Assembly: GCA_019894975.1 (NCBI GenBank)
Contig: JAGXNO010000017.1
Coordinates: 1-64,000, forward strand
Source: Promethearchaeota archaeon
GTDB taxonomy: Archaea > Asgardarchaeota > Lokiarchaeia > Sigyniarchaeales > SOKP01
Direction: 5' to 3'
Length of the DNA: 64,000 nucleotides
Shown: piece by piece, positions 1 through 64,000 of the stretch
Position numbering within the stretch: position 1 is the first letter of the stretch
How the letters are laid out: every line of letters begins with the position of its first letter
Notes under the pieces: model-generated
Told to the model about the DNA's origin: nothing
Database searches by the model: none
What the model saw: only the letters and a program-made list of their open reading frames with translations
Made by a program: the position numbers and the translations under genes

Positions 1-205
1 CATTGAAGATGTGCTTTATTGTTACCTCTTATTCTTTTAAAACTGAGATTATAGGTTTTTTTGATTTTTTTTGCTTTTTCAAAAAGCTTTTCTGCAATTT
101 TTCTATCAACGGTGTTTGGTATAAAATATTTTAGATAGTTTTTTCCACCGTTTTGAAATAGTCTTGGTAAATTTTCATAATCAAATCTCTATAATCTTTT
201 TTTTC

Positions 206-1561
206 TCATTCTTTTTTTTTAAAGCCCTCTTTAGGGCCATTACAACCTGGACATTTAAAATCATTTTGAAGATCTTTAAATAGAACTTCCATCAAGGCTT
301 CATCATATTCTTTTCCGCAGTTTTGGCATAAGTAAATATATAATTCCAACAATTCCCTGAGTTCATTTTTATCTACATCTTGCTCCATTTTTTTGTAGAC
401 GTAGGAGATTGCTTTAGTATCTCCAAATAATATTGCTCCTTTGAGTTTATTGTCTTTTAGCACCAATTTTTGATAACAGCAATCCTTTTTATCTGCCTTT
501 TTTAGAATTTCCCATCCTCCAGATAATTCTTCTTTAGAAGGATCAATAATTCCTATAGAAGTCAATTCTAAACCAATAATTTTAAGAGTATTTTTAGGAG
601 TTGTGCCATGGTATTCTACTTTCTTTAATCCAAGAACAGATGCTGCTACAATCTTTGATTGTTCCATACATGCTGGAATGATCCCCCAAATCTGATTATT
701 ATATTCGATACAGTCTCCTACTGCAAAAATATCATTTTCACTGGTTTCTAAATATTCATTTACTATTATGCCTTTATTGGTTTTAAGATTTGCATCTTGT
801 GCAATCTTAATTGTTGGTCTGATACCTGCTTGAATTATTACGATATCAGTCTTTAACACTTCCCCTCCTTTAAGTCTAATACCTTTAACTGAGCCATTAC
901 CTAGAATTTCCTCTGTGGCTGCGTCCAAGACTATCTTAATCCCTTTACTTTCAATTTCTTTTTTTAGCATATCTCCACATTCTAAATCCAATTGTCGGGG
1001 TAATAAGCGTGGAAAAAATTCAACTACAGTAGTATCTAACCCCGCCTTTTTTATTTGGTTTGCTAGTTCTAAACCTAGCAATCCACCACCAATAATAATT
1101 GCTTTTTTAACATTTTCATTGCTAATGAAACTTTTTATTTCAAGAGCATCATCAATATTACGTAAGGTGAACACTCCTTTCTTGTCATCCTTCAATTTCA
1201 CAGCATTCTTAATGGGAGGAATATTAGGCATACTTCCTAAAGCTAAGACAAGTTTATCATAAGAAATCGGATTATCTTTTCCTTCAATTTCTAATGTCTT
1301 AATCTTTGGGTTAATTTTTTTTATTTGAGTATTAAGGTTTAAGTTAATGTGCTTTTTTTCATACCAATCTTCCTTGAATACAATTAAATCATCAAGATTA
1401 ACAGTTTCAGAGATAAGTTCAGGTAAATTTATTCTTGTATAATATGGATACTTTTCTTGAGTATAAACGTCGATTTCTACCTCTTCATTCAGAAATCTTA
1501 TATTTTGAGCAGTAAATGTACCAGAAACATTATTTCCAATGATCACAATTTTTTTCATCAA
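206..1561 (-). CDS. FAD/NAD(P)H oxidoreductase (NirB/rubredoxin-reductase-like) with C-terminal rubredoxin domain
   Basis: N-terminal FAD motif (IVIIGNNVSG), GGGLLGLE NAD(P) motif, FAVGDC; C-terminus YLCQNCG...FKCPGC is rubredoxin-like. Confidence 0.85.
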   Translation of the reverse strand: MMKKIVIIGNNVSGTFTAQNIRFLNEEVEIDVYTQEKYPYYTRINLPELISETVNLDDLIVFKEDWYEKKHINLNLNTQIKKINPKIKTLEIEGKDNPISYDKLVLALGSMPNIPPIKNAVKLKDDKKGVFTLRNIDDALEIKSFISNENVKKAIIIGGGLLGLELANQIKKAGLDTTVVEFFPRLLPRQLDLECGDMLKKEIESKGIKIVLDAATEEILGNGSVKGIRLKGGEVLKTDIVIIQAGIRPTIKIAQDANLKTNKGIIVNEYLETSENDIFAVGDCIEYNNQIWGIIPACMEQSKIVAASVLGLKKVEYHGTTPKNTLKIIGLELTSIGIIDPSKEELSGGWEILKKADKKDCCYQKLVLKDNKLKGAILFGDTKAISYVYKKMEQDVDKNELRELLELYIYLCQNCGKEYDEALMEVLFKDLQNDFKCPGCNGPKEGFKKKE

Positions 1562-1692
1562 TTTTATTCATTTTTTTGATTTATTCATCTTATTTTAAGG
1601 TTTTTATTATGGTTTCTAAGTTTTGTATGAGTTTACCGAAAAAGAACATGTTCGAAATCAAAATTATAAAGCCTTTTCTATTTGAATTAACT

Positions 1693-2478
1693 ATGACTGA
1701 AGTAGAACAGTTAAAAAAAGTGAATAGAAAAATCATCAGAATCGATGAAGACTTATGTACGGGCTGTGGAAACTGTACTGTAGCATGTGCTGAAGCGGCA
1801 TTAGAAATTATTGATGGAAAAGCAAAAGTAGTTAATGATGTTTTCTGTGATGGTTTAGGGGCTTGCATAGGAGAGTGTCCAGAAGGTGCTCTCGAAATAA
1901 TCGAAAGAGAAGCAGTAGAATTTGATGAAGAAGAAGTTGAAAAGCGTTTAGAAGTGTTAAATAAGAAGAATCTCACAGAAACGGAACAAGTAAATCAAGT
2001 AGTTGCTGAACATGCACATCAATGTGGTTGTCCTTCTGCCCAAACTATGGTGTTTAATGAAGCTGAGACAGAAACAGAAGTAGGGGGAAAAGTTCCTTCA
2101 GCTTTACGACAATGGCCAGTTCAAATGCACTTAATAAATCCTAATGCTCCATATTATCAAGGTGCTGATGTATTGCTATCTGCTGATTGTGTTGGATTTT
2201 CTTATGGTGACTTTCATAGGGATTTCTTAAAACAAAAATCAATTGCGATCGCCTGCCCAAAACTAGATCAAGGAAAAGAAATATACATTGAAAAAATAAA
2301 AACCTTGATTGATGATGCTAAAATAAACACCCTTACAGTTGCAATTATGGAAGTTCCATGCTGTTCAGGCCTATTAGCTCTAGCTCAAGAAGGTGCTAAA
2401 CAAGCAAGCCGTAAAGTACCTATAAAATACGTAGTTGTAGGAATACAAGGAAATATTATAAAAGAAGAATGGGTATAA
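1693..2478 (+). CDS. 4Fe-4S dicluster-domain Fe-S protein
   Basis: CTGCGNCTVAC and CDGLGACIGECP ferredoxin motifs, QWPVQ, IACPKLD, MEVPCC; start moved from TTG 1576 to ATG 1693 (inference). Confidence 0.8.
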   Translation: MTEVEQLKKVNRKIIRIDEDLCTGCGNCTVACAEAALEIIDGKAKVVNDVFCDGLGACIGECPEGALEIIEREAVEFDEEEVEKRLEVLNKKNLTETEQVNQVVAEHAHQCGCPSAQTMVFNEAETETEVGGKVPSALRQWPVQMHLINPNAPYYQGADVLLSADCVGFSYGDFHRDFLKQKSIAIACPKLDQGKEIYIEKIKTLIDDAKINTLTVAIMEVPCCSGLLALAQEGAKQASRKVPIKYVVVGIQGNIIKEEWV

Positions 2479-2498
2479 TTTTTTTTATCTTTTTATTA

Positions 2499-3152
2499 TT
2501 ATTTTTTGAGTAACACTTTTTTCTTAATGATTTTTCTTAGCATAACAGATAAAGCTGATTTAGATTTACCCATCTGATTAGCTAACTCTTCTAATGATAT
2601 TTTTCGGGGGATTTCGAAGAAACCTGCAGAGATTGCTCTATCAAGTATATTCAATTCATCCAATGTTAATTTGTTTTTATCATTTTCAATATTATATGGT
2701 GAAATCCCAATTCTCAATAATTCAAAATTAATTTTTTTCTGTTCAAAAAGAGTTAATAATTGATCTATGCGCTCTCTACTTGAAACTAATCTCCAGAAGG
2801 CAAAACCATCTTCAACTCTAACAGGAAAGTCAATGAGTACACCACACTTTATTATAGCATATAATAAATAAGGATCTTTTGTCTTGATGTTAAATTTTAC
2901 TCTCTTTTCTTCTTGTTCTAAAATGCTGAGCTCAAATACAGAAGGATGATTTCTTATTTCATCGATAATCTTTTCTATGTCGTAATGCATAATTTCAATT
3001 GCGGAATTTCCAATAGATTTCTCAAGATCATAAGGAAGAAAGTGTGAAATTTCCATTTTAACATCAGGGAACTCTTTAAATATGTGGGAGATCCATAATT
3101 GTTCAGGAAATTTAATTTTAACTCGTGCTAAACTTGTTTTACTTGTTTCCAT
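2499..3152 (-). CDS. Bacterio-opsin-activator-like (HTH-10) transcription regulator
   Basis: C-terminal AISAGFFEIPRKISLEELANQMGKSKSALS HTH-10 signature. Confidence 0.8.
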   Translation of the reverse strand: METSKTSLARVKIKFPEQLWISHIFKEFPDVKMEISHFLPYDLEKSIGNSAIEIMHYDIEKIIDEIRNHPSVFELSILEQEEKRVKFNIKTKDPYLLYAIIKCGVLIDFPVRVEDGFAFWRLVSSRERIDQLLTLFEQKKINFELLRIGISPYNIENDKNKLTLDELNILDRAISAGFFEIPRKISLEELANQMGKSKSALSVMLRKIIKKKVLLKK

Positions 3153-3215
3153 CTTTTAATATTAGTATTCTACAATTTAAATTATTTTTCAGAGAACAAT
3201 AATTAATAAAAGAAA

Positions 3216-3830
3216 TTGAATTGTAATAATATGATGGAAAACAAGAATCTGCTATTAGGCATTTGTGGAAGCCCCAGAAAGCAAGGAACAGATTATGCAA
3301 TCAATTATGCTTTACAGTATGCCAAGGATAAATTTGGGTTTGATACAGAATTTTGGTCTGTTAAAGGAAAAAATTTAATGTTCTGTACTCATTGTGATCA
3401 TTGTATCAGGGAGAAAAAGGGTTGTATTAATAAAGATGATTTACAAGAGTTATATCCCTTAATTGAAAGTGCAAAATTTTTAATTATTGGAACTCCTGTT
3501 TTTCAAGGTACTTTATCCGGACAATTAAAAACCCTTTTGGATCGTCTACGAGCATTAGTAGCTAAAAATCCAGAAGTGTTTAAGAATAAAGTTGGAGCCG
3601 CTCTAGCTGTAGGGGGTGACAGAAATGGTGGTCAAGAAATTGCTATTAGAAGTATTTTAGATTTTTTTCAACAAAATCATATTTTATCCGTATCTGGGGG
3701 TGCTTTTGGAGCAAATTTAGGTGCAAGTTTATGGAGTCAAGATTTGGGTTTGAAAGGAGTAGAATCAGATGGATATGGGCTAAGATCTATTAGAAAAGTC
3801 ATCAAAAGGATGGCGGAATTTATGGATTAA
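3216..3830 (+). CDS. Iron-sulfur flavoprotein (multimeric flavodoxin family)
   Basis: GSPR FMN loop, CTHCDHC-x5-C, GTPVF, RNGGQE. Confidence 0.85.
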   Translation: MNCNNMMENKNLLLGICGSPRKQGTDYAINYALQYAKDKFGFDTEFWSVKGKNLMFCTHCDHCIREKKGCINKDDLQELYPLIESAKFLIIGTPVFQGTLSGQLKTLLDRLRALVAKNPEVFKNKVGAALAVGGDRNGGQEIAIRSILDFFQQNHILSVSGGAFGANLGASLWSQDLGLKGVESDGYGLRSIRKVIKRMAEFMD

Positions 3831-3874
3831 ATTTCAAGAAATTAAGTCAGTTCTGAATATAATTAGTAATATTA

Positions 3875-4546
3875 ATGAATCCTAAATTATTTCCATACGA
3901 AAATAGATTTATAATTAATACCAAGAAATTGTACATGAGATATCAAAAAAAAGAACTCAAACATAAAATTAAGAGAGAACCATTAACTGATTATAAGAGG
4001 GGATTATTTATCGTAGTTTTATTCCTTTCTCTTGGGGTTGGACAACTAATATTTGTTATCTCAACACGGTCACAACTTATTTGGAGATATAATCCAGGAC
4101 CTTTATCGGGTAGTGAAATCGTTAATGTCCCACAAACTTATCTATTACCAGACAGATATGTATTTACTATTGCAGGGTACTTCCCTCACATTTTAAATGA
4201 GGATGTGGTTGGGAATGTAACTCTAATACACCAAGCTTCAGGGAAAACCTATTTTTTTAATTATACAATTGTTGGCTATTTAATGTATGAAAAAATGATA
4301 CTTGATGCTAAGACATTACATTTAGATCCAGGTACATATAATATCTCATGGGATAACAACGTTGACCGGTTTGAATATTATTTTACAACTCACGGTCTTT
4401 TTAATTTGTTTCCAAAAACCGATAGATTCCCTTATTTAGCTGAAACAGTTATATTAGTTGTTTCAATATTTGGATTAATTGCTTTTTTGGTTGCAGCAGT
4501 TAAAAAATATTTGAAAATAAAACGAAATTATTCTTTTTATAAATAA
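3875..4546 (+). CDS. Hypothetical protein with two TM helices flanking an extracytoplasmic beta-rich domain
   Basis: Hydrophobic segments near both termini; start uncertain. Confidence 0.6.
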   Translation: MNPKLFPYENRFIINTKKLYMRYQKKELKHKIKREPLTDYKRGLFIVVLFLSLGVGQLIFVISTRSQLIWRYNPGPLSGSEIVNVPQTYLLPDRYVFTIAGYFPHILNEDVVGNVTLIHQASGKTYFFNYTIVGYLMYEKMILDAKTLHLDPGTYNISWDNNVDRFEYYFTTHGLFNLFPKTDRFPYLAETVILVVSIFGLIAFLVAAVKKYLKIKRNYSFYK

Positions 4547-4635
4547 AGTTTCAACTAACTTATTTTTATTTTAACTTAAAATTTAGATTAGTAACTCTCA
4601 ACAAAGGTTAATTTCAAAAAAAATGTAAAAAAAAA

Positions 4636-4932
4636 TTATTTGACACCAAATAATTTCTTTGCTTCCTTTATTCTGAGACCATTTATACCCCAAAGTTCTT
4701 TAAACCAATATTTTCCTTTATGAAGTACTGCGGGGGTATTTACTATACATCCATCAGCGTCACAAAAAGTTGATAAGAAATTTTTATCATGTAATAACTC
4801 ATGAACAAATTCCTCGTCATTTACATCTCTCTCAACGTATTTTACATCATTCTCTTTAAGCCAATCCTTAAGCTCGTGACAGCGGTGACAATCTTCCTTT
4901 GTAATCACAATGGGAGTATTTGCTTTAGCCAT
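4636..4932 (-). CDS. Glutaredoxin-like protein
   Basis: CHRC active site, KYVERDV, TPAV cis-Pro motif; likely start ATG 4932. Confidence 0.8.
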   Translation of the reverse strand: MAKANTPIVITKEDCHRCHELKDWLKENDVKYVERDVNDEEFVHELLHDKNFLSTFCDADGCIVNTPAVLHKGKYWFKELWGINGLRIKEAKKLFGVK

Positions 4933-5167
4933 ATTATTAAGATATTTCATTGATATATAAAATTTTCATCTTTAGATTGTAATAAGAATTAAAAAAGGTA
5001 AAATGCTATTCAGTGAAAACGGCTAAAAAGTTAATAATAAATAAAATCTAAATTCAATAGGACTATTATTAAGATTTTAGGTATTTTTAATAATTTATTA
5101 GCATTAGATTATTATTATTTAAGGGTCTTTAATTGAATAAGCTTAAAGAAGAAATTATATGTCATGA

Positions 5168-5488
5168 GTGATGATTATGTCAATCGAAGATGTAATTGAT
5201 AATCTTGCAAAGGAAGTTGACGGTGAAAATGGTACTGATGAAAATATCTTGATTTTCACATTATCAACCTGCATGTGGTGTAAAAAATGTAAGACTTTTC
5301 TAAACGATCGTAATTTGAAATATCGATATGTTGAAGTGGATAAAATCGATCTAAAAGATAAATCAACTATCTTAAATTATCTTAGAGAAAAATATGATGC
5401 AAGAATATCCTATCCGTTCCTTGTATGTGAAAGCGGACATGTTGTAGGATACAACCCTAATCAATATGAAGAGCTATTTAATAAGTGA
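5168..5488 (+). CDS. Glutaredoxin/NrdH-like protein
   Basis: STCMWCKK, ISYP, VVGY motifs. Confidence 0.85.
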   Translation: MMIMSIEDVIDNLAKEVDGENGTDENILIFTLSTCMWCKKCKTFLNDRNLKYRYVEVDKIDLKDKSTILNYLREKYDARISYPFLVCESGHVVGYNPNQYEELFNK

Positions 5489-5498
5489 GGGGATTCAA

Positions 5499-5867
5499 AT
5501 GGATATGGAAACAAAAGAAGGAATGAAAGAATATATTAATCAAGTAGCTGAAACAAATAATTGGATTAATAATCAAGAAAAAAGAACTTATGAGGATTTA
5601 ATTGATGGATTAGTTGATAACAAAAGAAATCTAGGATATCAATCTTGCCCATGTAGATTTGCAAGTGGTAAAAGGGAGTTAGACAGGGATCTCATATGTC
5701 CGTGTAATTATGCTGCTCAAGATATAAAAGAATATTTTGCATGTTATTGTAATCTTTTTTTGAGTCCCGATTTCTATGATAAAGGAATAAACTATATAAT
5801 TGTTCCAGAAAGAAGACCGATTGAAAAAGAAAATGCTACATTGGAATACATTAATCAGCAAAAATAA
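5499..5867 (+). CDS. Ferredoxin:thioredoxin reductase catalytic subunit-like protein
   Basis: CPCR...ICPC...CYC triad; GTGAGGGG RBS before ATG 5499. Confidence 0.9.
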   Translation: MDMETKEGMKEYINQVAETNNWINNQEKRTYEDLIDGLVDNKRNLGYQSCPCRFASGKRELDRDLICPCNYAAQDIKEYFACYCNLFLSPDFYDKGINYIIVPERRPIEKENATLEYINQQK

Positions 5868-5979
5868 TTTTTTTATACCAATTAATCTTTCCAAAACTCT
5901 TTTTTTTAATATTATGTAATCAGATTATCAATATTTCATAATCTAAATTTTTAAATATTGCATATCCTCTTTAATAAAT

Positions 5980-6138
5980 ATGCCAGATAATGAAATGTCT
6001 GATGATGACTTAGAGAGAGAACTAGATAAGGCTTTTAAAGAAAACGAACCTAAAAAAGACAACTGTGGAACAGCAATACCCGCGAATCAAGAGGTCGGCG
6101 TTCAAAGGACAAATGTAAAACTAAAAAATGATGAATAA
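5980..6138 (+). CDS. Small acidic protein, 52 aa (not in ORF track)
   Basis: Hand translation MPDNEMSDDDLERELDKAFKENEPKKDNCGTAIPANQEVGVQRTNVKLKNDE*; GC-richer than its flanks. Confidence 0.6.
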   Translation: MPDNEMSDDDLERELDKAFKENEPKKDNCGTAIPANQEVGVQRTNVKLKNDE

Positions 6139-6274
6139 ATATTCATAAATTTAATTTTTATTCCTATTTTTTTAATCTATTTATTTCCTATGTATTCAAT
6201 CTAAATTAATGACAAATTAAAACAACAATATAAACTTATTAAAAGATCTCAATTTAATAATTAGTGTTATTATC

Positions 6275-7258
6275 ATGAAAGAGCGTATTAAAGGAAGGAA
6301 GAATTTTCCTACTGAGGAAGTAGATTCTGACAATTTTCTTAGCGATAATGAGATAAGAAAACTCATAAATCGGAAAAAAAAGATTAAATTTTCTCAAGAA
6401 GATTTTGATAAACTTTTCAATTGTGTTCATTGTGGGGAATGCGAAACGGAACCTGAAAGATTCTTATTAAAACAAAAATTTATTGAAGATGGTAATACTT
6501 TTGATGAGAAAAACGAAATGCTTGAATACTTTCAAAAGTATAGAACTCCTTATCCCACAAATAAAATGAGAATAAAGATCCCAGAAGGAATTCCATCCGA
6601 ATCAGATACACTCTTCTTTATGGGATGCCTTTCTACAATAAGAATCCCAAAATATACTGAGCATGCGCTTCAATATCTCTTAAATCAAAATATTGACTTT
6701 ACAATTCTAGAAGAAGAAATTTGTTGCGGGTGGCATTTACTTGCGAGTGGTTTGAAATCTGAATTTGAAGTTTGTATCAATGAAAACGCAAAAGTGTTCG
6801 AAAAATATAGGAGAGTAATTTGTTTATGTCCAGCATGCTTTTACCTATTTAAAACATACTTATTACCAAAACTGAATACAGATTTAGAAATTAAATATAT
6901 TTCAGACTACATTAAACCCTCTGAATCAAAACATTTAGGTAGAGTTGGGGTTCAACATTTATGTCAATTGATGAATAGAGGTAAGGAAGGTGTAGATACA
7001 TTAGTCAATGCTTCTCTTAAAAGAAGTGGTTATGAGGTTATTGATGTACCCCATTGGTGTTGTGGAGGAGGAACTGGTTGGATGGGAAGAACATCTATAA
7101 TTGAAAGTGTAGCTCGTAAAAGAATGTCAGATTTTAATAGAGAGGATATTGATTATGTAACAACTTATTGTCCCTCATGTTGGTGGATCCTACGCAGGTT
7201 TAGTAAATTGTGTAAAATCAAACCGAAAGCAAAAGATTTATTTGAGCTTTTGCTATAA
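6275..7258 (+). CDS. CCG-domain Fe-S oxidoreductase (HdrD/GlpC-like)
   Basis: CVHCGEC, FFMGC, EICCG, CPAC, HWCCGGG, YCPSC. Confidence 0.85.
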   Translation: MKERIKGRKNFPTEEVDSDNFLSDNEIRKLINRKKKIKFSQEDFDKLFNCVHCGECETEPERFLLKQKFIEDGNTFDEKNEMLEYFQKYRTPYPTNKMRIKIPEGIPSESDTLFFMGCLSTIRIPKYTEHALQYLLNQNIDFTILEEEICCGWHLLASGLKSEFEVCINENAKVFEKYRRVICLCPACFYLFKTYLLPKLNTDLEIKYISDYIKPSESKHLGRVGVQHLCQLMNRGKEGVDTLVNASLKRSGYEVIDVPHWCCGGGTGWMGRTSIIESVARKRMSDFNREDIDYVTTYCPSCWWILRRFSKLCKIKPKAKDLFELLL

Positions 7259-7269
7259 ATATATCGAAT

Positions 7270-8921
7270 TTATTTTAATTCAGGAATTAATATTATAAAA
7301 TTGCTTCCTTGTTCATAATCATTTTCAACACGGTTTTCAACCCAAATTTTTCCATCATAATTTTTAATGATTTTTTTCACTAGAGATAACCCAATACCCA
7401 TACCTCTCACTCTTTTATCTCTTTTATGGCCTTTTTGAAAAATAGCTTCTTTATTTTCATCAAAAATTCCTATACCATTATCCATGAACTCCAATTTTAT
7501 ATATTCCTTTTGATTAAATTTCTCTCTTAAAACTCTAATTTGGACTTCTACGATCTCATTTCTATTGTATTTAATTGCATTATGTAGAATGTTTTCGAAT
7601 ACATCTAGCAGAAATTCATTTGCTAATACAACAATCTCTTCTTTTTTTTTATTTAAATTAATATCTAATTCTTTTCCTTGGGTGCTTTTATTAGCAAAAA
7701 TTATAGCTTCATCCAGAAATTTATAAAGATCTACTTTCTTTAATGTCATCTCGGTTTCCTGAAGTTTAGAAAGTTTTCGCACGTTATCAATTAATTTGAC
7801 ACCCCGGTTAATCTGGTTGTCAATAATTTGAAAAATTTCGTCTATTTGCTCCGGACCTTCTGACTTTTCTTTCAAAATTGTTATTAGTTCCGCTGATGAT
7901 TGTATATTATGAAAAATATTGTTCATGTCATGAGTAAAAATATCCTTATAAAATTCAGCACGTTCATAAGCATCCCTATATTTTTTCTCGGATTTTTTCA
8001 ATTCCTGCTCAGCGTGTTGGTGTTCGGTTATATCTTTAAAACTCCATACCCGCCCTACATTTCTTCCATCATGTAATAATGGGCAAGAATATTGCTCAAA
8101 AATCCTACCATCCTTGAAAAATATCATATCATATGCGTCTTCTGATGTTTTTCTGAGGTTATACATTTTTAGTAGAAATTAGAGGGTTCTTTTAACTGAT
8201 TGACTATGTACTCCAACAGTTTCTTAAAATCCAGTTGTTCAATTATCTCTTCGGGTATACGCCACATATAGATAAATCGAGCATTTATATTCGTAATAAA
8301 ATCATCATCATTAATTGCTAGGATTCCATCAGCCGTTGCTTCGAAAGTTGCTCTTAATAATTCTTTACTTTCTCTTAATGCACTTTCAGCGTTTAGACGC
8401 TCAATAGCATCGCCCAGAATTTGGGAAAATATGCGCAAAATAGCAAAATCTTTACCTTTCCATTGAGTATTTTCTAGAACTCTAATAAAACATACATATC
8501 CAGCAATATCTCTTTTAATATAAATAGGAAAAGCTAAAAGGGATTTGATTTCTTGCTGTTGCATAAATACTCTTACAGATTTTGCATTATCAGGTAAAGA
8601 AGAAACATCTCTTATGTTGACAAAACTAATTTTATCAATTTGTTCCTTCCACCAAGATATTTGTTGAGTATCTATTTTTTTTAATTTTATCAATTGAGAA
8701 GAAATCCCTTCAGCACACCACTCATGAGTATGTTCTATGTTTGCTTTATCCCCATTAAAAAGAAAAAGTGATACTCGATTTGCTTGAGATAAAAGCCCTA
8801 AATCTTGAAAGGATGAATTAATCGCATCATCCAGATTAATATTACCGACAAATCTAGAAGAAATTGATGAGATAACCTTTTCAAAATTCAATCTGCTTTC
8901 TAATGACACTTTTCCTTCCAC
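7270..8921 (-). pseudogene. GAF-PAS histidine kinase split by a one-base frameshift near 8170
   Basis: 8169-8921 encodes GAF plus first half of PAS; 7270-8166 encodes rest of PAS (FKDGRIFEQYS...GRVWSFKDIT), H-box THDMNN and HATPase (DNGIG, GIGL); frames differ by one base. Confidence 0.7.
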
Positions 8922-9093
8922 TTATTATTACTAATCTTATCTATAGCTAATAGCAAGAAGATTTATGAGACTTAAGATTTATCTGATAATCCTCATTCTC
9001 AAAAAATAATAAACTCAATAAATATAAAATTTATGAAAAGAGTAACCTTTACAATTACTTTAGAGAACATTGATTTATTCTAATTGATCAGAA

Positions 9094-10239
9094 TTGAACT
9101 TAGAATCAGATAAGAACAATCAGCAAAAAATTTTTTACAGAAAAAAGTTTTCCCTCAGGGAATTCGGAGGAGCTTTTGGAGATTGGGGGACCTTAATCCC
9201 GTTTATTATTGGATATGTGTCAATTGTAGGATTAAGCCCTGCGGGGATTTTTCTAACATTAGGGATAACAAATATCATTTTAGGCGTTCGGTTCAATTTA
9301 CCTCTACCAGTTCAACCTCAGAAGACCATAGGGACTGTAGCTATTTCAGAAAGATGGGCACCTGATATGGTTATATCCACAGGATTTGGAACTGGGGTCA
9401 TTTGGTTTCTATTAGGTTTATCAAAAAAGCTAAATAAAATAGTCCAGAAAGTACCTATTATTTCTGTACGTGGTATTCAATTAGGATTAGCTTTCATTCT
9501 AGGTTGGGCAGGAATCATTCTATTTAAGGAAAGTCTTATACTGGGATTTATATCAATCCTAATAATCTTGATATTGATAAAAAATAAACCAATTCCCTCT
9601 GCCATAATACTAACCTTGTTAGGAATTTTCATATTACTCCTTTCGAAAACGATATTATTATCAGATATCACGTTTGGTCTACCATCTTTTAGTTTTAAAT
9701 TTCCAACATGGGATAATTTTGTAATTGGAATGATATATGCAGGAATTGCTCAACTATTTTTGACACTTACTAACGTTATGATAGCAACTGTAGTGTTAAT
9801 TAAAGACTTATTTCCGGAAAGAGAAGAGGTAGTAGATGCAAACTCTTTAGCTCTTAATATGGGGATTATGAATTTAATCAGCCCATTTTTTGTTGGAATG
9901 CCTACGTGCCATGGATCAGGTGGATTAATGGCTCAATATGCTTTCGGGGCAAGAACAGGAGGATCAATGATTTTGGAAGGAATAATGGAGATATTTCTAG
10001 GTATTTTCTTTTCAGAAACACTGTTTTTGATTTTCACGGAATTTCCGCTTGCAATATTGGGGGCAATGTTGATGTATACTGCGTTTTTATTGGGAAGAAT
10101 AGCTTTTAAGGATTCTAATATGAAAAGATTTCCGATTATACTAATTTCGGGATTGTGTTGTTTTTTTCTCAATATTACAGTAGGATTTTTCATAGGATTA
10201 GGATTATTTCTCATCTTTAAAAGGAAAATTGAGAAATAA
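9094..10239 (+). CDS. MOT1-family molybdate/sulfate transporter
   Basis: GAFGDWGTLIP, PLPVQP, MPTCHGSGG...FGARTG. Confidence 0.85.
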   Translation: MNLESDKNNQQKIFYRKKFSLREFGGAFGDWGTLIPFIIGYVSIVGLSPAGIFLTLGITNIILGVRFNLPLPVQPQKTIGTVAISERWAPDMVISTGFGTGVIWFLLGLSKKLNKIVQKVPIISVRGIQLGLAFILGWAGIILFKESLILGFISILIILILIKNKPIPSAIILTLLGIFILLLSKTILLSDITFGLPSFSFKFPTWDNFVIGMIYAGIAQLFLTLTNVMIATVVLIKDLFPEREEVVDANSLALNMGIMNLISPFFVGMPTCHGSGGLMAQYAFGARTGGSMILEGIMEIFLGIFFSETLFLIFTEFPLAILGAMLMYTAFLLGRIAFKDSNMKRFPIILISGLCCFFLNITVGFFIGLGLFLIFKRKIEK

Positions 10240-10303
10240 AAGAAGCAGTTTTAAATTCCTAAAAAGGGATTATTTTTCATTTTTGAATAAATATATATTG
10301 ACA

Positions 10304-10864
10304 TTATAGATTTTTTATTATTTTGCATGGATTTCCAGCTGCAAATACTCGTGCAGGTATATTTTTAGTAACAATAGAACCAGCTCCAATCACGGAATCA
10401 TCTCCTATAGAAATATCTGGAGATATTATTACTCCACCTCCAATCCATACATTATTACCAATTGTAATTGGTAATCCTAATTCATCTCCAGTTTTACGTA
10501 ATTCTGGATCTAATGGATGAATTGCACTGTATAGTTGAACATAAGGTCCGAATTTCGTATAATCTCCAATTTTTACTCTATTAACATCTAAAATAACACA
10601 ATTAGTATTCATATAAACATTTTTTCCTAATTGTATAGTTTTTCCAAAATCGCAATAAAATGGTGGTTCAATCGTTAATGGCTCCTTAAATGATGCAAGT
10701 AATTCTTTTAATATTCGCTTTCGTCCACTATAATCTAAAAAATTTAATTGATTATATTGTTGACATAAAATGTGAGCTCGATTGCGCTCCTCAGCTAGTT
10801 GTGGATCTCCTGCATTATATAATTGACCCGCTAACATTTTTTCTTTTTCTGATAATGGTTTCAT
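10304..10864 (-). CDS. maa: Maltose/sugar O-acetyltransferase
   Basis: EKEKMLAGQLY, EPPFYCDFG, hexapeptide repeats, AAGNPCK. Confidence 0.85.
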   Translation of the reverse strand: MKPLSEKEKMLAGQLYNAGDPQLAEERNRAHILCQQYNQLNFLDYSGRKRILKELLASFKEPLTIEPPFYCDFGKTIQLGKNVYMNTNCVILDVNRVKIGDYTKFGPYVQLYSAIHPLDPELRKTGDELGLPITIGNNVWIGGGVIISPDISIGDDSVIGAGSIVTKNIPARVFAAGNPCKIIKNL

Positions 10865-11131
10865 TTTTAATTGATCGGAATTTTCTCTTTAAAATAAAAG
10901 TTTGTAACATTTAATTTAAGTTGAAAGGCACTTCATCTTCAAAAAATTAATTGAGTCAGATGAAATTTGATTTTAACATACAGAAAAAGGTAGAATTTTA
11001 CATTTTTGAAATAATTAGATATCTTTATGAATTTTTTTCTTTAATTGATTAATTATTGGCTTTTTTCATATTAAAAGTGAAAAGATTAAATTGAAGGATT
11101 AGATTTGAAATTAGAAAAAAAGTCTAAACTG

Positions 11132-11404
11132 TTAAAAATTTTCTATGACTCTCCCCCCAGGAAGGATTTTATAAAGTGTAGTTCCTTCTTGGTTGATTTT
11201 TTCAACACACAACGCTTGGAGTAAAAAATCCATATGATATTTGAAAAGGTTTGAATCTTCGATAATATTTTCTCCGATTAGTTTGTCAAGTAATTCTTTT
11301 TCTTGAATGCTTTCATTCTCAAAAACCATCCTCAACATTTCCCTTCGAATTGGATGATTTACTGCTTTTAGGTGTTGTCCATGACCTACTTTTTTTTCTT
11401 CCAC
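11132..11404 (-). CDS. Small ArsR-like winged-helix protein
   Basis: KAVNHPIRREML, YHMDFL. Confidence 0.65.
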   Translation of the reverse strand: MEEKKVGHGQHLKAVNHPIRREMLRMVFENESIQEKELLDKLIGENIIEDSNLFKYHMDFLLQALCVEKINQEGTTLYKILPGGRVIENF

Positions 11405-11605
11405 GTTAAATACTCTGTTTTTTTTATGTTTTAAAATAAAACGAGCATATTAAGGTTGTAGGTTTTAAAAAATAAAGTCTAGAGATATAATATTTTATTC
11501 TAAAAACTAAAAATTGAAATTTGTCTTTTGAATTATTAATGCTATTTTATTAAATTATGATTTTATGATATTCATAATAGAAGGATTTAAGATGGTGATT
11601 GTTTA

Positions 11606-12298
11606 ATGTTTTCTGAAAACGAACTTAATAATATTAAAAGAGAAATGAGTAAGCTAAAAAATAAGGTTGTCCTAAAATTATTTACAGATTTTAAGACCCA
11701 AGAAGACGGAAGCAAACTTAGGAAATGTATGGCTTGTGAAGGGGCATATGAATTACTAAAAACACTGAAAGATTATTCTGATGGGAAATTAGATGTAGAA
11801 GAAGTATCAACTGAAGAAAATGAAGCAGAAGCAGAAAAATATAATGTTTCTAGGATTCCTGCAATACTATTTATTGATGAAAATGATAAGGAAATTATAC
11901 GCTATTTAGCACATCCGACTGGATCTGAATTTGTTCCTTTTCTTAACAGCATCCAGTATTTCTCAGGAGTAAGACCTTACTATGCGGATCAAATTATTAC
12001 TCACCTCAAGAAAATAAAGAAGTCAAATATGAAAATATTCATAACTCCAACATGTCCTTATTGTCCAATGACAGTACCTGTTCTTACACTTTTCTCTATA
12101 GTATCAAAAGGGAAAATTTCTTCAGAAGTAATTGATGTTAATTTGAACCCTGACATTGGAGCGAAATATCAAGTACAAGGAGTTCCAATGACAGTTATTA
12201 ATGAAAAGGATGTTATACATGGAATGTTTACGCCTCAGGATCTGCTAGATAAACTAGTAGGGTCTAAGGGTAGAGATTTTGGGGGCATGTATGCTTAA
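11606..12298 (+). CDS. Protein disulfide oxidoreductase (two Trx folds), paralogue 1
   Basis: CMAC and CPYC motifs, QGVP. Confidence 0.85.
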   Translation: MFSENELNNIKREMSKLKNKVVLKLFTDFKTQEDGSKLRKCMACEGAYELLKTLKDYSDGKLDVEEVSTEENEAEAEKYNVSRIPAILFIDENDKEIIRYLAHPTGSEFVPFLNSIQYFSGVRPYYADQIITHLKKIKKSNMKIFITPTCPYCPMTVPVLTLFSIVSKGKISSEVIDVNLNPDIGAKYQVQGVPMTVINEKDVIHGMFTPQDLLDKLVGSKGRDFGGMYA

Positions 12299-12321
12299 AA
12301 TGAGCGAAGTGATCATATAAA

Positions 12322-13005
12322 ATGTCTCAAGACGATAGATATAAGGAAATAATCAAAACAGAAATGGCAAAACTTAATAAACCGGTTACATTGAAAGTGT
12401 TTACATCACAAAAAGTCCATCCAGATGGTTCTAGAATTAGAGCCTGCATGGATTGTGGGCAGTTCATGGCATTATTGCGAATCTATGAGGAAAATTCAAA
12501 TGGAATGCTCACAATAGAAGAACTTTCAATAGATGACAACCCTGAATTCGCCAAAAAATATGACATAAGTCGTGTACCTACAATTTTATTCATAGATGAT
12601 AAAGGACGGGAAGTCATCCGCTATTTAGCAGCACCTAAGGGTGGCGAGATTCAACCATTCATCCAATCAATATTTACATTTGCGGGAGTACGTAATTACT
12701 ATGAAGCAACGATAAAACAAAATCTTAGTCGCATCGAGCCATCCGTAATTAAAGTAATGATGACGGAGACATGCCCATATTGCCCTCAGGTTATTTCAAT
12801 CTGCAACGCGTTTGCTATTGCTTCGGATGGCAAAATAAGGACAATTATAATCGATATTGTGGCAAATCCGGATATTGGTCAGTATTATGATGCCGCAGGT
12901 GTTCCGTATACCATTATAAATGACCAAAAAACATTAGTGGGGATGGTTGGAGCCCCTGAAATATTAAGAGCCTTGATAGGGGGGAATATACGGGTTCAAT
13001 ATTAA
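12322..13005 (+). CDS. Protein disulfide oxidoreductase, paralogue 2
   Basis: CMDC and CPYC motifs. Confidence 0.85.
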   Translation: MSQDDRYKEIIKTEMAKLNKPVTLKVFTSQKVHPDGSRIRACMDCGQFMALLRIYEENSNGMLTIEELSIDDNPEFAKKYDISRVPTILFIDDKGREVIRYLAAPKGGEIQPFIQSIFTFAGVRNYYEATIKQNLSRIEPSVIKVMMTETCPYCPQVISICNAFAIASDGKIRTIIIDIVANPDIGQYYDAAGVPYTIINDQKTLVGMVGAPEILRALIGGNIRVQY

Positions 13006-13040
13006 TTTAAAATCAAAAAAATTCGTAATTCGAGAGAAAT

Positions 13041-13688
13041 TTGCCAGCTTCCTATGTCTTTACTAAAATGATACGAGATGAGATGAAGAAACTCTCAAAA
13101 TCAGTTTCATTACTAGTGTTTATAGACAAAATTAATGATCATCAAAATTATGACTACACAAGGTCTATCCTAAAAGTTTATGAGGAAAATTCAAACGGGA
13201 TGCTAACTATAAATGAAATACAAATTGGTCATAATAAAGAATTAGAACATAAATATGATATTCAACAAGTTCCAACTATTTTATTCATTGATAATAACGG
13301 TAATGAAATCATTCGTTATTTAGCAGCCCCCCAGGGGAGTGAGGTCCAACCTTTTATTCAAGCTATATTAATATTTGCGGGATCTCCGAACTATTATGAG
13401 AAAGCTATTAAAAAAAATCTGGAAAGAATAAAACCCTCAACAATTAAGGTACTAATAACAAATTCTTGTGCATTTTGTCCCCAGGTGGTGGATATCGTCT
13501 CAAAGTTTGCATTAGCATCAAGCGGAAAAATTAAAGCTGAAATAATTGATATTAAAGAAAATCCAGATATAGGTCAACAATATAACGCTTGTAGTGTTCC
13601 CTATACATTAATAAATGAAAATAAATTAATAGATGGCATGTGTGCTCCTGAGGAAATATTAGAAGCACTAATTGGGGAAACAATATAA
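13041..13688 (+). CDS. Protein disulfide oxidoreductase, paralogue 3 (N-terminal CxxC lost)
   Basis: Clear similarity to 12322 (YEENSNGMLTI, IRYLAAP); only CAFC retained. Confidence 0.8.
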   Translation: MPASYVFTKMIRDEMKKLSKSVSLLVFIDKINDHQNYDYTRSILKVYEENSNGMLTINEIQIGHNKELEHKYDIQQVPTILFIDNNGNEIIRYLAAPQGSEVQPFIQAILIFAGSPNYYEKAIKKNLERIKPSTIKVLITNSCAFCPQVVDIVSKFALASSGKIKAEIIDIKENPDIGQQYNACSVPYTLINENKLIDGMCAPEEILEALIGETI

Positions 13689-13743
13689 GTCAAATTTCAA
13701 TCTTTTTAATAAATAAATTACATAAAAATCAGGAAAGAAAATA

Positions 13744-14688
13744 ATGAGTAATATTGATATGGATACATTTGACTTAAATAAAACATATGATCTGATAGTT
13801 TTAGGAGGAGGTCCAACTGCAATTGGTTGTGCCATTTATGCTGCAAGATTTGCGATGAATGTACTCGTTATTGGAAAAGTTTTCGGCGGTTTAATTGCTA
13901 CAACCCACGTTGTTGAAAATTATCCTGCTATTACTACAATTAGTGGTCAAGGTCTTATGGAAATGTTCAGAGAACATATGAACTCACTTAATATCCCCTA
14001 CATATCAGACGAGATTAGGAGTATTGAGAAAGTAGAGGATCATTTTGAACTGAATTCTTTCTTCCAAAAATTCAAAGCTTACTCTATATGCATAGCAACT
14101 GGTTCAGAAAGGAAAAAACTTGGAGTTCCTGGTGAAGAAGATTTTGCGGGAAGAGGTGTCTCTTATTGTGCAACGTGCGACGGACCATTTTATAAAGATA
14201 AAATTGTTGCTGTTATTGGTGGAAGTGACTCTGCTGCCAAAGAAGCATTATTTTTAGCTCAAAATACGAAAAAGGTTTATATTATTTATCGTGGGGAAGA
14301 AATTCGAGCAGAACCTATAAATAAGAAAAGAGTTTCTAAAAATGAAAAAATTGAGATAATCTATAAAACAAACATTAAAGAAATTAAAGGAGATAATACG
14401 GTGAACTCTGTTGTTTTTGATAACGGAAAAGATTTTGAGGTTGGTGGTGTTTTTATAGAGATAGGTTCTATACCAAATTCTGACCTAGCAAAAAGAATCG
14501 GAGTAGAGACAAATCAGAAAGGGGAAATCAGAATAAATAGAAAATCAGAAACAAATATTCCAGGTATTTTTGCTGCGGGAGATGTTGCCGATGCCCCATT
14601 CAAGCAAGCTATAACTGGTGTATCTGAAGGAGTAGTTGCGGCATATTCAGCATTCGACTATGTTAAAGGTATTGATATTGAATATTAA
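13744..14688 (+). CDS. trxB: Thioredoxin reductase
   Basis: GGGPTA, GRGVSYCATCDG, GGSDSA, FAAGDV. Confidence 0.92.
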   Translation: MSNIDMDTFDLNKTYDLIVLGGGPTAIGCAIYAARFAMNVLVIGKVFGGLIATTHVVENYPAITTISGQGLMEMFREHMNSLNIPYISDEIRSIEKVEDHFELNSFFQKFKAYSICIATGSERKKLGVPGEEDFAGRGVSYCATCDGPFYKDKIVAVIGGSDSAAKEALFLAQNTKKVYIIYRGEEIRAEPINKKRVSKNEKIEIIYKTNIKEIKGDNTVNSVVFDNGKDFEVGGVFIEIGSIPNSDLAKRIGVETNQKGEIRINRKSETNIPGIFAAGDVADAPFKQAITGVSEGVVAAYSAFDYVKGIDIEY

Positions 14689-14769
14689 TTGAGAATTATA
14701 GTTTAATTTAGAACTTACTTTCGTTTTTAAATTATAAGATAAATAAGATATTCGAAGAGTAAAGCATTT

Positions 14770-15672
14770 TTAAGGAGTTTTTAGCAAGGGTGATCCTGTG
14801 GATAATATCCTTAAAATCCTCATCCAGTAATTTTCTATTTCCCATACTTTTTTATTTTTTATCTTTTCAGAAATTTCTTTAAAAATTTCTCTTATTTTAA
14901 GTGAATCGAGATATGTTATACTAGGAGCGATTACAGAAAGCATAAATTGCTTTTCCCCGAATCTTTCTTTTTTATCTGGAAAGGCATCAAAAAACAGATA
15001 TCCCCTCTTCTTAATATTTTCAATGTTGAGTAGGACACCCTCAGCTCTAGTGATTTTATCATGTCCATAAATGGTGGTTGCAGCATGAAACAACTGCTGG
15101 CTTATTCTATTAATCGAAATATGACATGATTTTTCGGAGGGATGGCTCTTTTTTAACACAGGACCTTCAATGTCATCCCAAAATACAACTAATAGACAAA
15201 AGGGTAGCTGATCTTCTTCTGTAATAGATGGTTGCATTTCTATTTGATAGAAGTTTAGCAAATCTTTAACTTTATTATTAATAAGTTCAGATTTTTGCTT
15301 TCGAGTAATTTTTCCAGAAATAGAGGCGATCAAGTCTTCCTCGTTAAATGGTTTAGTGATGTAATCATCGACTCCTAACATTTTACCTAATCGAATATCT
15401 TCAGTAGTAGATTTAGCTGTAAGAAATAAAAAAGGTATCTGATTCCATTGAGAATGAGTAGAAACAGCTTTGAAAAATTCATAACCATCCATATTCGGCA
15501 TCTTTATATCACTGATTATCACTTCAGGAGGTTCTTTAAGAGTAGAAAGAGTTTTCAGTGCCTGATCTCCACTCATTGAGGTTAGAACTTCATAACCTCT
15601 CTTTTCAAGCAAAATTTTAAGGTTAAACAGAATATCTTTGTTGTCATCAACGACTAGGATCTTTTCATGCAA
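14770..15672 (-). CDS. Response regulator: receiver domain plus uDENN/longin-like output domain
   Basis: Receiver VVDD, ISDIKMP, LTA, TKPF; C-terminal half FWDDIEGP...ERFGEKQFMLSVIAP. Confidence 0.8.
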   Translation of the reverse strand: MHEKILVVDDNKDILFNLKILLEKRGYEVLTSMSGDQALKTLSTLKEPPEVIISDIKMPNMDGYEFFKAVSTHSQWNQIPFLFLTAKSTTEDIRLGKMLGVDDYITKPFNEEDLIASISGKITRKQKSELINNKVKDLLNFYQIEMQPSITEEDQLPFCLLVVFWDDIEGPVLKKSHPSEKSCHISINRISQQLFHAATTIYGHDKITRAEGVLLNIENIKKRGYLFFDAFPDKKERFGEKQFMLSVIAPSITYLDSLKIREIFKEISEKIKNKKVWEIENYWMRILRILSTGSPLLKTP

Positions 15673-15698
15673 AATTTTAAGGTTAAACAGAATATCTT
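15600..15698. repeat. 39-bp direct repeat (38/39 identical), 60-bp period, spanning the response-regulator start
   Basis: tcttttca[a/t]gcaaaattttaaggttaaacagaatatctt at 15600-15638 and 15660-15698. Confidence 0.9.
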
Positions 15699-15753
15699 AT
15701 TAGAGTAATAAGAAGATATTTGAGCCCATTAATATTTAAAATTTCTCAAATTT

Positions 15754-17607
15754 TTATATTCTAGGTAAAAATACAATAAATGTTGTTCCCTTCTCTAATT
15801 CACTATCGATGTAAACTTCCCCATTATGAGCTTCAATTAAATCCTTTGCGATAGCTAATCCTAACCCGGTTCCAGCTATTTCATTTACATTGCTAGCGCG
15901 AAAAAATCGTTCAAAAATGTGAGGTAAATCTTCCTTAGGGATACCTCGTCCATAATCCCTGAATTTAAAGAGAACTCCTGGATTTTCATTTGAATTATAT
16001 TTACCTTGATAATTCATTATTGCTTCTACTTCTATTTTTGAATTATCGAGAGAGTATTTGATTGCGTTATCAATAATAATTCGAAAAATTTGGTCAATTC
16101 TTTTTGGATCACCTTTTAAATATAGACTATCATCAATATTGATTTCAAATTGAATATTTTTCTCTTTACCAATAGGTTCTAGAAGATACAAAATATCGTT
16201 AATAATTTCTAAAGGAGAATACTCTTTCAATTCCAATTTTAACCTATTCTCATCGATCCGCATAATTAGCAAGATATCTTCAGCTAATTCATTTAATAAA
16301 TAGATATTTCTCATAATTCCACCCATCAATTTTTCTTCTAAATCCTTATCAAAATCCTCTTTATGTTTACTAAGATAATCTATTGACATCATTAAAACGG
16401 TGATTGGAGTTCTTAATTCATGTGAGACTGTAGAAACTAATTGTGATAACCTTTCCTCAGCTTTTTTGCGTTCGGTAATATCCGTAGCAACACTCAAGAG
16501 AGATGATAATTTCTCGTCAATATCTTTTAAAGGTTGTTCAACTATCCAATATGTTTTTCTACCCGAGGGTTGATTGAATGTACGCTGGTATGATCTACTA
16601 TTTCCACTCTGAATTAATTCTCGGTTAGAATTAAAATATTCTTCAGCTACTTCTTTAGGAAGAACATCAAATAGACTTTTTCCGACAAAATCTTCAGGTT
16701 TTCCACCTAATTCGTTTGCTGCTTTTTCATTCACCAGCAAATAATCTCCATTTTCATTCAGCATGGTAATTCCTGCTCCAGAATGTTTTATAATGTTTTT
16801 TAACTCCAACTCACTTCTCCTGATTTTTCTAAATAGTAGGTTAAAGGGTTCTTTAATTCCAATCTGAATAATAGATTTGTACAAAAGATAAAATGCAATT
16901 ATTTTAAAGATATGTCCGAGGAGGTTTGAAACATCATAAACGTCAATATAGAAGGTGAAGGCTAATTCAGCTATCATTGTTGAGATAATTGAAAAAAACA
17001 TTAAAATTAAGACTCTTTTATCAAACTCAATCTTTTGTTTGAAAATAATTAAAAGACAAATTAGGAGTATTAAAATAATAATATATTCACTCACAATTTT
17101 AAAAGGAGTTAACCCATCGATATAACAGAGGGGAAATAATTTAACAAAAATAAGCACTACTAGCAGTATTGTAGCACCTAAGTAAGAAACAATAAGAATA
17201 ATTGGTTTTACGATTCTCTTGATTAGGAGTGAGGCTAATAAACATGAAATCGCTTGAAGATACCTTGCTGCGATCCATAAAGATGTTGGCAGATTGGGGC
17301 TGAAACCTGTAAAGATAGCCATGCCGGAGTAAGAAAGGGTGTGAATTAGGTCAATAATACCAATAAAAAGAGATGATACCCCTAGAACCAGAAAAAAGGA
17401 ATTTTCCATATATCTACGTGAGTTCCAACCTACAAAAAACACACCACCTGCTATAACTATACTAAATACCTCAGCAATACTATGAAATAACAAATAGCTA
17501 TAGATTCTTGAAATAATTGTAAATAAAAGCGCTACTGAAAAGACCAATATTTCAAAATATTCTGGATTTACCTTACGTGAGGTCGTTTGATTATTTTCAT
17601 TCAACAT
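15754..17607 (-). CDS. Membrane sensor histidine kinase (MASE3-PAS-HisKA-HATPase)
   Basis: MASE3-type YLLFHSIAE, DLIHTLSY; PAS; SHELRTP; DYGRGI, FERFFR, GTGLGL. Confidence 0.9.
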   Translation of the reverse strand: MLNENNQTTSRKVNPEYFEILVFSVALLFTIISRIYSYLLFHSIAEVFSIVIAGGVFFVGWNSRRYMENSFFLVLGVSSLFIGIIDLIHTLSYSGMAIFTGFSPNLPTSLWIAARYLQAISCLLASLLIKRIVKPIILIVSYLGATILLVVLIFVKLFPLCYIDGLTPFKIVSEYIIILILLICLLIIFKQKIEFDKRVLILMFFSIISTMIAELAFTFYIDVYDVSNLLGHIFKIIAFYLLYKSIIQIGIKEPFNLLFRKIRRSELELKNIIKHSGAGITMLNENGDYLLVNEKAANELGGKPEDFVGKSLFDVLPKEVAEEYFNSNRELIQSGNSRSYQRTFNQPSGRKTYWIVEQPLKDIDEKLSSLLSVATDITERKKAEERLSQLVSTVSHELRTPITVLMMSIDYLSKHKEDFDKDLEEKLMGGIMRNIYLLNELAEDILLIMRIDENRLKLELKEYSPLEIINDILYLLEPIGKEKNIQFEINIDDSLYLKGDPKRIDQIFRIIIDNAIKYSLDNSKIEVEAIMNYQGKYNSNENPGVLFKFRDYGRGIPKEDLPHIFERFFRASNVNEIAGTGLGLAIAKDLIEAHNGEVYIDSELEKGTTFIVFLPRI

Positions 17608-17669
17608 TTTTAAATATCTAAAATGTACACTTAATTTAAAAATAGCTTTAATTATTTTTCAATTACAGA

Positions 17670-18218
17670 TTAAGTGATTGTAGATTTTTCAAAGAATGCA
17701 TAAATCGATGTTTTATGTAATGTATATATAAAATTTGGGGGAATTACTTCTTTTATCTTTTCTATTAATCCATCAATGATAATTTCGTTTAGTTCTTGAT
17801 TAAATTCTAGGTCTGGATCATATTTATGGAGAAAAATAGAAAAATCAATGCTATTGAGATCCTTAATTCTTATTATCATTTTATTTAAGTAATCAATAGC
17901 AAGATTGTACCGTTTCACATCTTGGACGTCAAAAACATATATTATTTTTTTTGTTCCTTTCAAAATATTTTCAAGATCATTAAAATACTCTTCATGATAG
18001 GATTGTTGTCCTCCAAGGTCCCAAATAGCATATTTCGAGTCTAAAGCTTCAAATCGTTCTATCTCTAGACCTCTTGTAGGGGATAAAGAATTATATGCAG
18101 ATATACCCTTTATTCCTTTCAAACATTTTAAAATTGAAGTTTTGCCTCCATTATCTAATCCAATTAATAGGATTTTTATTGAATCTTCCGTTAAATCAAG
18201 GTTATTTAGATTATTCAT
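17670..18218 (-). CDS. Arf/Rag-like small GTPase
   Basis: G1 GLDNGGKTS, G2 PTRG, G3 WDLGGQ, G4 HKYD, G5 TSIY. Confidence 0.9.
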   Translation of the reverse strand: MNNLNNLDLTEDSIKILLIGLDNGGKTSILKCLKGIKGISAYNSLSPTRGLEIERFEALDSKYAIWDLGGQQSYHEEYFNDLENILKGTKKIIYVFDVQDVKRYNLAIDYLNKMIIRIKDLNSIDFSIFLHKYDPDLEFNQELNEIIIDGLIEKIKEVIPPNFIYTLHKTSIYAFFEKSTIT

Positions 18219-18260
18219 AATAGTTAGTAATTCATGTAAGATGTATCGTAATTTTCGAAT

Positions 18261-18608
18261 TTAAGACAAGGTTTCAATTATATCGGCATCCCTTATATCT
18301 TTTAATTTCTCTTTATTAATGGTGGTGGCAATTGAGTTTATCTGGCGCAAAAGATTATTGACATCAATATTCTTGTTTTGTTTATAGTATTTAATATTAT
18401 TTTTTTTCTCAAAATATATAAGATTATTATCTACAAGAATGTTTAAATGCTTAGAGGTTGTTGATTGAGATCTATCTAATTTTTTTTTAATCTCCGATGC
18501 GGGCATCTCATTATCTTCTAAATAATCCAGAATCTCTAACCTGGTGGTATCCGCTAAAACTTTTAAGAACTCAACAATGGGTTTTTTAATCTTATCCTCT
18601 AAGCTCAT
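18261..18608 (-). CDS. ArsR/SmtB-family transcription regulator
   Basis: LADTTRLEIL...SQSTTSKHLNIL. Confidence 0.85.
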   Translation of the reverse strand: MSLEDKIKKPIVEFLKVLADTTRLEILDYLEDNEMPASEIKKKLDRSQSTTSKHLNILVDNNLIYFEKKNNIKYYKQNKNIDVNNLLRQINSIATTINKEKLKDIRDADIIETLS

Positions 18609-18666
18609 CGATTCCCAAAATCATATTTTGTAAGAAGGTGTTTTTATAGCTTTTTAAAGCTTCTTT

Positions 18667-18759
18667 TAATGGATTATTAATGTTCCATTATTAATACGAA
18701 AACCACAAAGGTTTAAATATTATGTTATCGTAATATTCTTATATCGTGGTATCGCGATA
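18667..18759. promoter_or_regulatory. Candidate operator sites in the divergent ArsR/Lrp promoter region
   Basis: TAATGGA-N10-TCCATTA (18667-18690); perfect palindrome TATCGCGATA (18750-18759) with extra TATCG half-sites at 18726 and 18742. Confidence 0.4.
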
Positions 18760-18804
18760 AATGAATACTAATCCATCTTTTATTTTAAACGTAAGGAAAA
18801 GAAA

Positions 18805-19317
18805 ATGATAAGCGAAAAAATGGGAATTGACCAGATCGATTGTAGAATAATGGACTTAATTCAAAAAGCCCCAAACCTCACACATACTGAAATTGCTACT
18901 CATGTAAATCGCAGTCAGCCTACAGTAGGGATGCGAATTAAAAAGCTTGAGAATATAGGCGTTTTAAAGTATCAGGCAGGCATAAATATTAAAGTAGCAG
19001 ATCTTTGTTTTGCAAGGGCAGAAGTTCAAACTAAAAATCCTAGAGCAGCCATACAGATTGTAAAGGATTGTCCTTTCATGCTACAAGGTTTTCGGCTTTC
19101 TGGAAATTCAAATGTAAGTATTTTAATGGTTGGTTTAAGTTTTAAGGATATTGATCATATTGTTAATCGTCATTTCCGAAATGACCCAAATGTAACAAAT
19201 GTGCATATTGATATAATTGCTGATGTCGTAAATGATATGGTATTACCAATAGATTTAAACCTCGATTATGGGCAACTTCAGATAAATAGCTGTTGCTGTG
19301 GTAAATGTAATTGTTAA
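18805..19317 (+). CDS. Lrp/AsnC-family regulator, paralogue 1
   Basis: HTH SQPTVGMRIKKLE, RAM domain with CPF...LSG, C-terminal CCCGKCNC. Confidence 0.88.
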   Translation: MISEKMGIDQIDCRIMDLIQKAPNLTHTEIATHVNRSQPTVGMRIKKLENIGVLKYQAGINIKVADLCFARAEVQTKNPRAAIQIVKDCPFMLQGFRLSGNSNVSILMVGLSFKDIDHIVNRHFRNDPNVTNVHIDIIADVVNDMVLPIDLNLDYGQLQINSCCCGKCNC

Positions 19318-19346
19318 TTCTCTAACATTTTTATTCTAAATCAAGT

Positions 19347-19586
19347 TTAGTCTATAGTGATTGCTCTTAATTTACAAGCTGTAGTACAAATATGGCATTT
19401 TACACAGTTATCTTCATTATCTTCAACTACTATACATTTGGGTGTAGATTCTTTATTAATAACTTTATAGATACCTCTGAAGCAGGCTTCCTCACATGAG
19501 AATTCTTTGCATTGACTACACTTACTTATATCTATGTGATGAAACTTATAACTCTCTATATTACTTTGATTATCTGCTTCACTCAT
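19347..19586 (-). CDS. Small ferredoxin-like protein
   Basis: CSQC-x4-CEEAC and CVKCHICTTAC. Confidence 0.8.
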   Translation of the reverse strand: MSEADNQSNIESYKFHHIDISKCSQCKEFSCEEACFRGIYKVINKESTPKCIVVEDNEDNCVKCHICTTACKLRAITID

Positions 19587-19698
19587 GATAATTACTCAAA
19601 TATACTCATCCTTTTATCTATTTAGTTTATACACTATAACAAAATATTTTAACTTTTACAGACAAATCTCTCTTACAAAAGGAATTTAAGAATGTTAA

Positions 19699-20367
19699 AT
19701 GACCCGTGAAAAATTTCCCGTTTTTAAAGTGCCTGAATTGATGAAGGGTATATTTTTATCAAGACCTAATAGATTTGTAGGAGAAATTGAATATGAAGGA
19801 AAGACTGAAACTGCCCATATTCATGATCCTGGCAGATTAACGGAATTGCTTACAAAGGGTGTTGAGGTTTTATTTACATATTCAAAGGGAAAATTAAAAT
19901 ATTATATAAAAGCAGTTCACACTGAGGACGAATGGGTTCTAATAGACACCGCCCTTCACTCTAAAATTGCTATAGAAGTTTTTAAGTTCTTACCAGAATT
20001 TTCTGATGTAAAGGAAATTAAAAAAGAAGTAAAAATTGGAAATAGTAGAATTGATTTTGTTCTTGATGGCATTCCTTTGGAAGTAAAGGGGGTCTCATTA
20101 GTTAGAGATAATATTGCTCTTTTTCCAGACGCTCCTACTGAACGTGGTGCAAGACACGTAAGAGAAATAATTGAAAATAATGGAATTATACTGCTTTTGG
20201 TCGTTCGACAAGCTAAAAGTTTTGGTCCAAATTGGGAGATGGATCCCAAATTTTCTAATAACCTAAGCGAAGCAAGAAAAAAGGGGATTCGAATTATTCC
20301 AGTTCAAATCAGCTTTGATGGTAGAACAATCTATTATGAGGGAAAAGTTCCATTATCAAGTTTTTAA
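19699..20367 (+). CDS. sfsA: SfsA-family DNA-binding protein/nuclease
   Basis: RPNRF, HDPGRL, SRIDF, EVKG, FPDAPTERG. Confidence 0.9.
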   Translation: MTREKFPVFKVPELMKGIFLSRPNRFVGEIEYEGKTETAHIHDPGRLTELLTKGVEVLFTYSKGKLKYYIKAVHTEDEWVLIDTALHSKIAIEVFKFLPEFSDVKEIKKEVKIGNSRIDFVLDGIPLEVKGVSLVRDNIALFPDAPTERGARHVREIIENNGIILLLVVRQAKSFGPNWEMDPKFSNNLSEARKKGIRIIPVQISFDGRTIYYEGKVPLSSF

Positions 20368-20386
20368 TAGGTAAGTTGATTGATAG

Positions 20387-20893
20387 CTAATATTTAATAT
20401 CTTCATTACACACAGGGCATATTTTCTGATGTTCAGAGTTTAAGTTTAATGGTAAAACTAAATCATCTGCAACATCAACAATAATCTCCATAGTGACATT
20501 TGTTATATCAAGATTATTTCTAAAATGGTAATTAATTACCTTATCAATATCTTTATAACTTACCCCTGTTATAATGATGCTAAGATTATGTTCTCCACTA
20601 AGTTTAAAACCATTTAACATAAAAGGGCAATTTTTAACAATTTCAAAAGCATTTGATGGATTATTTGTTTGAATATCAACTCGGGCAAAACAAAGATTGT
20701 CATTTTTAAGGGTAATTCCTGCCTGAAATTTCAAAACACCTAATTTTTGAAGCCTATTTAACCTCATCCCTACTGTTGGTTGACTACGATTAACAAGTTC
20801 AGCTATTTGAGCATGTGTGAGAGCAGGTTTTCTTTGGATTAAATCCATTATCATGCAATCAATATCATCTATACCCATTTTTTCACTTAACAT
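20387..20893 (-). CDS. Lrp/AsnC-family regulator, paralogue 2
   Basis: SQPTVGMR, CPFMLNGFKLSGEHN, C-terminal CPVC. Confidence 0.88.
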   Translation of the reverse strand: MLSEKMGIDDIDCMIMDLIQRKPALTHAQIAELVNRSQPTVGMRLNRLQKLGVLKFQAGITLKNDNLCFARVDIQTNNPSNAFEIVKNCPFMLNGFKLSGEHNLSIIITGVSYKDIDKVINYHFRNNLDITNVTMEIIVDVADDLVLPLNLNSEHQKICPVCNEDIKY

Positions 20894-21094
20894 CGTTTTT
20901 CACTTAATTCCCAAGCCTTAAAAAAAGTCGAGAAGTCACATATTAATTCTATTATTCTATAGATGGTAAATTAAAAACTAATAAAAATAAGATGGCAAAT
21001 TTTACTCCTTTTTATTACATTCTATTAAGCATTATTTTATATTCTAAACTATCTAACTTAAATTAAAGCTAAATACTATAACCATGATAAAATC

Positions 21095-22314
21095 ATGAAA
21101 ATTAAACTCACCAAGACTTATAAACCACTAATTTTAACTCTAATTTCAATTTCATTACTATTTTCACTGACAGTTTGGTTCTCTGCGAACGCCATAACTC
21201 CTCAATTAGTAACTCTATGGTCTCTTAATCAAGCAGATCTTGCCATTTTAAGTATAATATTAATTATTGGATTTGTATTAGGAGGATTTGTTTATTCGGT
21301 CCTAAATTTACCCGATTTAGTAAAACCCCGATATTTTTTAGTATTAATGCGTTTTTATCAGCGTTAGGGAATTTACGGGCTGCTTTCTCGCCAAATTTCT
21401 TGACTTTTACTATCTTCCGTTTTCTGACGGGTTTCTTTTTAGCAGGAGTATATCCAACATCAATGAAATTGATATCTTCTTGGTTTAAAAGGAATCGCGG
21501 GTTGGCAATAGGAATATTATTAGGGGCTTTAACTGCAGGATCAGGATTACCTTATATATTTAATATTACTGGGATCCCAAATTGGCGCATTTTATTGAGT
21601 TTATCTTCTCTCTTAGCATTCTTAGGTGCTATTATAATTTATCTCTTCATTCAAGAAGGACCTCATCTAGTACCAGGGGCATAATTTCATTTATCAAATT
21701 TAAAAGATATTTTCGGTAAAAAATCGGTGAGACTTGCTAATTATTCTTATTTTGGACATATGTGGGAGCTATATGCATTTTAGGTTTGGATTCCGAAGTT
21801 TTTGCAGGAAGTTCACTCCCGTACTAGTCCAGGAATAGATGTTAATATCTATTTTTCCTTGGGTACTTTTCTGATATTTATCAGTGGAGCAGCAGGGAAC
21901 ATGATTGGGGGAAAGATCGCGGATAAAATAGGGAGATCAAAGTTCAATATCATTATGTTAATAATTAGTGGTTCAAGTTCATTGATAATCGGTTTCTTCC
22001 TAAATAATGCTCTTCTGGCCCTTGTTATAGCAATTATTTGGGGGCTTACAGTGGTTCCAGATTCTCCCCAATATTCTGCTATGATTTCAGAATTATCAGA
22101 TCCTATATATATTGGAACTGCATTAGCTAAGCAAACCGCACTAGGTTTTGCTATTGCTAATATATCAATCTGGCTTTTACCTGTTATGGTTGATTTAATT
22201 GGTTGGACTTTTGGATTTACATTTTTAGTGCTTGGACCATTAGCCGGCATTATTTCTCTACTAAAACTAAGAAAAGATCCTGATTCTCAAAAAATTGCCC
22301 AAGGAAAGAAGTAA
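21095..22314 (+). pseudogene. MFS transporter pseudogene (one frameshift, two nonsense codons)
   Basis: Missing T in run at ~21334-21339, TAA at 21682, TAG at 21781 within GHMWELYAF*VW; MFS motifs RFLTGFFLAGVYP, DKIGR, DSPQYS remain collinear. Confidence 0.85.
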
Positions 22315-22347
22315 CTTTAGTGAATTGTGTCTACACTCTGAAAGAAA

Positions 22348-22393
22348 GGCGACTAATTTTTTATAAATGAAACCACTTAAAATATAAGTCGCC
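22348..22393. promoter_or_regulatory. Inverted repeat upstream of Lrp paralogue 3 (operator or terminator)
   Basis: GGCGACT (22348-22354) ... AGTCGCC (22387-22393); arms extend to ~15 bp with 2 mismatches. Confidence 0.5.
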
Positions 22394-22441
22394 ATTATTT
22401 TTACATAATTAGAGTAATAAAATATTTCTTACAGATGTAAT

Positions 22442-22990
22442 ATGATATCAGAAAAATTAAAACTTGATGATATAGATAGGCAGATAATCTCCCTTGTACA
22501 AGAGAATCCAGCTCTCACACATACCGAAATTGCTACAAAAATAGATAGATCCCAACCTACGGTCGGTATGCGAATAAAAAAACTGGAAAAAAATGGTATT
22601 TTACAATTCCAACCCGGTATAAATTTCAAGAAAGTTGATTTACATTTAGCAACAGTTGAGGTGAAGACTAAAAATCCTAACCATATAATGGATATGGCTA
22701 AACACTGCCCATTTATGCTCAATGCTTTCAAACTTAGCGGAGAGCATAATCTTTGCATCCTTCTTGCCAGTTCTAAACTTCAAAAGCTTGATAATATTAT
22801 AAACTACCACTTCCGAAATAATCCAGACATTACAAACGTCTCAATGGAAATTGTAATTGACATAGCAAAAGATTTTATTTTACCGATTGATTTCGATTCA
22901 GAGGATCATGACCCTACGCTTGAGGATGGATGTGGTGAAAAGTGTAAGTACAGAATAGCCCAAGCAAAGGATATAGTTCCAAAAGCATAA
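22442..22990 (+). CDS. Lrp/AsnC-family regulator, paralogue 3
   Basis: SQPTVGMRIKKLE, CPFMLNAFKLSGEHN, CGEKC. Confidence 0.88.
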   Translation: MISEKLKLDDIDRQIISLVQENPALTHTEIATKIDRSQPTVGMRIKKLEKNGILQFQPGINFKKVDLHLATVEVKTKNPNHIMDMAKHCPFMLNAFKLSGEHNLCILLASSKLQKLDNIINYHFRNNPDITNVSMEIVIDIAKDFILPIDFDSEDHDPTLEDGCGEKCKYRIAQAKDIVPKA

Positions 22991-23137
22991 TTAGATCTTC
23001 TTTTTCTTTAAATATTTCCCTTATAAACCTTATTTCTTTAAAGAATGTACCTTTTAAAATTATTCTTTTATATAAAATAGAACTCTAAAAATAATTTGAG
23101 TGTTATACTTAAGACAATAAAAAAATAAGACTAATAT

Positions 23138-23707
23138 TTATTCGTCCTCTTCTTCTTGTTTGAATTTGAATTTTGGTAGATCTTCTACCATATTACAACC
23201 AGGTCCACAATATCTTCCATCAAAATTCTCAATCTGAAAATCTATGGGGACAACAAAATCATGGATGCTTTCTATTAAAATATTAGTCTTTACATTAATG
23301 ACATTCTTATCCCGTCTAAAGCATAAATCAATCAGTTTTTCAATAGTCTGCAAATCTGATGCCGCGATAAAGGCAAGAACGTTAAATTCGCCAGATATTT
23401 TGAAAGCGTGATTAATAAATGGGCAACCCTCAATCTTTTTGACGATTTGCTCTACGTCTTTGGTCGATATGTACACGATGGCAACCTTGATATCAACCTT
23501 TTTTATATTGAACCCAACTATTTTTGTAAGCAGATTTTTTCTTTCTAGCTTTATAATTCGAGCACCTACAGCAGGCTGAGATTTTTCAATTTCTTTCGCT
23601 ATATCGGAATGTGTGATGTCTGGATCTTTTTCGATCATTTCAATAATTTTTTTGTCGGATTCGTCTATTCCAAGCAAGTCGTTAAAACTCTTCTTTTTCA
23701 TATCCAT
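23138..23707 (-). CDS. Lrp/AsnC-family regulator, paralogue 4
   Basis: SQPAVGARIIKLE, CPFINHAFKISG, CGPGC, acidic tail. Confidence 0.88.
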   Translation of the reverse strand: MDMKKKSFNDLLGIDESDKKIIEMIEKDPDITHSDIAKEIEKSQPAVGARIIKLERKNLLTKIVGFNIKKVDIKVAIVYISTKDVEQIVKKIEGCPFINHAFKISGEFNVLAFIAASDLQTIEKLIDLCFRRDKNVINVKTNILIESIHDFVVPIDFQIENFDGRYCGPGCNMVEDLPKFKFKQEEEDE

Positions 23708-24009
23708 TTTTCCTTACTTTCCATTCAAATAATTACTAGCAAAAACACTTCGTTCCACATATTTATCTAAAAATAATGATAATATAAACTTATTTTTAAT
23801 AAACGAAAACACTAAAATTAAAACTCTTATTAATGATAAACTTAATTAGTGAAACTTTTTTAACTTATAACTTTCAAGGATTAAAACTGACTAAATTAAG
23901 GGATTCTTTTTTACAATAATCTAAAGTTCATAGTAAAAATTTTTAAATCTTTAGAAGGTAATAGTACAGAAGATTGATTTGAATAATATTTAAATATCAT
24001 TAAGAATGA

Positions 24010-26436
24010 TTGTTATTTTATATTATGAAAATTCACGTAGAAAAGGAGAATTCTAACATGAAAAATCAAAATATATTAAACTTTAATTCTCCCTTAGGAA
24101 GACAGGAGAGCGATTCTTCTGGTTCTCCAATTGGGGTTGTAAGGATGGATGTTAGCAAATCATACAACGGTGTTGGTGAATTGCTTCAGAAATATATTAA
24201 CGATTCCGATCAAGAAAGTTGGAACAAGATAAAAAGCAAAATTGATTATAATTACAATAATCTCGACTATGCTCTAAATTTCTTGGAGCAATCGACATCA
24301 TTTATCCATCAGATAAAGGAAAAAGTTGGAAAGGGTCAGAAACTTTTATTTAAACCTAATACTGTAAGCCCTACGTGTATTGACTCACAGACACATGGAC
24401 CTTCTTTCGGGAGCAATGTTTGTACAGATTGGGCATTTATTGCTGCGTTGATGAGATGGTTTCATGAAAAAGCAGGAATAAGTTATTACAGGATGATGCT
24501 TGGTGAGGCTGCTACTGCTCTCACTTCAGCAGCTAATGGATTTTCAAGGAATAACCCAGAGGAGAAGGTTATAACTCCTGAAGCAGTTCTCGAGGGAAAA
24601 TCAGGTGATTTTTATGGTGGTTGGGGTTTCTATTTTGCTCGTAAATATCTTTTAGAATCAATAAACGAAGGTGATAGTGAAAATCCTCTTAATGGGCATG
24701 AAGAAAGCATTAAAGGCATTTATTTACCTCCAGGCCATGTTTCCGATAAATTAATGGTTTATGATTTGAATCGTATTTATGACGATCCAGATAAGGGGAG
24801 GGAATGTGAAATACCAGATGGAGTGAATTATAAATCAATTACTCTTCATAAGGTTATAATCGGTGGTAATTCAGATGATCCAAAGGATATGAAAGCTTAC
24901 CCCGGAAGTATTATAATTAATGTCCCCAAGTTTAAAGTTCATGCTATTGCTCTATTCACGAACATCATAAAAAATTTAGGTATAGGTCTTTATCCTATGC
25001 AATATGCAAGTAAGGGGGATTATAAATGGGATTACGCTGGACCCCACAATACAACTATCGTCGGTATGAAATCATATATTCCACACCAAGTTTGGGTTTC
25101 AGATATAGACTGGACAAATTCCCTACCCAAGAAAGACACTGAAGGTGATTATATCATAAAAAAAACCGGTGGAATTATAGCTACAATGGTTGATATCATT
25201 AAAGCAGTGATCAATCAGGGCATCTTAATGTTTCATATAGTTGATGGCATTGAAGCTATTAACGTTGATCATCAAGGGGGTGGTTTAAGAACTGCAGAAG
25301 GTATGGTATTTGCGGGTTTAGATCCTGTTGCAACCGATCTCTTGTACGCTCGTTACATGTTTTCTAATGTTCCCCTCAAGGAGTCTCTTGAAGTTAAGTT
25401 AGAAGGAGGGACTGCTGATGGTTTTCCTCAAAAAGTTCCCATAGCCATACGGGATGGAAATAGTATTATAACAGATCAGGAATACGATTGCCCACTTTCT
25501 CGAGATTTTACATTTGAACGCGCAGAAAAAAGAGGATTAGGACAAAGAAGTTATCATGTTAGAGGTCATGATACTTTAACCGATTCTCCTATAATATCTC
25601 TAAAAGGACATTTAGGTTCGGTAAAAAATGACAATTTTTCAGATATAGTAACCAAATCTCTTTTCTATGATACTTTTAAGGTAGCTTGGGATCTACAGCG
25701 AACTGCTTTTAGCTATTTGGCTGTTGTAGATGAATTGGAAGGTACAAACTTAATGGAAGAATTTCTTCAGTTTTTTGATGAAGACAATGATGGTGTGGTC
25801 ACTTACGAGGAATTTGGAAAAAAAGGATCAACAACTTATACTCTCCATTTAGCTGCGAACATGGTCTCTTCGTCAGGTAAAGATAGATTGAGTATTTTAA
25901 AAGAATATTTTAAGATGATGAGTTCGATGTATAGATTCAGAGATAAACAGAATAATCCTGGTAATCACGATATAATGGCGGAAAGATCACTTAATACTGC
26001 CTTAAGCATTGCGTTAGGAATTTCTCGATTGGCTATAGACATTCCAGATCCTCTCACTCCGGGGGTTATCTATGGTAAAGGGAAATGGCCAAGTTTTAAA
26101 ATCACACAATATGTTGCAACTGGCAACTTGATTTATGGTTATGAATTCCCGTTTTCAATCGCTTTCCCTAGTCTTTATGGTAATGCTCTGTTTTACGCTG
26201 ACTTAACTCAGAATGGAGGACAATATGCTGATCCTATTCAACCGGACCTTCAAGCGGTTAATAAATATGTTTCTGATGTGACGAAAGGTGAGATTAAACC
26301 CCTGGACTTTGTTCTTTACGTACCCTCAGAATTTAGTACACTAGCAGGGGTAAAGGTTCCAAATCTTGAGATAACTGATGATCCTATGAGAATGTTCACT
26401 GCAAGTTTTCAAAATAGTGAGGAGATCTGGTCATAA
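24010..26436 (+). CDS. Large DUF362-like protein with an EF-hand-like loop
   Basis: LLFKPN, CTDW, INVPKFKVH, KNLGIG, IVDGI, DPVATD; DEDNDGVVTYEE; true start may be ATG 24058. Confidence 0.7.
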   Translation: MLFYIMKIHVEKENSNMKNQNILNFNSPLGRQESDSSGSPIGVVRMDVSKSYNGVGELLQKYINDSDQESWNKIKSKIDYNYNNLDYALNFLEQSTSFIHQIKEKVGKGQKLLFKPNTVSPTCIDSQTHGPSFGSNVCTDWAFIAALMRWFHEKAGISYYRMMLGEAATALTSAANGFSRNNPEEKVITPEAVLEGKSGDFYGGWGFYFARKYLLESINEGDSENPLNGHEESIKGIYLPPGHVSDKLMVYDLNRIYDDPDKGRECEIPDGVNYKSITLHKVIIGGNSDDPKDMKAYPGSIIINVPKFKVHAIALFTNIIKNLGIGLYPMQYASKGDYKWDYAGPHNTTIVGMKSYIPHQVWVSDIDWTNSLPKKDTEGDYIIKKTGGIIATMVDIIKAVINQGILMFHIVDGIEAINVDHQGGGLRTAEGMVFAGLDPVATDLLYARYMFSNVPLKESLEVKLEGGTADGFPQKVPIAIRDGNSIITDQEYDCPLSRDFTFERAEKRGLGQRSYHVRGHDTLTDSPIISLKGHLGSVKNDNFSDIVTKSLFYDTFKVAWDLQRTAFSYLAVVDELEGTNLMEEFLQFFDEDNDGVVTYEEFGKKGSTTYTLHLAANMVSSSGKDRLSILKEYFKMMSSMYRFRDKQNNPGNHDIMAERSLNTALSIALGISRLAIDIPDPLTPGVIYGKGKWPSFKITQYVATGNLIYGYEFPFSIAFPSLYGNALFYADLTQNGGQYADPIQPDLQAVNKYVSDVTKGEIKPLDFVLYVPSEFSTLAGVKVPNLEITDDPMRMFTASFQNSEEIWS

Positions 26437-26525
26437 ACTTAGAAAATAAGAGGGTGTTCAATCTTTAAGAGAATGTAATAAGTAAAATTAATGAAAATTT
26501 CATTTTTTCTTTTGTGATTGTGTTA

Positions 26526-27488
26526 CTAAAGTACATTGGTGAAGATATTAATGATTACGATTATAATGGTAAATCCAATCATTCCAATTATAAATTTTAT
26601 TGGATCTCCTTTTTCTTTTTCTGGAATGACTTCGCGAACAATTACATAAAGGATTACACCTGATATGATAGAATAGAAAATGAATAACATCTCTAAATTT
26701 TCAGGTAGAAAGGCATTAATCAGAATTCCTACCAAAATTCCTGTAATGGCAGAAGTTCCTAAGATATATTTCATGATGGAACCTTTCTCATACCTTATTT
26801 CTTCATAGATTTCTAAATCAGTAAAGATGATGTGCCGTTCTGATCTTTTAGATACAAGCGTCCTAAAAAAGGCGTAAAAGAAGAAAAGGATTCCTGGGAC
26901 TAATTCAATAATGAGTAAACCAACTAGAATTATTCCTACAAGAAAATGGTAAATATAATCAGTGATAAATCTAAATTTCTTTAAGTTTTCATTCATATGG
27001 TTCTGGATTTTAGTTTTATATTTATTTATTGCAATTTTCATCTCCTCTTCTTGAACATTTAGTTCTGACAGAGTTCGGGCTATATCTCTTAACGCAGCTT
27101 CATCGATTTCTTTATGGTTTAGTTCTCTGGTAAGTATCATTTCCATATTATGTTCTACAACCTCCAGAGTTTTTTCTTTTATTATGAGTTTTCGCATTTT
27201 TTTTTGGGTTCCCGCTTCAACTTTTTGCAAGTTGAATTTTTCGGTTAAGTGTATAAAAGTAAAACCAATTAAAACGAATAAAAATTCGAATAAAGTTAAT
27301 TCAAAAGGGAATTCTGGCAATCTTTCGGATATTTCGGGGAGTACAATAAGAAAGAAGTATACCACAGAGATACCAGCGATAAAAGAAGCATGCAATTTAA
27401 TAAATCTATTTTCAAAATAATCCGTTATAAAGAATAAACTGCCAAATACCAAAGCGAGAATAACAGCTATTACAACGTGATAAGCCAT
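26526..27488 (-). CDS. ZIP-like metal transporter with helical cytoplasmic insertion
   Basis: AGISVVYFFLIVLPE, YHFLVG, GVILYVIVREVIPE. Confidence 0.65.
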   Translation of the reverse strand: MAYHVVIAVILALVFGSLFFITDYFENRFIKLHASFIAGISVVYFFLIVLPEISERLPEFPFELTLFEFLFVLIGFTFIHLTEKFNLQKVEAGTQKKMRKLIIKEKTLEVVEHNMEMILTRELNHKEIDEAALRDIARTLSELNVQEEEMKIAINKYKTKIQNHMNENLKKFRFITDYIYHFLVGIILVGLLIIELVPGILFFFYAFFRTLVSKRSERHIIFTDLEIYEEIRYEKGSIMKYILGTSAITGILVGILINAFLPENLEMLFIFYSIISGVILYVIVREVIPEKEKGDPIKFIIGMIGFTIIIVIINIFTNVL

Positions 27489-27626
27489 TATTATTTTTAT
27501 TATTTTTAAAGGTTTTAAAGGTTTTAGGTAGAATCTATAAATTATCGGTTTAAAGTAGAAAATTATAAATCTTAAGTAAATTGTGATTAATAAATTGAGA
27601 AATGAAAAGGATTATGGTGAAATGTT

Positions 27627-28529
27627 ATTCAATTTTTAATTATCACATCATCTGAAGATAAAGCTTCAATGAATCTTCGTAATAGATTCTTAAGCTCGAA
27701 AATTTATAATTTTGAAGAAACTCAAATATCATTGCATGGAAATTCTGTCTATAAATTGATGAATTTCCCTCTAAATATTGAGAAACTTAACAAATTTTCA
27801 AAACTTGAGGTATTTCTTGGTTTGACAAATGAACCCCTCATTTTTTTAAATGATTTAAAATTAAATGAGACTAGATTAAATCCAGATTTTCTTATTTTTG
27901 CGAGTCGACATACATCTAAAACAGCCCAACCCGCATTTTTAGTACATACAACAGGAAACTGGACTAACAATGCGGACTTTGGGGGGGATCCTCAAGATCT
28001 ATCAGTAGCAAGTGCTTTACTCCTTAAAGCAGGATTTATGTCTTTACTTGAAAAAGATTTTTCATTAAGTCTTTCTGACTTTACAATAGAAATAGAGGTA
28101 ACTCACCACGGTCCAACAGTATTAAAAGTACCCTTGATATTCATTGAATTAGGAAGTAGTAAAACAGAATGGGAAATTTCTGAAGCAGGTGAATCAGTAG
28201 CTAATGCAATCATTTCAACAATTGTTAAATTTTTAGATTATAGAAATAGTAAAAATCAAGAAATAGGTTTAGGTTTTGGAGGAACGCATTATGCACCCAA
28301 CTTTCACAGATTAATAGAGAATAATGATATTGCAATGTCATTTATTTGCCCGAAGTACTATATTAAAGAGTTAAACGTTGAATTAATTTATAAAATGGTT
28401 AATAATACCATTGAACCTGTTGATTATTTTATTATTGATTGGAAAGGGACCAATTCAGAGGATAAGAAACATTTAATTCCAATATTGGAAGAGTTCGAAA
28501 TTCCTATTAGAAAAACAAAAGATTTCTGA
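27627..28529 (+). CDS. dtdA: D-aminoacyl-tRNA deacylase (archaeal DTD2); probable ATT start
   Basis: FASRH, HTTGN, EVTHHGP, FIELGS, GFGGTHY; conserved-looking QFLIITSSEDKAS precedes the ATG at 27669. Confidence 0.88.
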   Translation: MQFLIITSSEDKASMNLRNRFLSSKIYNFEETQISLHGNSVYKLMNFPLNIEKLNKFSKLEVFLGLTNEPLIFLNDLKLNETRLNPDFLIFASRHTSKTAQPAFLVHTTGNWTNNADFGGDPQDLSVASALLLKAGFMSLLEKDFSLSLSDFTIEIEVTHHGPTVLKVPLIFIELGSSKTEWEISEAGESVANAIISTIVKFLDYRNSKNQEIGLGFGGTHYAPNFHRLIENNDIAMSFICPKYYIKELNVELIYKMVNNTIEPVDYFIIDWKGTNSEDKKHLIPILEEFEIPIRKTKDF

Positions 28530-29414
28530 TCAATCCTGTTTTTTTTTTTTTTTTAATTCTTGAATCTTCTCGAAATATTTGATAAGGTTTTTAATTACAT
28601 AATGTGCGGGAGAGTATCCCTGGGTGGCAGTTTTAGTTAAAACTTTCGTTAAAAAATCTCGATGTTTACATTCTTCATTTAGTGAAACATTAAGTTCTCT
28701 TATATTGTAGAAACTCCGCCAGAATCCTGTTGGCCAATCCACAATAGGGGCAAGATAATTTCTGTACTTGATTTCTCCTTCTTTGCTCAATTCTAATTCC
28801 TTTTGTATTTCATAGACATTCCTATTATTCTTCTTTGTAATGTAGATTATGCCATCAGATCTTATTTCTTGCATCAATTTAGTTAACTCAGCTAAACCCA
28901 CATCATTTATATTAAGTTTCTTTAATGTACCAAGTATTTCTTCATCGGTTTGTCCTTTAAGTTTTATTACTGTATAATTTCTAGCTATAATGTTATATTT
29001 AATAGGAACAGTTTCATGATCTATCGCATTATATTGAATCAAATCTCCCAATATCTTTTTTGCCACCAAATATTTAAGAATAAGTTGATCATCCGGGAGG
29101 AAGTCCACTTTAAATAGGTCAGACTCAAAATAGGATTCGTATAGAATTTGTAATATGGATTTTATAGAATGAAATCCATCAACAAAAGCTTGTTCAACAT
29201 TTTTTAGTACATCAATCCTATAGTCAATTTCATTTAGGAATTTCTTTTTATCTAATGAAATTTGACGTATTAGATGAGGTTCTTTGTTTAATGGTTTTAA
29301 ATATTCATCCCATTTTGTCTTCAAACGATAGGATTGTGTTTTAGCTATATTTGATAACTTATGAACGACATCCAAAAGCTTTGTTAAGAATTCTTCTTCA
29401 GAGACTTCAGTCAT
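28530..29414 (-). CDS. Hypothetical helical protein, possibly with a winged-helix segment
   Basis: Long ORF with coding-like composition; no family recognised. Confidence 0.6.
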   Translation of the reverse strand: MTEVSEEEFLTKLLDVVHKLSNIAKTQSYRLKTKWDEYLKPLNKEPHLIRQISLDKKKFLNEIDYRIDVLKNVEQAFVDGFHSIKSILQILYESYFESDLFKVDFLPDDQLILKYLVAKKILGDLIQYNAIDHETVPIKYNIIARNYTVIKLKGQTDEEILGTLKKLNINDVGLAELTKLMQEIRSDGIIYITKKNNRNVYEIQKELELSKEGEIKYRNYLAPIVDWPTGFWRSFYNIRELNVSLNEECKHRDFLTKVLTKTATQGYSPAHYVIKNLIKYFEKIQELKKKKKQD

Positions 29415-29616
29415 CCACTAAGTACCTTACCCTTTTTACTTGAATTTTTTTTATTTAATTAATACTAGATTCCAACTATTTTTAAATTTTAGATAAAAAT
29501 TCTGCTTACAATAAATTGGAAAAATATTTTATACTAATTATTATCAATATATTTACTATTAAAATAACTTGAATATATCCCTAGTTATTATATGAGCTAT
29601 AAAAAAAAAGAAATTA

Positions 29617-30315
29617 TTAATCTTTTTTTAATTCAAATCCACAACTAAGACAGAATTTGTCATCTGACGATGGAATTTTTTGACCACATTCAGGACAAAA
29701 GCTAAAAGCCTCACTTGAAGTTGAAACTGCTGGAGGAGTTTCTTCTTCTGTTGTTGGTATTTCATTATTATCGGGAGTTGCATTTGTACTAATTGGAGTT
29801 ATTTTTACTTCACCCTCTCTTGTGGCTTTACTTATAATATAGCCTAAGAGCGTTAATCCACCTGCAATGAATGGAGCAATAACTGCAAACCCAGGATTTC
29901 TATGTTGCCAAAAACTTAAGTCTACTATATCAAAATTTATAAATCCATAAATTCTGAAAGCTACTTCTGCTCCCCCAATAAAAAAAATTGTTCCCCCAAT
30001 AAGCAGTATACTTAAAGCCAGCCATGAACCAGGTGCATCTACACCTCTGTGGGTGAGAGATGATATGAACAATATAATTGTACAAACTACTAGTACTACC
30101 ATACAGCTTATTCCAATGACCATTAATCCTGGTATATGAGTAATAAATCCGGGATCAGGATATCCCCCACCAACAACTAAATAAAAACCATGCATCCAAA
30201 ACAGTTCTGTTAAACCACCTGCAGGTAATGCTGCTGCAGGAGTGAAAAGTCCAATTGCTGCAACAATACTCCCGATAAAAGGTAATATCCAAATATAATC
30301 TTTAGTTTCTTTCAT
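29617..30315 (-). CDS. Four-TM membrane protein with C-terminal zinc ribbon
   Basis: Four hydrophobic segments, P/T/E-rich linker, FCPECG...FCLSCG. Confidence 0.75.
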   Translation of the reverse strand: MKETKDYIWILPFIGSIVAAIGLFTPAAALPAGGLTELFWMHGFYLVVGGGYPDPGFITHIPGLMVIGISCMVVLVVCTIILFISSLTHRGVDAPGSWLALSILLIGGTIFFIGGAEVAFRIYGFINFDIVDLSFWQHRNPGFAVIAPFIAGGLTLLGYIISKATREGEVKITPISTNATPDNNEIPTTEEETPPAVSTSSEAFSFCPECGQKIPSSDDKFCLSCGFELKKD

Positions 30316-30622
30316 TTATTTCAACTATTTTGTTAAATTTTCAATTAATGGATTTTATTATAAATTGAAATCTAAATTATGTTTAATTTTTTCTGAATTT
30401 ATATTTTACTTAATTGAAAGAGTTCATTAGAAATAATTCTTCAATTCATTTGAAACTTTCATTAACTGAAAATCATAAGAATCACTAAAAAAAAGTAAGA
30501 ATTATATTAATTTATATTAATCTTGGATTTAGTATCGTGATTTCAATATCTTCATGTTCATATGAGATTATTCCTTTTTGATTAAGTACTTCAGATATAA
30601 AAACTAGAGAAATTATTGAATA

Positions 30623-31066
30623 TTATCCCTCTTTTCTTAATTTTACATATGAAACTATGCAAAGAGAGAAGATCGTTATATAGAATATCGCCAATATTGT
30701 TAGTAATATGCTAAACTCATTTAGACTTGCGAGTAGAACGAAAACTCGAATAGATAACAAAATACCTATTCCTGTGAGTATATTGCAAAAGATACTTGGA
30801 GTTTTGCTGGTTCTTAAAGTAATCTGAAGTATACCTAGAACTACGTATGATACAACAGCAAATATCGTCACAAGAATTGTTAAAATGACCGCAAAAATAA
30901 CTATTAATAATCCTTCAAAAATATTCACAGTTTCATTAGGATTAATAAAGAGAAAGGAGTAGATAGTAGCACTACCTAACTCAATAAAGAATAGCACAAT
31001 TCGCAATATTGCAACGATAAAACATAAAATTCCCGCTGTAATTCTTAATTTTTCATGAAATTCCAT
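30623..31066 (-). CDS. Hypothetical four-TM membrane protein
   Basis: Hydrophobic throughout; GGTGA RBS. Confidence 0.65.
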   Translation of the reverse strand: MEFHEKLRITAGILCFIVAILRIVLFFIELGSATIYSFLFINPNETVNIFEGLLIVIFAVILTILVTIFAVVSYVVLGILQITLRTSKTPSIFCNILTGIGILLSIRVFVLLASLNEFSILLTILAIFYITIFSLCIVSYVKLRKEG

Positions 31067-31182
31067 ATTTTAATTCACCATATATTATTCTTTTTACTTG
31101 GATAAGTAAAAAATTAACTAAGATGTTAAATAAAAATATATTATTCATTTGTATTTAAATAAGTAGGTAAAGATTAGGAAAA

Positions 31183-31569
31183 ATGAAAGTTGAACACATA
31201 GCGGTAGGATACAACTCAGAGGAAGAAGCAGATAAGTTTTTTATTAATTTACTCGGTTTGAAAAAAGTTCGATCTAAATTAGTTGCCGCAGATTTAATGA
31301 ATGATTTCTTTGGTGTAAAAGATGAATATAAATTTATAATATATAGCAGTAATCAAGCTACATTTGAAGTTTTTATAACCAATGATAAAAGTAGAGCGCA
31401 AGATATTTTTACTCATTCTTGTTTATTAGTAGAAAATCGAGATGAGTTGTTAACCAAAGCATCTTCAATGGGATATGATGTAGTAAAAGTACCAAGAAAA
31501 GATGGTAATGGTTACTATCTTTTTATTAGAGATTCATTCCGAAATTTGTATGAAATAAAAGAAGAATAG
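31183..31569 (+). CDS. VOC/glyoxalase-family protein
   Basis: VEHIAV, THSCL, FIRDSFRNLYEI. Confidence 0.8.
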   Translation: MKVEHIAVGYNSEEEADKFFINLLGLKKVRSKLVAADLMNDFFGVKDEYKFIIYSSNQATFEVFITNDKSRAQDIFTHSCLLVENRDELLTKASSMGYDVVKVPRKDGNGYYLFIRDSFRNLYEIKEE

Positions 31570-31593
31570 TTAATATCAAACCTAGTTCGAATT

Positions 31594-32010
31594 TTATATA
31601 ATTCCTGAGGCTTCTACTATCTCTTTATGATCAAATGCTAATTTTAAAGATGATATTTTTGATAATGGAACAATTTCCAAGAATTCCGCGTCATCCATAG
31701 CTTTTGGTTTTTCCTTATCTGTTAACGGTTCGCATAAGAAGCCAATAGTTACGTTATGACCCCTAGGATCTCGTTTTGGATTTGAAAAAACCCCAATTAA
31801 CTTTATAATTTTTATGTCAAGGTTAGTTTCTTCCTTTGCTTCACGAATACAAGCATCTTCTACAGTTTCACCGACTTCGACATATCCTCCTGGTAATGCT
31901 AATTCTCCCTTAAAGGGTGATTTTTTACGGTGAATTAAAACAATATCTTTTTTATTGTTTATTAAAATAACCGCATCAGCAGTAAGAAGTGGTGTTATAG
32001 GTTTTGGCAT
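31594..32010 (-). CDS. NUDIX hydrolase (ADP-ribose pyrophosphatase-like)
   Basis: Nudix box PGGYVEVGETVEDACIREAKEET, RDPR, LAFDH; start ATG 32010. Confidence 0.9.
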   Translation of the reverse strand: MPKPITPLLTADAVILINNKKDIVLIHRKKSPFKGELALPGGYVEVGETVEDACIREAKEETNLDIKIIKLIGVFSNPKRDPRGHNVTIGFLCEPLTDKEKPKAMDDAEFLEIVPLSKISSLKLAFDHKEIVEASGII

Positions 32011-32014
32011 TATT

Positions 32015-32836
32015 TCATTCATCCCATACCTCAGATGCAAGCAAGTGTTCTATTCTGGTTTTTCTAGGTCGAATAAATTCAGTATGATGTGCCTTACGCT
32101 CAACTAATAAAGATTTTTCAAGATTATCTGAATTTACTATGTATACTTCTAAATCTCCCTCATCTAGATATATATGATTAAAACTAGGTGAATCATCAGA
32201 TCGAACTTTGTTTGAAGTTGAGGTACCGCAGTACAAGAATGTAGTATTCGATGAGTTTCGCCAGGAAATAGTATAAGCGTGAGGGACGTGCCTATGACCC
32301 ATTAGTACTAGATCAATTTCAAATAACTGGGTGAATTCTAAGATTTCTCCTGCGTCTCGAACAGTAGTAAATTTCTGTCCTGACATTGGAATTGGAATTA
32401 AATGATGATGCAATGCCATTATTCTATTTTCTAAATTTTTATCGAATTGGCGCCCTAACCAATCTAATTGTTCATCACCAATCATTCCTTCGGCCATATC
32501 ATCTCTTGCAGAGCAAACTCCTACAATAATACTATTTTTATCTTCAAGAAGCATTCTAGAACGTCTAGGACCTATAATTTTTTCAAAAAATATTATTCCT
32601 GAGTTCTTCGCATCATGGTTTCCTGGAACTGCTAGAAAATTAGATATTTCTTTTAACTGATTAAGATAAGGTAGAAAATTCTTATATTGAATAACCCTTC
32701 CTTTGTGTACAATATCCCCAGTACAAATCACTACATCGGGTTTAGTTTCTTTAACATAATTGATTATATTTTCAAAAAGATCTTCTCGAAATTCACTACC
32801 ATAGTGGAGATCACTGATCTGTATTATTTCAACCAT
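32015..32836 (-). CDS. Calcineurin-like metallophosphoesterase (CpdA/Icc-like)
   Basis: SDLH, TGD, PGNHD, HHH, GHRH. Confidence 0.9.
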   Translation of the reverse strand: MVEIIQISDLHYGSEFREDLFENIINYVKETKPDVVICTGDIVHKGRVIQYKNFLPYLNQLKEISNFLAVPGNHDAKNSGIIFFEKIIGPRRSRMLLEDKNSIIVGVCSARDDMAEGMIGDEQLDWLGRQFDKNLENRIMALHHHLIPIPMSGQKFTTVRDAGEILEFTQLFEIDLVLMGHRHVPHAYTISWRNSSNTTFLYCGTSTSNKVRSDDSPSFNHIYLDEGDLEVYIVNSDNLEKSLLVERKAHHTEFIRPRKTRIEHLLASEVWDE

Positions 32837-33001
32837 ATTTTTAACATCCTCTTACATTATACTCATATATTAGGAGAGATTTTCTAATAAATATAAATTT
32901 AATAGTAAGCACTAAATTTAAAATGTTTTTGATAGAAAAGTACCAAAACTAAAAAAAATAAAAATGGGAATTATAACAAAATTCTGAATAACATTTAAGT
33001 C

Positions 33002-33178
33002 TTAAACCTCTATACTAAGAGATTGTATAAAAGTATTGAGGTTATGCTCAAATTTACGCTTCTTTGCTAATAATTCAAGATTATTCTTGTTATTGCATTC
33101 AAAACAGATACCAATAACATTAATATAACGTAAACCCCCACATTGGGGGCATATAAACTCTTTATATATAGTTTTCAT
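33002..33178 (-). CDS. Small Cys4 (zinc-ribbon-like) protein, 58 aa (not in ORF track)
   Basis: MKTIYKEFICPQCGGLRYINVIGICFECNNKNNLELLAKKRKFEHNLNTFIQSLSIEV*; AGGAGG RBS upstream. Confidence 0.75.
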   Translation of the reverse strand: MKTIYKEFICPQCGGLRYINVIGICFECNNKNNLELLAKKRKFEHNLNTFIQSLSIEV

Positions 33179-33307
33179 TTTTTTTTCCTCCTAAATTTAT
33201 ATTTCAATATTTTTTTACTCTCAACTTAGATTATTAGAAGAAGCTTAGAATTAAAAGAACTTTCGTCATATTATATAATGTCTATATAGTCTATATATGT
33301 GAGTTTA

Positions 33308-34420
33308 CTATTTACTACTAATATCTTTATTTAGTTTCCTACCTGCCAGATAAAGAATACAACATCCTGGACATATTGACATAAACTTGTTTTGAAGCAT
33401 GTATTCTCGAAATTTCTGATATCTATCCCCATTCCAAATTTCTTCAAAACTTTGCTCATGTAAGTTTCCCATTGTAAGATCATAGTATACATGACACGGA
33501 GCTAAATCTCCAGAAGCAGTGATATCTACTGAATACCAAGGAACTAAGCAACTTTGATATGTATCCGTCATTTTATCCCAATCTGCTTTTAAATAAGCAG
33601 AAAGATTTTCTCGAGAAAAAGTTGGTGGTAATAACAAAATTTTTTTTCCAAGTGATCCCAAGGTTTTATAGACTTTATTTACTTGTAGTGCCAACTCCCT
33701 TGTATTCATTCCATTGAAATCATCGGGAGAACGTAATAATCCCCGCCAGTACCTCTCGCTTGTAATATTAAATTCAGATTTAAGGAAGTTTGAATAAGAA
33801 TCACCCATCTGAGCCGTCAGAAAGTTTTCCATTTGAATTGATACTCTATCAATCGCTGAAAGATTGAGTTCTTCGAGGAAGAATTGTTCAATTGATAGGA
33901 AATTTGTTGGAGTGATTGTATAAATTACATCAATAATTGGTATACGCTTTCCATTTTTTAATTTTTCTTGGTAAAGGGTCTCAATCCCTGCCATTGCTTT
34001 GTCAAAACTACCTTTTCCACGTTGAAGATCATTAATTTCGCGAGGACCATCAATTGATACTCTAACAGAATCAAACCCTGTTCGTACAAGCATGGAAGCA
34101 TGTTCCTCTAACATTGTACCGTTAGTAGGAGTATCAATTATTGATCCCAATCCTTTTACTGTGAGAATTAATTCCTCTAATTGTGGGTATAATAAGGGTT
34201 CTCCGCCAAATAGACTATAAAATGGTTTAACCGATGACAAAAAATGTAAAACAGGATTCAATAATTCAAAATCTAAAACTTCAGGTTTTCTACTTGTTTC
34301 AGCATTAGAATAACACCCTGTTTCACCCCAATAATAACACATTTTACAACGAAGATTACATGCTTCTGTCACCTGGAGTGCTACACTACGAGGTAGATTA
34401 CTTGTTTTTTTAAGTGGCAT
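33308..34420 (-). CDS. Radical SAM protein with SPASM/Twitch domain
   Basis: CNLRCKMC, GGEP, TNG, SIDG; C..PW...G.LAPC...GNL...IWNG...CPGCC. Confidence 0.9.
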   Translation of the reverse strand: MPLKKTSNLPRSVALQVTEACNLRCKMCYYWGETGCYSNAETSRKPEVLDFELLNPVLHFLSSVKPFYSLFGGEPLLYPQLEELILTVKGLGSIIDTPTNGTMLEEHASMLVRTGFDSVRVSIDGPREINDLQRGKGSFDKAMAGIETLYQEKLKNGKRIPIIDVIYTITPTNFLSIEQFFLEELNLSAIDRVSIQMENFLTAQMGDSYSNFLKSEFNITSERYWRGLLRSPDDFNGMNTRELALQVNKVYKTLGSLGKKILLLPPTFSRENLSAYLKADWDKMTDTYQSCLVPWYSVDITASGDLAPCHVYYDLTMGNLHEQSFEEIWNGDRYQKFREYMLQNKFMSICPGCCILYLAGRKLNKDISSK

Positions 34421-34425
34421 TTTAT

Positions 34426-37386
34426 CTAAGAGATTTTTAAATTATCAATGATATATGATTTAACTTCATTTATGCTAATATTTTCAATAACCCCTTGCCC
34501 AAAGTCCTTTTTTCCACCACCTTTTCCATTGAATTGAGTCACTAATTCCTTTATGAAAGCGCCAACACTAAATTCAGATTCTTGGGCAGGTTTAGAACCA
34601 ATCATTCCTAATATCATTATTCCATTCTCAGTTTTATTTAGAAAAATAGTGATAAGATCTTCATAGTTCTTCATTAATCTCATTGAGAAGTTTTTTAAAT
34701 CATTCTGGGGTAGATTGTTGAAAACTTCGATAATTAGTTTATAATCTTCATATTTCTGAGCTTTCTTAACCAAATCTCTAATATAATCATCACTCAGAAA
34801 GTTCTTTAATTGTTGGATTTTTTCTATTCCTTCAGACCACTCTAAATATAATTTTTGGATCTTAGTTGGAACATCTTCTTTTTTAGTGTTTAGGAAAATA
34901 CTAATTTCTGTTAATACATCTCCCTCAAATATTTCAGAAGAGGTTAATTGTACATCTGTTTCATCTATTTTACCAGATTTGAGTGATTTATTTATATTTT
35001 TCCACTTTTCAAATAATTCTTCTGTACGACTCAAGAGAAATTTACGTTCGACTTTTAAAATATTTTTAATTTCTTGGAGAATTCTTTTATGCTTTTGCTT
35101 TAACTTATTTGTGGCTTCTCCAGCTACAAAAGTGAGTCTTACAATTCCATCTTGAATTTTTTGTGCTTTAGTTATATGTATATAACCCGTTTCTGAGGTG
35201 TTATTTAAGTGAGTACCTCCGCATGCTTCAACATCTATACCAGGTATCTCAACAATTCTTAGTTTTTTACCAGGTACAGCCCCTCCTTGATATATACTCA
35301 TTCCGTAATTTTTCTCTGCTTCTGAGCGTGGAATGAAACTAAGGTTTAGATTTAAACCTTTTTCTACAATTTCATTAGAGCGCCTTTCAATCTCTGCAAG
35401 TTTATCCCTAGGAATTATTTCATAATGAGTAATATCCAGGTGAGAATTTTTGATTGTTTTTTTCGCTCCAGCTTGATTAATATGACTGCCCAAAATATCT
35501 CGAGCAGCAGCATTTACAATATGGGTAGCAGTATGATGTTGAGAAAGTTGTTTCCGCCATTCTTTGTCCACTTCAATCTGTACAAAATCTCCTTCCTTAA
35601 AGTTTGGTTTTTCATCTAAAACATGAATAGTATATTTACCTTGTTTAAATGCATCTGAGAATTTTTGATTGTTAATAAATCCAATATCATGAAGTTGACC
35701 TCCTGATGTAGGATATGTAACTGTTTTATCAACAATCACCATATTATCAATTATTTTTAAAACTTTAGCACTATTTGAAGTCTCTGTGTAATCATAGTAA
35801 TATAGAGAATCAGTTTCTGGAATCCCTTCCAAATCTAATTCTATTTCTTTTTTCGTTGCATGAATTTGTTCAACTTTTTCATGTTTTTCAACTACTTGGG
35901 TATAAAAATCGTCAGGGATTTTAATTTTTACATTAAATTTCTTAGCAGCCTGTTTCACCATATCTGGACTTATTCCATTTGAATCATACAATTCAATCAA
36001 AGTTTCGGCAGAGATATCCCCTTTTTTAAGAATTCTCTCCAAAATCTTACCTGCTTTCTTCTTGGTTGCGTAAAATTTCTTCTTTTCAATGTCAAGAATT
36101 TCTCTAACTTCTTTTAAGTGTTCTGACACTTCAGGAAAAATACCTTCTAATTCTTCTGCATGCCAAACACAAACGTCTGCCATGTCAATATCCCATTTAA
36201 ATAGATCAATAAAACTGAAGGCACGTCTAAAAATTACTCTAAGATTATACCCTCCTCCAACATTTGAAGGAAGTTTCCCATCATTAATTGCAAATAATAA
36301 ACTACGAGCATGGTCAGCAATAGAATAAAGGGCTGTCATCGGTAATATTATTTTTTTTAGTTCTTTCGCCTTTATATTCAGTTCCTTCGCAACTCGCTCC
36401 CAAGCTTCATCCATATCGTCTACTTCATCATTATTTAAGTAAGCTGAATACTGAGAAAACTTATTATATAATTCTAAATCCAATTCTATTTCTGTAGCAG
36501 CTCTCAATTTTGATAGTACATAAGGAAAAATTGCCTCATATATATTTGGGGTTCCTTGGGAAAACCAGGCTACACGTTCCTGTCCAAGACCCATATCTAG
36601 CACCTTTAACTTTAACTCTCGAGGACCATCTGGAGTTTGTTCAAACATAGTATAAACTTGGTTAAATAATTCAACTCCTCTACTAAAAAACTCAAGGCTA
36701 CAACCAAATGAGCCCCCACCGACCCAAGAATCCTCATGAATAGTTATTTCTTCTTTAGGTAACCCGACTCCTTCATGGATAAAATCATGAATATCAATAA
36801 ATAGTTCTTCTTGGTTCCATTCTTCAGGAGGTACAAATTGATGTTGCCCTATCATTACAAAACCAGTATTATGGGAACCTGTAATCCCCACGTTTTCAAT
36901 ATCATTAAACCTTAAACAAAATTGTGGGATAATAAGCTTCTTAGCAGGAGGTTCTACTTCACCAGTTATAACATAAGGTTGAAATGCTGAAATTGATGCG
37001 ATAGTAAATTCTAAAGTGGGGTTCCATCGGGCGACACATGGGTATCTCTTAACGGGAACATAACCTCTTGGTTCTAAAATCTCAACAAATTTTTCCCACA
37101 CACCAATAAAAGACAATTTCACTTGAGATGGATTATCAATAACCACTTGAAATCCCCCAGAACATACAGGTTCTCCGCAAACTTCTCTTTTCTGGAGTGT
37201 TGTCCAAAAGTAATTACCACAACATTCACAAAGTTTTCTCATATAACCCAAACGTTTAAGTTCCTTAGTGGGAAAATATTCATCTGGATTTCTTGAAGTA
37301 ATTTTTTTGAAAACTTTTTTTAGTTGTTTATCCGTTTGAGCTTTAGCAAGTTCCTTCTGATCTTCTTCTGAGAGCAAATTAATCAA
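34426..37386 (-). CDS. alaS: Alanine--tRNA ligase (archaeal type)
   Basis: N-terminal Zn ribbon, QFCLRFND, LDMGLGQER, IADH, GGQLHD, HHTATH, ACGGTH, GGGKKDFGQG. Confidence 0.95.
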   Translation of the reverse strand: MINLLSEEDQKELAKAQTDKQLKKVFKKITSRNPDEYFPTKELKRLGYMRKLCECCGNYFWTTLQKREVCGEPVCSGGFQVVIDNPSQVKLSFIGVWEKFVEILEPRGYVPVKRYPCVARWNPTLEFTIASISAFQPYVITGEVEPPAKKLIIPQFCLRFNDIENVGITGSHNTGFVMIGQHQFVPPEEWNQEELFIDIHDFIHEGVGLPKEEITIHEDSWVGGGSFGCSLEFFSRGVELFNQVYTMFEQTPDGPRELKLKVLDMGLGQERVAWFSQGTPNIYEAIFPYVLSKLRAATEIELDLELYNKFSQYSAYLNNDEVDDMDEAWERVAKELNIKAKELKKIILPMTALYSIADHARSLLFAINDGKLPSNVGGGYNLRVIFRRAFSFIDLFKWDIDMADVCVWHAEELEGIFPEVSEHLKEVREILDIEKKKFYATKKKAGKILERILKKGDISAETLIELYDSNGISPDMVKQAAKKFNVKIKIPDDFYTQVVEKHEKVEQIHATKKEIELDLEGIPETDSLYYYDYTETSNSAKVLKIIDNMVIVDKTVTYPTSGGQLHDIGFINNQKFSDAFKQGKYTIHVLDEKPNFKEGDFVQIEVDKEWRKQLSQHHTATHIVNAAARDILGSHINQAGAKKTIKNSHLDITHYEIIPRDKLAEIERRSNEIVEKGLNLNLSFIPRSEAEKNYGMSIYQGGAVPGKKLRIVEIPGIDVEACGGTHLNNTSETGYIHITKAQKIQDGIVRLTFVAGEATNKLKQKHKRILQEIKNILKVERKFLLSRTEELFEKWKNINKSLKSGKIDETDVQLTSSEIFEGDVLTEISIFLNTKKEDVPTKIQKLYLEWSEGIEKIQQLKNFLSDDYIRDLVKKAQKYEDYKLIIEVFNNLPQNDLKNFSMRLMKNYEDLITIFLNKTENGIMILGMIGSKPAQESEFSVGAFIKELVTQFNGKGGGKKDFGQGVIENISINEVKSYIIDNLKIS

Positions 37387-37629
37387 TTTATAAAAATCTA
37401 TACTTATTTATGGAATAGTTAAAAGTATTATGAATCTCCTTTAAAACTTTCATTAAAATAATTATTATCTAACAACGCGTTTCTACAATTTCTAAATTAA
37501 CCTTTTAATATAAAGCAGTAACCTTCTTACTACTACTCTACGGATAAACCTTTTATATTATTGTGTAAATGTTAACTTACATTTTAGTCATTTTCAAAAA
37601 AAAGAAAAATTAAATGAATAACTTTTTTT

Positions 37630-38706
37630 TTATATAATATAATTTGATGCCCTTTTCAATGCAATTTCTGCATCCTTTACACATTTTTCGATGATATTCG
37701 AAACACTTTCAATACTGCTGATAACCCCGATGCTCTGTCCTAACGGGACGATACCAGACTGTAAATCTCCCTCATAAATGGCATAGTTTTTTACAAAATC
37801 CTTTCTGTATTCTTCTTTCAATTGTTCTTCGGTCATTTTAGCACGTTTTTGGAGGATAGCTTGTTCCTGAGCTATCTTTTCTTCCCTTGATTTTATTGAA
37901 TCTTTTGCTGTAGAGTACTCATTCTTCCACATTCGTATTATGCTAAGATTACCCGTCCTTACTATAGTATCCGAAGCTTTAGCTTCAGGTATTATATCTT
38001 TATAATTTTGATGAAATTCACTATCATTCGAAGCAATAAATCTTGAACCCATGCTGATACCATCAGCTCCAGCTGCAAGAGCTAAAGCTAAACCCGCTCC
38101 ATTTGCATATCCCCCAGCAGCTATCTTTGGTATATCTGGATGTTTTTGCTGTACTTGTTGTAATAAGGTGACCCCCCCCACCCGTTCATATGCTTGGTGA
38201 CCACCTGCCTCAAATCCGTTTACTACAAGACCATCACATCCCGCTGCAACACATTTATCTGCTAACCAAAGTGCTGGAGCCACATGGAAGTGTTTAATCT
38301 GTGAGTTTTTTCTCAATTTTTGAAAATCTTTGTTCTTAGGCATTCGTGTTGCTGAACCCGCACTAGTGAGTGCATAAAGACATTGTTCTTTTAGCTTATC
38401 ATTTTCTAATATATGCCGAGAAGTTTCAGAGATTAATTTGTCGATTCCAGGTTCTACCCGTGATGTTCTTATGTTGAATCCAAAAATTCCGTCAGTGTGC
38501 TCAACGACATAATCAAGATTTTTTATCATTGCCTCAACATAATTAGATTCAAATCCAGAAGGTGATGCGGGTGTATGAGATATCATTCCAAGCCCGCCAG
38601 CTTCAGAGGTAGCAATGCATAAGTCATTTGTTCTGAAAGGTCCCATAGCTGCTGATGCTATGGGATGCTTTATTCCAAACATTTCAGTTATTTTCGTTTT
38701 TAACAT
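37630..38706 (-). CDS. Nitronate monooxygenase/FabK-like FMN oxidoreductase
   Basis: KTKITEMFGIKHPI, SEAGGLG, EAGGH, AAGG, MGSRF. Confidence 0.85.
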   Translation of the reverse strand: MLKTKITEMFGIKHPIASAAMGPFRTNDLCIATSEAGGLGMISHTPASPSGFESNYVEAMIKNLDYVVEHTDGIFGFNIRTSRVEPGIDKLISETSRHILENDKLKEQCLYALTSAGSATRMPKNKDFQKLRKNSQIKHFHVAPALWLADKCVAAGCDGLVVNGFEAGGHQAYERVGGVTLLQQVQQKHPDIPKIAAGGYANGAGLALALAAGADGISMGSRFIASNDSEFHQNYKDIIPEAKASDTIVRTGNLSIIRMWKNEYSTAKDSIKSREEKIAQEQAILQKRAKMTEEQLKEEYRKDFVKNYAIYEGDLQSGIVPLGQSIGVISSIESVSNIIEKCVKDAEIALKRASNYII

Positions 38707-38921
38707 AACCCGAATCCCATTTTTGGTATTATAGAATTTAAACTCGTTTATAAATTGGTTTTTTAGTGTAATGAATTATATTCAAAAAAACTTACTGTTT
38801 GATTTTCTTCTATAATAGAATCTTGAATATTTAGTGATAATGAGGAGATAAAGGCAAAAGATAAATTGAGGGGAACTATTATCTTATTAAAAAAGACTCA
38901 CAAGTGGCTTAAATAATTAAA

Positions 38922-39116
38922 TTGAAGGCAACAAAGCGAATAGATATTAAAGCCGGTATGAACGTTTTAATCGTATTAAAGAAAGACCAGCGATCTGGTA
39001 AGCTAACTGAAGGTATAGTCAAAGATGTGCTTACAAACTCTCCTAATCATCATCATGGGATTAAAGTTCGATTGAGGAGCGGTAAAATTGGACGAGTGAA
39101 AGAAATAATAAGCTAG
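38922..39116 (+). CDS. ywbE: YwbE (DUF2196)-family protein
   Basis: LKKDQRSGKLTEGIVKDVLTNSPNHHHGIKVRL..G.IGRV. Confidence 0.85.
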   Translation: MKATKRIDIKAGMNVLIVLKKDQRSGKLTEGIVKDVLTNSPNHHHGIKVRLRSGKIGRVKEIIS

Positions 39117-39425
39117 TATGCCATGTTTAATTTTTTAAAACTTATAATTTCATAAATACCAAGAGTATTTAGGCAATGTAACTCTTTTTTACTAAATAAT
39201 GGGGTTTTTTTTAGTAATTATTACTTCTAAATATTGAAGATTTATTCGTCGAATAATAAGACATTTTAGATGCTTTCTATATGATTGCATCAATTATGAT
39301 TTCTTCTTCTGAGATGGGGTATGTAATTATTTTAATGATGAGACCCGCTCATAGATTTTTCCAAAATAAAAACAAGAGGATTTATACGAGCGTAGGTAAA
39401 GGAGAAACCCACAACAGAAAGAAAA

Positions 39426-40871
39426 ATGATAATAAAAATGTTAAAAGAAACACATAGAATGACCGGAACGGTCAAATGGTATAATGAAAAGAAAGGATTT
39501 GGATTTATAACATCCGATATGAACAGTGAAGATGTTTTTTTACACCATACTGCACTGCAACCAGACGAGGATGTACCTATCGTCACTGGCGATCGCATTA
39601 CTTTTGCAATCCAAAAACAAGAAAAAGGACCCGCTGCTCTTGAAGTAGAACGGTTCTCAGAAGAGATTGAGATATTACAGTCTAATCAAGCTGGTAGTGG
39701 TATAAAATTTACTGATCTCGACCTAAACCCAGAAATATTACACGCAATAAGAGATGCTGGCTATGTAGACCCGACACCAATTCAAGTGCAGGCAATCCCG
39801 ATAGTTATGAAGGGGAAAGATTTGCTAGGGTGTGCCCAGACTGGAACAGGTAAAACTGCTGCATTTGCGTTTCCGATCCTGCAGCGATTGATGAATACAC
39901 CAAGCAAAGACAGATTGAATATCATAAATAACAACAAGTACAAAATAATACGTAAAATACGGGTGTTAGTACTTTCGCCCACGAGAGAGCTGGCAATCCA
40001 GATTGCAGATAGTTTCAGTATGTATGGAAAATACACTGGACTAAATAACACGGTCATCTACGGAGGAGTTAGTCAAAATCCACAGGTTGCAAAGTTAAAG
40101 CAAGGAATAGATATTGTAGTTGCCACACCTGGTAGATTACTCGACTTGATGAGACAAGGACACGTAAATCTGAGTCATGTCGAGGTATTGATTTTGGACG
40201 AAGGCGACAGAATGCTTGATATGGGTTTCATCCACGATATTCGTTCTATCGTTAAGATGGTGACACAAAAGAACCGACAGACCTTGCTTTTTTCTGCTAC
40301 AATACCTCGTGAAATAATTAAATTCGCGAAAAATCTTCTGCATGATCCCGTCCATATAAATATATCTCCCGACGAACCCACCTTGGAAATTATTAAACAG
40401 GCTGCATTTTTTACATTAAAAGAGAAAAAACAAAAATTGTTGGAATATTTACTTGCCGATTCAACTATTACACGAGCATTGGTTTTTACGCGTACCAAAC
40501 ACGGCGCGAATCGAGTTGTTAAGAACCTGCAAAGGAGGAGAATACGAGCTGATTCAATACATGGAAATAAATCACAGTTTGCGCGTCAAAATGCGCTTAA
40601 AGATTTTCGTAAAGGAAAAGTTCGAGTGTTGGTAGCTACTGATGTTGCTTCACGCGGTCTTGACGTAGATAACATCTCACACATCATCCAGTTTGACTTA
40701 CCAGATAATCCGGAAACTTATTTGCATCGCATCGGTCGGACAGCAAGAGCAGGTGCAGGAGGAACTGCCTTTGCATTCTGCGAAAAAAATCAACGCCGAC
40801 AATTAAAAGAAATCGAAAAATTGATTCGGATGAAGGTGAAAATAGTCCAAAACCACCCCTACACCATTTAA
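39426..40871 (+). CDS. Cold-shock domain fused to RhlE-like DEAD-box RNA helicase
   Basis: CSD GTVKWYNEKKGFGFI...DVFLHH; Q motif PTPIQ, AQTGTGKT, PTRELA, DEGD, SAT, HRIGRTAR. Confidence 0.9.
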   Translation: MIIKMLKETHRMTGTVKWYNEKKGFGFITSDMNSEDVFLHHTALQPDEDVPIVTGDRITFAIQKQEKGPAALEVERFSEEIEILQSNQAGSGIKFTDLDLNPEILHAIRDAGYVDPTPIQVQAIPIVMKGKDLLGCAQTGTGKTAAFAFPILQRLMNTPSKDRLNIINNNKYKIIRKIRVLVLSPTRELAIQIADSFSMYGKYTGLNNTVIYGGVSQNPQVAKLKQGIDIVVATPGRLLDLMRQGHVNLSHVEVLILDEGDRMLDMGFIHDIRSIVKMVTQKNRQTLLFSATIPREIIKFAKNLLHDPVHINISPDEPTLEIIKQAAFFTLKEKKQKLLEYLLADSTITRALVFTRTKHGANRVVKNLQRRRIRADSIHGNKSQFARQNALKDFRKGKVRVLVATDVASRGLDVDNISHIIQFDLPDNPETYLHRIGRTARAGAGGTAFAFCEKNQRRQLKEIEKLIRMKVKIVQNHPYTI

Positions 40872-40970
40872 TTTCTTTAGAGCATCCTTCAATTGATTAA
40901 AAGATAAGAAGGGTTGTGATACAATATAGAAAGTTCTTAATTTTTTTCTATAATAAAATATGTCGTAGAT

Positions 40971-41435
40971 TTATTTATTAAATTCTAATATTTGAAGTCT
41001 CGAATAACCTAGTTTAATAAAGTCATAGTCAAGTAATTCAATTTTTTCAGGAATTATCTTCAAAAGCAATTTCCTCTTTCCTCGAACAATTTTTTGAACC
41101 TTCTCGAATTCTTCATCTCCTTCCTTCAAAAAAATCAAATTTTTTTTACCCGAAGCAGTAATTTGCATACCTTGAATTTTACCTTCAGACATGGGTGTGT
41201 AAATACCGATGCTTATTTCAGGATTCTCCTCTATATTTTTAACTTTTCTTCCTGGAGCAGGTCCGACATAAATATTAAAACTATCTTGATCCGTATAAAA
41301 ATCCATAGGAGTTGCGCGTGGGATGTTGTTACTACAAGTACATAAAACTAGCACTTTTCTTTTATCTAAATACTCTCGAATTTCTCTTTTTAACTCATCT
41401 TCTGGCATTTTTTGGGATGTCATACTGATTATCAC
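40971..41435 (-). CDS. Pyridoxamine-5'-phosphate-oxidase-like split-barrel flavin/F420-binding protein
   Basis: VLCT...PRATPM, KVKNIEENPEISI. Confidence 0.75.
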   Translation of the reverse strand: MIISMTSQKMPEDELKREIREYLDKRKVLVLCTCSNNIPRATPMDFYTDQDSFNIYVGPAPGRKVKNIEENPEISIGIYTPMSEGKIQGMQITASGKKNLIFLKEGDEEFEKVQKIVRGKRKLLLKIIPEKIELLDYDFIKLGYSRLQILEFNK

Positions 41436-41516
41436 CTAAAATTTAACTTGATTCATATTTTTACATGAAGCATACAAGATAAATCTTGAAAAATTAAGAA
41501 GAAATAATTGATTTTT

Positions 41517-42668
41517 TTAGAACCCTACTATATTTAGTGGTGAGGAATCATTATCAGAATCCATTGCGTCCCGAACGTATGGACTAACAGGTCCTGATGC
41601 TAGAACCATAATTTTTACCTTGGATCCCATCTCTGGTTTATTTTGAACCCCAAATTTTAATTGAGCTGACTGAGGAATTCCATTTGTTATAGTAGATACC
41701 ACGCTATCAACTTTTGATAAAGAAAGTGTATGATCACCAGTTACTGATACAATAGCTCTCTGGACTTGGCTTGTATCTGGATTCAGAAGAGGATTATTCA
41801 ATGCTAATTTAGATTTTTCTATTAGATCCGCATCATCTCCAACAGATTCGGCTATTCCTACTAAACCAGTTGGATATTTTTCATTCTTTACAAATATTCG
41901 TCTTACATCGGCAAAATCTATGTTAACTAACCCACAATTGTTAATCAAATTAACTACTTCACCAATATTTCTAATTAGAACTTCATCCATAATTTTAAAA
42001 CCAGTTATCATCGGAATTTTCCCAACAATGCGCAAAAGGTTATCGTTTGGAATAGTAATTAGAAAATCAGAATAATCTGCTAACTCTTTTAGCCCTTGTT
42101 TTGCTCTTAATCCTCTTTGAACTCCTTCGGAATTAAATGGTAGGGAACAAAAAGTAACTACAAGTGCTTTATTCTTTTTTGCTTCTTGAGCTACAATAGG
42201 TGCTGCACCAGTACCAGTGCCCCCTCCTAACCCACAGGTTAAGAATACAATATCAGCATTAAGGATATTACTCAACCTGTCTCGATCTTCTTCAGCAGCT
42301 TCTCCTCCAATTGAAGGATCATTCCCTGAACCTAATCCCTGACATTTTTCTTTACCGATTAAAACTTTCTGGCTTGCATTAGAATAATATAAATCATGGG
42401 CATCTGTATTTATGCATATTGAATCTGCATTAGTAATCCCGATATCCTCTAGACGTGAAACTGTATTATTTCCCGCACCACCAACGCCTACTACCAGTGA
42501 TTTAATCTTGAGTACTTTCAATAAGTCTGCTAAATAATTATCATCGTCGCAATTTGGGTTTGTATTAGGATTTTGATTATGCTGAGCAATTTCATTAAAT
42601 CTTTCTCTTACTGACGTTCGAGATTTTGCAATGTTTAAAATATCATCAACACTCATAAAATTCATCAT
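41517..42668 (-). CDS. ftsZ: Cell division GTPase FtsZ
   Basis: VGVGGAGNN, INTD, GLGGGTGTGAAP, PNDNL, VNIDFADV. Confidence 0.95.
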   Translation of the reverse strand: MMNFMSVDDILNIAKSRTSVRERFNEIAQHNQNPNTNPNCDDDNYLADLLKVLKIKSLVVGVGGAGNNTVSRLEDIGITNADSICINTDAHDLYYSNASQKVLIGKEKCQGLGSGNDPSIGGEAAEEDRDRLSNILNADIVFLTCGLGGGTGTGAAPIVAQEAKKNKALVVTFCSLPFNSEGVQRGLRAKQGLKELADYSDFLITIPNDNLLRIVGKIPMITGFKIMDEVLIRNIGEVVNLINNCGLVNIDFADVRRIFVKNEKYPTGLVGIAESVGDDADLIEKSKLALNNPLLNPDTSQVQRAIVSVTGDHTLSLSKVDSVVSTITNGIPQSAQLKFGVQNKPEMGSKVKIMVLASGPVSPYVRDAMDSDNDSSPLNIVGF

Positions 42669-42982
42669 GGGAAATGTGATTGTTATAATACGAGAAAAAT
42701 ATCAGAATAATATAAGAAAGTAATATGAAGATAATATCTGAATTTTTAAATAATAAAGATCACTCCAGGTTTTCATATAATCATTAATTAGGTTTATTAT
42801 TTATAAGAATTAGAACACTCTCTGAGGAAGAAACCTTTTTATTGAAGATAAAAGGATGATAACTCGAGAGCATTTCATAATTCAAAAATGTATTCTATTT
42901 TTTCGTCTGAAATAAAAGATATATTGCGTTAGGAAAGATTTATAAGCCCAAATTTCCATGAATATCAAGTAGGAGTACAAAT

Positions 42983-43222
42983 ATGGAAATTGGCAACACT
43001 AAAAATGGCAGCAGAGCGTCGATAGATGGCTCAGAAGGTGACAATTTAATTAAGGTCAGGGCGGTCATTTCCTGTCCAAATAATGATTACAAGAAGAAGT
43101 TCAGAAATCAATTTTCAAGGAAGGAGATAGAAATGATGATTGTCAGTTTTAAAGTTTTCGATTGGCTTACATGTAATAAATGTGGAGAACTATTAAAGTT
43201 AGATCTAGAGTTTAACATCTAA
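42983..43222 (+). CDS. Small Zn-ribbon-like protein divergent from ftsZ
   Basis: AGGAG RBS; CPNN...CNKCGE. Confidence 0.6.
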   Translation: MEIGNTKNGSRASIDGSEGDNLIKVRAVISCPNNDYKKKFRNQFSRKEIEMMIVSFKVFDWLTCNKCGELLKLDLEFNI

Positions 43223-43228
43223 AATATC

Positions 43229-43251
43229 AAGAGGATCTGTTTGCTCCTCTT
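43229..43251. terminator. Hairpin between convergent genes
   Basis: AAGAGGA-N9-TCCTCTT. Confidence 0.45.
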
Positions 43252-43303
43252 ATAATTACTTATTTCTGGTTAAGAAATTAACTTTTAAGATTTTATTTCA
43301 ATC

Positions 43304-44614
43304 TTAAATTGCTAGATTAATTTGCCCGTATGTACCACCACCACCGGGGATGTATTCAATTTCGTTATTTCTAAGCGCATTTATAACTGAAGCAATTGTT
43401 GGATCAAATTCTTCTATTTTATTTATTGGAATATCTATTAAAATTTCGAATTCTTTTCCAAGTTCTTGAATTATTTTGTTATAAGTATTTAAAACAGTTT
43501 TACTGGTAGAACTTTTTATTCCTTTTACAGAACGGATAATATCTATTAGTGGTATTGCATCTACATATTTTGGTCGATGGTTTGGGTGTTTTGTTTCTTC
43601 AAATGTAGAAATATTTTCAATTCTTTCACTTACTCCCAACTTAACTTTGAAATTTTTTTTTAATTCTTCTTTACAGGCTGGGCAGACCATTTTGTTTTTA
43701 GCAACTTGATTAATATATTGTTTCTTTGCTGTGTTAGGGTCGTTAGAATAGTATATCACAAAAGTTCCTGATGTTGAATATTGATTAAAAATAGAAGACT
43801 CTGTTTTTTTAGCTTTCTTAAAGATTATTCTTCTACGACATCTATTACAGAACATATTATAGTACTTCCCTAGTTTTGGATTTAATCCTACATTTAAAGT
43901 AATTTTTCTATTATCTTTCCTCATTAGAGCTAATAATAGTTCCTCAAAAGAAGGATTATCCATATCGAAATTATTGAATTCACGTCCTAAAGACCGAGGA
44001 TCTTGTGAATGAGCATCACTATTACTCAAGAATGTTATATTTTTTAAAGATTCGAGCTTATCTGCTAGATTGGTATTTGCGGATAATCCTAATTCTAAAA
44101 AATACACTTTTTTAACTGTATCCTGATAGCAATCCTTTAAAGTCTCGAACTTTCCTTGACGAAAAATAGCTTTAAAGGGTGTGAATGCATGAGCAGGACC
44201 AATAATACCCCCAGAACCAGATATAGTGTCAACCAATTCGGGAGGAGACAAATTCACTCGAGGTCTTCCACCCCATTCATCTAATATATTTTTTGAGTAT
44301 GGTTTTAATTTTTTTTGAATTTCTTTAACTGAATTAAAATCAGGAAATAATACTACATGATGTATACTTTCTAGATCTTCTATTTCCGTCTGAAGAATGA
44401 AAAACACATCTTTATATGAGAGTGAGCCATCTTTTTCCTTTACCAAATTACTTTCCATGTATTTAAGCCATTCAGGTTGTAAAATATCACCAGTACCAAG
44501 GATTTTGAGCCCTTTCTTTTTACAAGTCTCCAACATTGTGTCTAAGTTTAATGATTTTGATACTGCAATTGAATGGGGGCTATGTATGTGTAGATCAGCA
44601 CTAAAAATATCCAT
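43304..44614 (-). CDS. PHP-domain endonuclease Q-like (TIGR00375-type) protein
   Basis: ADLHIHS, GTGD, PAHAFTP, ELGLS, NSDAHS, LGREFN, GKY, GVSERI, PGGGGTYG. Confidence 0.85.
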   Translation of the reverse strand: MDIFSADLHIHSPHSIAVSKSLNLDTMLETCKKKGLKILGTGDILQPEWLKYMESNLVKEKDGSLSYKDVFFILQTEIEDLESIHHVVLFPDFNSVKEIQKKLKPYSKNILDEWGGRPRVNLSPPELVDTISGSGGIIGPAHAFTPFKAIFRQGKFETLKDCYQDTVKKVYFLELGLSANTNLADKLESLKNITFLSNSDAHSQDPRSLGREFNNFDMDNPSFEELLLALMRKDNRKITLNVGLNPKLGKYYNMFCNRCRRRIIFKKAKKTESSIFNQYSTSGTFVIYYSNDPNTAKKQYINQVAKNKMVCPACKEELKKNFKVKLGVSERIENISTFEETKHPNHRPKYVDAIPLIDIIRSVKGIKSSTSKTVLNTYNKIIQELGKEFEILIDIPINKIEEFDPTIASVINALRNNEIEYIPGGGGTYGQINLAI

Positions 44615-44673
44615 CAGTTGTTATAAACCATAATTCAATAAAAAGATTTTAATAACGTGTTAATTATTTTGCC

Positions 44674-45729
44674 TTAATTTAAAATTAGCATCTTGTCTAT
44701 AGTTTGGTCAGTCAACAAAATATGGTAATACTCTAAACTATTTTTATAATTAACTTTTTCTAATTTTCCTTCAACTAAAACCATCTCCCCTTCCCTAGCA
44801 TGTTCACAAAATCGTGCTCGGTAAGAATTCACTTCTAGAATATCTTTTAATTCAATCCTATTTGAACTGAGTTTTTTATCTAAGACTTTCAGAGGTTCAA
44901 TTTTGTAAGAACAAGGAGTAAATATTGAATCCTTGGAATCAATAATTAAAGCTTTTATTCTAATTCTCCCTAAGTTTGTGTAGTTGTAATCATAATAATT
45001 ACCTTTCCAGTCATTAGGACTTTTTATATATCGAATAAAATAACCTATACCATGGAATTTACCTTGATGGAGTTTTCTTTGCTCACTCTTCATAAAATTT
45101 TCAAATGTTATGTCAGATCCACCAACTCTCCAACTGAAATGGGATTTGAATTCTGTCATATTGTATTTTCTGAGTTCACTCATCCCCCCCACTAGAGTAG
45201 GAAGTTTTTCCTGGAAATCATGACTATTTTCTGTCCCATAAAGAATAATATCAATATCTGAGCCCTTTTTATCCAGATCAACCATTGTAGAACCAGTGAT
45301 TCCTATTAAATCCTGAGGTATTCCCCCCTTATCAATAAGAAACTCACATAAACTTTTGGATCGGAGTTCTAACTTAGAAAGATTTTTCTTTTCTTTCAAG
45401 TTCTGTAAGTATTCTCGAGGAGTATAAATCTTTTTAATGTCTTGATTCATAACACCTTGTACTTCGAGATCAAGTTCTTTAGAAAAAAAAAGATACTTAG
45501 GATATTTAGTTCTGAGTAAAGAATAGCGATCATCTAAATTGTATATTTTGCTATATTTAATTCCCTCTTTTATTCTATCTCCATTGGGATCTGGATAAAA
45601 TCTTAAGAAACATATCTTTCTATCATTTGGATGCAAGAGACCTTTTACGTCAAAAATTAGATTGGATTCCTTAGTTTCTATATAGTCTCCTTCAATACCT
45701 TCAATTATATTCATAAAATTCACAATCAA
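44674..45729 (-). CDS. Predicted archaeal Pol-beta-superfamily nucleotidyltransferase
   Basis: GITGS...SDIDIILYG; C-terminal OB-like GEMVLVEGKLE. Confidence 0.75.
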   Translation of the reverse strand: MIVNFMNIIEGIEGDYIETKESNLIFDVKGLLHPNDRKICFLRFYPDPNGDRIKEGIKYSKIYNLDDRYSLLRTKYPKYLFFSKELDLEVQGVMNQDIKKIYTPREYLQNLKEKKNLSKLELRSKSLCEFLIDKGGIPQDLIGITGSTMVDLDKKGSDIDIILYGTENSHDFQEKLPTLVGGMSELRKYNMTEFKSHFSWRVGGSDITFENFMKSEQRKLHQGKFHGIGYFIRYIKSPNDWKGNYYDYNYTNLGRIRIKALIIDSKDSIFTPCSYKIEPLKVLDKKLSSNRIELKDILEVNSYRARFCEHAREGEMVLVEGKLEKVNYKNSLEYYHILLTDQTIDKMLILN

Positions 45730-45739
45730 AATTTAATAA

Positions 45740-46852
45740 TTAGTAGTTTGAAGGTGTTTTTGATTTGATTTTATGTTTTGGGATAGTTTTAACCTTCCTT
45801 AATTCTTTTTCAAAATCCCTTTTTTCTCTTAAAAATCTTTGTATATCTTTTTCTAACTTTTCTCTTTCTCGCCTTATATTATTTTTTTCATTCTCCAGCG
45901 AAGATTTTTCTTTTGCGATTTGTCTATAATCATCATTTAATTTTCTAAGTTTTTCCTCTAAATTTGGTATTTTATGTGTTAGAGAGTACTTATCTTCGGC
46001 TCGTGGGATCTTTCTTTCTAATTCTTTATATCTTGCATCTTGTTGTCTATTTCTTCTATCTAAATCATTAGAGTCTTTATCTATTTTATCTCTAATTTTT
46101 TTTAATTCTACCTTTTTCTTATCAATTTCACGCGTTTTTAAATCTAAATCCTGTTTTTTATACCTTGTCTTTTCTCTCTCTTCTTTTAATCTTCTCTTTT
46201 CGTCAGATATTCTATTTTTTTCATCAGTAATTTCCCTTTTTAGGTTATCTCTTTCTTTAGATAAATTTTTCACTTCATTCCTTGAATCCATTAATTTATC
46301 TTCTAAATCGTTAATAGTTCTCTCTAAAGCACTTTCTCTTCTTTCCATACCAGGAAGTTTTGTTTTAATATTCTTTAACCGATTCTCTGTGCTTTCTTTT
46401 TCTCTTTCTAAAGAGCTCTTTTCGTTTCTTATATCTCCACGCATGGTATCTAATTTTTCCTGGAATTTTGTTAGTTGAGCATTTTTTTCATTTAGTTCTT
46501 CATTTTTTCTCCTAAATTTTTCTCTTAATTGGCTTTCCTTCAATGCTAAATCATTTTTTTGTTGCTCCATATCATTATTAGCTTTTTTTAAGTCATTTCG
46601 TACCATATCCCGTTTTTCAACAAGATTTTTGACTTCATTTTCTAAGTTCTTCCTTTTCAATTCAAGGTTCTTGATATTATCATTATAATTTTCAATTTGA
46701 TTAACCACTTTTTCCCATTCGTTCTTTTCTTTATCTAACGCAATTCTCTCTTTTTTTATTTTTTTTAATAATTTTTTATCTGGGGAAAGATCTACTTCTT
46801 CATCCGGTGTTTTTTCTCGAATCTGATGTTTGGGAATAGGTTTTTCATCCAT
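45740..46852 (-). CDS. Long charged coiled-coil protein with matching head and tail motifs
   Basis: About 330 aa of K/E/R-rich heptads; IPKHQIREKTP at N-terminus and IPKHKIKSKTP at C-terminus. Confidence 0.8.
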   Translation of the reverse strand: MDEKPIPKHQIREKTPDEEVDLSPDKKLLKKIKKERIALDKEKNEWEKVVNQIENYNDNIKNLELKRKNLENEVKNLVEKRDMVRNDLKKANNDMEQQKNDLALKESQLREKFRRKNEELNEKNAQLTKFQEKLDTMRGDIRNEKSSLEREKESTENRLKNIKTKLPGMERRESALERTINDLEDKLMDSRNEVKNLSKERDNLKREITDEKNRISDEKRRLKEEREKTRYKKQDLDLKTREIDKKKVELKKIRDKIDKDSNDLDRRNRQQDARYKELERKIPRAEDKYSLTHKIPNLEEKLRKLNDDYRQIAKEKSSLENEKNNIRREREKLEKDIQRFLREKRDFEKELRKVKTIPKHKIKSKTPSNY

Positions 46853-47063
46853 AGATGTTCAACTATTATCTAATTTTGTTAATAATTTCATATGAATAGT
46901 GACTCTAAAGTGTTTGTAATTTGAAATACTACTATCTACGTTTCTGTTTACAGTTAATTCTATTTATATAGTTTAATTCACATTATTCTCATGTAGTTAA
47001 CATTTAAAAAATTAATGAAAGGAAATTAAGAATTTAACTATTTATCAAAACGGTGTTTATTAA

Positions 47064-47453
47064 ATGGAATTTGATGATGAATTTGACGAAGACCTAGAAT
47101 TTGATGAAGATTTGGAAGAAGAAATTAATGAAACTGAAGAGAAAGATTTGACTTCAAAAACTCCTGAAGATAAAGGTGCACCTGAAGGGAAAAAAATATC
47201 CGTCTATTTCATGAGCACGATCGGCCCGGGTGAGAAAAAACAAAAACTACTCATAAATTCAGAAAATCTTGTGGGAGATATTAAAGAAACAGTTGCAAAT
47301 TTATTTGGTTTAGATCCCGCAGATTTCTACTTAAGTTCTGGTGGTGTAACAATGGATGAACAGAACCCCATGAAAGAGTATTATGTTGATGATGGGGATG
47401 ACATACTTTTAATCCCTGCTAGTATTGCGGGGATAATTACTTACAGAAAATAA
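47064..47453 (+). CDS. Ubiquitin-like (UFM1-like) modifier with acidic N-terminal extension and apparent C-terminal propeptide
   Basis: Beta-grasp pattern ISVYFMSTIGPGEKK...DGDDILLIPASIAG-IITYRK. Confidence 0.85.
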   Translation: MEFDDEFDEDLEFDEDLEEEINETEEKDLTSKTPEDKGAPEGKKISVYFMSTIGPGEKKQKLLINSENLVGDIKETVANLFGLDPADFYLSSGGVTMDEQNPMKEYYVDDGDDILLIPASIAGIITYRK

Positions 47454-47483
47454 TCAGATTTTGTAGTAATTTAACCTATTTTT

Positions 47484-48278
47484 TTAAGATTTCTGTTTTC
47501 TTGAGGGAATTAAAGCAATTTCATCATCATCATCAATTTCATAATCATCTATTTGGGATTCGGAATGTAATAAAATCCCACCTGAAGATAAATGAAAATC
47601 GTCTTGCTTATAATTAAATAATATTCCAATCCTTTTTTTAACAGTAGTAATCGAGTCTTTCACATCAACAATAACTATCTTAGTTTTCTCACCAGGTTCA
47701 ACTAAGGATCTTACATATACACGCAGCTGGTCTTTCATTTCAAAAGTATTCATAGGAGGGTTGTAAATAATCTCCTCATCAGTTTTATATTGATTATTTA
47801 ACATGTTATCGATTAAAGTTTTTCTCTCATCAGTGTCAAAATATAGCATTTCTTGAATAAACTGTATCTTTTCTATTTTGGATATATCTAATTGATTTAT
47901 CTTATCTAATTCTTCTTGACTAAAAATAGAAAAGATAAATTTATTAATTAATGGAGAATCTTTGTAGGATTCTTCAGATTCCACATATTTTTCTATTAAA
48001 GGCATAGCATTAAAATAATCTTCAAAAATATCTACTGCATTTTTTTGAATAGATTTAGGTTTTGGCAAAATTTTCTTTTCTCTTATTTTATCAAACGGAG
48101 AACCAGTTGATTGGATTACAGTATAGATTGTACTTGTGGATAATACTGCTACGCTTCCAATATTGAGAGCAAGAAATAAATAAGAGTTTTCTATACGAAA
48201 TAGGAAAAAAGCCATATATAAAAGGATAAAACTGAAATATAGAGCGATGAGACCAATTAACCTATTTTTCTTCCTCAT
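47484..48278 (-). CDS. Membrane-anchored protein with C-terminal Ubl domain of the same family (no terminal Gly)
   Basis: Two N-terminal TM helices; LRVYVRSLVEPGEKTK...FHLSSGG...DDDEIALIPSRKQKS. Confidence 0.85.
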   Translation of the reverse strand: MRKKNRLIGLIALYFSFILLYMAFFLFRIENSYLFLALNIGSVAVLSTSTIYTVIQSTGSPFDKIREKKILPKPKSIQKNAVDIFEDYFNAMPLIEKYVESEESYKDSPLINKFIFSIFSQEELDKINQLDISKIEKIQFIQEMLYFDTDERKTLIDNMLNNQYKTDEEIIYNPPMNTFEMKDQLRVYVRSLVEPGEKTKIVIVDVKDSITTVKKRIGILFNYKQDDFHLSSGGILLHSESQIDDYEIDDDDEIALIPSRKQKS

Positions 48279-48363
48279 GATTTTTTGATTAGATTATTTT
48301 CTAAATTTCTAATATCTAAATTAAAATATAAATTGCTTTGGAATAAAATTGGAGTTTTAATAT

Positions 48364-49035
48364 TCATTCACCTTGGATTGATTTTAACACCTTAGAATAT
48401 TGTTCTAAGTCTAATTTAAATCCATTTCTACCATTTACTTTTTCAATTTTTATCAATTTCAGGTTTTTCAATATATCTAAATATTTTTTAACAGTACTAT
48501 GATTTTTTTTTAATCCATCTGCTATTTCAGTAATTTTGAATGCCTTATTTTCTTCTTTCATAAACGTGATAATGGTTTGGACGAGATCTTTATTCAAATA
48601 ATAGTGAAACTTATCAAACTTTGGATTTGAATCAAATTTGAAGAAAATTCTATGATTATTGAGTTTTTCTGATCTAACAAATTGAAATTTTTCTAAGCAG
48701 GATAGATGCCATAATGCTTGATTACTTCCAATTTTTAGAACTCTCATTATTTCATTAATATTAGAGGGTTTACGATTAATATAATTAAAGATTTCATTCC
48801 TAGTTGGATTTTCAATTATATTATTTTTCATTAATCGAGTTCCAGGAATAATGACTCGTTTTTTTATTAGTGATTTTATTATCAGTTCGATTTTATTTCT
48901 ATTTATATTAGGATTCAATCTTACTCTATTAGAAACAAATTCAATTATATCATTAATTGAAAAAAAGGTCTTTTTTGTTAAATATTCCTTTACTATACTA
49001 AATACGACAGATTCTAGATCTTCCAGAGATTTCAT
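48364..49035 (-). CDS. Tandem winged-helix protein (probable transcription regulator)
   Basis: NPTRNEIFNYI...ALWHLSCLE and ITEIADGLKKNHSTVKKYLDIL. Confidence 0.75.
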   Translation of the reverse strand: MKSLEDLESVVFSIVKEYLTKKTFFSINDIIEFVSNRVRLNPNINRNKIELIIKSLIKKRVIIPGTRLMKNNIIENPTRNEIFNYINRKPSNINEIMRVLKIGSNQALWHLSCLEKFQFVRSEKLNNHRIFFKFDSNPKFDKFHYYLNKDLVQTIITFMKEENKAFKITEIADGLKKNHSTVKKYLDILKNLKLIKIEKVNGRNGFKLDLEQYSKVLKSIQGE

Positions 49036-49313
49036 AGTTTTAAATTCATATCAGGGTTGATTTGCTTGCTTTTCTAGCTTAAAATTCTCTCTAAATCAAT
49101 AAATTATCTTTGATATATATTTATAGACATTCATATAATTTATAATATAATTTCTTAAGATGGGAATAAGCTTTTTTCTTAGTCAAAATTTCTATTAAAA
49201 AAACTTCAAAATCATTCCAATGGGTTTTATTATATCTTTTTATTGTGATTTAATTAAAATATAAAAAATAATAAATCATAAAATTAAAAATAAAAAAAAT
49301 GGAAGTGATATGA

Positions 49314-49649
49314 ATGAGTTTTGAAGATAAATTTGATGAGGATTTAGTTGGGGAGGAACCTGTTAAATCTAAGACTCCTATGTCTAAAATCCCTTCAGCA
49401 GGAAAGAAAATAACATTATATTTCATGTCAACTATTGGTCCTGGTGAAAAAAAGGAGAAATTAACTGTGAATGATGGAAATTGTGTTGACGATTTAAAGC
49501 AAACGTTAGGAAATTTATATGGATTGGATCCTAACGACTTTCACTTATCATCTGGTGGAGTAACTATGGATGAAAATAGTGCACTAAAAGAATATCATGT
49601 GAATGATGGGGATGATATTCTTTTGATCCCTGCGAGTACAGCGGGGTAA
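49314..49649 (+). CDS. Ubiquitin-like (UFM1-like) modifier, mature form ending in -STAG
   Basis: Beta-grasp pattern, free C-terminal Gly, directly upstream of E1-E2. Confidence 0.9.
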   Translation: MSFEDKFDEDLVGEEPVKSKTPMSKIPSAGKKITLYFMSTIGPGEKKEKLTVNDGNCVDDLKQTLGNLYGLDPNDFHLSSGGVTMDENSALKEYHVNDGDDILLIPASTAG

Positions 49650-49681
49650 CCTTATATAACTTTCTTCATAAAATATAATAT

Positions 49682-49720
49682 AAGGGCGTTTAGCCCTTTA
49701 CCTTTTTTTATTTTTTTTAT
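49682..49720 (+). terminator. GC hairpin plus T-tract between Ubl and E1
   Basis: AAGGGC-GTTTA-GCCCTT followed by T7 and T8 runs. Confidence 0.65.
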
Positions 49721-49728
49721 TAATAGTA

Positions 49729-50964
49729 ATGGTGATAATAATGGATAGGGGTTCAGATTTTTTCGGTAAAGAATTATCAGTTGAAGAGAGAAATCTTTAT
49801 GATCGTCAATTTCGTCTAGAGGGGTGGTCTCAGAAATTGGTAAAAAATTCGAGAGTTTTAATAGCAGGAGTAGGCGGATTAGGTTGTGAAATTGCTAAAA
49901 ACTTAGCTATGCTCGGAGTTGGTTATATTGATCTTGTTGATTTAGATATAATTGAACACTCTAATTTAAATCGCCAAATTCTTTTCACGGGGGCAAAAAT
50001 TGGTGAGGCTAAAGCAGTTGTTGCCGCTAGAAAATTACGAGATATTAATCCTAACATCATTGTTAAAGGGTATCACACTTCCTTAGAGCGGTTGAATCCG
50101 GCAATTTATAAAGCTGCCGACGTTATCATAGGAGGTCTTGATTCCATGAATGCACGTTTAAATTTAAATGCTCAATGTATTAGGTTTAAAAAACCTCTTG
50201 TAGATGGAGGGGTATCTGGTTATCATGGTCATGTATACACAATCTTTCCTTATCAAAATGCCTGTTATGAATGTAATCCATTACCTGTCGGTGAAGATGA
50301 TGAAATGGCTGCTTGTACCGTTGTAGGAATCCCCAGAAAAAGAATTCATTGTGTCTTCAAAGGGGATATGGCATTTAAAGAGAAATTTGACAGAGATCCA
50401 AATCCAAAGAATTTAAAGGATATTAAATTTATTCAAAAGATTGCGAATGATTTAGTTACCAAACATAATTTTTTACCTGAATACACAGAAGATGATATTG
50501 TAAAAATTATTGATAGACACGATCCTGGGATAATAACCATCAATGCAGTTATTTCCGCATTACAGTCCCATGAAGCTATAAAAATTCTTCACTGGAGAAA
50601 AAAACATAGTGGATTAGGAGAACCTATTCAAAGTTATATAATTTTCAATGGAATAACAATGAAATTCTATCATATTGAAAAACAGAGAAATCCAGAATGT
50701 TCTCAATGTGGTAAACATGTTCGAAGAGTTTCAATTAAATTAAGATCTCAATCCCCCTGTAGTAAAATAATTGAGATCTTAGAGAAAAATGGATTCAAAT
50801 TAGATCCAGATTCTGAACCAATCCTTACTTTATTAGATTTCAATGATATAAAAATTGTAGATTTAGAACAAAACCCGGATGAAAATAATTTAAGAAATTA
50901 TGATTTAATTACAGCTGCGGGGTTTACAGCCGGAGAAATCTTCATAACTTTAAAATTGATGTAA
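49729..50964 (+). CDS. Ubl-activating enzyme E1 (Uba2/Uba3-like architecture)
   Basis: YDRQ, GVGGLGCE, SNLNRQ, GLDS, Zn pairs CYEC and CSQC, catalytic ACTVVGIPRKRIHC, ~80-aa C-terminal domain. Confidence 0.92.
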   Translation: MVIIMDRGSDFFGKELSVEERNLYDRQFRLEGWSQKLVKNSRVLIAGVGGLGCEIAKNLAMLGVGYIDLVDLDIIEHSNLNRQILFTGAKIGEAKAVVAARKLRDINPNIIVKGYHTSLERLNPAIYKAADVIIGGLDSMNARLNLNAQCIRFKKPLVDGGVSGYHGHVYTIFPYQNACYECNPLPVGEDDEMAACTVVGIPRKRIHCVFKGDMAFKEKFDRDPNPKNLKDIKFIQKIANDLVTKHNFLPEYTEDDIVKIIDRHDPGIITINAVISALQSHEAIKILHWRKKHSGLGEPIQSYIIFNGITMKFYHIEKQRNPECSQCGKHVRRVSIKLRSQSPCSKIIEILEKNGFKLDPDSEPILTLLDFNDIKIVDLEQNPDENNLRNYDLITAAGFTAGEIFITLKLM

Positions 50965-51052
50965 TTATTTAACCAAAAATCATATTAAATGATATAAAAC
51001 AAAATAAAATTAAAAAAAATCATAAACAGAAGATAAAGAAGAGGTATAAAAA

Positions 51053-51580
51053 ATGAGTATAAGAAGTAGTCGTATTTCGCAAGATTTTGCGGGATTGAAA
51101 AAAATGCTTAAAGAAGGTACTCTTGTTCAATTAAAACCATTTAATCCAAAAAAGAAGAGTATTGACCATTTAGCTTTAGCGATTAAAGGGCCTAGAAGTA
51201 CAGCATATGCAGGTGGTGTCTTTAAATTGGAAATGAAATTTCCTACTCAGTATCCTAAAAAACCACCCTTTGTAAGATTGCATACTCCTATATGGCATCC
51301 AAATTTTTGGCCAAAACCTACTGAATATAAAGGACAGAGAAATATATGCTTAGCATTAGTAGATCCTTCCTTGATTGGTAATAAAGGAGGTTGGAGTCCA
51401 ACGAAAACTGCTGTAACTGTTGTTCAGGCTATAATTGCAATGTTAAATACCCGTGGTAAATATGTTAATCCCACAGACGTTTTTAATAAAAAAGCTGCAA
51501 TTGAAATGATGAAAAACCCAAAGTTTTTTGAGAAAAAGGTTAAAAACCTAGTGAAAAAATATGCGAATAAAAAGTGGTGA
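51053..51580 (+). CDS. Ubl-conjugating enzyme E2
   Basis: IKGP..TAYAGGVF, YPKKPP, WHPN, ICL catalytic Cys, WSP. Confidence 0.93.
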   Translation: MSIRSSRISQDFAGLKKMLKEGTLVQLKPFNPKKKSIDHLALAIKGPRSTAYAGGVFKLEMKFPTQYPKKPPFVRLHTPIWHPNFWPKPTEYKGQRNICLALVDPSLIGNKGGWSPTKTAVTVVQAIIAMLNTRGKYVNPTDVFNKKAAIEMMKNPKFFEKKVKNLVKKYANKKW

Positions 51581-51588
51581 TTTCCTAA

Positions 51589-52401
51589 ATGGAAGAAAGA
51601 GAGTTAGCTAATGATTCAATTAAAGATGTAATTAAAAAGAAGATTAAAGAAAAAATAAAAAAGGAATTATTAGATGAAATATGTGAAGAACTTAAATTAG
51701 AAGAAGAAGAATTAACAGAAGAAATTGCTTCAATGCTTACACAGAAATCATCTACTAAACCAATTATAAAACATTCAAAGGAACCTACAGCTAAAATGGT
51801 GGGAGTTAAAAAAGTTGAAATTCAAACAGAACAGGAAATTAAAAAAGAAATTTATATTTCTATAAAAGCAATCCTTAAAATCGCAAGTCATTCCCTTAAA
51901 TATGCTAATTCTAAGATTCCAAAAAACAATTGGGTGGAAGTCATTGGACTTCTCGGAGGGAAATTAGACAGTAATGAAATACTCCATATCGAAGATGCCT
52001 ACCCTATGGGTCATGGAACAGCAGTTTATGCAGAAATCAAAGATTATAAGAATTATGTGAGAGCTTTTAATGATATTAAAAAACAAAAATTATTTATGTG
52101 TGGATGGTATCATTCTCATCCAACTTTCGGTTGTTTCATGTCTAGGGAAGATATGGGGACTCAAGAAAGATACCAAAAACTTTGGGATAAAGCTGTTGCT
52201 CTTGTTATAGATCCTTACCTTATTGATGGAACATCTACGGGATTTGAAATTTATCGTGCAAATTTGAAGTCAAAAACATGGTATCCTTTGTTATATGGGA
52301 TTAAAGGGTCATTAGATATACGTATGTTACCAGATATATTAGCATTTATGAATCCTTTAATTCAAGGGAAACCTGCATATTTAGAATATGATGAAGAATA
52401 A
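51589..52401 (+). CDS. JAMM/MPN+ metalloprotease (Rpn11/CSN5-like)
   Basis: EVIGLL, GWYHSHPTFGCFMSRED, ALVIDP. Confidence 0.92.
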   Translation: MEERELANDSIKDVIKKKIKEKIKKELLDEICEELKLEEEELTEEIASMLTQKSSTKPIIKHSKEPTAKMVGVKKVEIQTEQEIKKEIYISIKAILKIASHSLKYANSKIPKNNWVEVIGLLGGKLDSNEILHIEDAYPMGHGTAVYAEIKDYKNYVRAFNDIKKQKLFMCGWYHSHPTFGCFMSREDMGTQERYQKLWDKAVALVIDPYLIDGTSTGFEIYRANLKSKTWYPLLYGIKGSLDIRMLPDILAFMNPLIQGKPAYLEYDEE

Positions 52402-52430
52402 ATAGTGAAATAGAAGGTGATCAGATAATC

Positions 52431-53603
52431 GTGGTGAAAATTAAAGCAATAACGCTAATAATACTTGTGTTCACATTTATTGGGATAATTCATGGTGCAA
52501 TCTTAAATTCTGTTAATGTATTTGTAAGTTGGATATTTATCGGAATCTGGCTAATTTTTTCTTTTAAAGTTTTAAAAAATATTAAACAACATCGCGAATA
52601 TAACTCACCTCATAATACTGCCTTTTTTACAATTTCTCCTGTATTTATTGGAATTTTCTATTCAATTTGGGGGAATTTTACGGTTTTATTAGGTGAAGAT
52701 TTATTGGAAGGTTCAGATTTATTTTTAAGTTGGTGGAGTATTATCTTTGGAACTCCGTACATTTTATATAGTGCAATTTCTTTATACCGTTGTTTTAAAA
52801 AATATAATGTAATATATTTTGGAACAAAATCTATTGATGCACGTAAATTTGGTTATATGCTGAGTATCTCCATTCTTCTTTTCATTATTATATATTGGAT
52901 AAGTTTTTACTCCCTTATCGAATTCTATGACCTTAATCTTTTTATTTTACTAATAAGTACTATCTTAATAATACTTATCCCAGGATTATTCGGAACACGA
53001 TCAAGGTTACCACAATTAACAAGAAACTACATAACAGAACGTACAAATAGGTTAAATCAATTAACATCACCTAGAAGCAATACGACACCTCAAAGATATA
53101 GAAAAAGCGTTCGAACAACAACAAATTCATCTCCAACACCCTCAACTAGATCCGTAACTAATAGATCAAGATCAGTTAGTCATTCATCAAGATCCACACC
53201 AACCTCACAAAGACGATCTACGACTTCAAGGTCTAAAACAACAACAAGAACTACAAGTAGAAGTCCAACAGGAACAAAGGTAAGTAGTAAACAAAGTACT
53301 AGGAAAATTACCAACTTTAATCTATATAAACCGAAAGCCGGACGCTTGTCAACGGAGGATTTTAAATGTATCTTTTGTTTTAAATTACCGAAAATTCCTG
53401 AAGACAGAGGAAGAGGAATAATATTATGTCCTAATTGTCGATATCCTGCTCATGCAGATGAATTTAAGGATTGGTTGCGAAGTTCAAATCTCTGTTCTCG
53501 ATGCAACGCAACAATTCCAGCAAGTTATAAAAAAAATCCTAAAATACTGACTGTCAAAAATTATATAGTTGTAGTCAAGCATTTTGTAAATAATAGGAAA
53601 TAG
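52431..53603 (+). CDS. Multipass membrane protein with S/T/R-rich linker and C-terminal RING-like domain (candidate E3)
   Basis: About six TM segments; CIFC...CPNC-x4-H-x2-E...W...CSRC. Confidence 0.8.
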   Translation: MVKIKAITLIILVFTFIGIIHGAILNSVNVFVSWIFIGIWLIFSFKVLKNIKQHREYNSPHNTAFFTISPVFIGIFYSIWGNFTVLLGEDLLEGSDLFLSWWSIIFGTPYILYSAISLYRCFKKYNVIYFGTKSIDARKFGYMLSISILLFIIIYWISFYSLIEFYDLNLFILLISTILIILIPGLFGTRSRLPQLTRNYITERTNRLNQLTSPRSNTTPQRYRKSVRTTTNSSPTPSTRSVTNRSRSVSHSSRSTPTSQRRSTTSRSKTTTRTTSRSPTGTKVSSKQSTRKITNFNLYKPKAGRLSTEDFKCIFCFKLPKIPEDRGRGIILCPNCRYPAHADEFKDWLRSSNLCSRCNATIPASYKKNPKILTVKNYIVVVKHFVNNRK

Positions 53604-53626
53604 GATTTAGGATAGTTTTAAATAGT

Positions 53627-54595
53627 TTAATTTTTCATTTTTAACTTTTCCTTTAAATCCCCTATTGTAGTTGTTAATTCCGCAAACACATTATGCGGAT
53701 GAATACTTTCGTGTGATAAAATTTTAAATTTAACCTTAAAACTGTCTTCAATATTAGGAAAATCTCTTAAAATGAAATTTTTTGCCATTTCCCTTATAAC
53801 ATCTTCAGAAAAAAGGGGTTTTAAATGGGCACTTCTTACTAATTCAGCTTCCTCAGGTCTTTTTAAAACAGATTGAATTTTACCGCTCATCGATTCTTCT
53901 ATTACATCAATAATGTCTAATACATCAATTTTATGGTTGGATATATCTTTAATTTGTACTATAATAGTACCGATCGATCTTTGATTGTGTGATGAAAATG
54001 GGAGAATATTAATTAGTTTTTTAAGATCGTCTTCTGATATGTTAATATCTTTTCTAGTTTTGATGATTTCGATGGCATATTCTTTTGACATTTCTTTTGC
54101 ACATGGGCATACTGTCATCCCAACAGCACTTGCTCCAATGAAGTAAAAATATTCAATTTCTTTAGATGATCTCCTGTAGGCTTTAACATGCGAACTAATG
54201 TCGTAGGATTTTTGGATATTTCTAGTATTATTTTCTCTAACTTGAACAATAATTCTTCCTTCAAGCTTAACTTCCGCTTTTGAAGTGTATGGATGTTTTT
54301 CTAAAAGTTTTCGAACTATTCTGTCACTTACTAACTCAATTGTGGAAGTAGGTTTGTATATTACTTCGTTAATAACTTCTTCTATCGTTTCAGATGTTCT
54401 TGACATATGAATTCCACGTTGTTGAGCAGGAAGGTCGATTAGTGCTGATATTTTAGGATAAAATGAATATTTCTTGTTCTCTTGTACTATTTCAACTTTT
54501 TTTTCCAGTTCAACTATTCCGACTTTATCAATTGCAATGTCAAAAGCGGAACCAGAATCTTGTAAATCCATTTTAAATTTATTTATTTTATTCAC
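53627..54595 (-). CDS. mptA: GTP cyclohydrolase MptA (FolE2 family)
   Basis: DLQD, RGIHMSR, GMTVCPCA, SHNQR, LKRPEE, FSEDVIR, ESIHPHN. Confidence 0.9.
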   Translation of the reverse strand: MNKINKFKMDLQDSGSAFDIAIDKVGIVELEKKVEIVQENKKYSFYPKISALIDLPAQQRGIHMSRTSETIEEVINEVIYKPTSTIELVSDRIVRKLLEKHPYTSKAEVKLEGRIIVQVRENNTRNIQKSYDISSHVKAYRRSSKEIEYFYFIGASAVGMTVCPCAKEMSKEYAIEIIKTRKDINISEDDLKKLINILPFSSHNQRSIGTIIVQIKDISNHKIDVLDIIDVIEESMSGKIQSVLKRPEEAELVRSAHLKPLFSEDVIREMAKNFILRDFPNIEDSFKVKFKILSHESIHPHNVFAELTTTIGDLKEKLKMKN

Positions 54596-54768
54596 CAGTT
54601 TCTATAATTTTTTTTCTCTAATTTAGAAAAAGAAGAATCGATTTTAATAGTTAATATAAAAAAAGGAAATTACGAAAATTTGTGAAAATCTGATTAGAGA
54701 ATAGATAATTTGAAATAACTTACTGTTATAGTATTATATTAAAAATAGATTCAATCATCAATTTTATA

Positions 54769-55938
54769 ATGCATAAAACAACAATTCACAGTCCATATGG
54801 ATTAATTGGGGAAACTCTAGAATTGAAGAAGAATGTTTCAGTAGATATTGATGATAAAGGAAATATTATCGATATTTCACATGAAGATCTTGAAGATAAC
54901 ATTCTCCATTTAGAAGCAAAACAACCCACATTAATGATCCCAGGTTTGATAAATTCCCATGTACACATTGGAGATAGCTTTGCAAAGGAATTGGGATTTA
55001 ATCGGGGATTAAGTGAAATTGTAGCACCTCCATTTGGTCTCAAGCATAAATTATTAAGGCAAACTTCGGAAGAAATTATAATAATTGGAATTAAAAAGGC
55101 AATATCAGAGATGCTTTCGAATGGGATTACCTGCTTTGTAGATTTTAGAGAAGGAGGTGTTGAAGGTGTAAATCTTTTGAGAAAAACCTTAGAGCAAGAG
55201 CCTATAAACTGTTTAATCTATGGTAGATTTATGGATGAGAGTGAAATAGAGGCAATTTTTGAGTTAGCTGATGGTGTTGGATTAGCAAGTTATGATCAAA
55301 TTTCAATGAATAATAAGAAATATGTTACTAAATCAAAACTTAGTTTAAAAAAAATGATAGCATGTCATTGTGCTGAAAATAATCATGATCCTAATTTACT
55401 AGACAATATTTTTAATGATAATATAGTGGACGTAATCATTCATGGAACTAAATTGAATAAAAAAGATCTGATTAGAATTCAAAAGGAAGAAAAGTCATTA
55501 GTATTATGTCCTCGTTGTAACGGATATTTTGGAGTTGGTTTTCCTCCTATTACAGAAATATTACAACTTAAAATTCCTATATCATTAGGTACAGATAATA
55601 TAATGGCGAATAATACAGATTTATTTGAAGAAATGCGTTATTTATATCGAATCTTGAGAGTATTGGGAAGTTATGATAAATCTATACAACTAACCTCAAA
55701 AGAGCTTTTAAGAATGGTTACTATAAACGCTGCTAGAAACTTCAAATTAGAAGGAAAAATGGGTTCAATTTCTAAAGGAAAAGCAGCTGATTTCTTTTTA
55801 ATTGACTTAAACGAGCCAAATTTATATACTTATAATTTAAACAAAAATAATATTTTTGATATCATCGTCCAAAGAATTAGATCAGACAATATTAAAAGGA
55901 CCTATATAAAAGGAGAATTAGTATTTGAGAGAAATTGA
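54769..55938 (+). CDS. Metal-dependent amidohydrolase/deaminase
   Basis: PGLINSHVHIGD, DFREGG, HCAE, HG, LGTDN. Confidence 0.85.
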   Translation: MHKTTIHSPYGLIGETLELKKNVSVDIDDKGNIIDISHEDLEDNILHLEAKQPTLMIPGLINSHVHIGDSFAKELGFNRGLSEIVAPPFGLKHKLLRQTSEEIIIIGIKKAISEMLSNGITCFVDFREGGVEGVNLLRKTLEQEPINCLIYGRFMDESEIEAIFELADGVGLASYDQISMNNKKYVTKSKLSLKKMIACHCAENNHDPNLLDNIFNDNIVDVIIHGTKLNKKDLIRIQKEEKSLVLCPRCNGYFGVGFPPITEILQLKIPISLGTDNIMANNTDLFEEMRYLYRILRVLGSYDKSIQLTSKELLRMVTINAARNFKLEGKMGSISKGKAADFFLIDLNEPNLYTYNLNKNNIFDIIVQRIRSDNIKRTYIKGELVFERN

Positions 55939-56593
55939 GAAACCTTACGTTATTTTAAGTGCTGCTATGACAATTGATGGAAAGATCGCTTCGATAACAG
56001 GAGATCCTGAGCTTTCTGATGATGAAGATTGGAAAGAGGTTCACAAACTTCGAACTCAAGTAGATGCTATAATGGTTGGGAAGGGTACAATTGTAAAAGA
56101 TGATCCTAAATTACACATCAAATTTTATGATCATAAGGGATATTTTAGAATTGTTGTAGATAGTAATCTTACTATTCCAATTGAATCCAAGGTTATTTCA
56201 TTTCAACCAGAAATCTATCAAACTATTATATGTACTACAGAGAATGTTTCGGTTAAGAAAGTAAAGAATTTTGAGGAACGTAAAGTTAAAATCATACAAT
56301 CAGGAAAAGGAGAACGAGTAGATTTAAGAAAACTAATGCCACTTCTAAAAGATTATGGAATAAACAATATATTACTTGAAGGGGGAGGCACTTTAAATTG
56401 GAGTTTTATAAAAAATGATTTAATTGACGAGATAAGGTTAACTATAGCCCCTTGGATTGTTGGAGGGAAAGATGCAACAAACTTGGTAGAGGGAATAGGA
56501 TTTAACACTATGAGTGAAGCAGTAAGATTTGATTTAATTGAATTAAGACACAGAAACAATTATGTGATTTTAAATTATAAAAGGAACAAGTAA
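55925..56593 (+). CDS. arfC: 2,5-diamino-6-ribosylamino-4(3H)-pyrimidinone 5'-phosphate reductase
   Basis: AMTIDGKIA, VHKLR..DAIMVG, DDPKL, LLEGGG; stand-alone RibD_C. Confidence 0.88.
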   Translation: MREIEKPYVILSAAMTIDGKIASITGDPELSDDEDWKEVHKLRTQVDAIMVGKGTIVKDDPKLHIKFYDHKGYFRIVVDSNLTIPIESKVISFQPEIYQTIICTTENVSVKKVKNFEERKVKIIQSGKGERVDLRKLMPLLKDYGINNILLEGGGTLNWSFIKNDLIDEIRLTIAPWIVGGKDATNLVEGIGFNTMSEAVRFDLIELRHRNNYVILNYKRNK

Positions 56594-57705
56594 TGAGTCA
56601 AGAAGATATAAATATTTTAGAAAATATTTCTCTCAGAAATTTAAGAGAAAAAGTTGAAGAAATCAAATCTCATTTACCCACAGATGCTCGATCTATTATT
56701 ACCTATTCAAAGAATTTCACATTATCATTATCAAATTATTGTCAAAATTTTTGTGGTTATTGTTTTTACAACTTTAAAATACCAAAGGTTAAAGGAGAAG
56801 AAAATGTAGTTTTACTCGAACATGAGCAGATGCAAGATATAATTCAGAGGGGTATTTTTTATAACTGCAAAGAAGCTCTAATAATGTCAGGAGAGAGACC
56901 GGATTATTATAAAGAAGTAAAAGAAGAATTAAAAAAAAGGGTTAATGATAATTTTATTGAATTTGTAAAAGATATTTCTCACAATTTATTAGATTTAAAC
57001 TTACTTCCTCATACTAATATAGGAACTCTAACATTTAACGAATTAAAACAATTAAAGAATTATAATGCCAGCATGGGACTTATGCTTGAGAGCACGAGTA
57101 TGAAATTGCTAAAGAAAGGGGGTGTTCATGAACAATCACCAGGAAAAATCCCAGAAAACCGTATTAAACACATAATTAATGCTGGAAAATTAAAGATTCC
57201 CTTTACAACAGGTTTGCTTTTAGGGATTGGGGAATCTTTTGATAACAGAGTAAAAGATTTGTATTTAATTAAGAAAATCCATGATTCCTATGGTCATATT
57301 CAAGAGGTAATAATACAGAACTTCGTAGATAAACCAGGTATTCCATATAGACCTAAAACACCAATAATGATTGAAGATATTTTAAGAGTTGTTGGAATTG
57401 CACGAATTATTTTTGAAAATGAAATTGCTATTCAAGTTCCACCAAACCTAATTTCAGGATATGAAAAAGAATTTATTGAAATGGGAATAGATGATTTTGG
57501 AGGAATTTCACCACTCACTTCAGATTATATAAATCCAGAGAAACAATGGCCTCATATAGACGATTTGAAACATATTTGTGAATCTAAGGGTTTTATTCTC
57601 AAAGAAAGACTACCAATTTATGATATATTTATTCAAAGAAATGGTTTCTGCCCAGAAAATATTAAAAAAACGATAGATTTTATAAATAATAATAATGGAA
57701 TCTGA
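56593..57705 (+). CDS. cofG: FO synthase subunit 1
   Basis: ITYSKN, CQNFCGYC, LLPHTN, ASMGLMLES, IPFTTG, QEVIIQNF, QVPPNL. Confidence 0.93.
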   Translation: MSQEDINILENISLRNLREKVEEIKSHLPTDARSIITYSKNFTLSLSNYCQNFCGYCFYNFKIPKVKGEENVVLLEHEQMQDIIQRGIFYNCKEALIMSGERPDYYKEVKEELKKRVNDNFIEFVKDISHNLLDLNLLPHTNIGTLTFNELKQLKNYNASMGLMLESTSMKLLKKGGVHEQSPGKIPENRIKHIINAGKLKIPFTTGLLLGIGESFDNRVKDLYLIKKIHDSYGHIQEVIIQNFVDKPGIPYRPKTPIMIEDILRVVGIARIIFENEIAIQVPPNLISGYEKEFIEMGIDDFGGISPLTSDYINPEKQWPHIDDLKHICESKGFILKERLPIYDIFIQRNGFCPENIKKTIDFINNNNGI

Positions 57706-58822
57706 GATTTTTAATAATATAGAAACAGAGATAAAAATAATTCTTAACAAAGCGTTACAGAATATTGAGATTTCTTCTGAAGAAGCTTTGAAATTATTAA
57801 AAGTTCATGGTAAAGAATTTTTTGCTTTACAATATACAGCAAATGAAATTTGCCTTGAAAAAAAAGAAGATATTATAACATTTGTAATCAATCGGAATAT
57901 AAATTTTACAAACGTATGTTTTCAAGGATGTAAATTCTGTTCATTTAGCTTGCCTGCCAATCATGAAGACGCTTTCTGCCTTAACTTAGATGAGATTAAA
58001 GATCGGGTTATTGAAGCGAAAAAATTAAAATGTACAGAGGTATGCATTCAAGGAGGAATAAATCCCAATTTAAAATTTGATTTCTATTTAGACATTCTTA
58101 AAGTAGTTAAAGAAGTGGATAAAAATATGCATACTCATGCGTTTTCTCCTCAAGAAATCTTCTTCATGTCAAAACTATATAGTACTTCTGTGGAGAACAC
58201 TTTAAAGGAATTAAAAATGGCAGGATTAGATTCGATTCCAGGAACAGCAGCAGAGATTTTAGTCGATGATGTTCGAAAGATTATTTGCCCCAATAAAGTT
58301 TCTACTCAACAATGGATTGATATTATCTCGACAGCACATAATTTAAAAATCCCAACAACCTCAACTATTATGTATGGGCACATTGAATCTCTAAAGGAAA
58401 GAATTGAACATTTAAATGTTTTAAGAGAAATTCAGAAAGAAACAAAAGGCTTCACTGAATTAGTTCCTCTACCTTTTGTAAAAGTAAATCCTATTTTATC
58501 AAAGTTAGAAATACATCCTTTAAATCCAAGTTATGGGATGGCAGATTTAAAATTATTTTGTGTTTCTCGGTTATTTTTAAATAATTATGTTGATAATTTG
58601 CAATGTTCCTGGCCCAAATTAGGACCTAAATTTGCTCAAGTCTCCTTAAATTATGGTGTAAACGATTTTGGTGGAACTCTTATTGAAGAGAATATATCTA
58701 AGAGTGCAGGAGCAGAATATGGTGAATATCTTCCTCCAGAGGAGATAATTAAAATAATTCAAACTGCAGGAAAACATCCTGCACAAAGAGATACCTTGTA
58801 TAATATCAAGAAATATTATTAA
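57695..58822 (+). CDS. cofH: FO synthase subunit 2
   Basis: NRNINFTNVC..CKFC, EVCIQGG, PGTAAEIL, TIMYGH, NDFGGTLIEE; adjacent to cofG. Confidence 0.92.
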   Translation: MESEIFNNIETEIKIILNKALQNIEISSEEALKLLKVHGKEFFALQYTANEICLEKKEDIITFVINRNINFTNVCFQGCKFCSFSLPANHEDAFCLNLDEIKDRVIEAKKLKCTEVCIQGGINPNLKFDFYLDILKVVKEVDKNMHTHAFSPQEIFFMSKLYSTSVENTLKELKMAGLDSIPGTAAEILVDDVRKIICPNKVSTQQWIDIISTAHNLKIPTTSTIMYGHIESLKERIEHLNVLREIQKETKGFTELVPLPFVKVNPILSKLEIHPLNPSYGMADLKLFCVSRLFLNNYVDNLQCSWPKLGPKFAQVSLNYGVNDFGGTLIEENISKSAGAEYGEYLPPEEIIKIIQTAGKHPAQRDTLYNIKKYY

Positions 58823-58825
58823 CGA

Positions 58826-60691
58826 TTAATGTGTTTGTAAATATTCTAAAATATAGCTTTGTGCAATCAAATCTGCGTTAACCATCCCTAATACTTTTCC
58901 TTCTTCTACTACTGGCATTGCAGAAATCTGATATTGCTCTAGTTCTCGAACTATATCTACGATAGAAAAATCAGGTGAAGCCGTGATAACATTCTTAGTC
59001 ATAATTCTTTCAAGAATAGCATCATAACTATTTGATGCAACTGCAGCAGTTATATCCCAATCTGTGACAACACCTACAAGTTTATCCTCAGATAGTACTG
59101 CGATTATTCCACTGTTTTCTTTTATCATTAATTCAGCAGCTTCTTGAATATTGCTATTTACATCAATAGTAGGTATAGATATCATTATATCTTTTGCTGT
59201 ACGTTCGCTTTCCTTGTCTGTTAAACGTTGGAGACTAATTCGTTCGGCTGCTGTGCTAGGAAGCATATCTGGATTTGCTGCCAGCATATTAACCAATTCA
59301 ATCATATTATGGTGAATCACATCCTCTCGATATTCTTCTCCAGCTACTAACCTTTGTTTTGAGAGTTCTGTAAACTCTTCAGAATGATCCTTCAACCATT
59401 TATCTACTTTTTTACGATCTCCCAGCTTTTCTTTAGGTATTTGTAAGTGCTCTGGAGATTTAATGATGTGTTCTTGAGCAGCAAATATAACGCCCCCAGA
59501 ATTAACCAAGTAATCATTAGCAATCATAACTCCTCTTTCTCTGTAAACTATTTGTTCCATTCTAGTTCGGGCTGCTTTTCTATTAGGATCAGGACTATAA
59601 GTATTAGCTCCCTCCACTATTAATGACCACTTTCCCATTCGGTCAACTGTAGTAGACGGGGATTCGGAAAGGCGTACACCTAAATAATTGAATATCGGGG
59701 CTGCAGGAATCAAACAAAATGCATTCTCAAGAAGTAAATTATTACGATTAGTTGAAAATTTAGTAGGATGTTTGTATCCTTCTGAAAGGATATTTTTCAG
59801 GAAATAATTATTGGTTACAAGACGATTTTCTTGCCATAACCTAAAAAGATCATCTGTTGGCAAACCAGATTCATTATATAAATAGCCTTCTAGATCACTG
59901 ATCCCAATTACTTTAGCTTCCGGAATTCTTTCTTTCAGAATACGTGCTACATGAGCTCCAACAGCTCCAAATCCTTGAATCAAAATTTTTAAGTCATCTA
60001 TTTCAGGAATTTCCAAATTAGCAAATTGTGAGAGTACTCTTAACCTAGGCAGAATTTCTAGTAGAGTTTGCAATGCAATTACAACACCCCCAGCAGCAGC
60101 TCCAAGTTCATCGATACGATTTCCACCCATGTCAGCTGGTTTAGAAACAGCACTATCCAAACCATTTTCTATAGCTATCGTCTTCATATCAGCATCTTTT
60201 GTACCAACATCTGGCCCTGGCACGTATATATCTTTATATCTATTGATCAAGCGTGCAAAACCACGGATTACGTCATTATGATCCTCTGGTGAGAGATCTC
60301 GATCAGCAACTATTCCTGCTTTCCCCCCACCATATGGAAGATTAGCAGCTGCGTTTTTTAGGGTCATGCCACGAGCTAAATTATGAATATCCGAAGGCAA
60401 TATATCAGGAAGCATTCTAATACCTCCCATACTCGGTTTTCCCATACTCAAATTATCGACAACTAGATATCCACCAATTTCTAAAGGTGATTCTTCATCC
60501 CAGATTAACGCTACTAAATGTGGGCCTAGTTTATCAGCAACTATCCGAAGTCGAGACAGCAGATGTTCATCAGCATTACTAAATTCTAAATAACAATGCC
60601 CATTATCTTTTTTAAGTCTATTTTTAAGAGTAGCTTCAGGTAATCGCTCTTTAATGAAGGTTTCCATTTTCTTTGGTATCATAATTTCCAA
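58826..60691 (-). CDS. Glu/Leu/Phe/Val dehydrogenase fused to a C-terminal CBS pair
   Basis: GGIR, MTLK, GGGKAG, GPDVGT, QGFGAVG, EGAN, NSGGV; CBS LVGVVTDWDI and MPVVEEGKVLGMV. Confidence 0.88.
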   Translation of the reverse strand: MEIMIPKKMETFIKERLPEATLKNRLKKDNGHCYLEFSNADEHLLSRLRIVADKLGPHLVALIWDEESPLEIGGYLVVDNLSMGKPSMGGIRMLPDILPSDIHNLARGMTLKNAAANLPYGGGKAGIVADRDLSPEDHNDVIRGFARLINRYKDIYVPGPDVGTKDADMKTIAIENGLDSAVSKPADMGGNRIDELGAAAGGVVIALQTLLEILPRLRVLSQFANLEIPEIDDLKILIQGFGAVGAHVARILKERIPEAKVIGISDLEGYLYNESGLPTDDLFRLWQENRLVTNNYFLKNILSEGYKHPTKFSTNRNNLLLENAFCLIPAAPIFNYLGVRLSESPSTTVDRMGKWSLIVEGANTYSPDPNRKAARTRMEQIVYRERGVMIANDYLVNSGGVIFAAQEHIIKSPEHLQIPKEKLGDRKKVDKWLKDHSEEFTELSKQRLVAGEEYREDVIHHNMIELVNMLAANPDMLPSTAAERISLQRLTDKESERTAKDIMISIPTIDVNSNIQEAAELMIKENSGIIAVLSEDKLVGVVTDWDITAAVASNSYDAILERIMTKNVITASPDFSIVDIVRELEQYQISAMPVVEEGKVLGMVNADLIAQSYILEYLQTH

Positions 60692-60851
60692 CCCTAAATA
60701 GGAATATAATTTAGCAATATCATTAAGATTTAATAAATAATTATATTTTTACTTTTGATATTTTTATAATCATCAGAATCTAATTTTTTTTATATGTATA
60801 ACCATTTTAATAAATAATTTATTTAAATCGAAAATTAAAAATGATGTTATT

Positions 60852-61136
60852 ATGACACTATCAATTATAGCAACTACTAAAATTTTAGAAGGTAAGATGG
60901 AAGAAGCCAAAGCAGCTTTAAGGAAAATAGTACCTAAGATTAAAGCAGAAGAACCCGGAACCCTTGAATATATTCCTCACGAAGTAAAAGGGAAAAATTT
61001 AATTGTTTTTTATGAAAAATACGCTGATGAGGATGCCTTTAAGGCACATGGCGCTAATTTGGGCAAGAATATGAGGGAATTTGGCCCTTGTTGTGTTCCA
61101 GAAAGACCCGTTATACAATTTCTTGAAGAAATATAA
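60852..61136 (+). CDS. ABM/quinol monooxygenase-like dimeric alpha-beta barrel protein
   Basis: EEPGTLEY, FYEKYADEDAFKAH. Confidence 0.85.
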   Translation: MTLSIIATTKILEGKMEEAKAALRKIVPKIKAEEPGTLEYIPHEVKGKNLIVFYEKYADEDAFKAHGANLGKNMREFGPCCVPERPVIQFLEEI

Positions 61137-61147
61137 ATTTTTTTTTT

Positions 61148-62719
61148 TTATTCATCTTGGATGTATGGTTTACCATAAAGTACAGATATCTCCGCTTTCT
61201 TTAACTCTCTCCCTAGATAATTTAAATGATAAATATCTCTTGTTAAATCCTGTTTAATAATGTTTTTACTTAGAGCTTCGGCGTCTTCTCCAATAAAAGT
61301 ATGAAGTAAGATTTCTTTGTTTGAATAAAAAAGAACATAAATCTTTTTCTCGATTAGATTTGTGTAAATTCTAAAATATCCTTTTTCATCGGAAATATAA
61401 TTTGTATTTAATTTGTCCACGACATCTGCATTATATTCTCCAAATGGGGGTACTTTTTGAATGATCTTACCTTTTGCTTTAAATAAGGATATTCCTTGAT
61501 TTATTGGAGGTGTTTTTTTGTATTTTGCTAAGTAATTTAGTTTTATACTATCTTTCAATTCTCTCACACCACCAAATAATTTAGGACTATGCTCAACAGT
61601 GAATAAAATCCCAATATCTATTTCTGTTGCGATGCTAGCTAAAAGACCATTTATTCCTACAGAATCTATATCCATAAGTTCAACAACGTTTGAAATCCCA
61701 AAGAATAGGGGGAGTTCCAATTTTTTATAACTTTCAAGAACAATTTGTTTTTTATAAAGAAAATATGTTTCTAAGGAATTACACATTCCTGGGCTGATGG
61801 GTGTTTCTAACAAGGGATCGGCAATTAATTTTTCAAATCCATTCTTCTGTAATTCTTTAGTTAATTTAAACAAGTTTTGTATTCGAATTTCGGGTTCTTT
61901 TGGAAAATACGCCTTCTTTAAGTTAGTTGGAAGAATTACGATGGGAATGTTTTTAGGGAGATTTAAGAAATCTTTATAGTTTCCTAAGTCTAAACTTAAA
62001 ATGAGATCAATATCCTCTTCTACTGCGGCATTAATTTCTTGTGAATCCATTGAATCTATACTTATTAAAACACGATATTCAGATCGAATTAATTTTATTA
62101 TTTCTTTTATTCTCTCTGGATTGGACTTATTAGAAACACACCCTATATCAATTATTTCTGCTCCAGATTCAATATAATGCCTCGTTTTTTGTAGAATTTT
62201 GGAATTATCTTTTTCTGTACAGTTAACAATTTCAGCTATTATAGGGGGAGGTAGATTTTTACCAATAATTAGATCTGATTTTTCTTCTCGAAGATAAAAG
62301 GTGTGATTACATATTTCATTTTTTGCTATTTCAATATGTTTCTTTAAAAGATTATAATACTCATTTTCTCCTGATTTTTCTATTAGCCTATTTGCTGGCA
62401 GTTTAGTTGATAATTCAATATTATTCATATGTTTCAGAATTTCAGGTAAATCAGAGGCAAATTCCGGACCTTTCCTAATTTTTATAGAAAACTGTGTTTC
62501 AAGTTTGGACGAATCCCATTGTACAAACCCAGGGAGTAAGATAAGATCATAATTAGAGATAATTGTTTTTTCTAGAATTTGAGACGTTATTCTTTCTGTT
62601 AAAAACGCGGATATCGTGATGGGTGCTTTTATAATCTTAAAATTGTGTTCTTTAATAGATTTAATTATTTTTTCGATTATCTGATAACTCGCTTGACCAG
62701 TTATAATTAGGATATTAAT
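61148..62719 (-). CDS. Archaeal dihydropteroate-synthase-like protein; probable ATT start 97 codons upstream of the track ATG
   Basis: IIAEI, GAEIIDIG, ISIDS, IADP, SNVVELMDIDS, YLGREL; upstream frame open as (I)NILIITGQASY...LILLPG...KGP. Confidence 0.8.
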   Translation of the reverse strand: MNILIITGQASYQIIEKIIKSIKEHNFKIIKAPITISAFLTERITSQILEKTIISNYDLILLPGFVQWDSSKLETQFSIKIRKGPEFASDLPEILKHMNNIELSTKLPANRLIEKSGENEYYNLLKKHIEIAKNEICNHTFYLREEKSDLIIGKNLPPPIIAEIVNCTEKDNSKILQKTRHYIESGAEIIDIGCVSNKSNPERIKEIIKLIRSEYRVLISIDSMDSQEINAAVEEDIDLILSLDLGNYKDFLNLPKNIPIVILPTNLKKAYFPKEPEIRIQNLFKLTKELQKNGFEKLIADPLLETPISPGMCNSLETYFLYKKQIVLESYKKLELPLFFGISNVVELMDIDSVGINGLLASIATEIDIGILFTVEHSPKLFGGVRELKDSIKLNYLAKYKKTPPINQGISLFKAKGKIIQKVPPFGEYNADVVDKLNTNYISDEKGYFRIYTNLIEKKIYVLFYSNKEILLHTFIGEDAEALSKNIIKQDLTRDIYHLNYLGRELKKAEISVLYGKPYIQDE

Positions 62720-63803
62720 CTAAATCACGTAGTATCTTTTCTTTTTCAAATGGAATAAATATATCATCTAAGATGGATCCAGAAGCATTTTTGAGTTGCA
62801 TATTCGTAATAATTGGTTCAAATTCACCTCCAAGAATTCCATTGGCTATAAAGGCAGCACCTTGAGCAGCTCGTTTTGCGATTTGACTGTAAGATTTCAT
62901 TAATTTTACAGGCGCAACATCACTTAAACCATTTATCATTTTTTCTTTTAAATATGTTAAATTCGCTCCCCTTCCTGCTAATAATATTTCTGTAATTTGA
63001 TTTTTATGAGAAAAGGATGAAGATATTCCGAAAACTGCTTTTTTAACGCTTGAAAGATACGCTTTAAGGGCCATTTTGGTCTGTTCATCTTTTTCAGCTA
63101 GAAGTGTTATTTCCTTTAAGCTCAAATCGGAATAACCTGAGATGTATGCGACTCCTCCCTTGTATATATTTCTTTTATGAATAGTTCCAATAAGATATGC
63201 TAGTTCTCCATCAAGAGAACCACTTGCTCTGAATCCAAGTATATTGGAACCTCCAATACCATCAATAATTTGACCATTTTCGATTGCCAATACTGCTGTA
63301 AAACCATAACCAATTTCAACCAAAATAAAGTTTGTCTTCTCGGGAGTGATGTCTAACCTTTCCATTTGATCTCTAATTCCCGTGACTGTGGTGCATACTT
63401 TATCAGCAGTACCCATATCAATTTTATTGATTTTTCGATATCGAGGAACTGTGGGAAGATGTTTTACTCCTGGAACAATAATGCCAGGTATCTGTTGAGC
63501 CTTAATTAAACGTAATACGTTTCCGAGACCAAGTACCTGATTTTTTTCTTTTTGCTTGAATTTTAATAAAGTAAAGAAAATATCTTGTTCAGTTAAATCA
63601 TTTATATTTTTCAAGGGAAGTCCAAACCCAGAGGGAGCTACCATCATATTTATATTTTTAACAGAATTAATGATATCTATTGCTTTTTGAGGGTCATTAA
63701 TCAAATCTTTAGTAGGTAATGAAGTATCTAGGATAGTTTTATTGTTTCTTTGCGCGAAGAAGTCCCATGATAAACTACCAGGATCTATACCGAGAGCAAT
63801 CAT
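62715..63803 (-). CDS. DUF1464-like ASKHA (acetate/butyrate kinase fold) protein
   Basis: GIDPG, APSGFG, RKINKIDMGTADK, IIDGIGG, AAQGAA. Confidence 0.8.
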   Translation of the reverse strand: MIALGIDPGSLSWDFFAQRNNKTILDTSLPTKDLINDPQKAIDIINSVKNINMMVAPSGFGLPLKNINDLTEQDIFFTLLKFKQKEKNQVLGLGNVLRLIKAQQIPGIIVPGVKHLPTVPRYRKINKIDMGTADKVCTTVTGIRDQMERLDITPEKTNFILVEIGYGFTAVLAIENGQIIDGIGGSNILGFRASGSLDGELAYLIGTIHKRNIYKGGVAYISGYSDLSLKEITLLAEKDEQTKMALKAYLSSVKKAVFGISSSFSHKNQITEILLAGRGANLTYLKEKMINGLSDVAPVKLMKSYSQIAKRAAQGAAFIANGILGGEFEPIITNMQLKNASGSILDDIFIPFEKEKILRDLD

Positions 63804-63925
63804 TTTTACAAATGAAGTTAAAACTATAAAAATTGTAAAAATTTCTATTAATTTAATCTATATTTAAGATTTCATTATAATATAAAAACATTTCAAGAAT
63901 AAGTATAAAAAAAGGGTGATTGAAG

Positions 63926-64000
63926 ATTACTGTAAAAGTATATGTGTGTAAAATATGTGGAGAGGCTTATATTGGAACGGAAGCACCAAGTCGTTGTCCA
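63926..64000 (+). CDS. Partial gene starting with a rubredoxin-like domain (runs off window)
   Basis: (M)TVKVYVCKICGEAYIGTEAPSRCP; start ATT 63926 or TTG 63920. Confidence 0.75.
   Translation, partial: MTVKVYVCKICGEAYIGTEAPSRCP

Follow-up and report, generated by a model that had tools for sequence, protein, structure and literature searches.

What is a short Lys-Thr-Pro motif used for when it occurs both in two ubiquitin-like modifiers (Ubls) and in the coiled-coil protein encoded next to them? This question is raised by the window analysed here, i.e. the whole stretch of 64,000 nucleotides (positions 1 to 64,000 of contig JAGXNO010000017.1) from a Promethearchaeota archaeon. Among prokaryotes, the ubiquitin operons of Asgard archaea are the nearest relatives of the eukaryotic ubiquitin system, and the accessible portions of the literature searched name neither a natural substrate, nor a recognition code, nor a chain-forming site for them. 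A sequence-only reading of the window had proposed that four such sites represent one consensus, serving as acceptor lysine or as docking element, with a proline-directed phosphosite as the alternative.

The motif-bearing proteins and the neighbouring enzymes

The ORF translations place all four sites, to the residue, where that reading had put them. Two belong to Ubls encoded on the plus strand. The short Ubl (111 aa, 49314..49649), which leads a Ubl-E1-E2-JAB-E3 gene string, carries VKSKTP at aa 17–22 (49362–49379) and ends in a single Gly (...STAG). A degenerate SKIP copy at aa 24–27 (49383–49394), overlooked in the sequence-only reading, is SKTP in most orthologues. The long Ubl (129 aa, 47064..47453) consists of acidic FDEDL repeats, LTSKTP at aa 29–34 (47148–47165) and then a beta-grasp, and its C-terminus has six further residues after IAG; in its orthologues the motif reads E-[ST]-K-T-P and is usually preceded by a second copy, K-[TIA]-P. 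Both Ubls match PF00240 (Pfam), and the profile of alignment A1 (56 Ubl sequences from several Asgard families) is closest to ubiquitin chains. As in operon-type modifiers, the tag is a beta-grasp whose C-terminal Gly is exposed or could be exposed by processing. A third protein, membrane-anchored and encoded on the minus strand (47484..48278), has a C-terminal Ubl domain that appears non-conjugatable, as it ends in ...IPSRKQKS with no terminal Gly. The K-T-P motif is absent upstream of this domain, which therefore serves as an internal contrast: the motif is carried by Ubls predicted to be conjugatable, and by these only.

Downstream of the short Ubl, the plus strand encodes a ThiF-type E1 (49729–50964, PF00899 at 4.9e-60), an E2 of the UQ_con family (51053–51580, PF00179 at 2.4e-25), a JAB/MPN protease (51589–52401, PF01398 at 8.7e-16) and an E3-like multipass membrane protein with a C-terminal Zn finger (52431–53603). 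The active-site columns of the E2 (HPN...C: H82, P83, N84 and C99) are invariant in alignment A2, and the Zn-finger region of the membrane protein (CxxC...CPxC...H...CxxC) is conserved. With its ThiF E1, UBC-fold E2, JAB/MPN+ protease and putative Zn-finger E3, this gene string is that of an archaeal operon-type system, and these four proteins are candidate readers of the motif. The E1, the E2, the JAB protease and the Zn-finger protein contain no conserved copy of the motif; the N-terminal region of the JAB protease and the Zn-finger protein show sporadic K-x-P triplets. FKLPKIPED, found in the Zn-finger protein of the window, is limited to the family.

The two other sites occur in a coiled-coil protein (370 aa, 45740..46852, minus strand), whose gene is, as had been stated, divergent from that of the long Ubl, at a distance of 211 bp. 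It has no Pfam match above cut-off (coiled-coil matches are sub-threshold only) and no match at 0.9 or above in a protein-atlas feature search, and an exact-sequence look-up, using the start-codon versions of the coiled-coil proteins predicted here as queries, returned none either. The protein comprises a disordered head, three long helices (24–187, 195–288 and 294–355 in the AlphaFold2 (AF2) model) and a disordered tail, residues 1–23 and 356–370 being non-helical and of low confidence. The head contains IPKHQIREKTP (aa 6–16, 46805..46837), i.e. a degenerate first copy (K-P-I-P, or K-T-P-P in sister genera) followed by the canonical I-R-E-K-T-P. The tail contains IPKHKIKSKTP (aa 357–367, 45752..45784), three residues before the C-terminus, and in many orthologues its IPKH is swapped for one to three extra I-K-[ST]-K-T-P-S copies. 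The IPKH half of the 11-mer, not commented upon before, is an old K-I-P variant of the motif. AF2 also models residues 1–30 of the short Ubl at a pLDDT of about 50, ahead of a confident beta-grasp at 32–106; the models of these two proteins thus bear out the placement of the sites in flexible tails.

Another feature absent from the sequence-only reading is a break in the rod, RKIPRAEDKYSLTHKIP (aa 281–296, 45965..46012, minus strand), which contains two K-I-P elements. The first of these (aa 281–283) is nearly invariant at K281 and P283, and AF2 gives a pLDDT dip in this region, with the helix interrupted at 289–293.

Conservation, lysine constraint and distribution of the motif

The two sequence checks suggested by the sequence-only reading, conservation and enrichment, turned out in its favour. 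Within the class and outside it, no other part of either protein is as well conserved as the motif. Among 32 coiled-coil orthologues with identity down to 25% (alignment A3), I11, K14, T15 and P16 of the head and K365, T366 and P367 of the tail are invariant, and terminal motif residues account for 7 of the 14 invariant columns. In A1, P22 of the Ubl extension is invariant and K20 is found in at least 90% of the sequences, the extension being otherwise variable. As for enrichment, a crude genome-wide proteome of 3,571 ORFs and 1.14 M residues contains hydrophobic-x-[SE]-K-T-P 15 times, 6 of them in the Ubl/coiled-coil set, and KSKTP 4 times against 0.9 expected, always in this set. K-x-P was above the shuffled expectation in 500 of 500 shuffles.

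Since the Ubls are paralogues and the termini of the coiled-coil protein an internal repeat, the four sites of the window amount to two independent events. Paralogy combined with internal duplication or low-complexity composition could thus be proposed as an explanation requiring no shared function. It appears extremely improbable: the motif is invariant across orthologues sharing only 25% identity and recurs in unrelated neighbour proteins of other classes, tandem copies are largely restricted to the Ubl and neighbour genes, and the K-x-P count beats all 500 shuffles. On these sequence comparisons, the four-site match is far beyond chance, the conservation in orthologues being the decisive evidence. 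As lack of such conservation had been named as what would refute the proposal, there is good support for a functional linear motif common to these proteins.

The neighbour gene is co-inherited with the operon: 30 species of the genus, as well as other families, have it in divergent orientation to the Ubl gene, and it is present in none of 11 relatives devoid of the Ubl. The Ubl motif occurs in 28 of the 39 family units of an exhaustive library of representatives, and fusion proteins retain it just upstream of the beta-grasp. In other Asgard classes, the neighbour is a different gene and the motif is again present, often in many copies. The divergent neighbour in family f10 is a K/P-rich protein of 215–262 aa with KIPKQ repeats at both ends; family f27 has a small two-domain protein with HRI-x-x-KTP in its linker and a K/P-rich protein with 6–8 motif copies. 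As related genomes are not independent samples, all such counts overstate their statistical weight. Lokiarchaeum ossiferum, a cultured species, has the system.

Tandem expansion of the motif, also missed before, is seen in the orthologues, many of which have 2–5 copies in tandem; the number ranges from one to five at the N-terminus and from one to four at the C-terminus, at a period of 7–8 residues. In the genome studied here, tandem copies are confined to the Ubl and neighbour genes. When five other genomes including L. ossiferum were scanned with a degenerate DNA pattern, these genes took all 6 matches in two genomes of the genus and 7 of the 14 in L. ossiferum and a further genome (G042), whereas all matches in a fifth (G060) fell outside them. 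The extra matches of L. ossiferum and G060 were rejected as family members, those examined being out of frame or, in one case, a chance-like match in the linker of a membrane protein.

The consensus can be written psi-x-x-K-[T/I]-P. The residue before [TI]P is Lys in 141 coiled-coil tail copies and Arg in none, and Lys in 157 Ubl extension copies and Arg in one, whereas position -2 of the tails accepts both (73 Lys, 44 Arg). In higher-GC relatives, the motif lysine is likewise retained while flanking lysines turn into arginines. The middle residue is Thr in 141 of 163 K-x-P of the coiled-coil tails and in 144 of 185 of the Ubl extensions of Lokiarchaeia. It becomes Ile in sister lineages, it can be I, V, A, K, Y or H in degenerate copies, and in the neighbours of f10 (26 of 51 K-x-P) and f27 (10 of 36) Ile is more frequent than any other residue at this position.

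These substitutions bear on the alternative that the sequence-only reading had kept, a proline-directed T-P phosphosite regulating both proteins, comparable to the KSP repeats of neurofilament tails. The predominance of Thr at +1 in Lokiarchaeia would agree with it, and the head-rod-tail layout with tail repeats is reminiscent of intermediate filaments. However, the constant residues are Lys and Pro rather than Thr, and Ser or Thr does not always precede the proline as it does in proline-directed phosphorylation repeats. The genome has a single match to PF00069 (Pkinase), in a search that covered neither RIO-type nor atypical kinases, and CMGC-type proline-directed kinases are not known in archaea. 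A lysine-centred function is preferred because the motif lysine is almost never replaced by Arg, though Arg is used freely two residues upstream, and because Thr gives way to Ile, Val, Ala or Lys in degenerate copies; a phosphosite is thus disfavoured and looks very unlikely.

Alternatively, the Lys/Pro repeats might simply bind a polyanion, whether nucleic acid, acidic lipids or the acidic FDEDL stretch of the Ubl extension, in the manner of the (S/T)PKK repeats of histone H1-like tails. The f10 and f27 neighbours are indeed very basic, K/P-rich disordered proteins, the net charge is about +2 per heptad and the Ubl extension couples the motif to a long acidic stretch. Electrostatic binders, however, swap Lys and Arg freely, which the motif lysine does not do; the N-terminal copies of the coiled-coil protein stand in an acidic context (I-R-E-K-T-P-D-E-E); and the register of psi (-3), K (0) and P (+2) is held over very long evolutionary distances. 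This explanation is therefore considered improbable.

Acceptor lysine or docking element

Two properties expected of an acceptor motif are found here: a lysine in fixed register that is not replaceable by Arg, and a location in segments that AF2 models as disordered and accessible, including the N-terminal extension of the modifier. The sequence pattern and the gene context lead us to favour, tentatively, the view that psi-x-x-K-[T/I]-P is an acceptor-site consensus read by the conjugation machinery of the operon. We infer both that the lysine would be conjugated and which enzyme would read the motif. The process can be pictured as follows: the E2 would read the motif directly or together with the membrane Zn-finger protein; its presence on the tag's own N-terminal extension would permit tag-on-tag chains; and its presence on the neighbour would make the latter a dedicated, multiply modifiable target, i.e. 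the coiled-coil rod here and K/P-rich disordered proteins in other classes.

Several observations temper this picture. A strict lysine would also suit a lysine-requiring binding pocket or some other modification of the lysine. Conserved lysines are also present in the Ubl core (K46, K49 and K62 in A1), so that chains could form without the extension. The E2 profile is nearest to generic Ubc13, UBE2T and Rad6-type E2s and bears no special likeness to Ubc9, and the Zn-finger protein has no obvious substrate-binding domain. A complex prediction for the E2 (A2) and the coiled-coil tail 331–370 (A3) gave a score of 0.24, the mark being 0.32, and is counted neither way.

The main rival is docking only, in which one shared partner (the E1, the backside of the E2, the JAB protease, the Zn-finger protein or a factor encoded elsewhere) would bind the motif non-covalently, the lysine being contacted and left unconjugated, so that tag and neighbour would be co-located or would compete. 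Conservation, disorder, multivalency and restriction to operon neighbours fit this too; multivalent tandem motifs are typical for oligomeric partners, and Ile at -3 (127 of 141 coiled-coil tail copies) with an invariant Pro resembles a peptide-binding signature. Nevertheless, charge-based docking usually accepts a Lys-to-Arg change, which is essentially never seen in the motif, and Pfam recognises no peptide-binding domain in the operon. The AF2 model of the full-length short Ubl, which carries weak information on this point, leaves the extension unpacked against its own beta-grasp, with no docking in cis. Docking alone is considered less probable than an acceptor site. The notion of a consensus shared for modification or docking thus stands as far as a common functional linear motif is concerned, whereas the tools used do not separate an acceptor lysine from a docking site.

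If the motif is an acceptor site, a more general model, for which the sequence pattern makes a slightly more hesitant case, can be proposed: the ancestral Asgard ubiquitin system would have had a linear acceptor code, a lineage-specific multi-site acceptor protein being kept beside the operon. As the extension of the tag carries the code, chains would grow through it, and the modified acceptor protein would become a multivalent tagged scaffold.

The accessible parts of two reports on Asgard ubiquitin clusters (PMC9192718 and 10.1101/2023.07.25.550441) do not contain the word "extension", and that of PMC5654768 mentions neither an N-terminal extension of Ub nor a shared motif, nor a conserved substrate among the neighbours. 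The extension motif and the neighbour protein are undescribed in the accessible full-text literature searched, whose coverage of subscription journals is thin. The motif provides a cheaply testable hypothesis, with a defined lysine, a defined peptide and, encoded next to the enzymes, a protein that may be the dedicated target. Were it an acceptor site, this target would be the first natural candidate for the eukaryote-like archaeal tagging system. The choice of targets by a linear consensus, for which SUMO is the known case so far, would then be an old trait of ubiquitin-like tagging, and SUMO-like consensus-driven choice would predate eukaryotes. If the motif is instead a docking site, the neighbour protein would still be a conserved new component of the system.

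Comparison with known systems

SUMO is attached at the consensus psi-K-x-E, which is read by Ubc9, and SUMO2/3 chains are formed via Lys11 of the N-terminal extension (Lys15 in Smt3). The motif described here may serve for chain formation on the tag and for modification of the neighbour in the way psi-K-x-E serves SUMO, an analogy that we draw with reserve. In both cases, a lysine-centred motif with a fixed +2 position lies in disordered parts of the substrate and in the extension of the modifier. Unlike the SUMO consensus psi-K-x-[DE], the motif has its psi at -3 followed by K-[T/I]-P, and it is proposed here from sequence alone; furthermore, the modifier profile is closest to ubiquitin and the E2 is not specifically Ubc9-like.

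Repeats of KSP are found in neurofilament tails and repeats of (S/T)PKK in histone H1 tails. Like them, the motif associates Lys and Ser/Thr-Pro in repeats at the disordered ends of a rod-like or basic protein; unlike them, it keeps Lys and Pro fixed, allows Thr to become Ile and also occurs in a ubiquitin-like tag. The tau repeat VKSKIGS resembles VKSKTPS, which we take to be a coincidence.

Substrates of the APC/C contain TEK-boxes related to an element of ubiquitin. On the acceptor ubiquitin, this TEK-box motif is reported to be read by the E2 Ube2S for the formation of K11 chains (PMC4197637). Here too, one recognition element is common to substrate and modifier, so that the same enzyme could start and extend the modification; unlike the TEK-box, which lies on the surface of the folded ubiquitin core, it is linear, located in a disordered extension and often in tandem.

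The Asgard ubiquitin clusters (PMC9192718, 10.1101/2023.07.25.550441) and the system of Caldiarchaeum subterraneum have the same enzyme set and operon logic. The operon of C. subterraneum encodes Ub, E1-like, E2-like, small RING finger and Rpn11 proteins, and auto-modification of E1 and E2, several chain linkages and assays on a foreign coiled-coil substrate, Rad50, are reported for it (PMC5654768). Two features set the locus of the window apart: its E3-like protein spans the membrane several times, and its tag has Ala-Gly at the C-terminus.

Organization of the ubiquitin-like locus

The host genome (3.9 Mb, 31.6% GC) carries a eukaryote-like ubiquitin cluster in the window. The gene of a coiled-coil protein (45740-46852, minus strand) is divergent from that of a long ubiquitin-like protein (Ubl; 47064-47453, plus strand), an arrangement shared by 30 species of the genus and by further families within its class. 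Two minus-strand genes follow, one for a membrane protein whose C-terminal Ubl domain is non-conjugatable (47484-48278), the other for a double winged-helix protein (48364-49035). A short Ubl (49314-49649, plus strand) then starts a co-directional string that continues with a ThiF-type E1, a UBC-type E2, a JAB/MPN protease and an E3-like multipass membrane protein whose Zn finger is C-terminal (52431-53603). Candidatus Lokiarchaeum ossiferum, of which enrichment cultures exist, is a relative belonging to the same taxonomic order, its Ubl being recorded as NEF87_002996. The pair of genes between the two Ubl genes (47484-49035) was seen only in this genus and one sister genus (locus L093); in other lineages, the coiled-coil gene is followed by Ubl-E1-E2-JAB-E3 with no insertion. 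Upstream of the coiled-coil gene, the region 43304-45729 encodes a PHP-domain protein, which by eye looks like endonuclease Q, and a nucleotidyltransferase-like protein with a sub-threshold Pfam match to DUF4269; their position is kept in sister genera (loci L093 and L097).

The long Ubl ends in IAG plus six extra residues, IITYRK (47433-47453). As all its orthologues seen stop directly after the Gly, it would be either a precursor awaiting removal of this tail, for which the JAB protease is the presumed enzyme, or the product of a recent read-through. The short Ubl already ends in Gly; roughly its 19 C-terminal residues include neither K nor R, which gives the tag a long tryptic remnant. Short contigs of the host genome (C26:789-1121 and C162:4104-4436) carry two more short-Ubl genes, each encoding 110 aa with 87-88% identity to the protein of the window, in near-identical contexts of MarR-like, old-yellow-enzyme-like and acyl-CoA-dehydrogenase-like genes. 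These extra copies could be real paralogues, or could reflect redundancy in the assembly, whose estimated contamination is 8.55%.

Conservation and distribution of the KTP motif

The sequence-only reading had proposed that the coiled-coil protein and the Ubl extensions share a motif located in flexible tails. Translation places its four sites exactly where they had been reported (aa 6-16 and 357-367 of the coiled-coil protein, aa 17-22 of the short Ubl and aa 29-34 of the long Ubl), and AlphaFold2 models derived from orthologue alignments put all of them in predicted disordered segments. The Ubl extension (residues 1-30) is modelled with a pLDDT around 50 before a confident beta-grasp, and the coiled-coil protein as three long helices flanked by non-helical residues 1-23 and 356-370. 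In a crude whole-genome proteome, KSKTP occurs four times (0.9 expected), always in the Ubl/coiled-coil set, to which 6 of the 15 occurrences of hydrophobic-x-[SE]-K-T-P also belong. Since the Ubls are paralogous and the termini of the coiled-coil protein are an internal repeat, the four sites represent only two independent events; conservation is therefore the real test.

Among 32 coiled-coil orthologues, with identity down to 25%, only 14 alignment columns are invariant and half of these are motif residues (I11, K14, T15, P16, K365, T366 and P367). In many orthologues the motif is repeated in tandem every 7-8 residues, with as many as five copies at the N-terminal end and four at the C-terminal end; the copies follow the consensus I-[KR]-[STE]-K-T-P-[SDEG]. 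The rod itself is interrupted by RKIPRAEDKYSLTHKIP (45965-46012), in which the first K and the first P hardly vary between families; this stretch could therefore be an internal, third copy of the motif, or no more than a hinge that has been conserved. On the Ubl side, the motif proline is invariant in 56 sequences from several Asgard families, and 90% or more of them conserve the lysine, the remaining extension being variable. In most Ubls the motif occurs twice, with a spacing of 5-7 residues, in the segment that links an acidic FDEDL-type stretch to the beta-grasp; in the short Ubl of the window, whose two copies contain K20 and K25, the second is decayed to SKIP. The motif is absent from the non-conjugatable membrane Ubl (47484-48278).

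When the Ubl profile was searched against 1.84 billion representative proteins, K-[TISVA]-P was found at most 45 residues upstream of the core in 28 of the 39 family units among the best 150 matches. Fusion proteins are among these 28 units, as are two poly-Ubl precursors that retain a separate linker motif for every Ubl unit. The precursors (P0031, 372 aa, and P0032, 250 aa, with three and two matched stretches, respectively) are head-to-tail, with an acidic stretch and a K-T-P linker in each unit seen, and are an archaeal counterpart of polyubiquitin genes. Natural fusions of a large N-terminal part to a C-terminal Ubl ending in AG were also seen at four loci (L087:9072-10814(-), L088:1910-3718(+), L067:9691-11448(-) and L068:2213-3964(+)). 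In two families the N-terminal part contains a P-loop GSGKT motif, in another it is a different domain, and the fusions of this second kind keep a K-T-P pair just before the Ubl.

In other Asgard families, the gene adjacent to the Ubl gene differs and the same motif element is present. In family f10, the divergent neighbour is a K/P-rich protein of 215-262 aa whose two ends each carry KIPKQ/KIPKH repeats; of its 51 K-x-P triplets, 26 are K-I-P, and there is a single R-x-P. This K-I-P variant is also what forms the IPKH half of the 11-residue elements of the coiled-coil protein. Family f27 encodes a small two-domain protein with HRI-x-x-KTP in its linker and, downstream of the E3-like gene, a K/P-rich protein with 6-8 copies of I-x-x-K-[TI]-P. 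In a set of 61 relatives, the coiled-coil gene is absent from all 11 genomes that lack the Ubl, and six have the Ubl with no coiled-coil sequence match, three of these having the gene by synteny; these counts are descriptive only, because related genomes are not independent samples.

Tandem copies in the host genome are restricted to Ubl paralogues, apart from a few other pairs without hydrophobic context. Five genomes were scanned with a degenerate DNA pattern for tandem K-T-P. The matches lie in Ubl or coiled-coil genes in 6/6 cases for two genomes of the genus and in 7/14 for L. ossiferum and the comparison genome G042; none of the five matches in G060 lies in the Ubl locus, and the Ubl and coiled-coil protein of this genome have no tandem K-T-P. 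Four stray matches (two in L. ossiferum, two in G060) were checked as further carriers: three are not in frame within an ORF and the fourth is an isolated match that looks like chance. In the E3-like protein (52431-53603), FKLPKIPED, which has two K-x-P triplets, lies between the first and second Cys pairs of the Zn finger; it was seen only within the family, other lineages having FELPSTSD or similar there.

Residue constraints and possible roles

Immediately before [TI]P, the coiled-coil tails have lysine in 141 cases and arginine in none; in the Ubl extensions the corresponding numbers are 157 and one. Two residues upstream of the motif lysine, K and R exchange freely (73 versus 44), and relatives of higher GC content have arginine in place of the flanking lysines, with the motif lysine unchanged. 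Position -3 is Ile in 127 of the 141 copies in coiled-coil tails. A repeat acting purely through its basic charge, an improbable reading, would leave both the ban on arginine and the fixed register unexplained. The middle residue, in Lokiarchaeia, is most commonly Thr, yet it varies, with Ile, Val, Ala, Lys, Tyr or His in degenerate copies. Given that other residues can take the place of this Thr and that the genome shows a single Pkinase-family match, a proline-directed phosphosite, which had been put forward as an alternative, is unlikely. With these two explanations set aside, what is left is a lysine-directed role. Judged from sequence, strong selection acts on a short linear motif that is linked to the conjugation operon and has Lys and Pro as its constant residues.

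Of the acceptor-lysine or docking motif initially proposed, a shared functional motif is well supported by its conservation and a lysine-directed role is favoured over a phosphosite; as to this role, an acceptor consensus is tentatively preferred. The E2, alone or with the membrane Zn-finger protein (in which no substrate-binding domain is evident), would read the motif; its presence on the extension of the Ubl itself would lead to chains, and its presence on the neighbour protein would make the latter a dedicated multi-site target. The main rival, in which the motif docks a common partner non-covalently, would explain most of these observations as well and is possible, if rather doubtful.

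Comparison with known conjugation systems

The enzyme cluster was already known (PMC5654768, PMC9192718, 10.1101/2023.07.25.550441). The Ubl extension, its motif and the neighbour protein are not mentioned in those parts of the literature on Asgard and archaeal ubiquitin clusters that were searched; the putative role of the motif is open to direct experiments. In profile comparisons, the Ubl resembles ubiquitin itself and the E2 is closer to generic Ubc13, UBE2T and Rad6-type enzymes than to Ubc9. In the SUMO system, Ubc9 reads psi-K-x-E and chains are formed via the N-terminal extension; the logic would be the same as that proposed here, with a motif common to the substrate and the extension of the modifier. 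Similarly, the TEK-box of ubiquitin is read by Ube2S (PMC4197637), which would parallel the proposed reading of the acceptor. A consensus or docking motif common to a modifier and its candidate target would be of a kind already known.

Follow-up and report, generated by a model that had tools for sequence, protein, structure and literature searches.

The window analysed here, a 64,000-nucleotide stretch of DNA from a Lokiarchaeota-type Asgard archaeon, carries at positions 47064-53603 a complete set of genes for a ubiquitin-like modifier (Ubl), an activating enzyme (E1), a conjugating enzyme (E2), a JAMM metalloprotease and a membrane protein with a RING, all five in one orientation. The initial annotation had described this co-oriented run with intact catalytic motifs and two further Ubl paralogues upstream, and the list of open reading frames, the Pfam matches and the motifs confirmed the run and its coordinates as well as both paralogues.

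The modifier, UblB (49314..49649, forward strand), is 111 amino acids long and is encoded in its mature form, ending in IPASTAG directly before the stop codon; it matches PF00240 with 26.4 bits, above the cut-off of 25.4 bits. A disordered arm (MSFEDKFDEDL...KSKTP) takes up residues 1-30 and a beta-grasp domain residues 31-106, and the AF2 model has a pLDDT above 89 for residues 31-110. The single-glycine end that had been claimed for this protein proved to be a property of the family, since Ala-Gly (AG) is followed by the stop in 113 of the 120 closest homologues and by 2-3 extra residues in the other 7, while P106, A110 and G111 are invariant among about 40 divergent members or clusters of the AG-Ubl family. 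The AG is followed by tails of 1-6 residues in about half of the clusters at 50% identity, and head-to-tail Ubl repeats were found in P0121 (3 copies), P0122 (2 copies) and P0138; both the short tails and the repeats suggest that the AG is the site of processing and conjugation. To our knowledge, the cognate Ubls of canonical E1s all end in Gly-Gly.

UblA (47064..47453, forward strand; 129 amino acids) is 66% identical to UblB and resembles a precursor: an acidic N-terminal arm and a SKTP motif are followed by a beta-grasp domain running to IPASIAG and then by IITYRK, that is, six residues after the AG. In genera g1 and g4, orthologues of UblA are found at the corresponding place. The second paralogue (47484..48278, reverse strand; 264 amino acids, PF00240 1.6e-5) carries two N-terminal hydrophobic helices, with hydropathy peaks at residues 10-26 and 35-51, and a C-terminal Ubl domain which ends in LIPSRKQKS. 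Orthologues keep this glycine-less IP and basic tail, and a Ubl without a terminal glycine should not be conjugatable.

The E1 (49729..50964, forward strand) is a single chain of 411 amino acids with a ThiF adenylation fold (ThiF 4.9e-60), in which the motifs read from the sequence are G47xGGxG, CxxC at 179 and 324, and C196-T-x4-P-x4-H-C, with the catalytic Cys196 lying in CTVVGIPRKRIHC. Its bit scores against PDB sequences were 131 for UBA2, 130 for UBA1, 127 for UBA3, 114 for MoeB and 61 for UBA5, which places it among the canonical UBA1/2/3-type enzymes, as the initial annotation had held in calling it Uba2/Uba3-type and not UBA5. The E2 (51053..51580, forward strand; 175 amino acids, UQ_con 2.4e-25) has a UBC fold of the expected HPN type, with H82-P-N (82-84) separated by a 14-residue spacer from Cys99, and its best PDB matches are Ubc15, Cdc34/UBE2R and UBE2T; UFC1 was not found. 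The third enzyme (51589..52401, forward strand; 270 amino acids, JAB 8.7e-16) is an Rpn11/CSN5-like JAMM metalloprotease with a charged N-terminal helix, in which E117 and H175-S-H...S186-x-x-D189 are intact. Its best PDB match is a Caldiarchaeum Rpn11-like protein (1.4e-15), followed by Rpn11 and CSN5.

The last gene of the run (52431..53603, forward strand) encodes a polytopic membrane protein of 390 amino acids, which by its hydropathy and its C-terminal variant RING is the candidate E3, in agreement with the membrane-linked RING-like E3 that had been claimed. The full protein gave no significant Pfam match, and all 304 of its 304 homologues are unannotated. Five to six hydrophobic helices (residues 9-190) are followed by a linker of about 100 amino acids rich in Ser, Thr and Arg, and then by the RING, for which alignments of invariant residues gave C313, C316, C333, C336, H341, E344, W348, C355 and C358; seven of these positions are Cys or His, and an invariant Glu stands at a position that is Cys in RING-H2. 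The profile of the C-terminal 95 amino acids matches RING-H2 proteins (RNF24 4.8e-5, together with RNF4, EL5, Arkadia and HRD1). The AF2 model of the RING has a pLDDT of 89.5, and its top 50 folds are nearly all RING/U-box in Foldseek and all RING/U-box in VIA, with structural Z-scores that are modest, about 5-8 (best 8.1).

The proposed check of gene order across Asgard genomes showed conservation: all 16 of the 16 loci compared, which come from six Asgard GTDB families, keep the order Ubl-E1-E2-JAMM-membrane RING; in family f5, four of five loci are split into E2-JAMM-RING and Ubl-E1. The AG-Ubl and the membrane RING protein occur together in 63 of 201 Asgard genomes; 8 have the Ubl only, 3 the RING protein only and 127 neither. 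No ESCRT genes were found among the neighbours of the operon. Two neighbouring genes on the reverse strand differ in how widely they are kept. The first (45740..46852), divergent from the Ubl genes, encodes a protein of 370 amino acids with weak coiled-coil Pfam matches only and with K-T-P motifs at both ends; its orthologue adjoins the Ubl in 7 of the 16 loci and the terminal [SEK]KTP motifs are kept in all seven, and we regard this protein as a candidate partner or substrate. The second (48364..49035) encodes a tandem winged-helix protein of ArsR type (HTH_5 1.9e-9, in two stretches), a possible local regulator, which is syntenic solely in L045 and L046 in the 16-locus comparison. The locus was absent from all listed runs recorded as RNA, and short near-identical contigs occurred in two libraries which carry a metatranscriptomic label but are marked as probably being DNA.

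We consider it probable that these genes form a ubiquitin-type protein-tagging system, and that they are an Asgard variant, lineage-wide in its spread, of the archaeal Ub-E1-E2-RING-Rpn11 operon. Whether this system is dedicated to the membrane was weighed against a general-purpose ubiquitin pathway, serving for example proteasome targeting, to which the membrane RING protein is linked by chance as one ligase. The 120 closest homologues of UblB are 78-91% identical to it, a ubiquitin-like level of conservation, there are further stand-alone genes for the tag (C26 and C162) and sister genomes carry second copies, all of which would suit such a general role. The AG family was also the closest of three families to eukaryotic ubiquitin, with an hhalign score of 58 as compared with 20 for the Lokiarchaeal GG-ubiquitin, a rough comparison as the alignment depths differ. 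In addition, the RING profile weakly matches many other RING-like proteins, and with further E2 and RING proteins encoded in the genome, the membrane protein is possibly one ligase among several. On the other hand, the membrane RING protein is the sole E3 candidate within the operon and is inherited and lost together with the tag, such that one genus in the host's own family has neither of them and yet keeps GG-ubiquitin, and the locus holds a membrane-anchored Ubl paralogue as well. The host genome also has a separate and equally conserved GG-ubiquitin (88-96% identity), located on another contig without adjacent enzymes, and, outside the AG operon, a further E1 that is UBA1-like and comes with an E2 of its own. 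These genes bear out the distinctness from GG-ubiquitin that had been claimed and make two parallel Ubl systems in one genome plausible. We therefore regard the general-purpose reading as unlikely.

The initial annotation had called the modifier UFM1-like, a claim that did not hold, for the Ubl groups with ordinary ubiquitin. Pfam ubiquitin matches 39 of 40 AG-Ubl members and Ufm1 none of the 40, PF03671 (Ufm1) gave 0 matches across the 201 Asgard genomes, and the Atlas neighbours of the AG-Ubl are all PF00240. A search of the Ubl profile against PDB sequences matched ubiquitin and ISG15, and the structural neighbours of UblB are archaeal ubiquitin, ISG15, SUMO, NEDD8 and ubiquitin, with Caldiarchaeum ubiquitin as the best Foldseek match (6FNO, 2.7e-8) and a VIA Z of 15 for ISG15 and ubiquitin; UFM1 was outside the top 50 of the Foldseek, VIA and unbiased VIA-wide rankings, where rank 50 still had a Z of 12. 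With hhalign, the AG-Ubl scored 58 (97% probability) against ubiquitin and 20 (12%) against UFM1, for which the alignment was shallow, with 68 sequences from animals only. That the modifier might still be a true UFM1 relative, orthologue or ancestor, and the operon a UFMylation-like pathway of archaea that uses canonical enzymes, draws on the single terminal glycine after a non-glycine residue, the IP-x4-G tail and the short tails as in pro-UFM1, and also on the hhalign alignment itself, which is co-linear over 73 columns with a score of 20.3, as compared with a mean of 10.6 and a maximum of 17.3 for 150 column-shuffled controls, 11.4 for ubiquitin and 9.7 for Lokiarchaeal GG-ubiquitin. As 0 of the 150 controls reach this signal, there may be a distant link to UFM1. 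The AG-Ubl family fits, by description alone, the structure-based 'Ufm1 homologues' of PMC12962969, which are reported from Asgard archaea only and include partial ones and ones with several hit regions. The by-eye alignment with UFM1 was reproduced by hhalign, LLIPASTA aligning with RIIPRDRV; the ubiquitin end LVLRLRGG shares the same spacing. Given also an E1 distant from UBA5 and that UFC1 was not found, we judge a UFM1 relative improbable: the tag belongs to the ubiquitin family of beta-grasp proteins, its resemblance to UFM1 is limited to the IP-x4-G tail and a weak profile signal above shuffle, and the proposal of an ancestral state for UFM1, SUMO and NEDD8 finds no support here. A role of the Ubl as a sulphur carrier (MoaD/ThiS/SAMP/Urm1-like) or as an adaptor that binds only non-covalently, in place of a protein tag, is very improbable, since against the E1 score for MoeB and weak ThiS matches in 3 of 40 Ubl members (best 0.008) stand the HPN/Cys E2, the RING and the Rpn11-like JAMM as fixed partners, an E1 with an inserted catalytic-Cys motif and without a rhodanese domain, and a Ubl fold and profile of ubiquitin type.

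Among known systems, the Asgard tagging operon is similar to that of Caldiarchaeum subterraneum (Aigarchaeota), which encodes ubiquitin, E1-like, E2-like, small RING finger and Rpn11 proteins (PMC3082918, PMC5654768, PMC6043591). In both, one cluster covers the five activities, the E1 is a single chain into which the catalytic Cys is inserted, the E2 has HPN and precursors carry C-terminal tails, and the best matches of UblB in Foldseek (CsUb, 6FNO/6FJ7) and of the JAMM in the PDB (CsRpn11) come from this organism. The Asgard system differs in that its tag has Ala-Gly in place of Gly-Gly at the C-terminus and an N-terminal arm of about 30 residues with conserved motifs, that its E3 candidate is a membrane protein of 5-6 helices with a variant RING (Glu at a ligand position) instead of a small soluble RING, and that the locus has extra Ubl paralogues, one of them membrane-anchored. 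The Asgard GG-ubiquitin/ESCRT clusters of Odin, Heimdall and Hel (PMC9192718, bioRxiv 10.1101/2023.07.25.550441) share the eukaryote-like E1, E2, RING E3 and ubiquitin, but have di-glycine ubiquitin (e.g., pro-Ub with an SPKN tail), soluble RING E3s and UEV/Vps23 ties; the Lokiarchaeota ubiquitin genes lie in a region apart from the ESCRT genes (PMC9192718), which may include the AG-Ubl locus. The eukaryotic UFM1 pathway (UFM1, UBA5, UFC1, UFL1, UfSP) has, besides the tail features, a membrane-associated ligase in common with the Asgard system, which differs from it in a modifier far nearer in fold and profile to ubiquitin, ISG15 and SUMO, and in a UBA1/2/3-type E1, an HPN E2, a RING-like ligase and a JAMM in place of a Cys protease. 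Similar to the Asgard tag, SUMO (with SAE1/UBA2 and UBC9) has a disordered N-terminal arm; SUMO1 ranks with the best fold matches, Rad60-SLD matches 28 of 40 AG-Ubl members and UBA2 is nominally the best E1 match, but the scores for UBA2, UBA1 and UBA3 are tied and thus indicate no specific SUMO affinity, and SUMO ends in Gly-Gly and uses a heterodimeric E1 and Cys proteases. HRD1/synoviolin, gp78/AMFR and RNF24-type ligases are built in the same way, with a RING-H2-like finger on the cytosolic side that comes C-terminal to a polytopic membrane domain, and the Asgard profile matches the RINGs of RNF24, EL5 and HRD1, the last also among the fold matches. Homology of the membrane domains was not detected, however, and the Asgard protein has an altered zinc-ligand pattern and a long S/T/R linker; these ligases serve eukaryotic quality control, and the likeness seen is a structural one that gives no functional link to retrotranslocation.

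From the domains, motifs, folds, synteny, conservation and co-occurrence described above, we infer the following chemical steps, membrane site and targets. The tag would be supplied ready to use (UblB), as a short-tailed precursor (UblA) or, elsewhere, also as head-to-tail repeats, and the JAMM is predicted to act both in maturation and in removal of the Ubl, trimming precursors after the AG and later taking the tag off targets. The E1, probably a homodimer, would adenylate Gly111 and load the tag on Cys196, from which it would move to Cys99 of the E2. The cytosolic variant RING of the membrane protein would then recruit E2~Ubl, and the tag would go to lysines of membrane or membrane-proximal proteins, with the glycine-less membrane-anchored Ubl probably being a fixed docking or decoy domain. 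Homologous GG-type operons function in vitro (PMC5654768, PMC6043591, bioRxiv 10.1101/2023.07.25.550441). The initial annotation knew of no characterisation of the dedicated operon, and in part this has to be corrected, as the operon type has been known since 2011-2017 from Caldiarchaeum and from Asgard ubiquitin operons, while no description of an AG tag combined with a membrane RING was found in the searchable literature. The AG tag with its membrane RING is thus a new form of a known operon type, and the AG system probably runs in parallel with a GG-ubiquitin served by the UBA1-like E1.

The locus lies on contig C84 of a 3.9-Mb Asgard genome of roughly 30% G+C (95% complete, 8.6% contamination), and the close homologues of the window's proteins are labelled Promethearchaeota or Lokiarchaeota. 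All open reading frames that the initial annotation had placed in the operon (47064-53603) were recovered at the same positions, including the two additional modifier paralogues it had described upstream, which are the precursor-like UblA (47064-47453, + strand) and a membrane-anchored Ubl (47484-48278, - strand). A double winged-helix protein (48364-49035, - strand) lies between these and the co-oriented + strand genes, which are: (i) UblB, the mature-form modifier (49314-49649), matching the Pfam ubiquitin family PF00240 at 26.4 bits (cut-off 25.4); (ii) an E1 (49729-50964; ThiF, 4.9e-60); (iii) an E2 (51053-51580; UQ_con, 2.4e-25); (iv) a JAMM protease (51589-52401; JAB, 8.7e-16); and (v) a membrane protein of 390 aa (52431-53603). 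The catalytic motifs, reported earlier as intact, were indeed complete when the three enzyme sequences were read: the E1 has a GxGGxG loop at residues 47-52, two CxxC pairs and the catalytic C196 within CTVVGIPRKRIHC, with the CTx4Px4HC motif spanning residues 196-208, the E2 carries HPN (82-84) together with C99, and the JAMM protein has E117 and HSH...SxxD. With a clustered Ubl, a catalytic-Cys E1, a UBC E2, a candidate RING-type E3 and an Rpn11-like JAMM, the locus is an archaeal eukaryote-like ubiquitylation operon of the Caldiarchaeum type. Operons of the composition Ub-E1-E2-RING-Rpn11 are already established in Aigarchaeota and Asgard archaea, and a separate Ub region has been reported in Lokiarchaeota (PMC9192718); in the literature that could be searched, neither an Ala-Gly modifier nor a membrane RING was found described for archaeal Ub operons.

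The ending of UblB in -IPASTAG instead of -GG, noted at the outset for this one protein, was found to be a trait of the whole family. Each of the 120 homologues nearest to UblB (identity 78-91%) has the Ala-Gly (AG) end, with 113 finishing in ...IPAS[TI]AG-stop and 7 adding 2-3 residues. A search of 1.8 billion representatives clustered at 50% identity gave about 45 family clusters before polyubiquitins appeared, and 40 divergent members share P106, A110 and G111 without exception, within the motif [LI][IL]P-x-S-T-A-G, so that the C-terminal Gly-Gly of the ubiquitin family is absent from 40/40. Tails of 1-6 residues follow the AG in about half of the clusters, UblA being among the tailed members, and head-to-tail repeats in which every unit ends in ...STAG were found in P0121 (three complete units), P0122 (two) and P0138 (one), the acidic arm of the next unit beginning directly after ...STAG in each of them. 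Short tails and head-to-tail repeats, as in pro-ubiquitin and polyubiquitin, are typical of a C-terminus that is processed and conjugatable, and the three repeat genes can be regarded as an archaeal counterpart of polyubiquitin genes. Many members of the family carry the Ubl behind fused N-terminal regions of 150-480 residues and still end in AG, and in the loci compared the Ubl adjoining an E1 always ends in AG or in AG plus a short tail.

Several further features of the family were recorded. One sub-family (P0125-P0130, P0135, P0144, P0152 and P0157; 250-340 aa) has an N-terminal CxxC zinc-ribbon-like start, such as YNCPKC, and an AG-Ubl domain at the extreme C-terminus, and in one genome two genes for such fusions stand directly after the membrane RING (L054:12703-14658). 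Release of the Ubl from these proteins would need a cut ahead of it; alternatively, the fusions may themselves be conjugatable via the AG end, as Ubl-domain proteins. The N-terminal arm of UblB (49314-49410 in the window; L045-L060 among the loci compared) bears two conserved motifs, an acidic-aromatic start (e.g., FDEFDEDL) and an [SK]KTP motif present one to three times, and the divergently oriented coiled-coil neighbour of the operon (45740-46852, - strand) bears these KTP motifs at each of its ends in 7/7 orthologues seen. K92 is the final Lys in the tag, so that a trypsin digest would leave a remnant of 19 residues.

Of the 201 Asgard genomes sampled, 71 carried the AG-Ubl, covering seven GTDB families. 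Conservation of the gene order had been named as a check on the initial annotation, and the order Ubl-E1-E2-JAMM-membrane RING was kept in 16/16 loci compared, from six of the seven families, the loci of one family (f5) being in 4/5 cases split into E2-JAMM-RING and Ubl-E1 blocks about 1.6 kb apart. When strong membrane-RING matches (E below 1e-18) were tallied against AG-Ubl presence in the 201 genomes, which are kin and not independent, both were present in 63, the Ubl only in 8, the RING only in 3 and neither in 127, and the 8 Ubl-only genomes are mostly fragmented or incomplete. One genus in the family of the genome studied is without both AG-Ubl and membrane RING and keeps GG-ubiquitin, one of its genomes being 100% complete in 10 contigs. 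The arrangement with three Ubls and the winged-helix gene was found only in the two closest genera.

The E1 had been described as canonical in type, and its bit scores against PDB sequences agree, being 131 for UBA2, 130 for UBA1 and 127 for UBA3 in comparison to 114 for MoeB, 61 for UBA5 and 37 for ATG7, with the UBA2 alignment taking in the catalytic Cys region. The scores for UBA2, UBA1 and UBA3 are so close together that no specific SUMO or NEDD8 affinity was seen, and residues about 330-411, the C-terminal part in which canonical E1s have their E2-recruiting ubiquitin-fold domain, gave no Pfam match. The E2 is an ordinary UBC protein of the HPN type, as had been proposed, with best matches to Ubc15, Cdc34 and UBE2T, and UFC1 (PF08694) was not found in this genome at its 95% completeness. 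The JAMM protein matched the Caldiarchaeum Rpn11-like protease best, followed by Rpn11, CSN5 and AMSH.

The last gene of the operon encodes five clear hydrophobic helices plus a sixth, weaker helix, a linker of roughly 100 residues (61% Thr/Ser/Arg) and a conserved C-terminal domain (residues about 296-390). The whole protein matched nothing in Pfam or NCBIfam, and 304/304 database homologues are named 'hypothetical protein' and are without a Pfam domain. Across 15-23 orthologues, C313, C316, C333, C336, H341, E344, W348, C355 and C358 are invariant, which leaves a RING-like pattern of seven invariant Cys/His residues, the putative zinc ligands, with Glu344 at a Cys position of the eight-ligand RING-H2 cross-brace; in the alignment with RNF24 this Glu falls on the sixth ligand and Trp348 on the conserved Trp that contacts the E2. 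A profile of the C-terminal domain retrieved RING-H2 fingers (RNF24 at 4.8e-5, RNF4 at 3.5e-4, EL5, Arkadia/RNF165, RNF38, listerin and HRD1). The AF2 model of the domain (pLDDT 89.5) gave RING or U-box folds for nearly all of the best 50 Foldseek matches (probability up to 1.00, E 5e-3) and for all of the best 50 in the VIA-wide structural comparison against 48,161 chains (Z 8.1-5.1); the helices on either side of the fold are similar to those in dimeric RINGs such as TRIM, RING1B and Rad18. The earlier view of a membrane protein with a RING-like domain is borne out by the helices, the RING-H2 profile matches and the predicted fold, and we regard the protein as a candidate E3 ligase with a predicted RING domain. 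The small soluble RING finger E3 of the Caldiarchaeum operon differs from the candidate here, a protein of 390 aa with 5-6 hydrophobic helices followed by a long linker.

The initial suggestion that the AG operon and the GG-ubiquitin machinery are distinct is supported by the presence of the latter on other contigs of this genome. A di-Gly ubiquitin of 84 aa, ending in ...QAGG-R (PF00240, 3.6e-9), is encoded on contig C55 (C55:13191-13445; L063:292-543), and its identity is 88-96% within the family and 74-82% in the sister family; it has no adjacent E1 or E2 and adjoins a 141-aa protein without Pfam match. Contig C142 (13384-17227, L061; 51875-53515, L062) encodes a second E1 of 532 aa, nearest to UBA1/UBA6/UBA7 at 144 bits versus 103 for UBA3 and 100 for UBA2, a UBC E2 two genes away from it, and a 546-aa protein combining UBC-like, RWD and weak prokaryotic-RING matches. 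Gene adjacency would suggest which E1 serves which tag. A 2120-aa protein also adjoins the second E1.

Additional copies of operon genes were seen elsewhere in the assembly. Stand-alone mature AG-Ubl copies, 86-87% identical to UblB, are found at C26:789-1121 and C162:4104-4436 in near-identical contexts, beside genes of 376-379 aa and 334-385 aa, and appear to be strain variants of a single locus. In sister genomes, too, a second AG-Ubl copy lies outside the operon. A short contig (C70:1-1055; L011) keeps the operon order, with the final part of an E1 (56% identical) and with an E2 (74% identical), and is either a second divergent operon copy or a contig of a related organism, given the contamination of 8.6%. 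No RNA runs are listed on record with the locus. Contigs of 170-300 nt that are near-identical to stretches of the Ubl, E1, E2, JAMM and RING genes occur in two marine-sediment libraries labelled metatranscriptomic (X19 and X20), and were not counted as a sign of expression, both libraries being flagged as probably DNA.

The observation behind the initial annotation was confirmed and its interpretation supported in part, the unsupported part being the reading of UblB as a UFM1-like modifier. Among the 40 divergent members, PF00240 matched 39 (best 1.8e-12) and Rad60-SLD 28, while Pfam Ufm1 (PF03671) matched 0/40 at E up to 10, gave no match for the operon Ubls in the search of their own genome, and was found in 0/201 Asgard genomes at E up to 0.001. 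From the PDB sequences, the family profile retrieved ubiquitin, ISG15, Bacteroides ubiquitin and ubiquilin; entries 8HM1-3 among these matches were considered as Asgard proteins and rejected, being Bacteroides ubiquitin homologues. For the AF2 model of UblB (domain pLDDT above 89), the nearest folds by Foldseek were Caldiarchaeum ubiquitin (CsUb, 2.7e-8), SUMO1, ISG15, NEDD8 and Ub, ISG15 and Ub aligned with it over 74-80 residues in the VIA comparison (Z 14-15, rmsd 1.0-1.7), and the unbiased VIA-wide ranking of 48,161 PDB cluster representatives had Ub, ISG15, Dsk2, Fubi, Hub1, SUMO and FAT10 as its best 50 (Z 14.7-12.0). UFM1 was not among the best 50 listed by Foldseek, VIA or VIA-wide, an absence that is no proof of dissimilarity. 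Both ESM Atlas searches led to PF00240 clusters only.

Of six tests of UFM1 kinship, only the hhalign comparison with shuffled controls was weakly positive. The UFM1 profile comprised 68 distinct sequences, fetched with a probe 100% identical to database proteins named ubiquitin-fold modifier 1. The AG family scored 58.3 against Ub (eukaryotic units; 97.3% probability, E 2e-11) and 20.3 against UFM1 (11.9% probability, E 0.0025) in a co-linear alignment, the latter score lying above that of every column-shuffled control (n = 150; mean 10.6, sd 2.1, max 17.3), with Ub and the Loki GG-ubiquitin at 11.4 and 9.7 against UFM1. The AG family is therefore a ubiquitin family with a faint UFM1-ward signal, which looks real and is concentrated in the tail. 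The pairing of LLIPASTA with RIIPRDRV, claimed by eye, was reproduced by hhalign, but the IP-x4-G spacing is common to ubiquitin (LVL-RLRG-G), and within the AG tail the resemblance to UFM1 is limited to the Pro and to a penultimate residue other than Gly. The family also has, as UFM1 does, a single terminal Gly after a non-Gly residue, with tails of 1-6 residues in UblA and many homologues as the short pro-peptide whose removal would expose it. As every significance-bearing test (Pfam, PDB-sequence profile, fold rankings, Atlas and hhalign) places it in the ubiquitin family, UblB is a ubiquitin-family modifier with an Ala-Gly end and no member of the UFM1 family, and the UFM1 label should be dropped.

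A distant link to UFM1 may still exist, because the UFM1 score exceeded that of all shuffled controls. 'Ufm1 homologues' found from structure in Asgard archaea only, with disordered termini, partial hits and multi-hit proteins, have been described (PMC12962969); this description agrees with the AG family, and the proteins are possibly the same. It appears improbable to us, however, that the AG family, as those Asgard-only homologues, is the stock ancestral to eukaryotic UFM1, that is, a membrane-directed modifier which first worked on a canonical E1-E2-RING-JAMM set and was later switched to UBA5/UFC1/UFL1. If it were, GG-ubiquitin and the AG modifier would already have existed side by side, as orthogonal Ubl systems, before eukaryotes. 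Two other roles, as a sulphur carrier and in a defence island (CBASS/Bil-like), were set aside, since the E2/RING/Rpn11 set is of eukaryote type, conservation is very high and the distribution is vertical and family-wide.

For the AG operon as a ubiquitylation system, we infer all chemical steps from homology to the GG systems of Caldiarchaeum and Helarchaeales, which work in vitro (PMC5654768, PMC6043591, bioRxiv 10.1101/2023.07.25.550441). The AG tag would be made mature, or trimmed after AG by the JAMM protein; the E1 would adenylate the tag and form a thioester, from which the tag would pass to the E2; the membrane RING would transfer it to lysines at the cytoplasmic face of the membrane; and the JAMM protein would reverse the modification. 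The membrane-anchored Ubl, which is without the Gly, could act as a fixed docking or decoy module. Such a system is directly testable, since its proteins are small and soluble (save the membrane domain of the ligase) and reconstitution in vitro has been achieved for related GG systems.

Eukaryotes have several parallel ubiquitin-like systems (Ub, SUMO, NEDD8, UFM1 and others), and the locus bears on when such systems diverged and when tagging first met membranes. In many Asgard lineages there is a second modifier, itself strongly conserved, that comes with an E1, an E2, a protease and a membrane-embedded, RING-like candidate ligase of its own, and in the family of the genome studied it stands alongside a conventional GG-ubiquitin and a UBA1-like E1. 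If the AG system is active, a canonical-type E1 can serve a tag with a penultimate Ala, and the diversification of Ubl pathways and membrane-localised tagging would both be older than eukaryotes.
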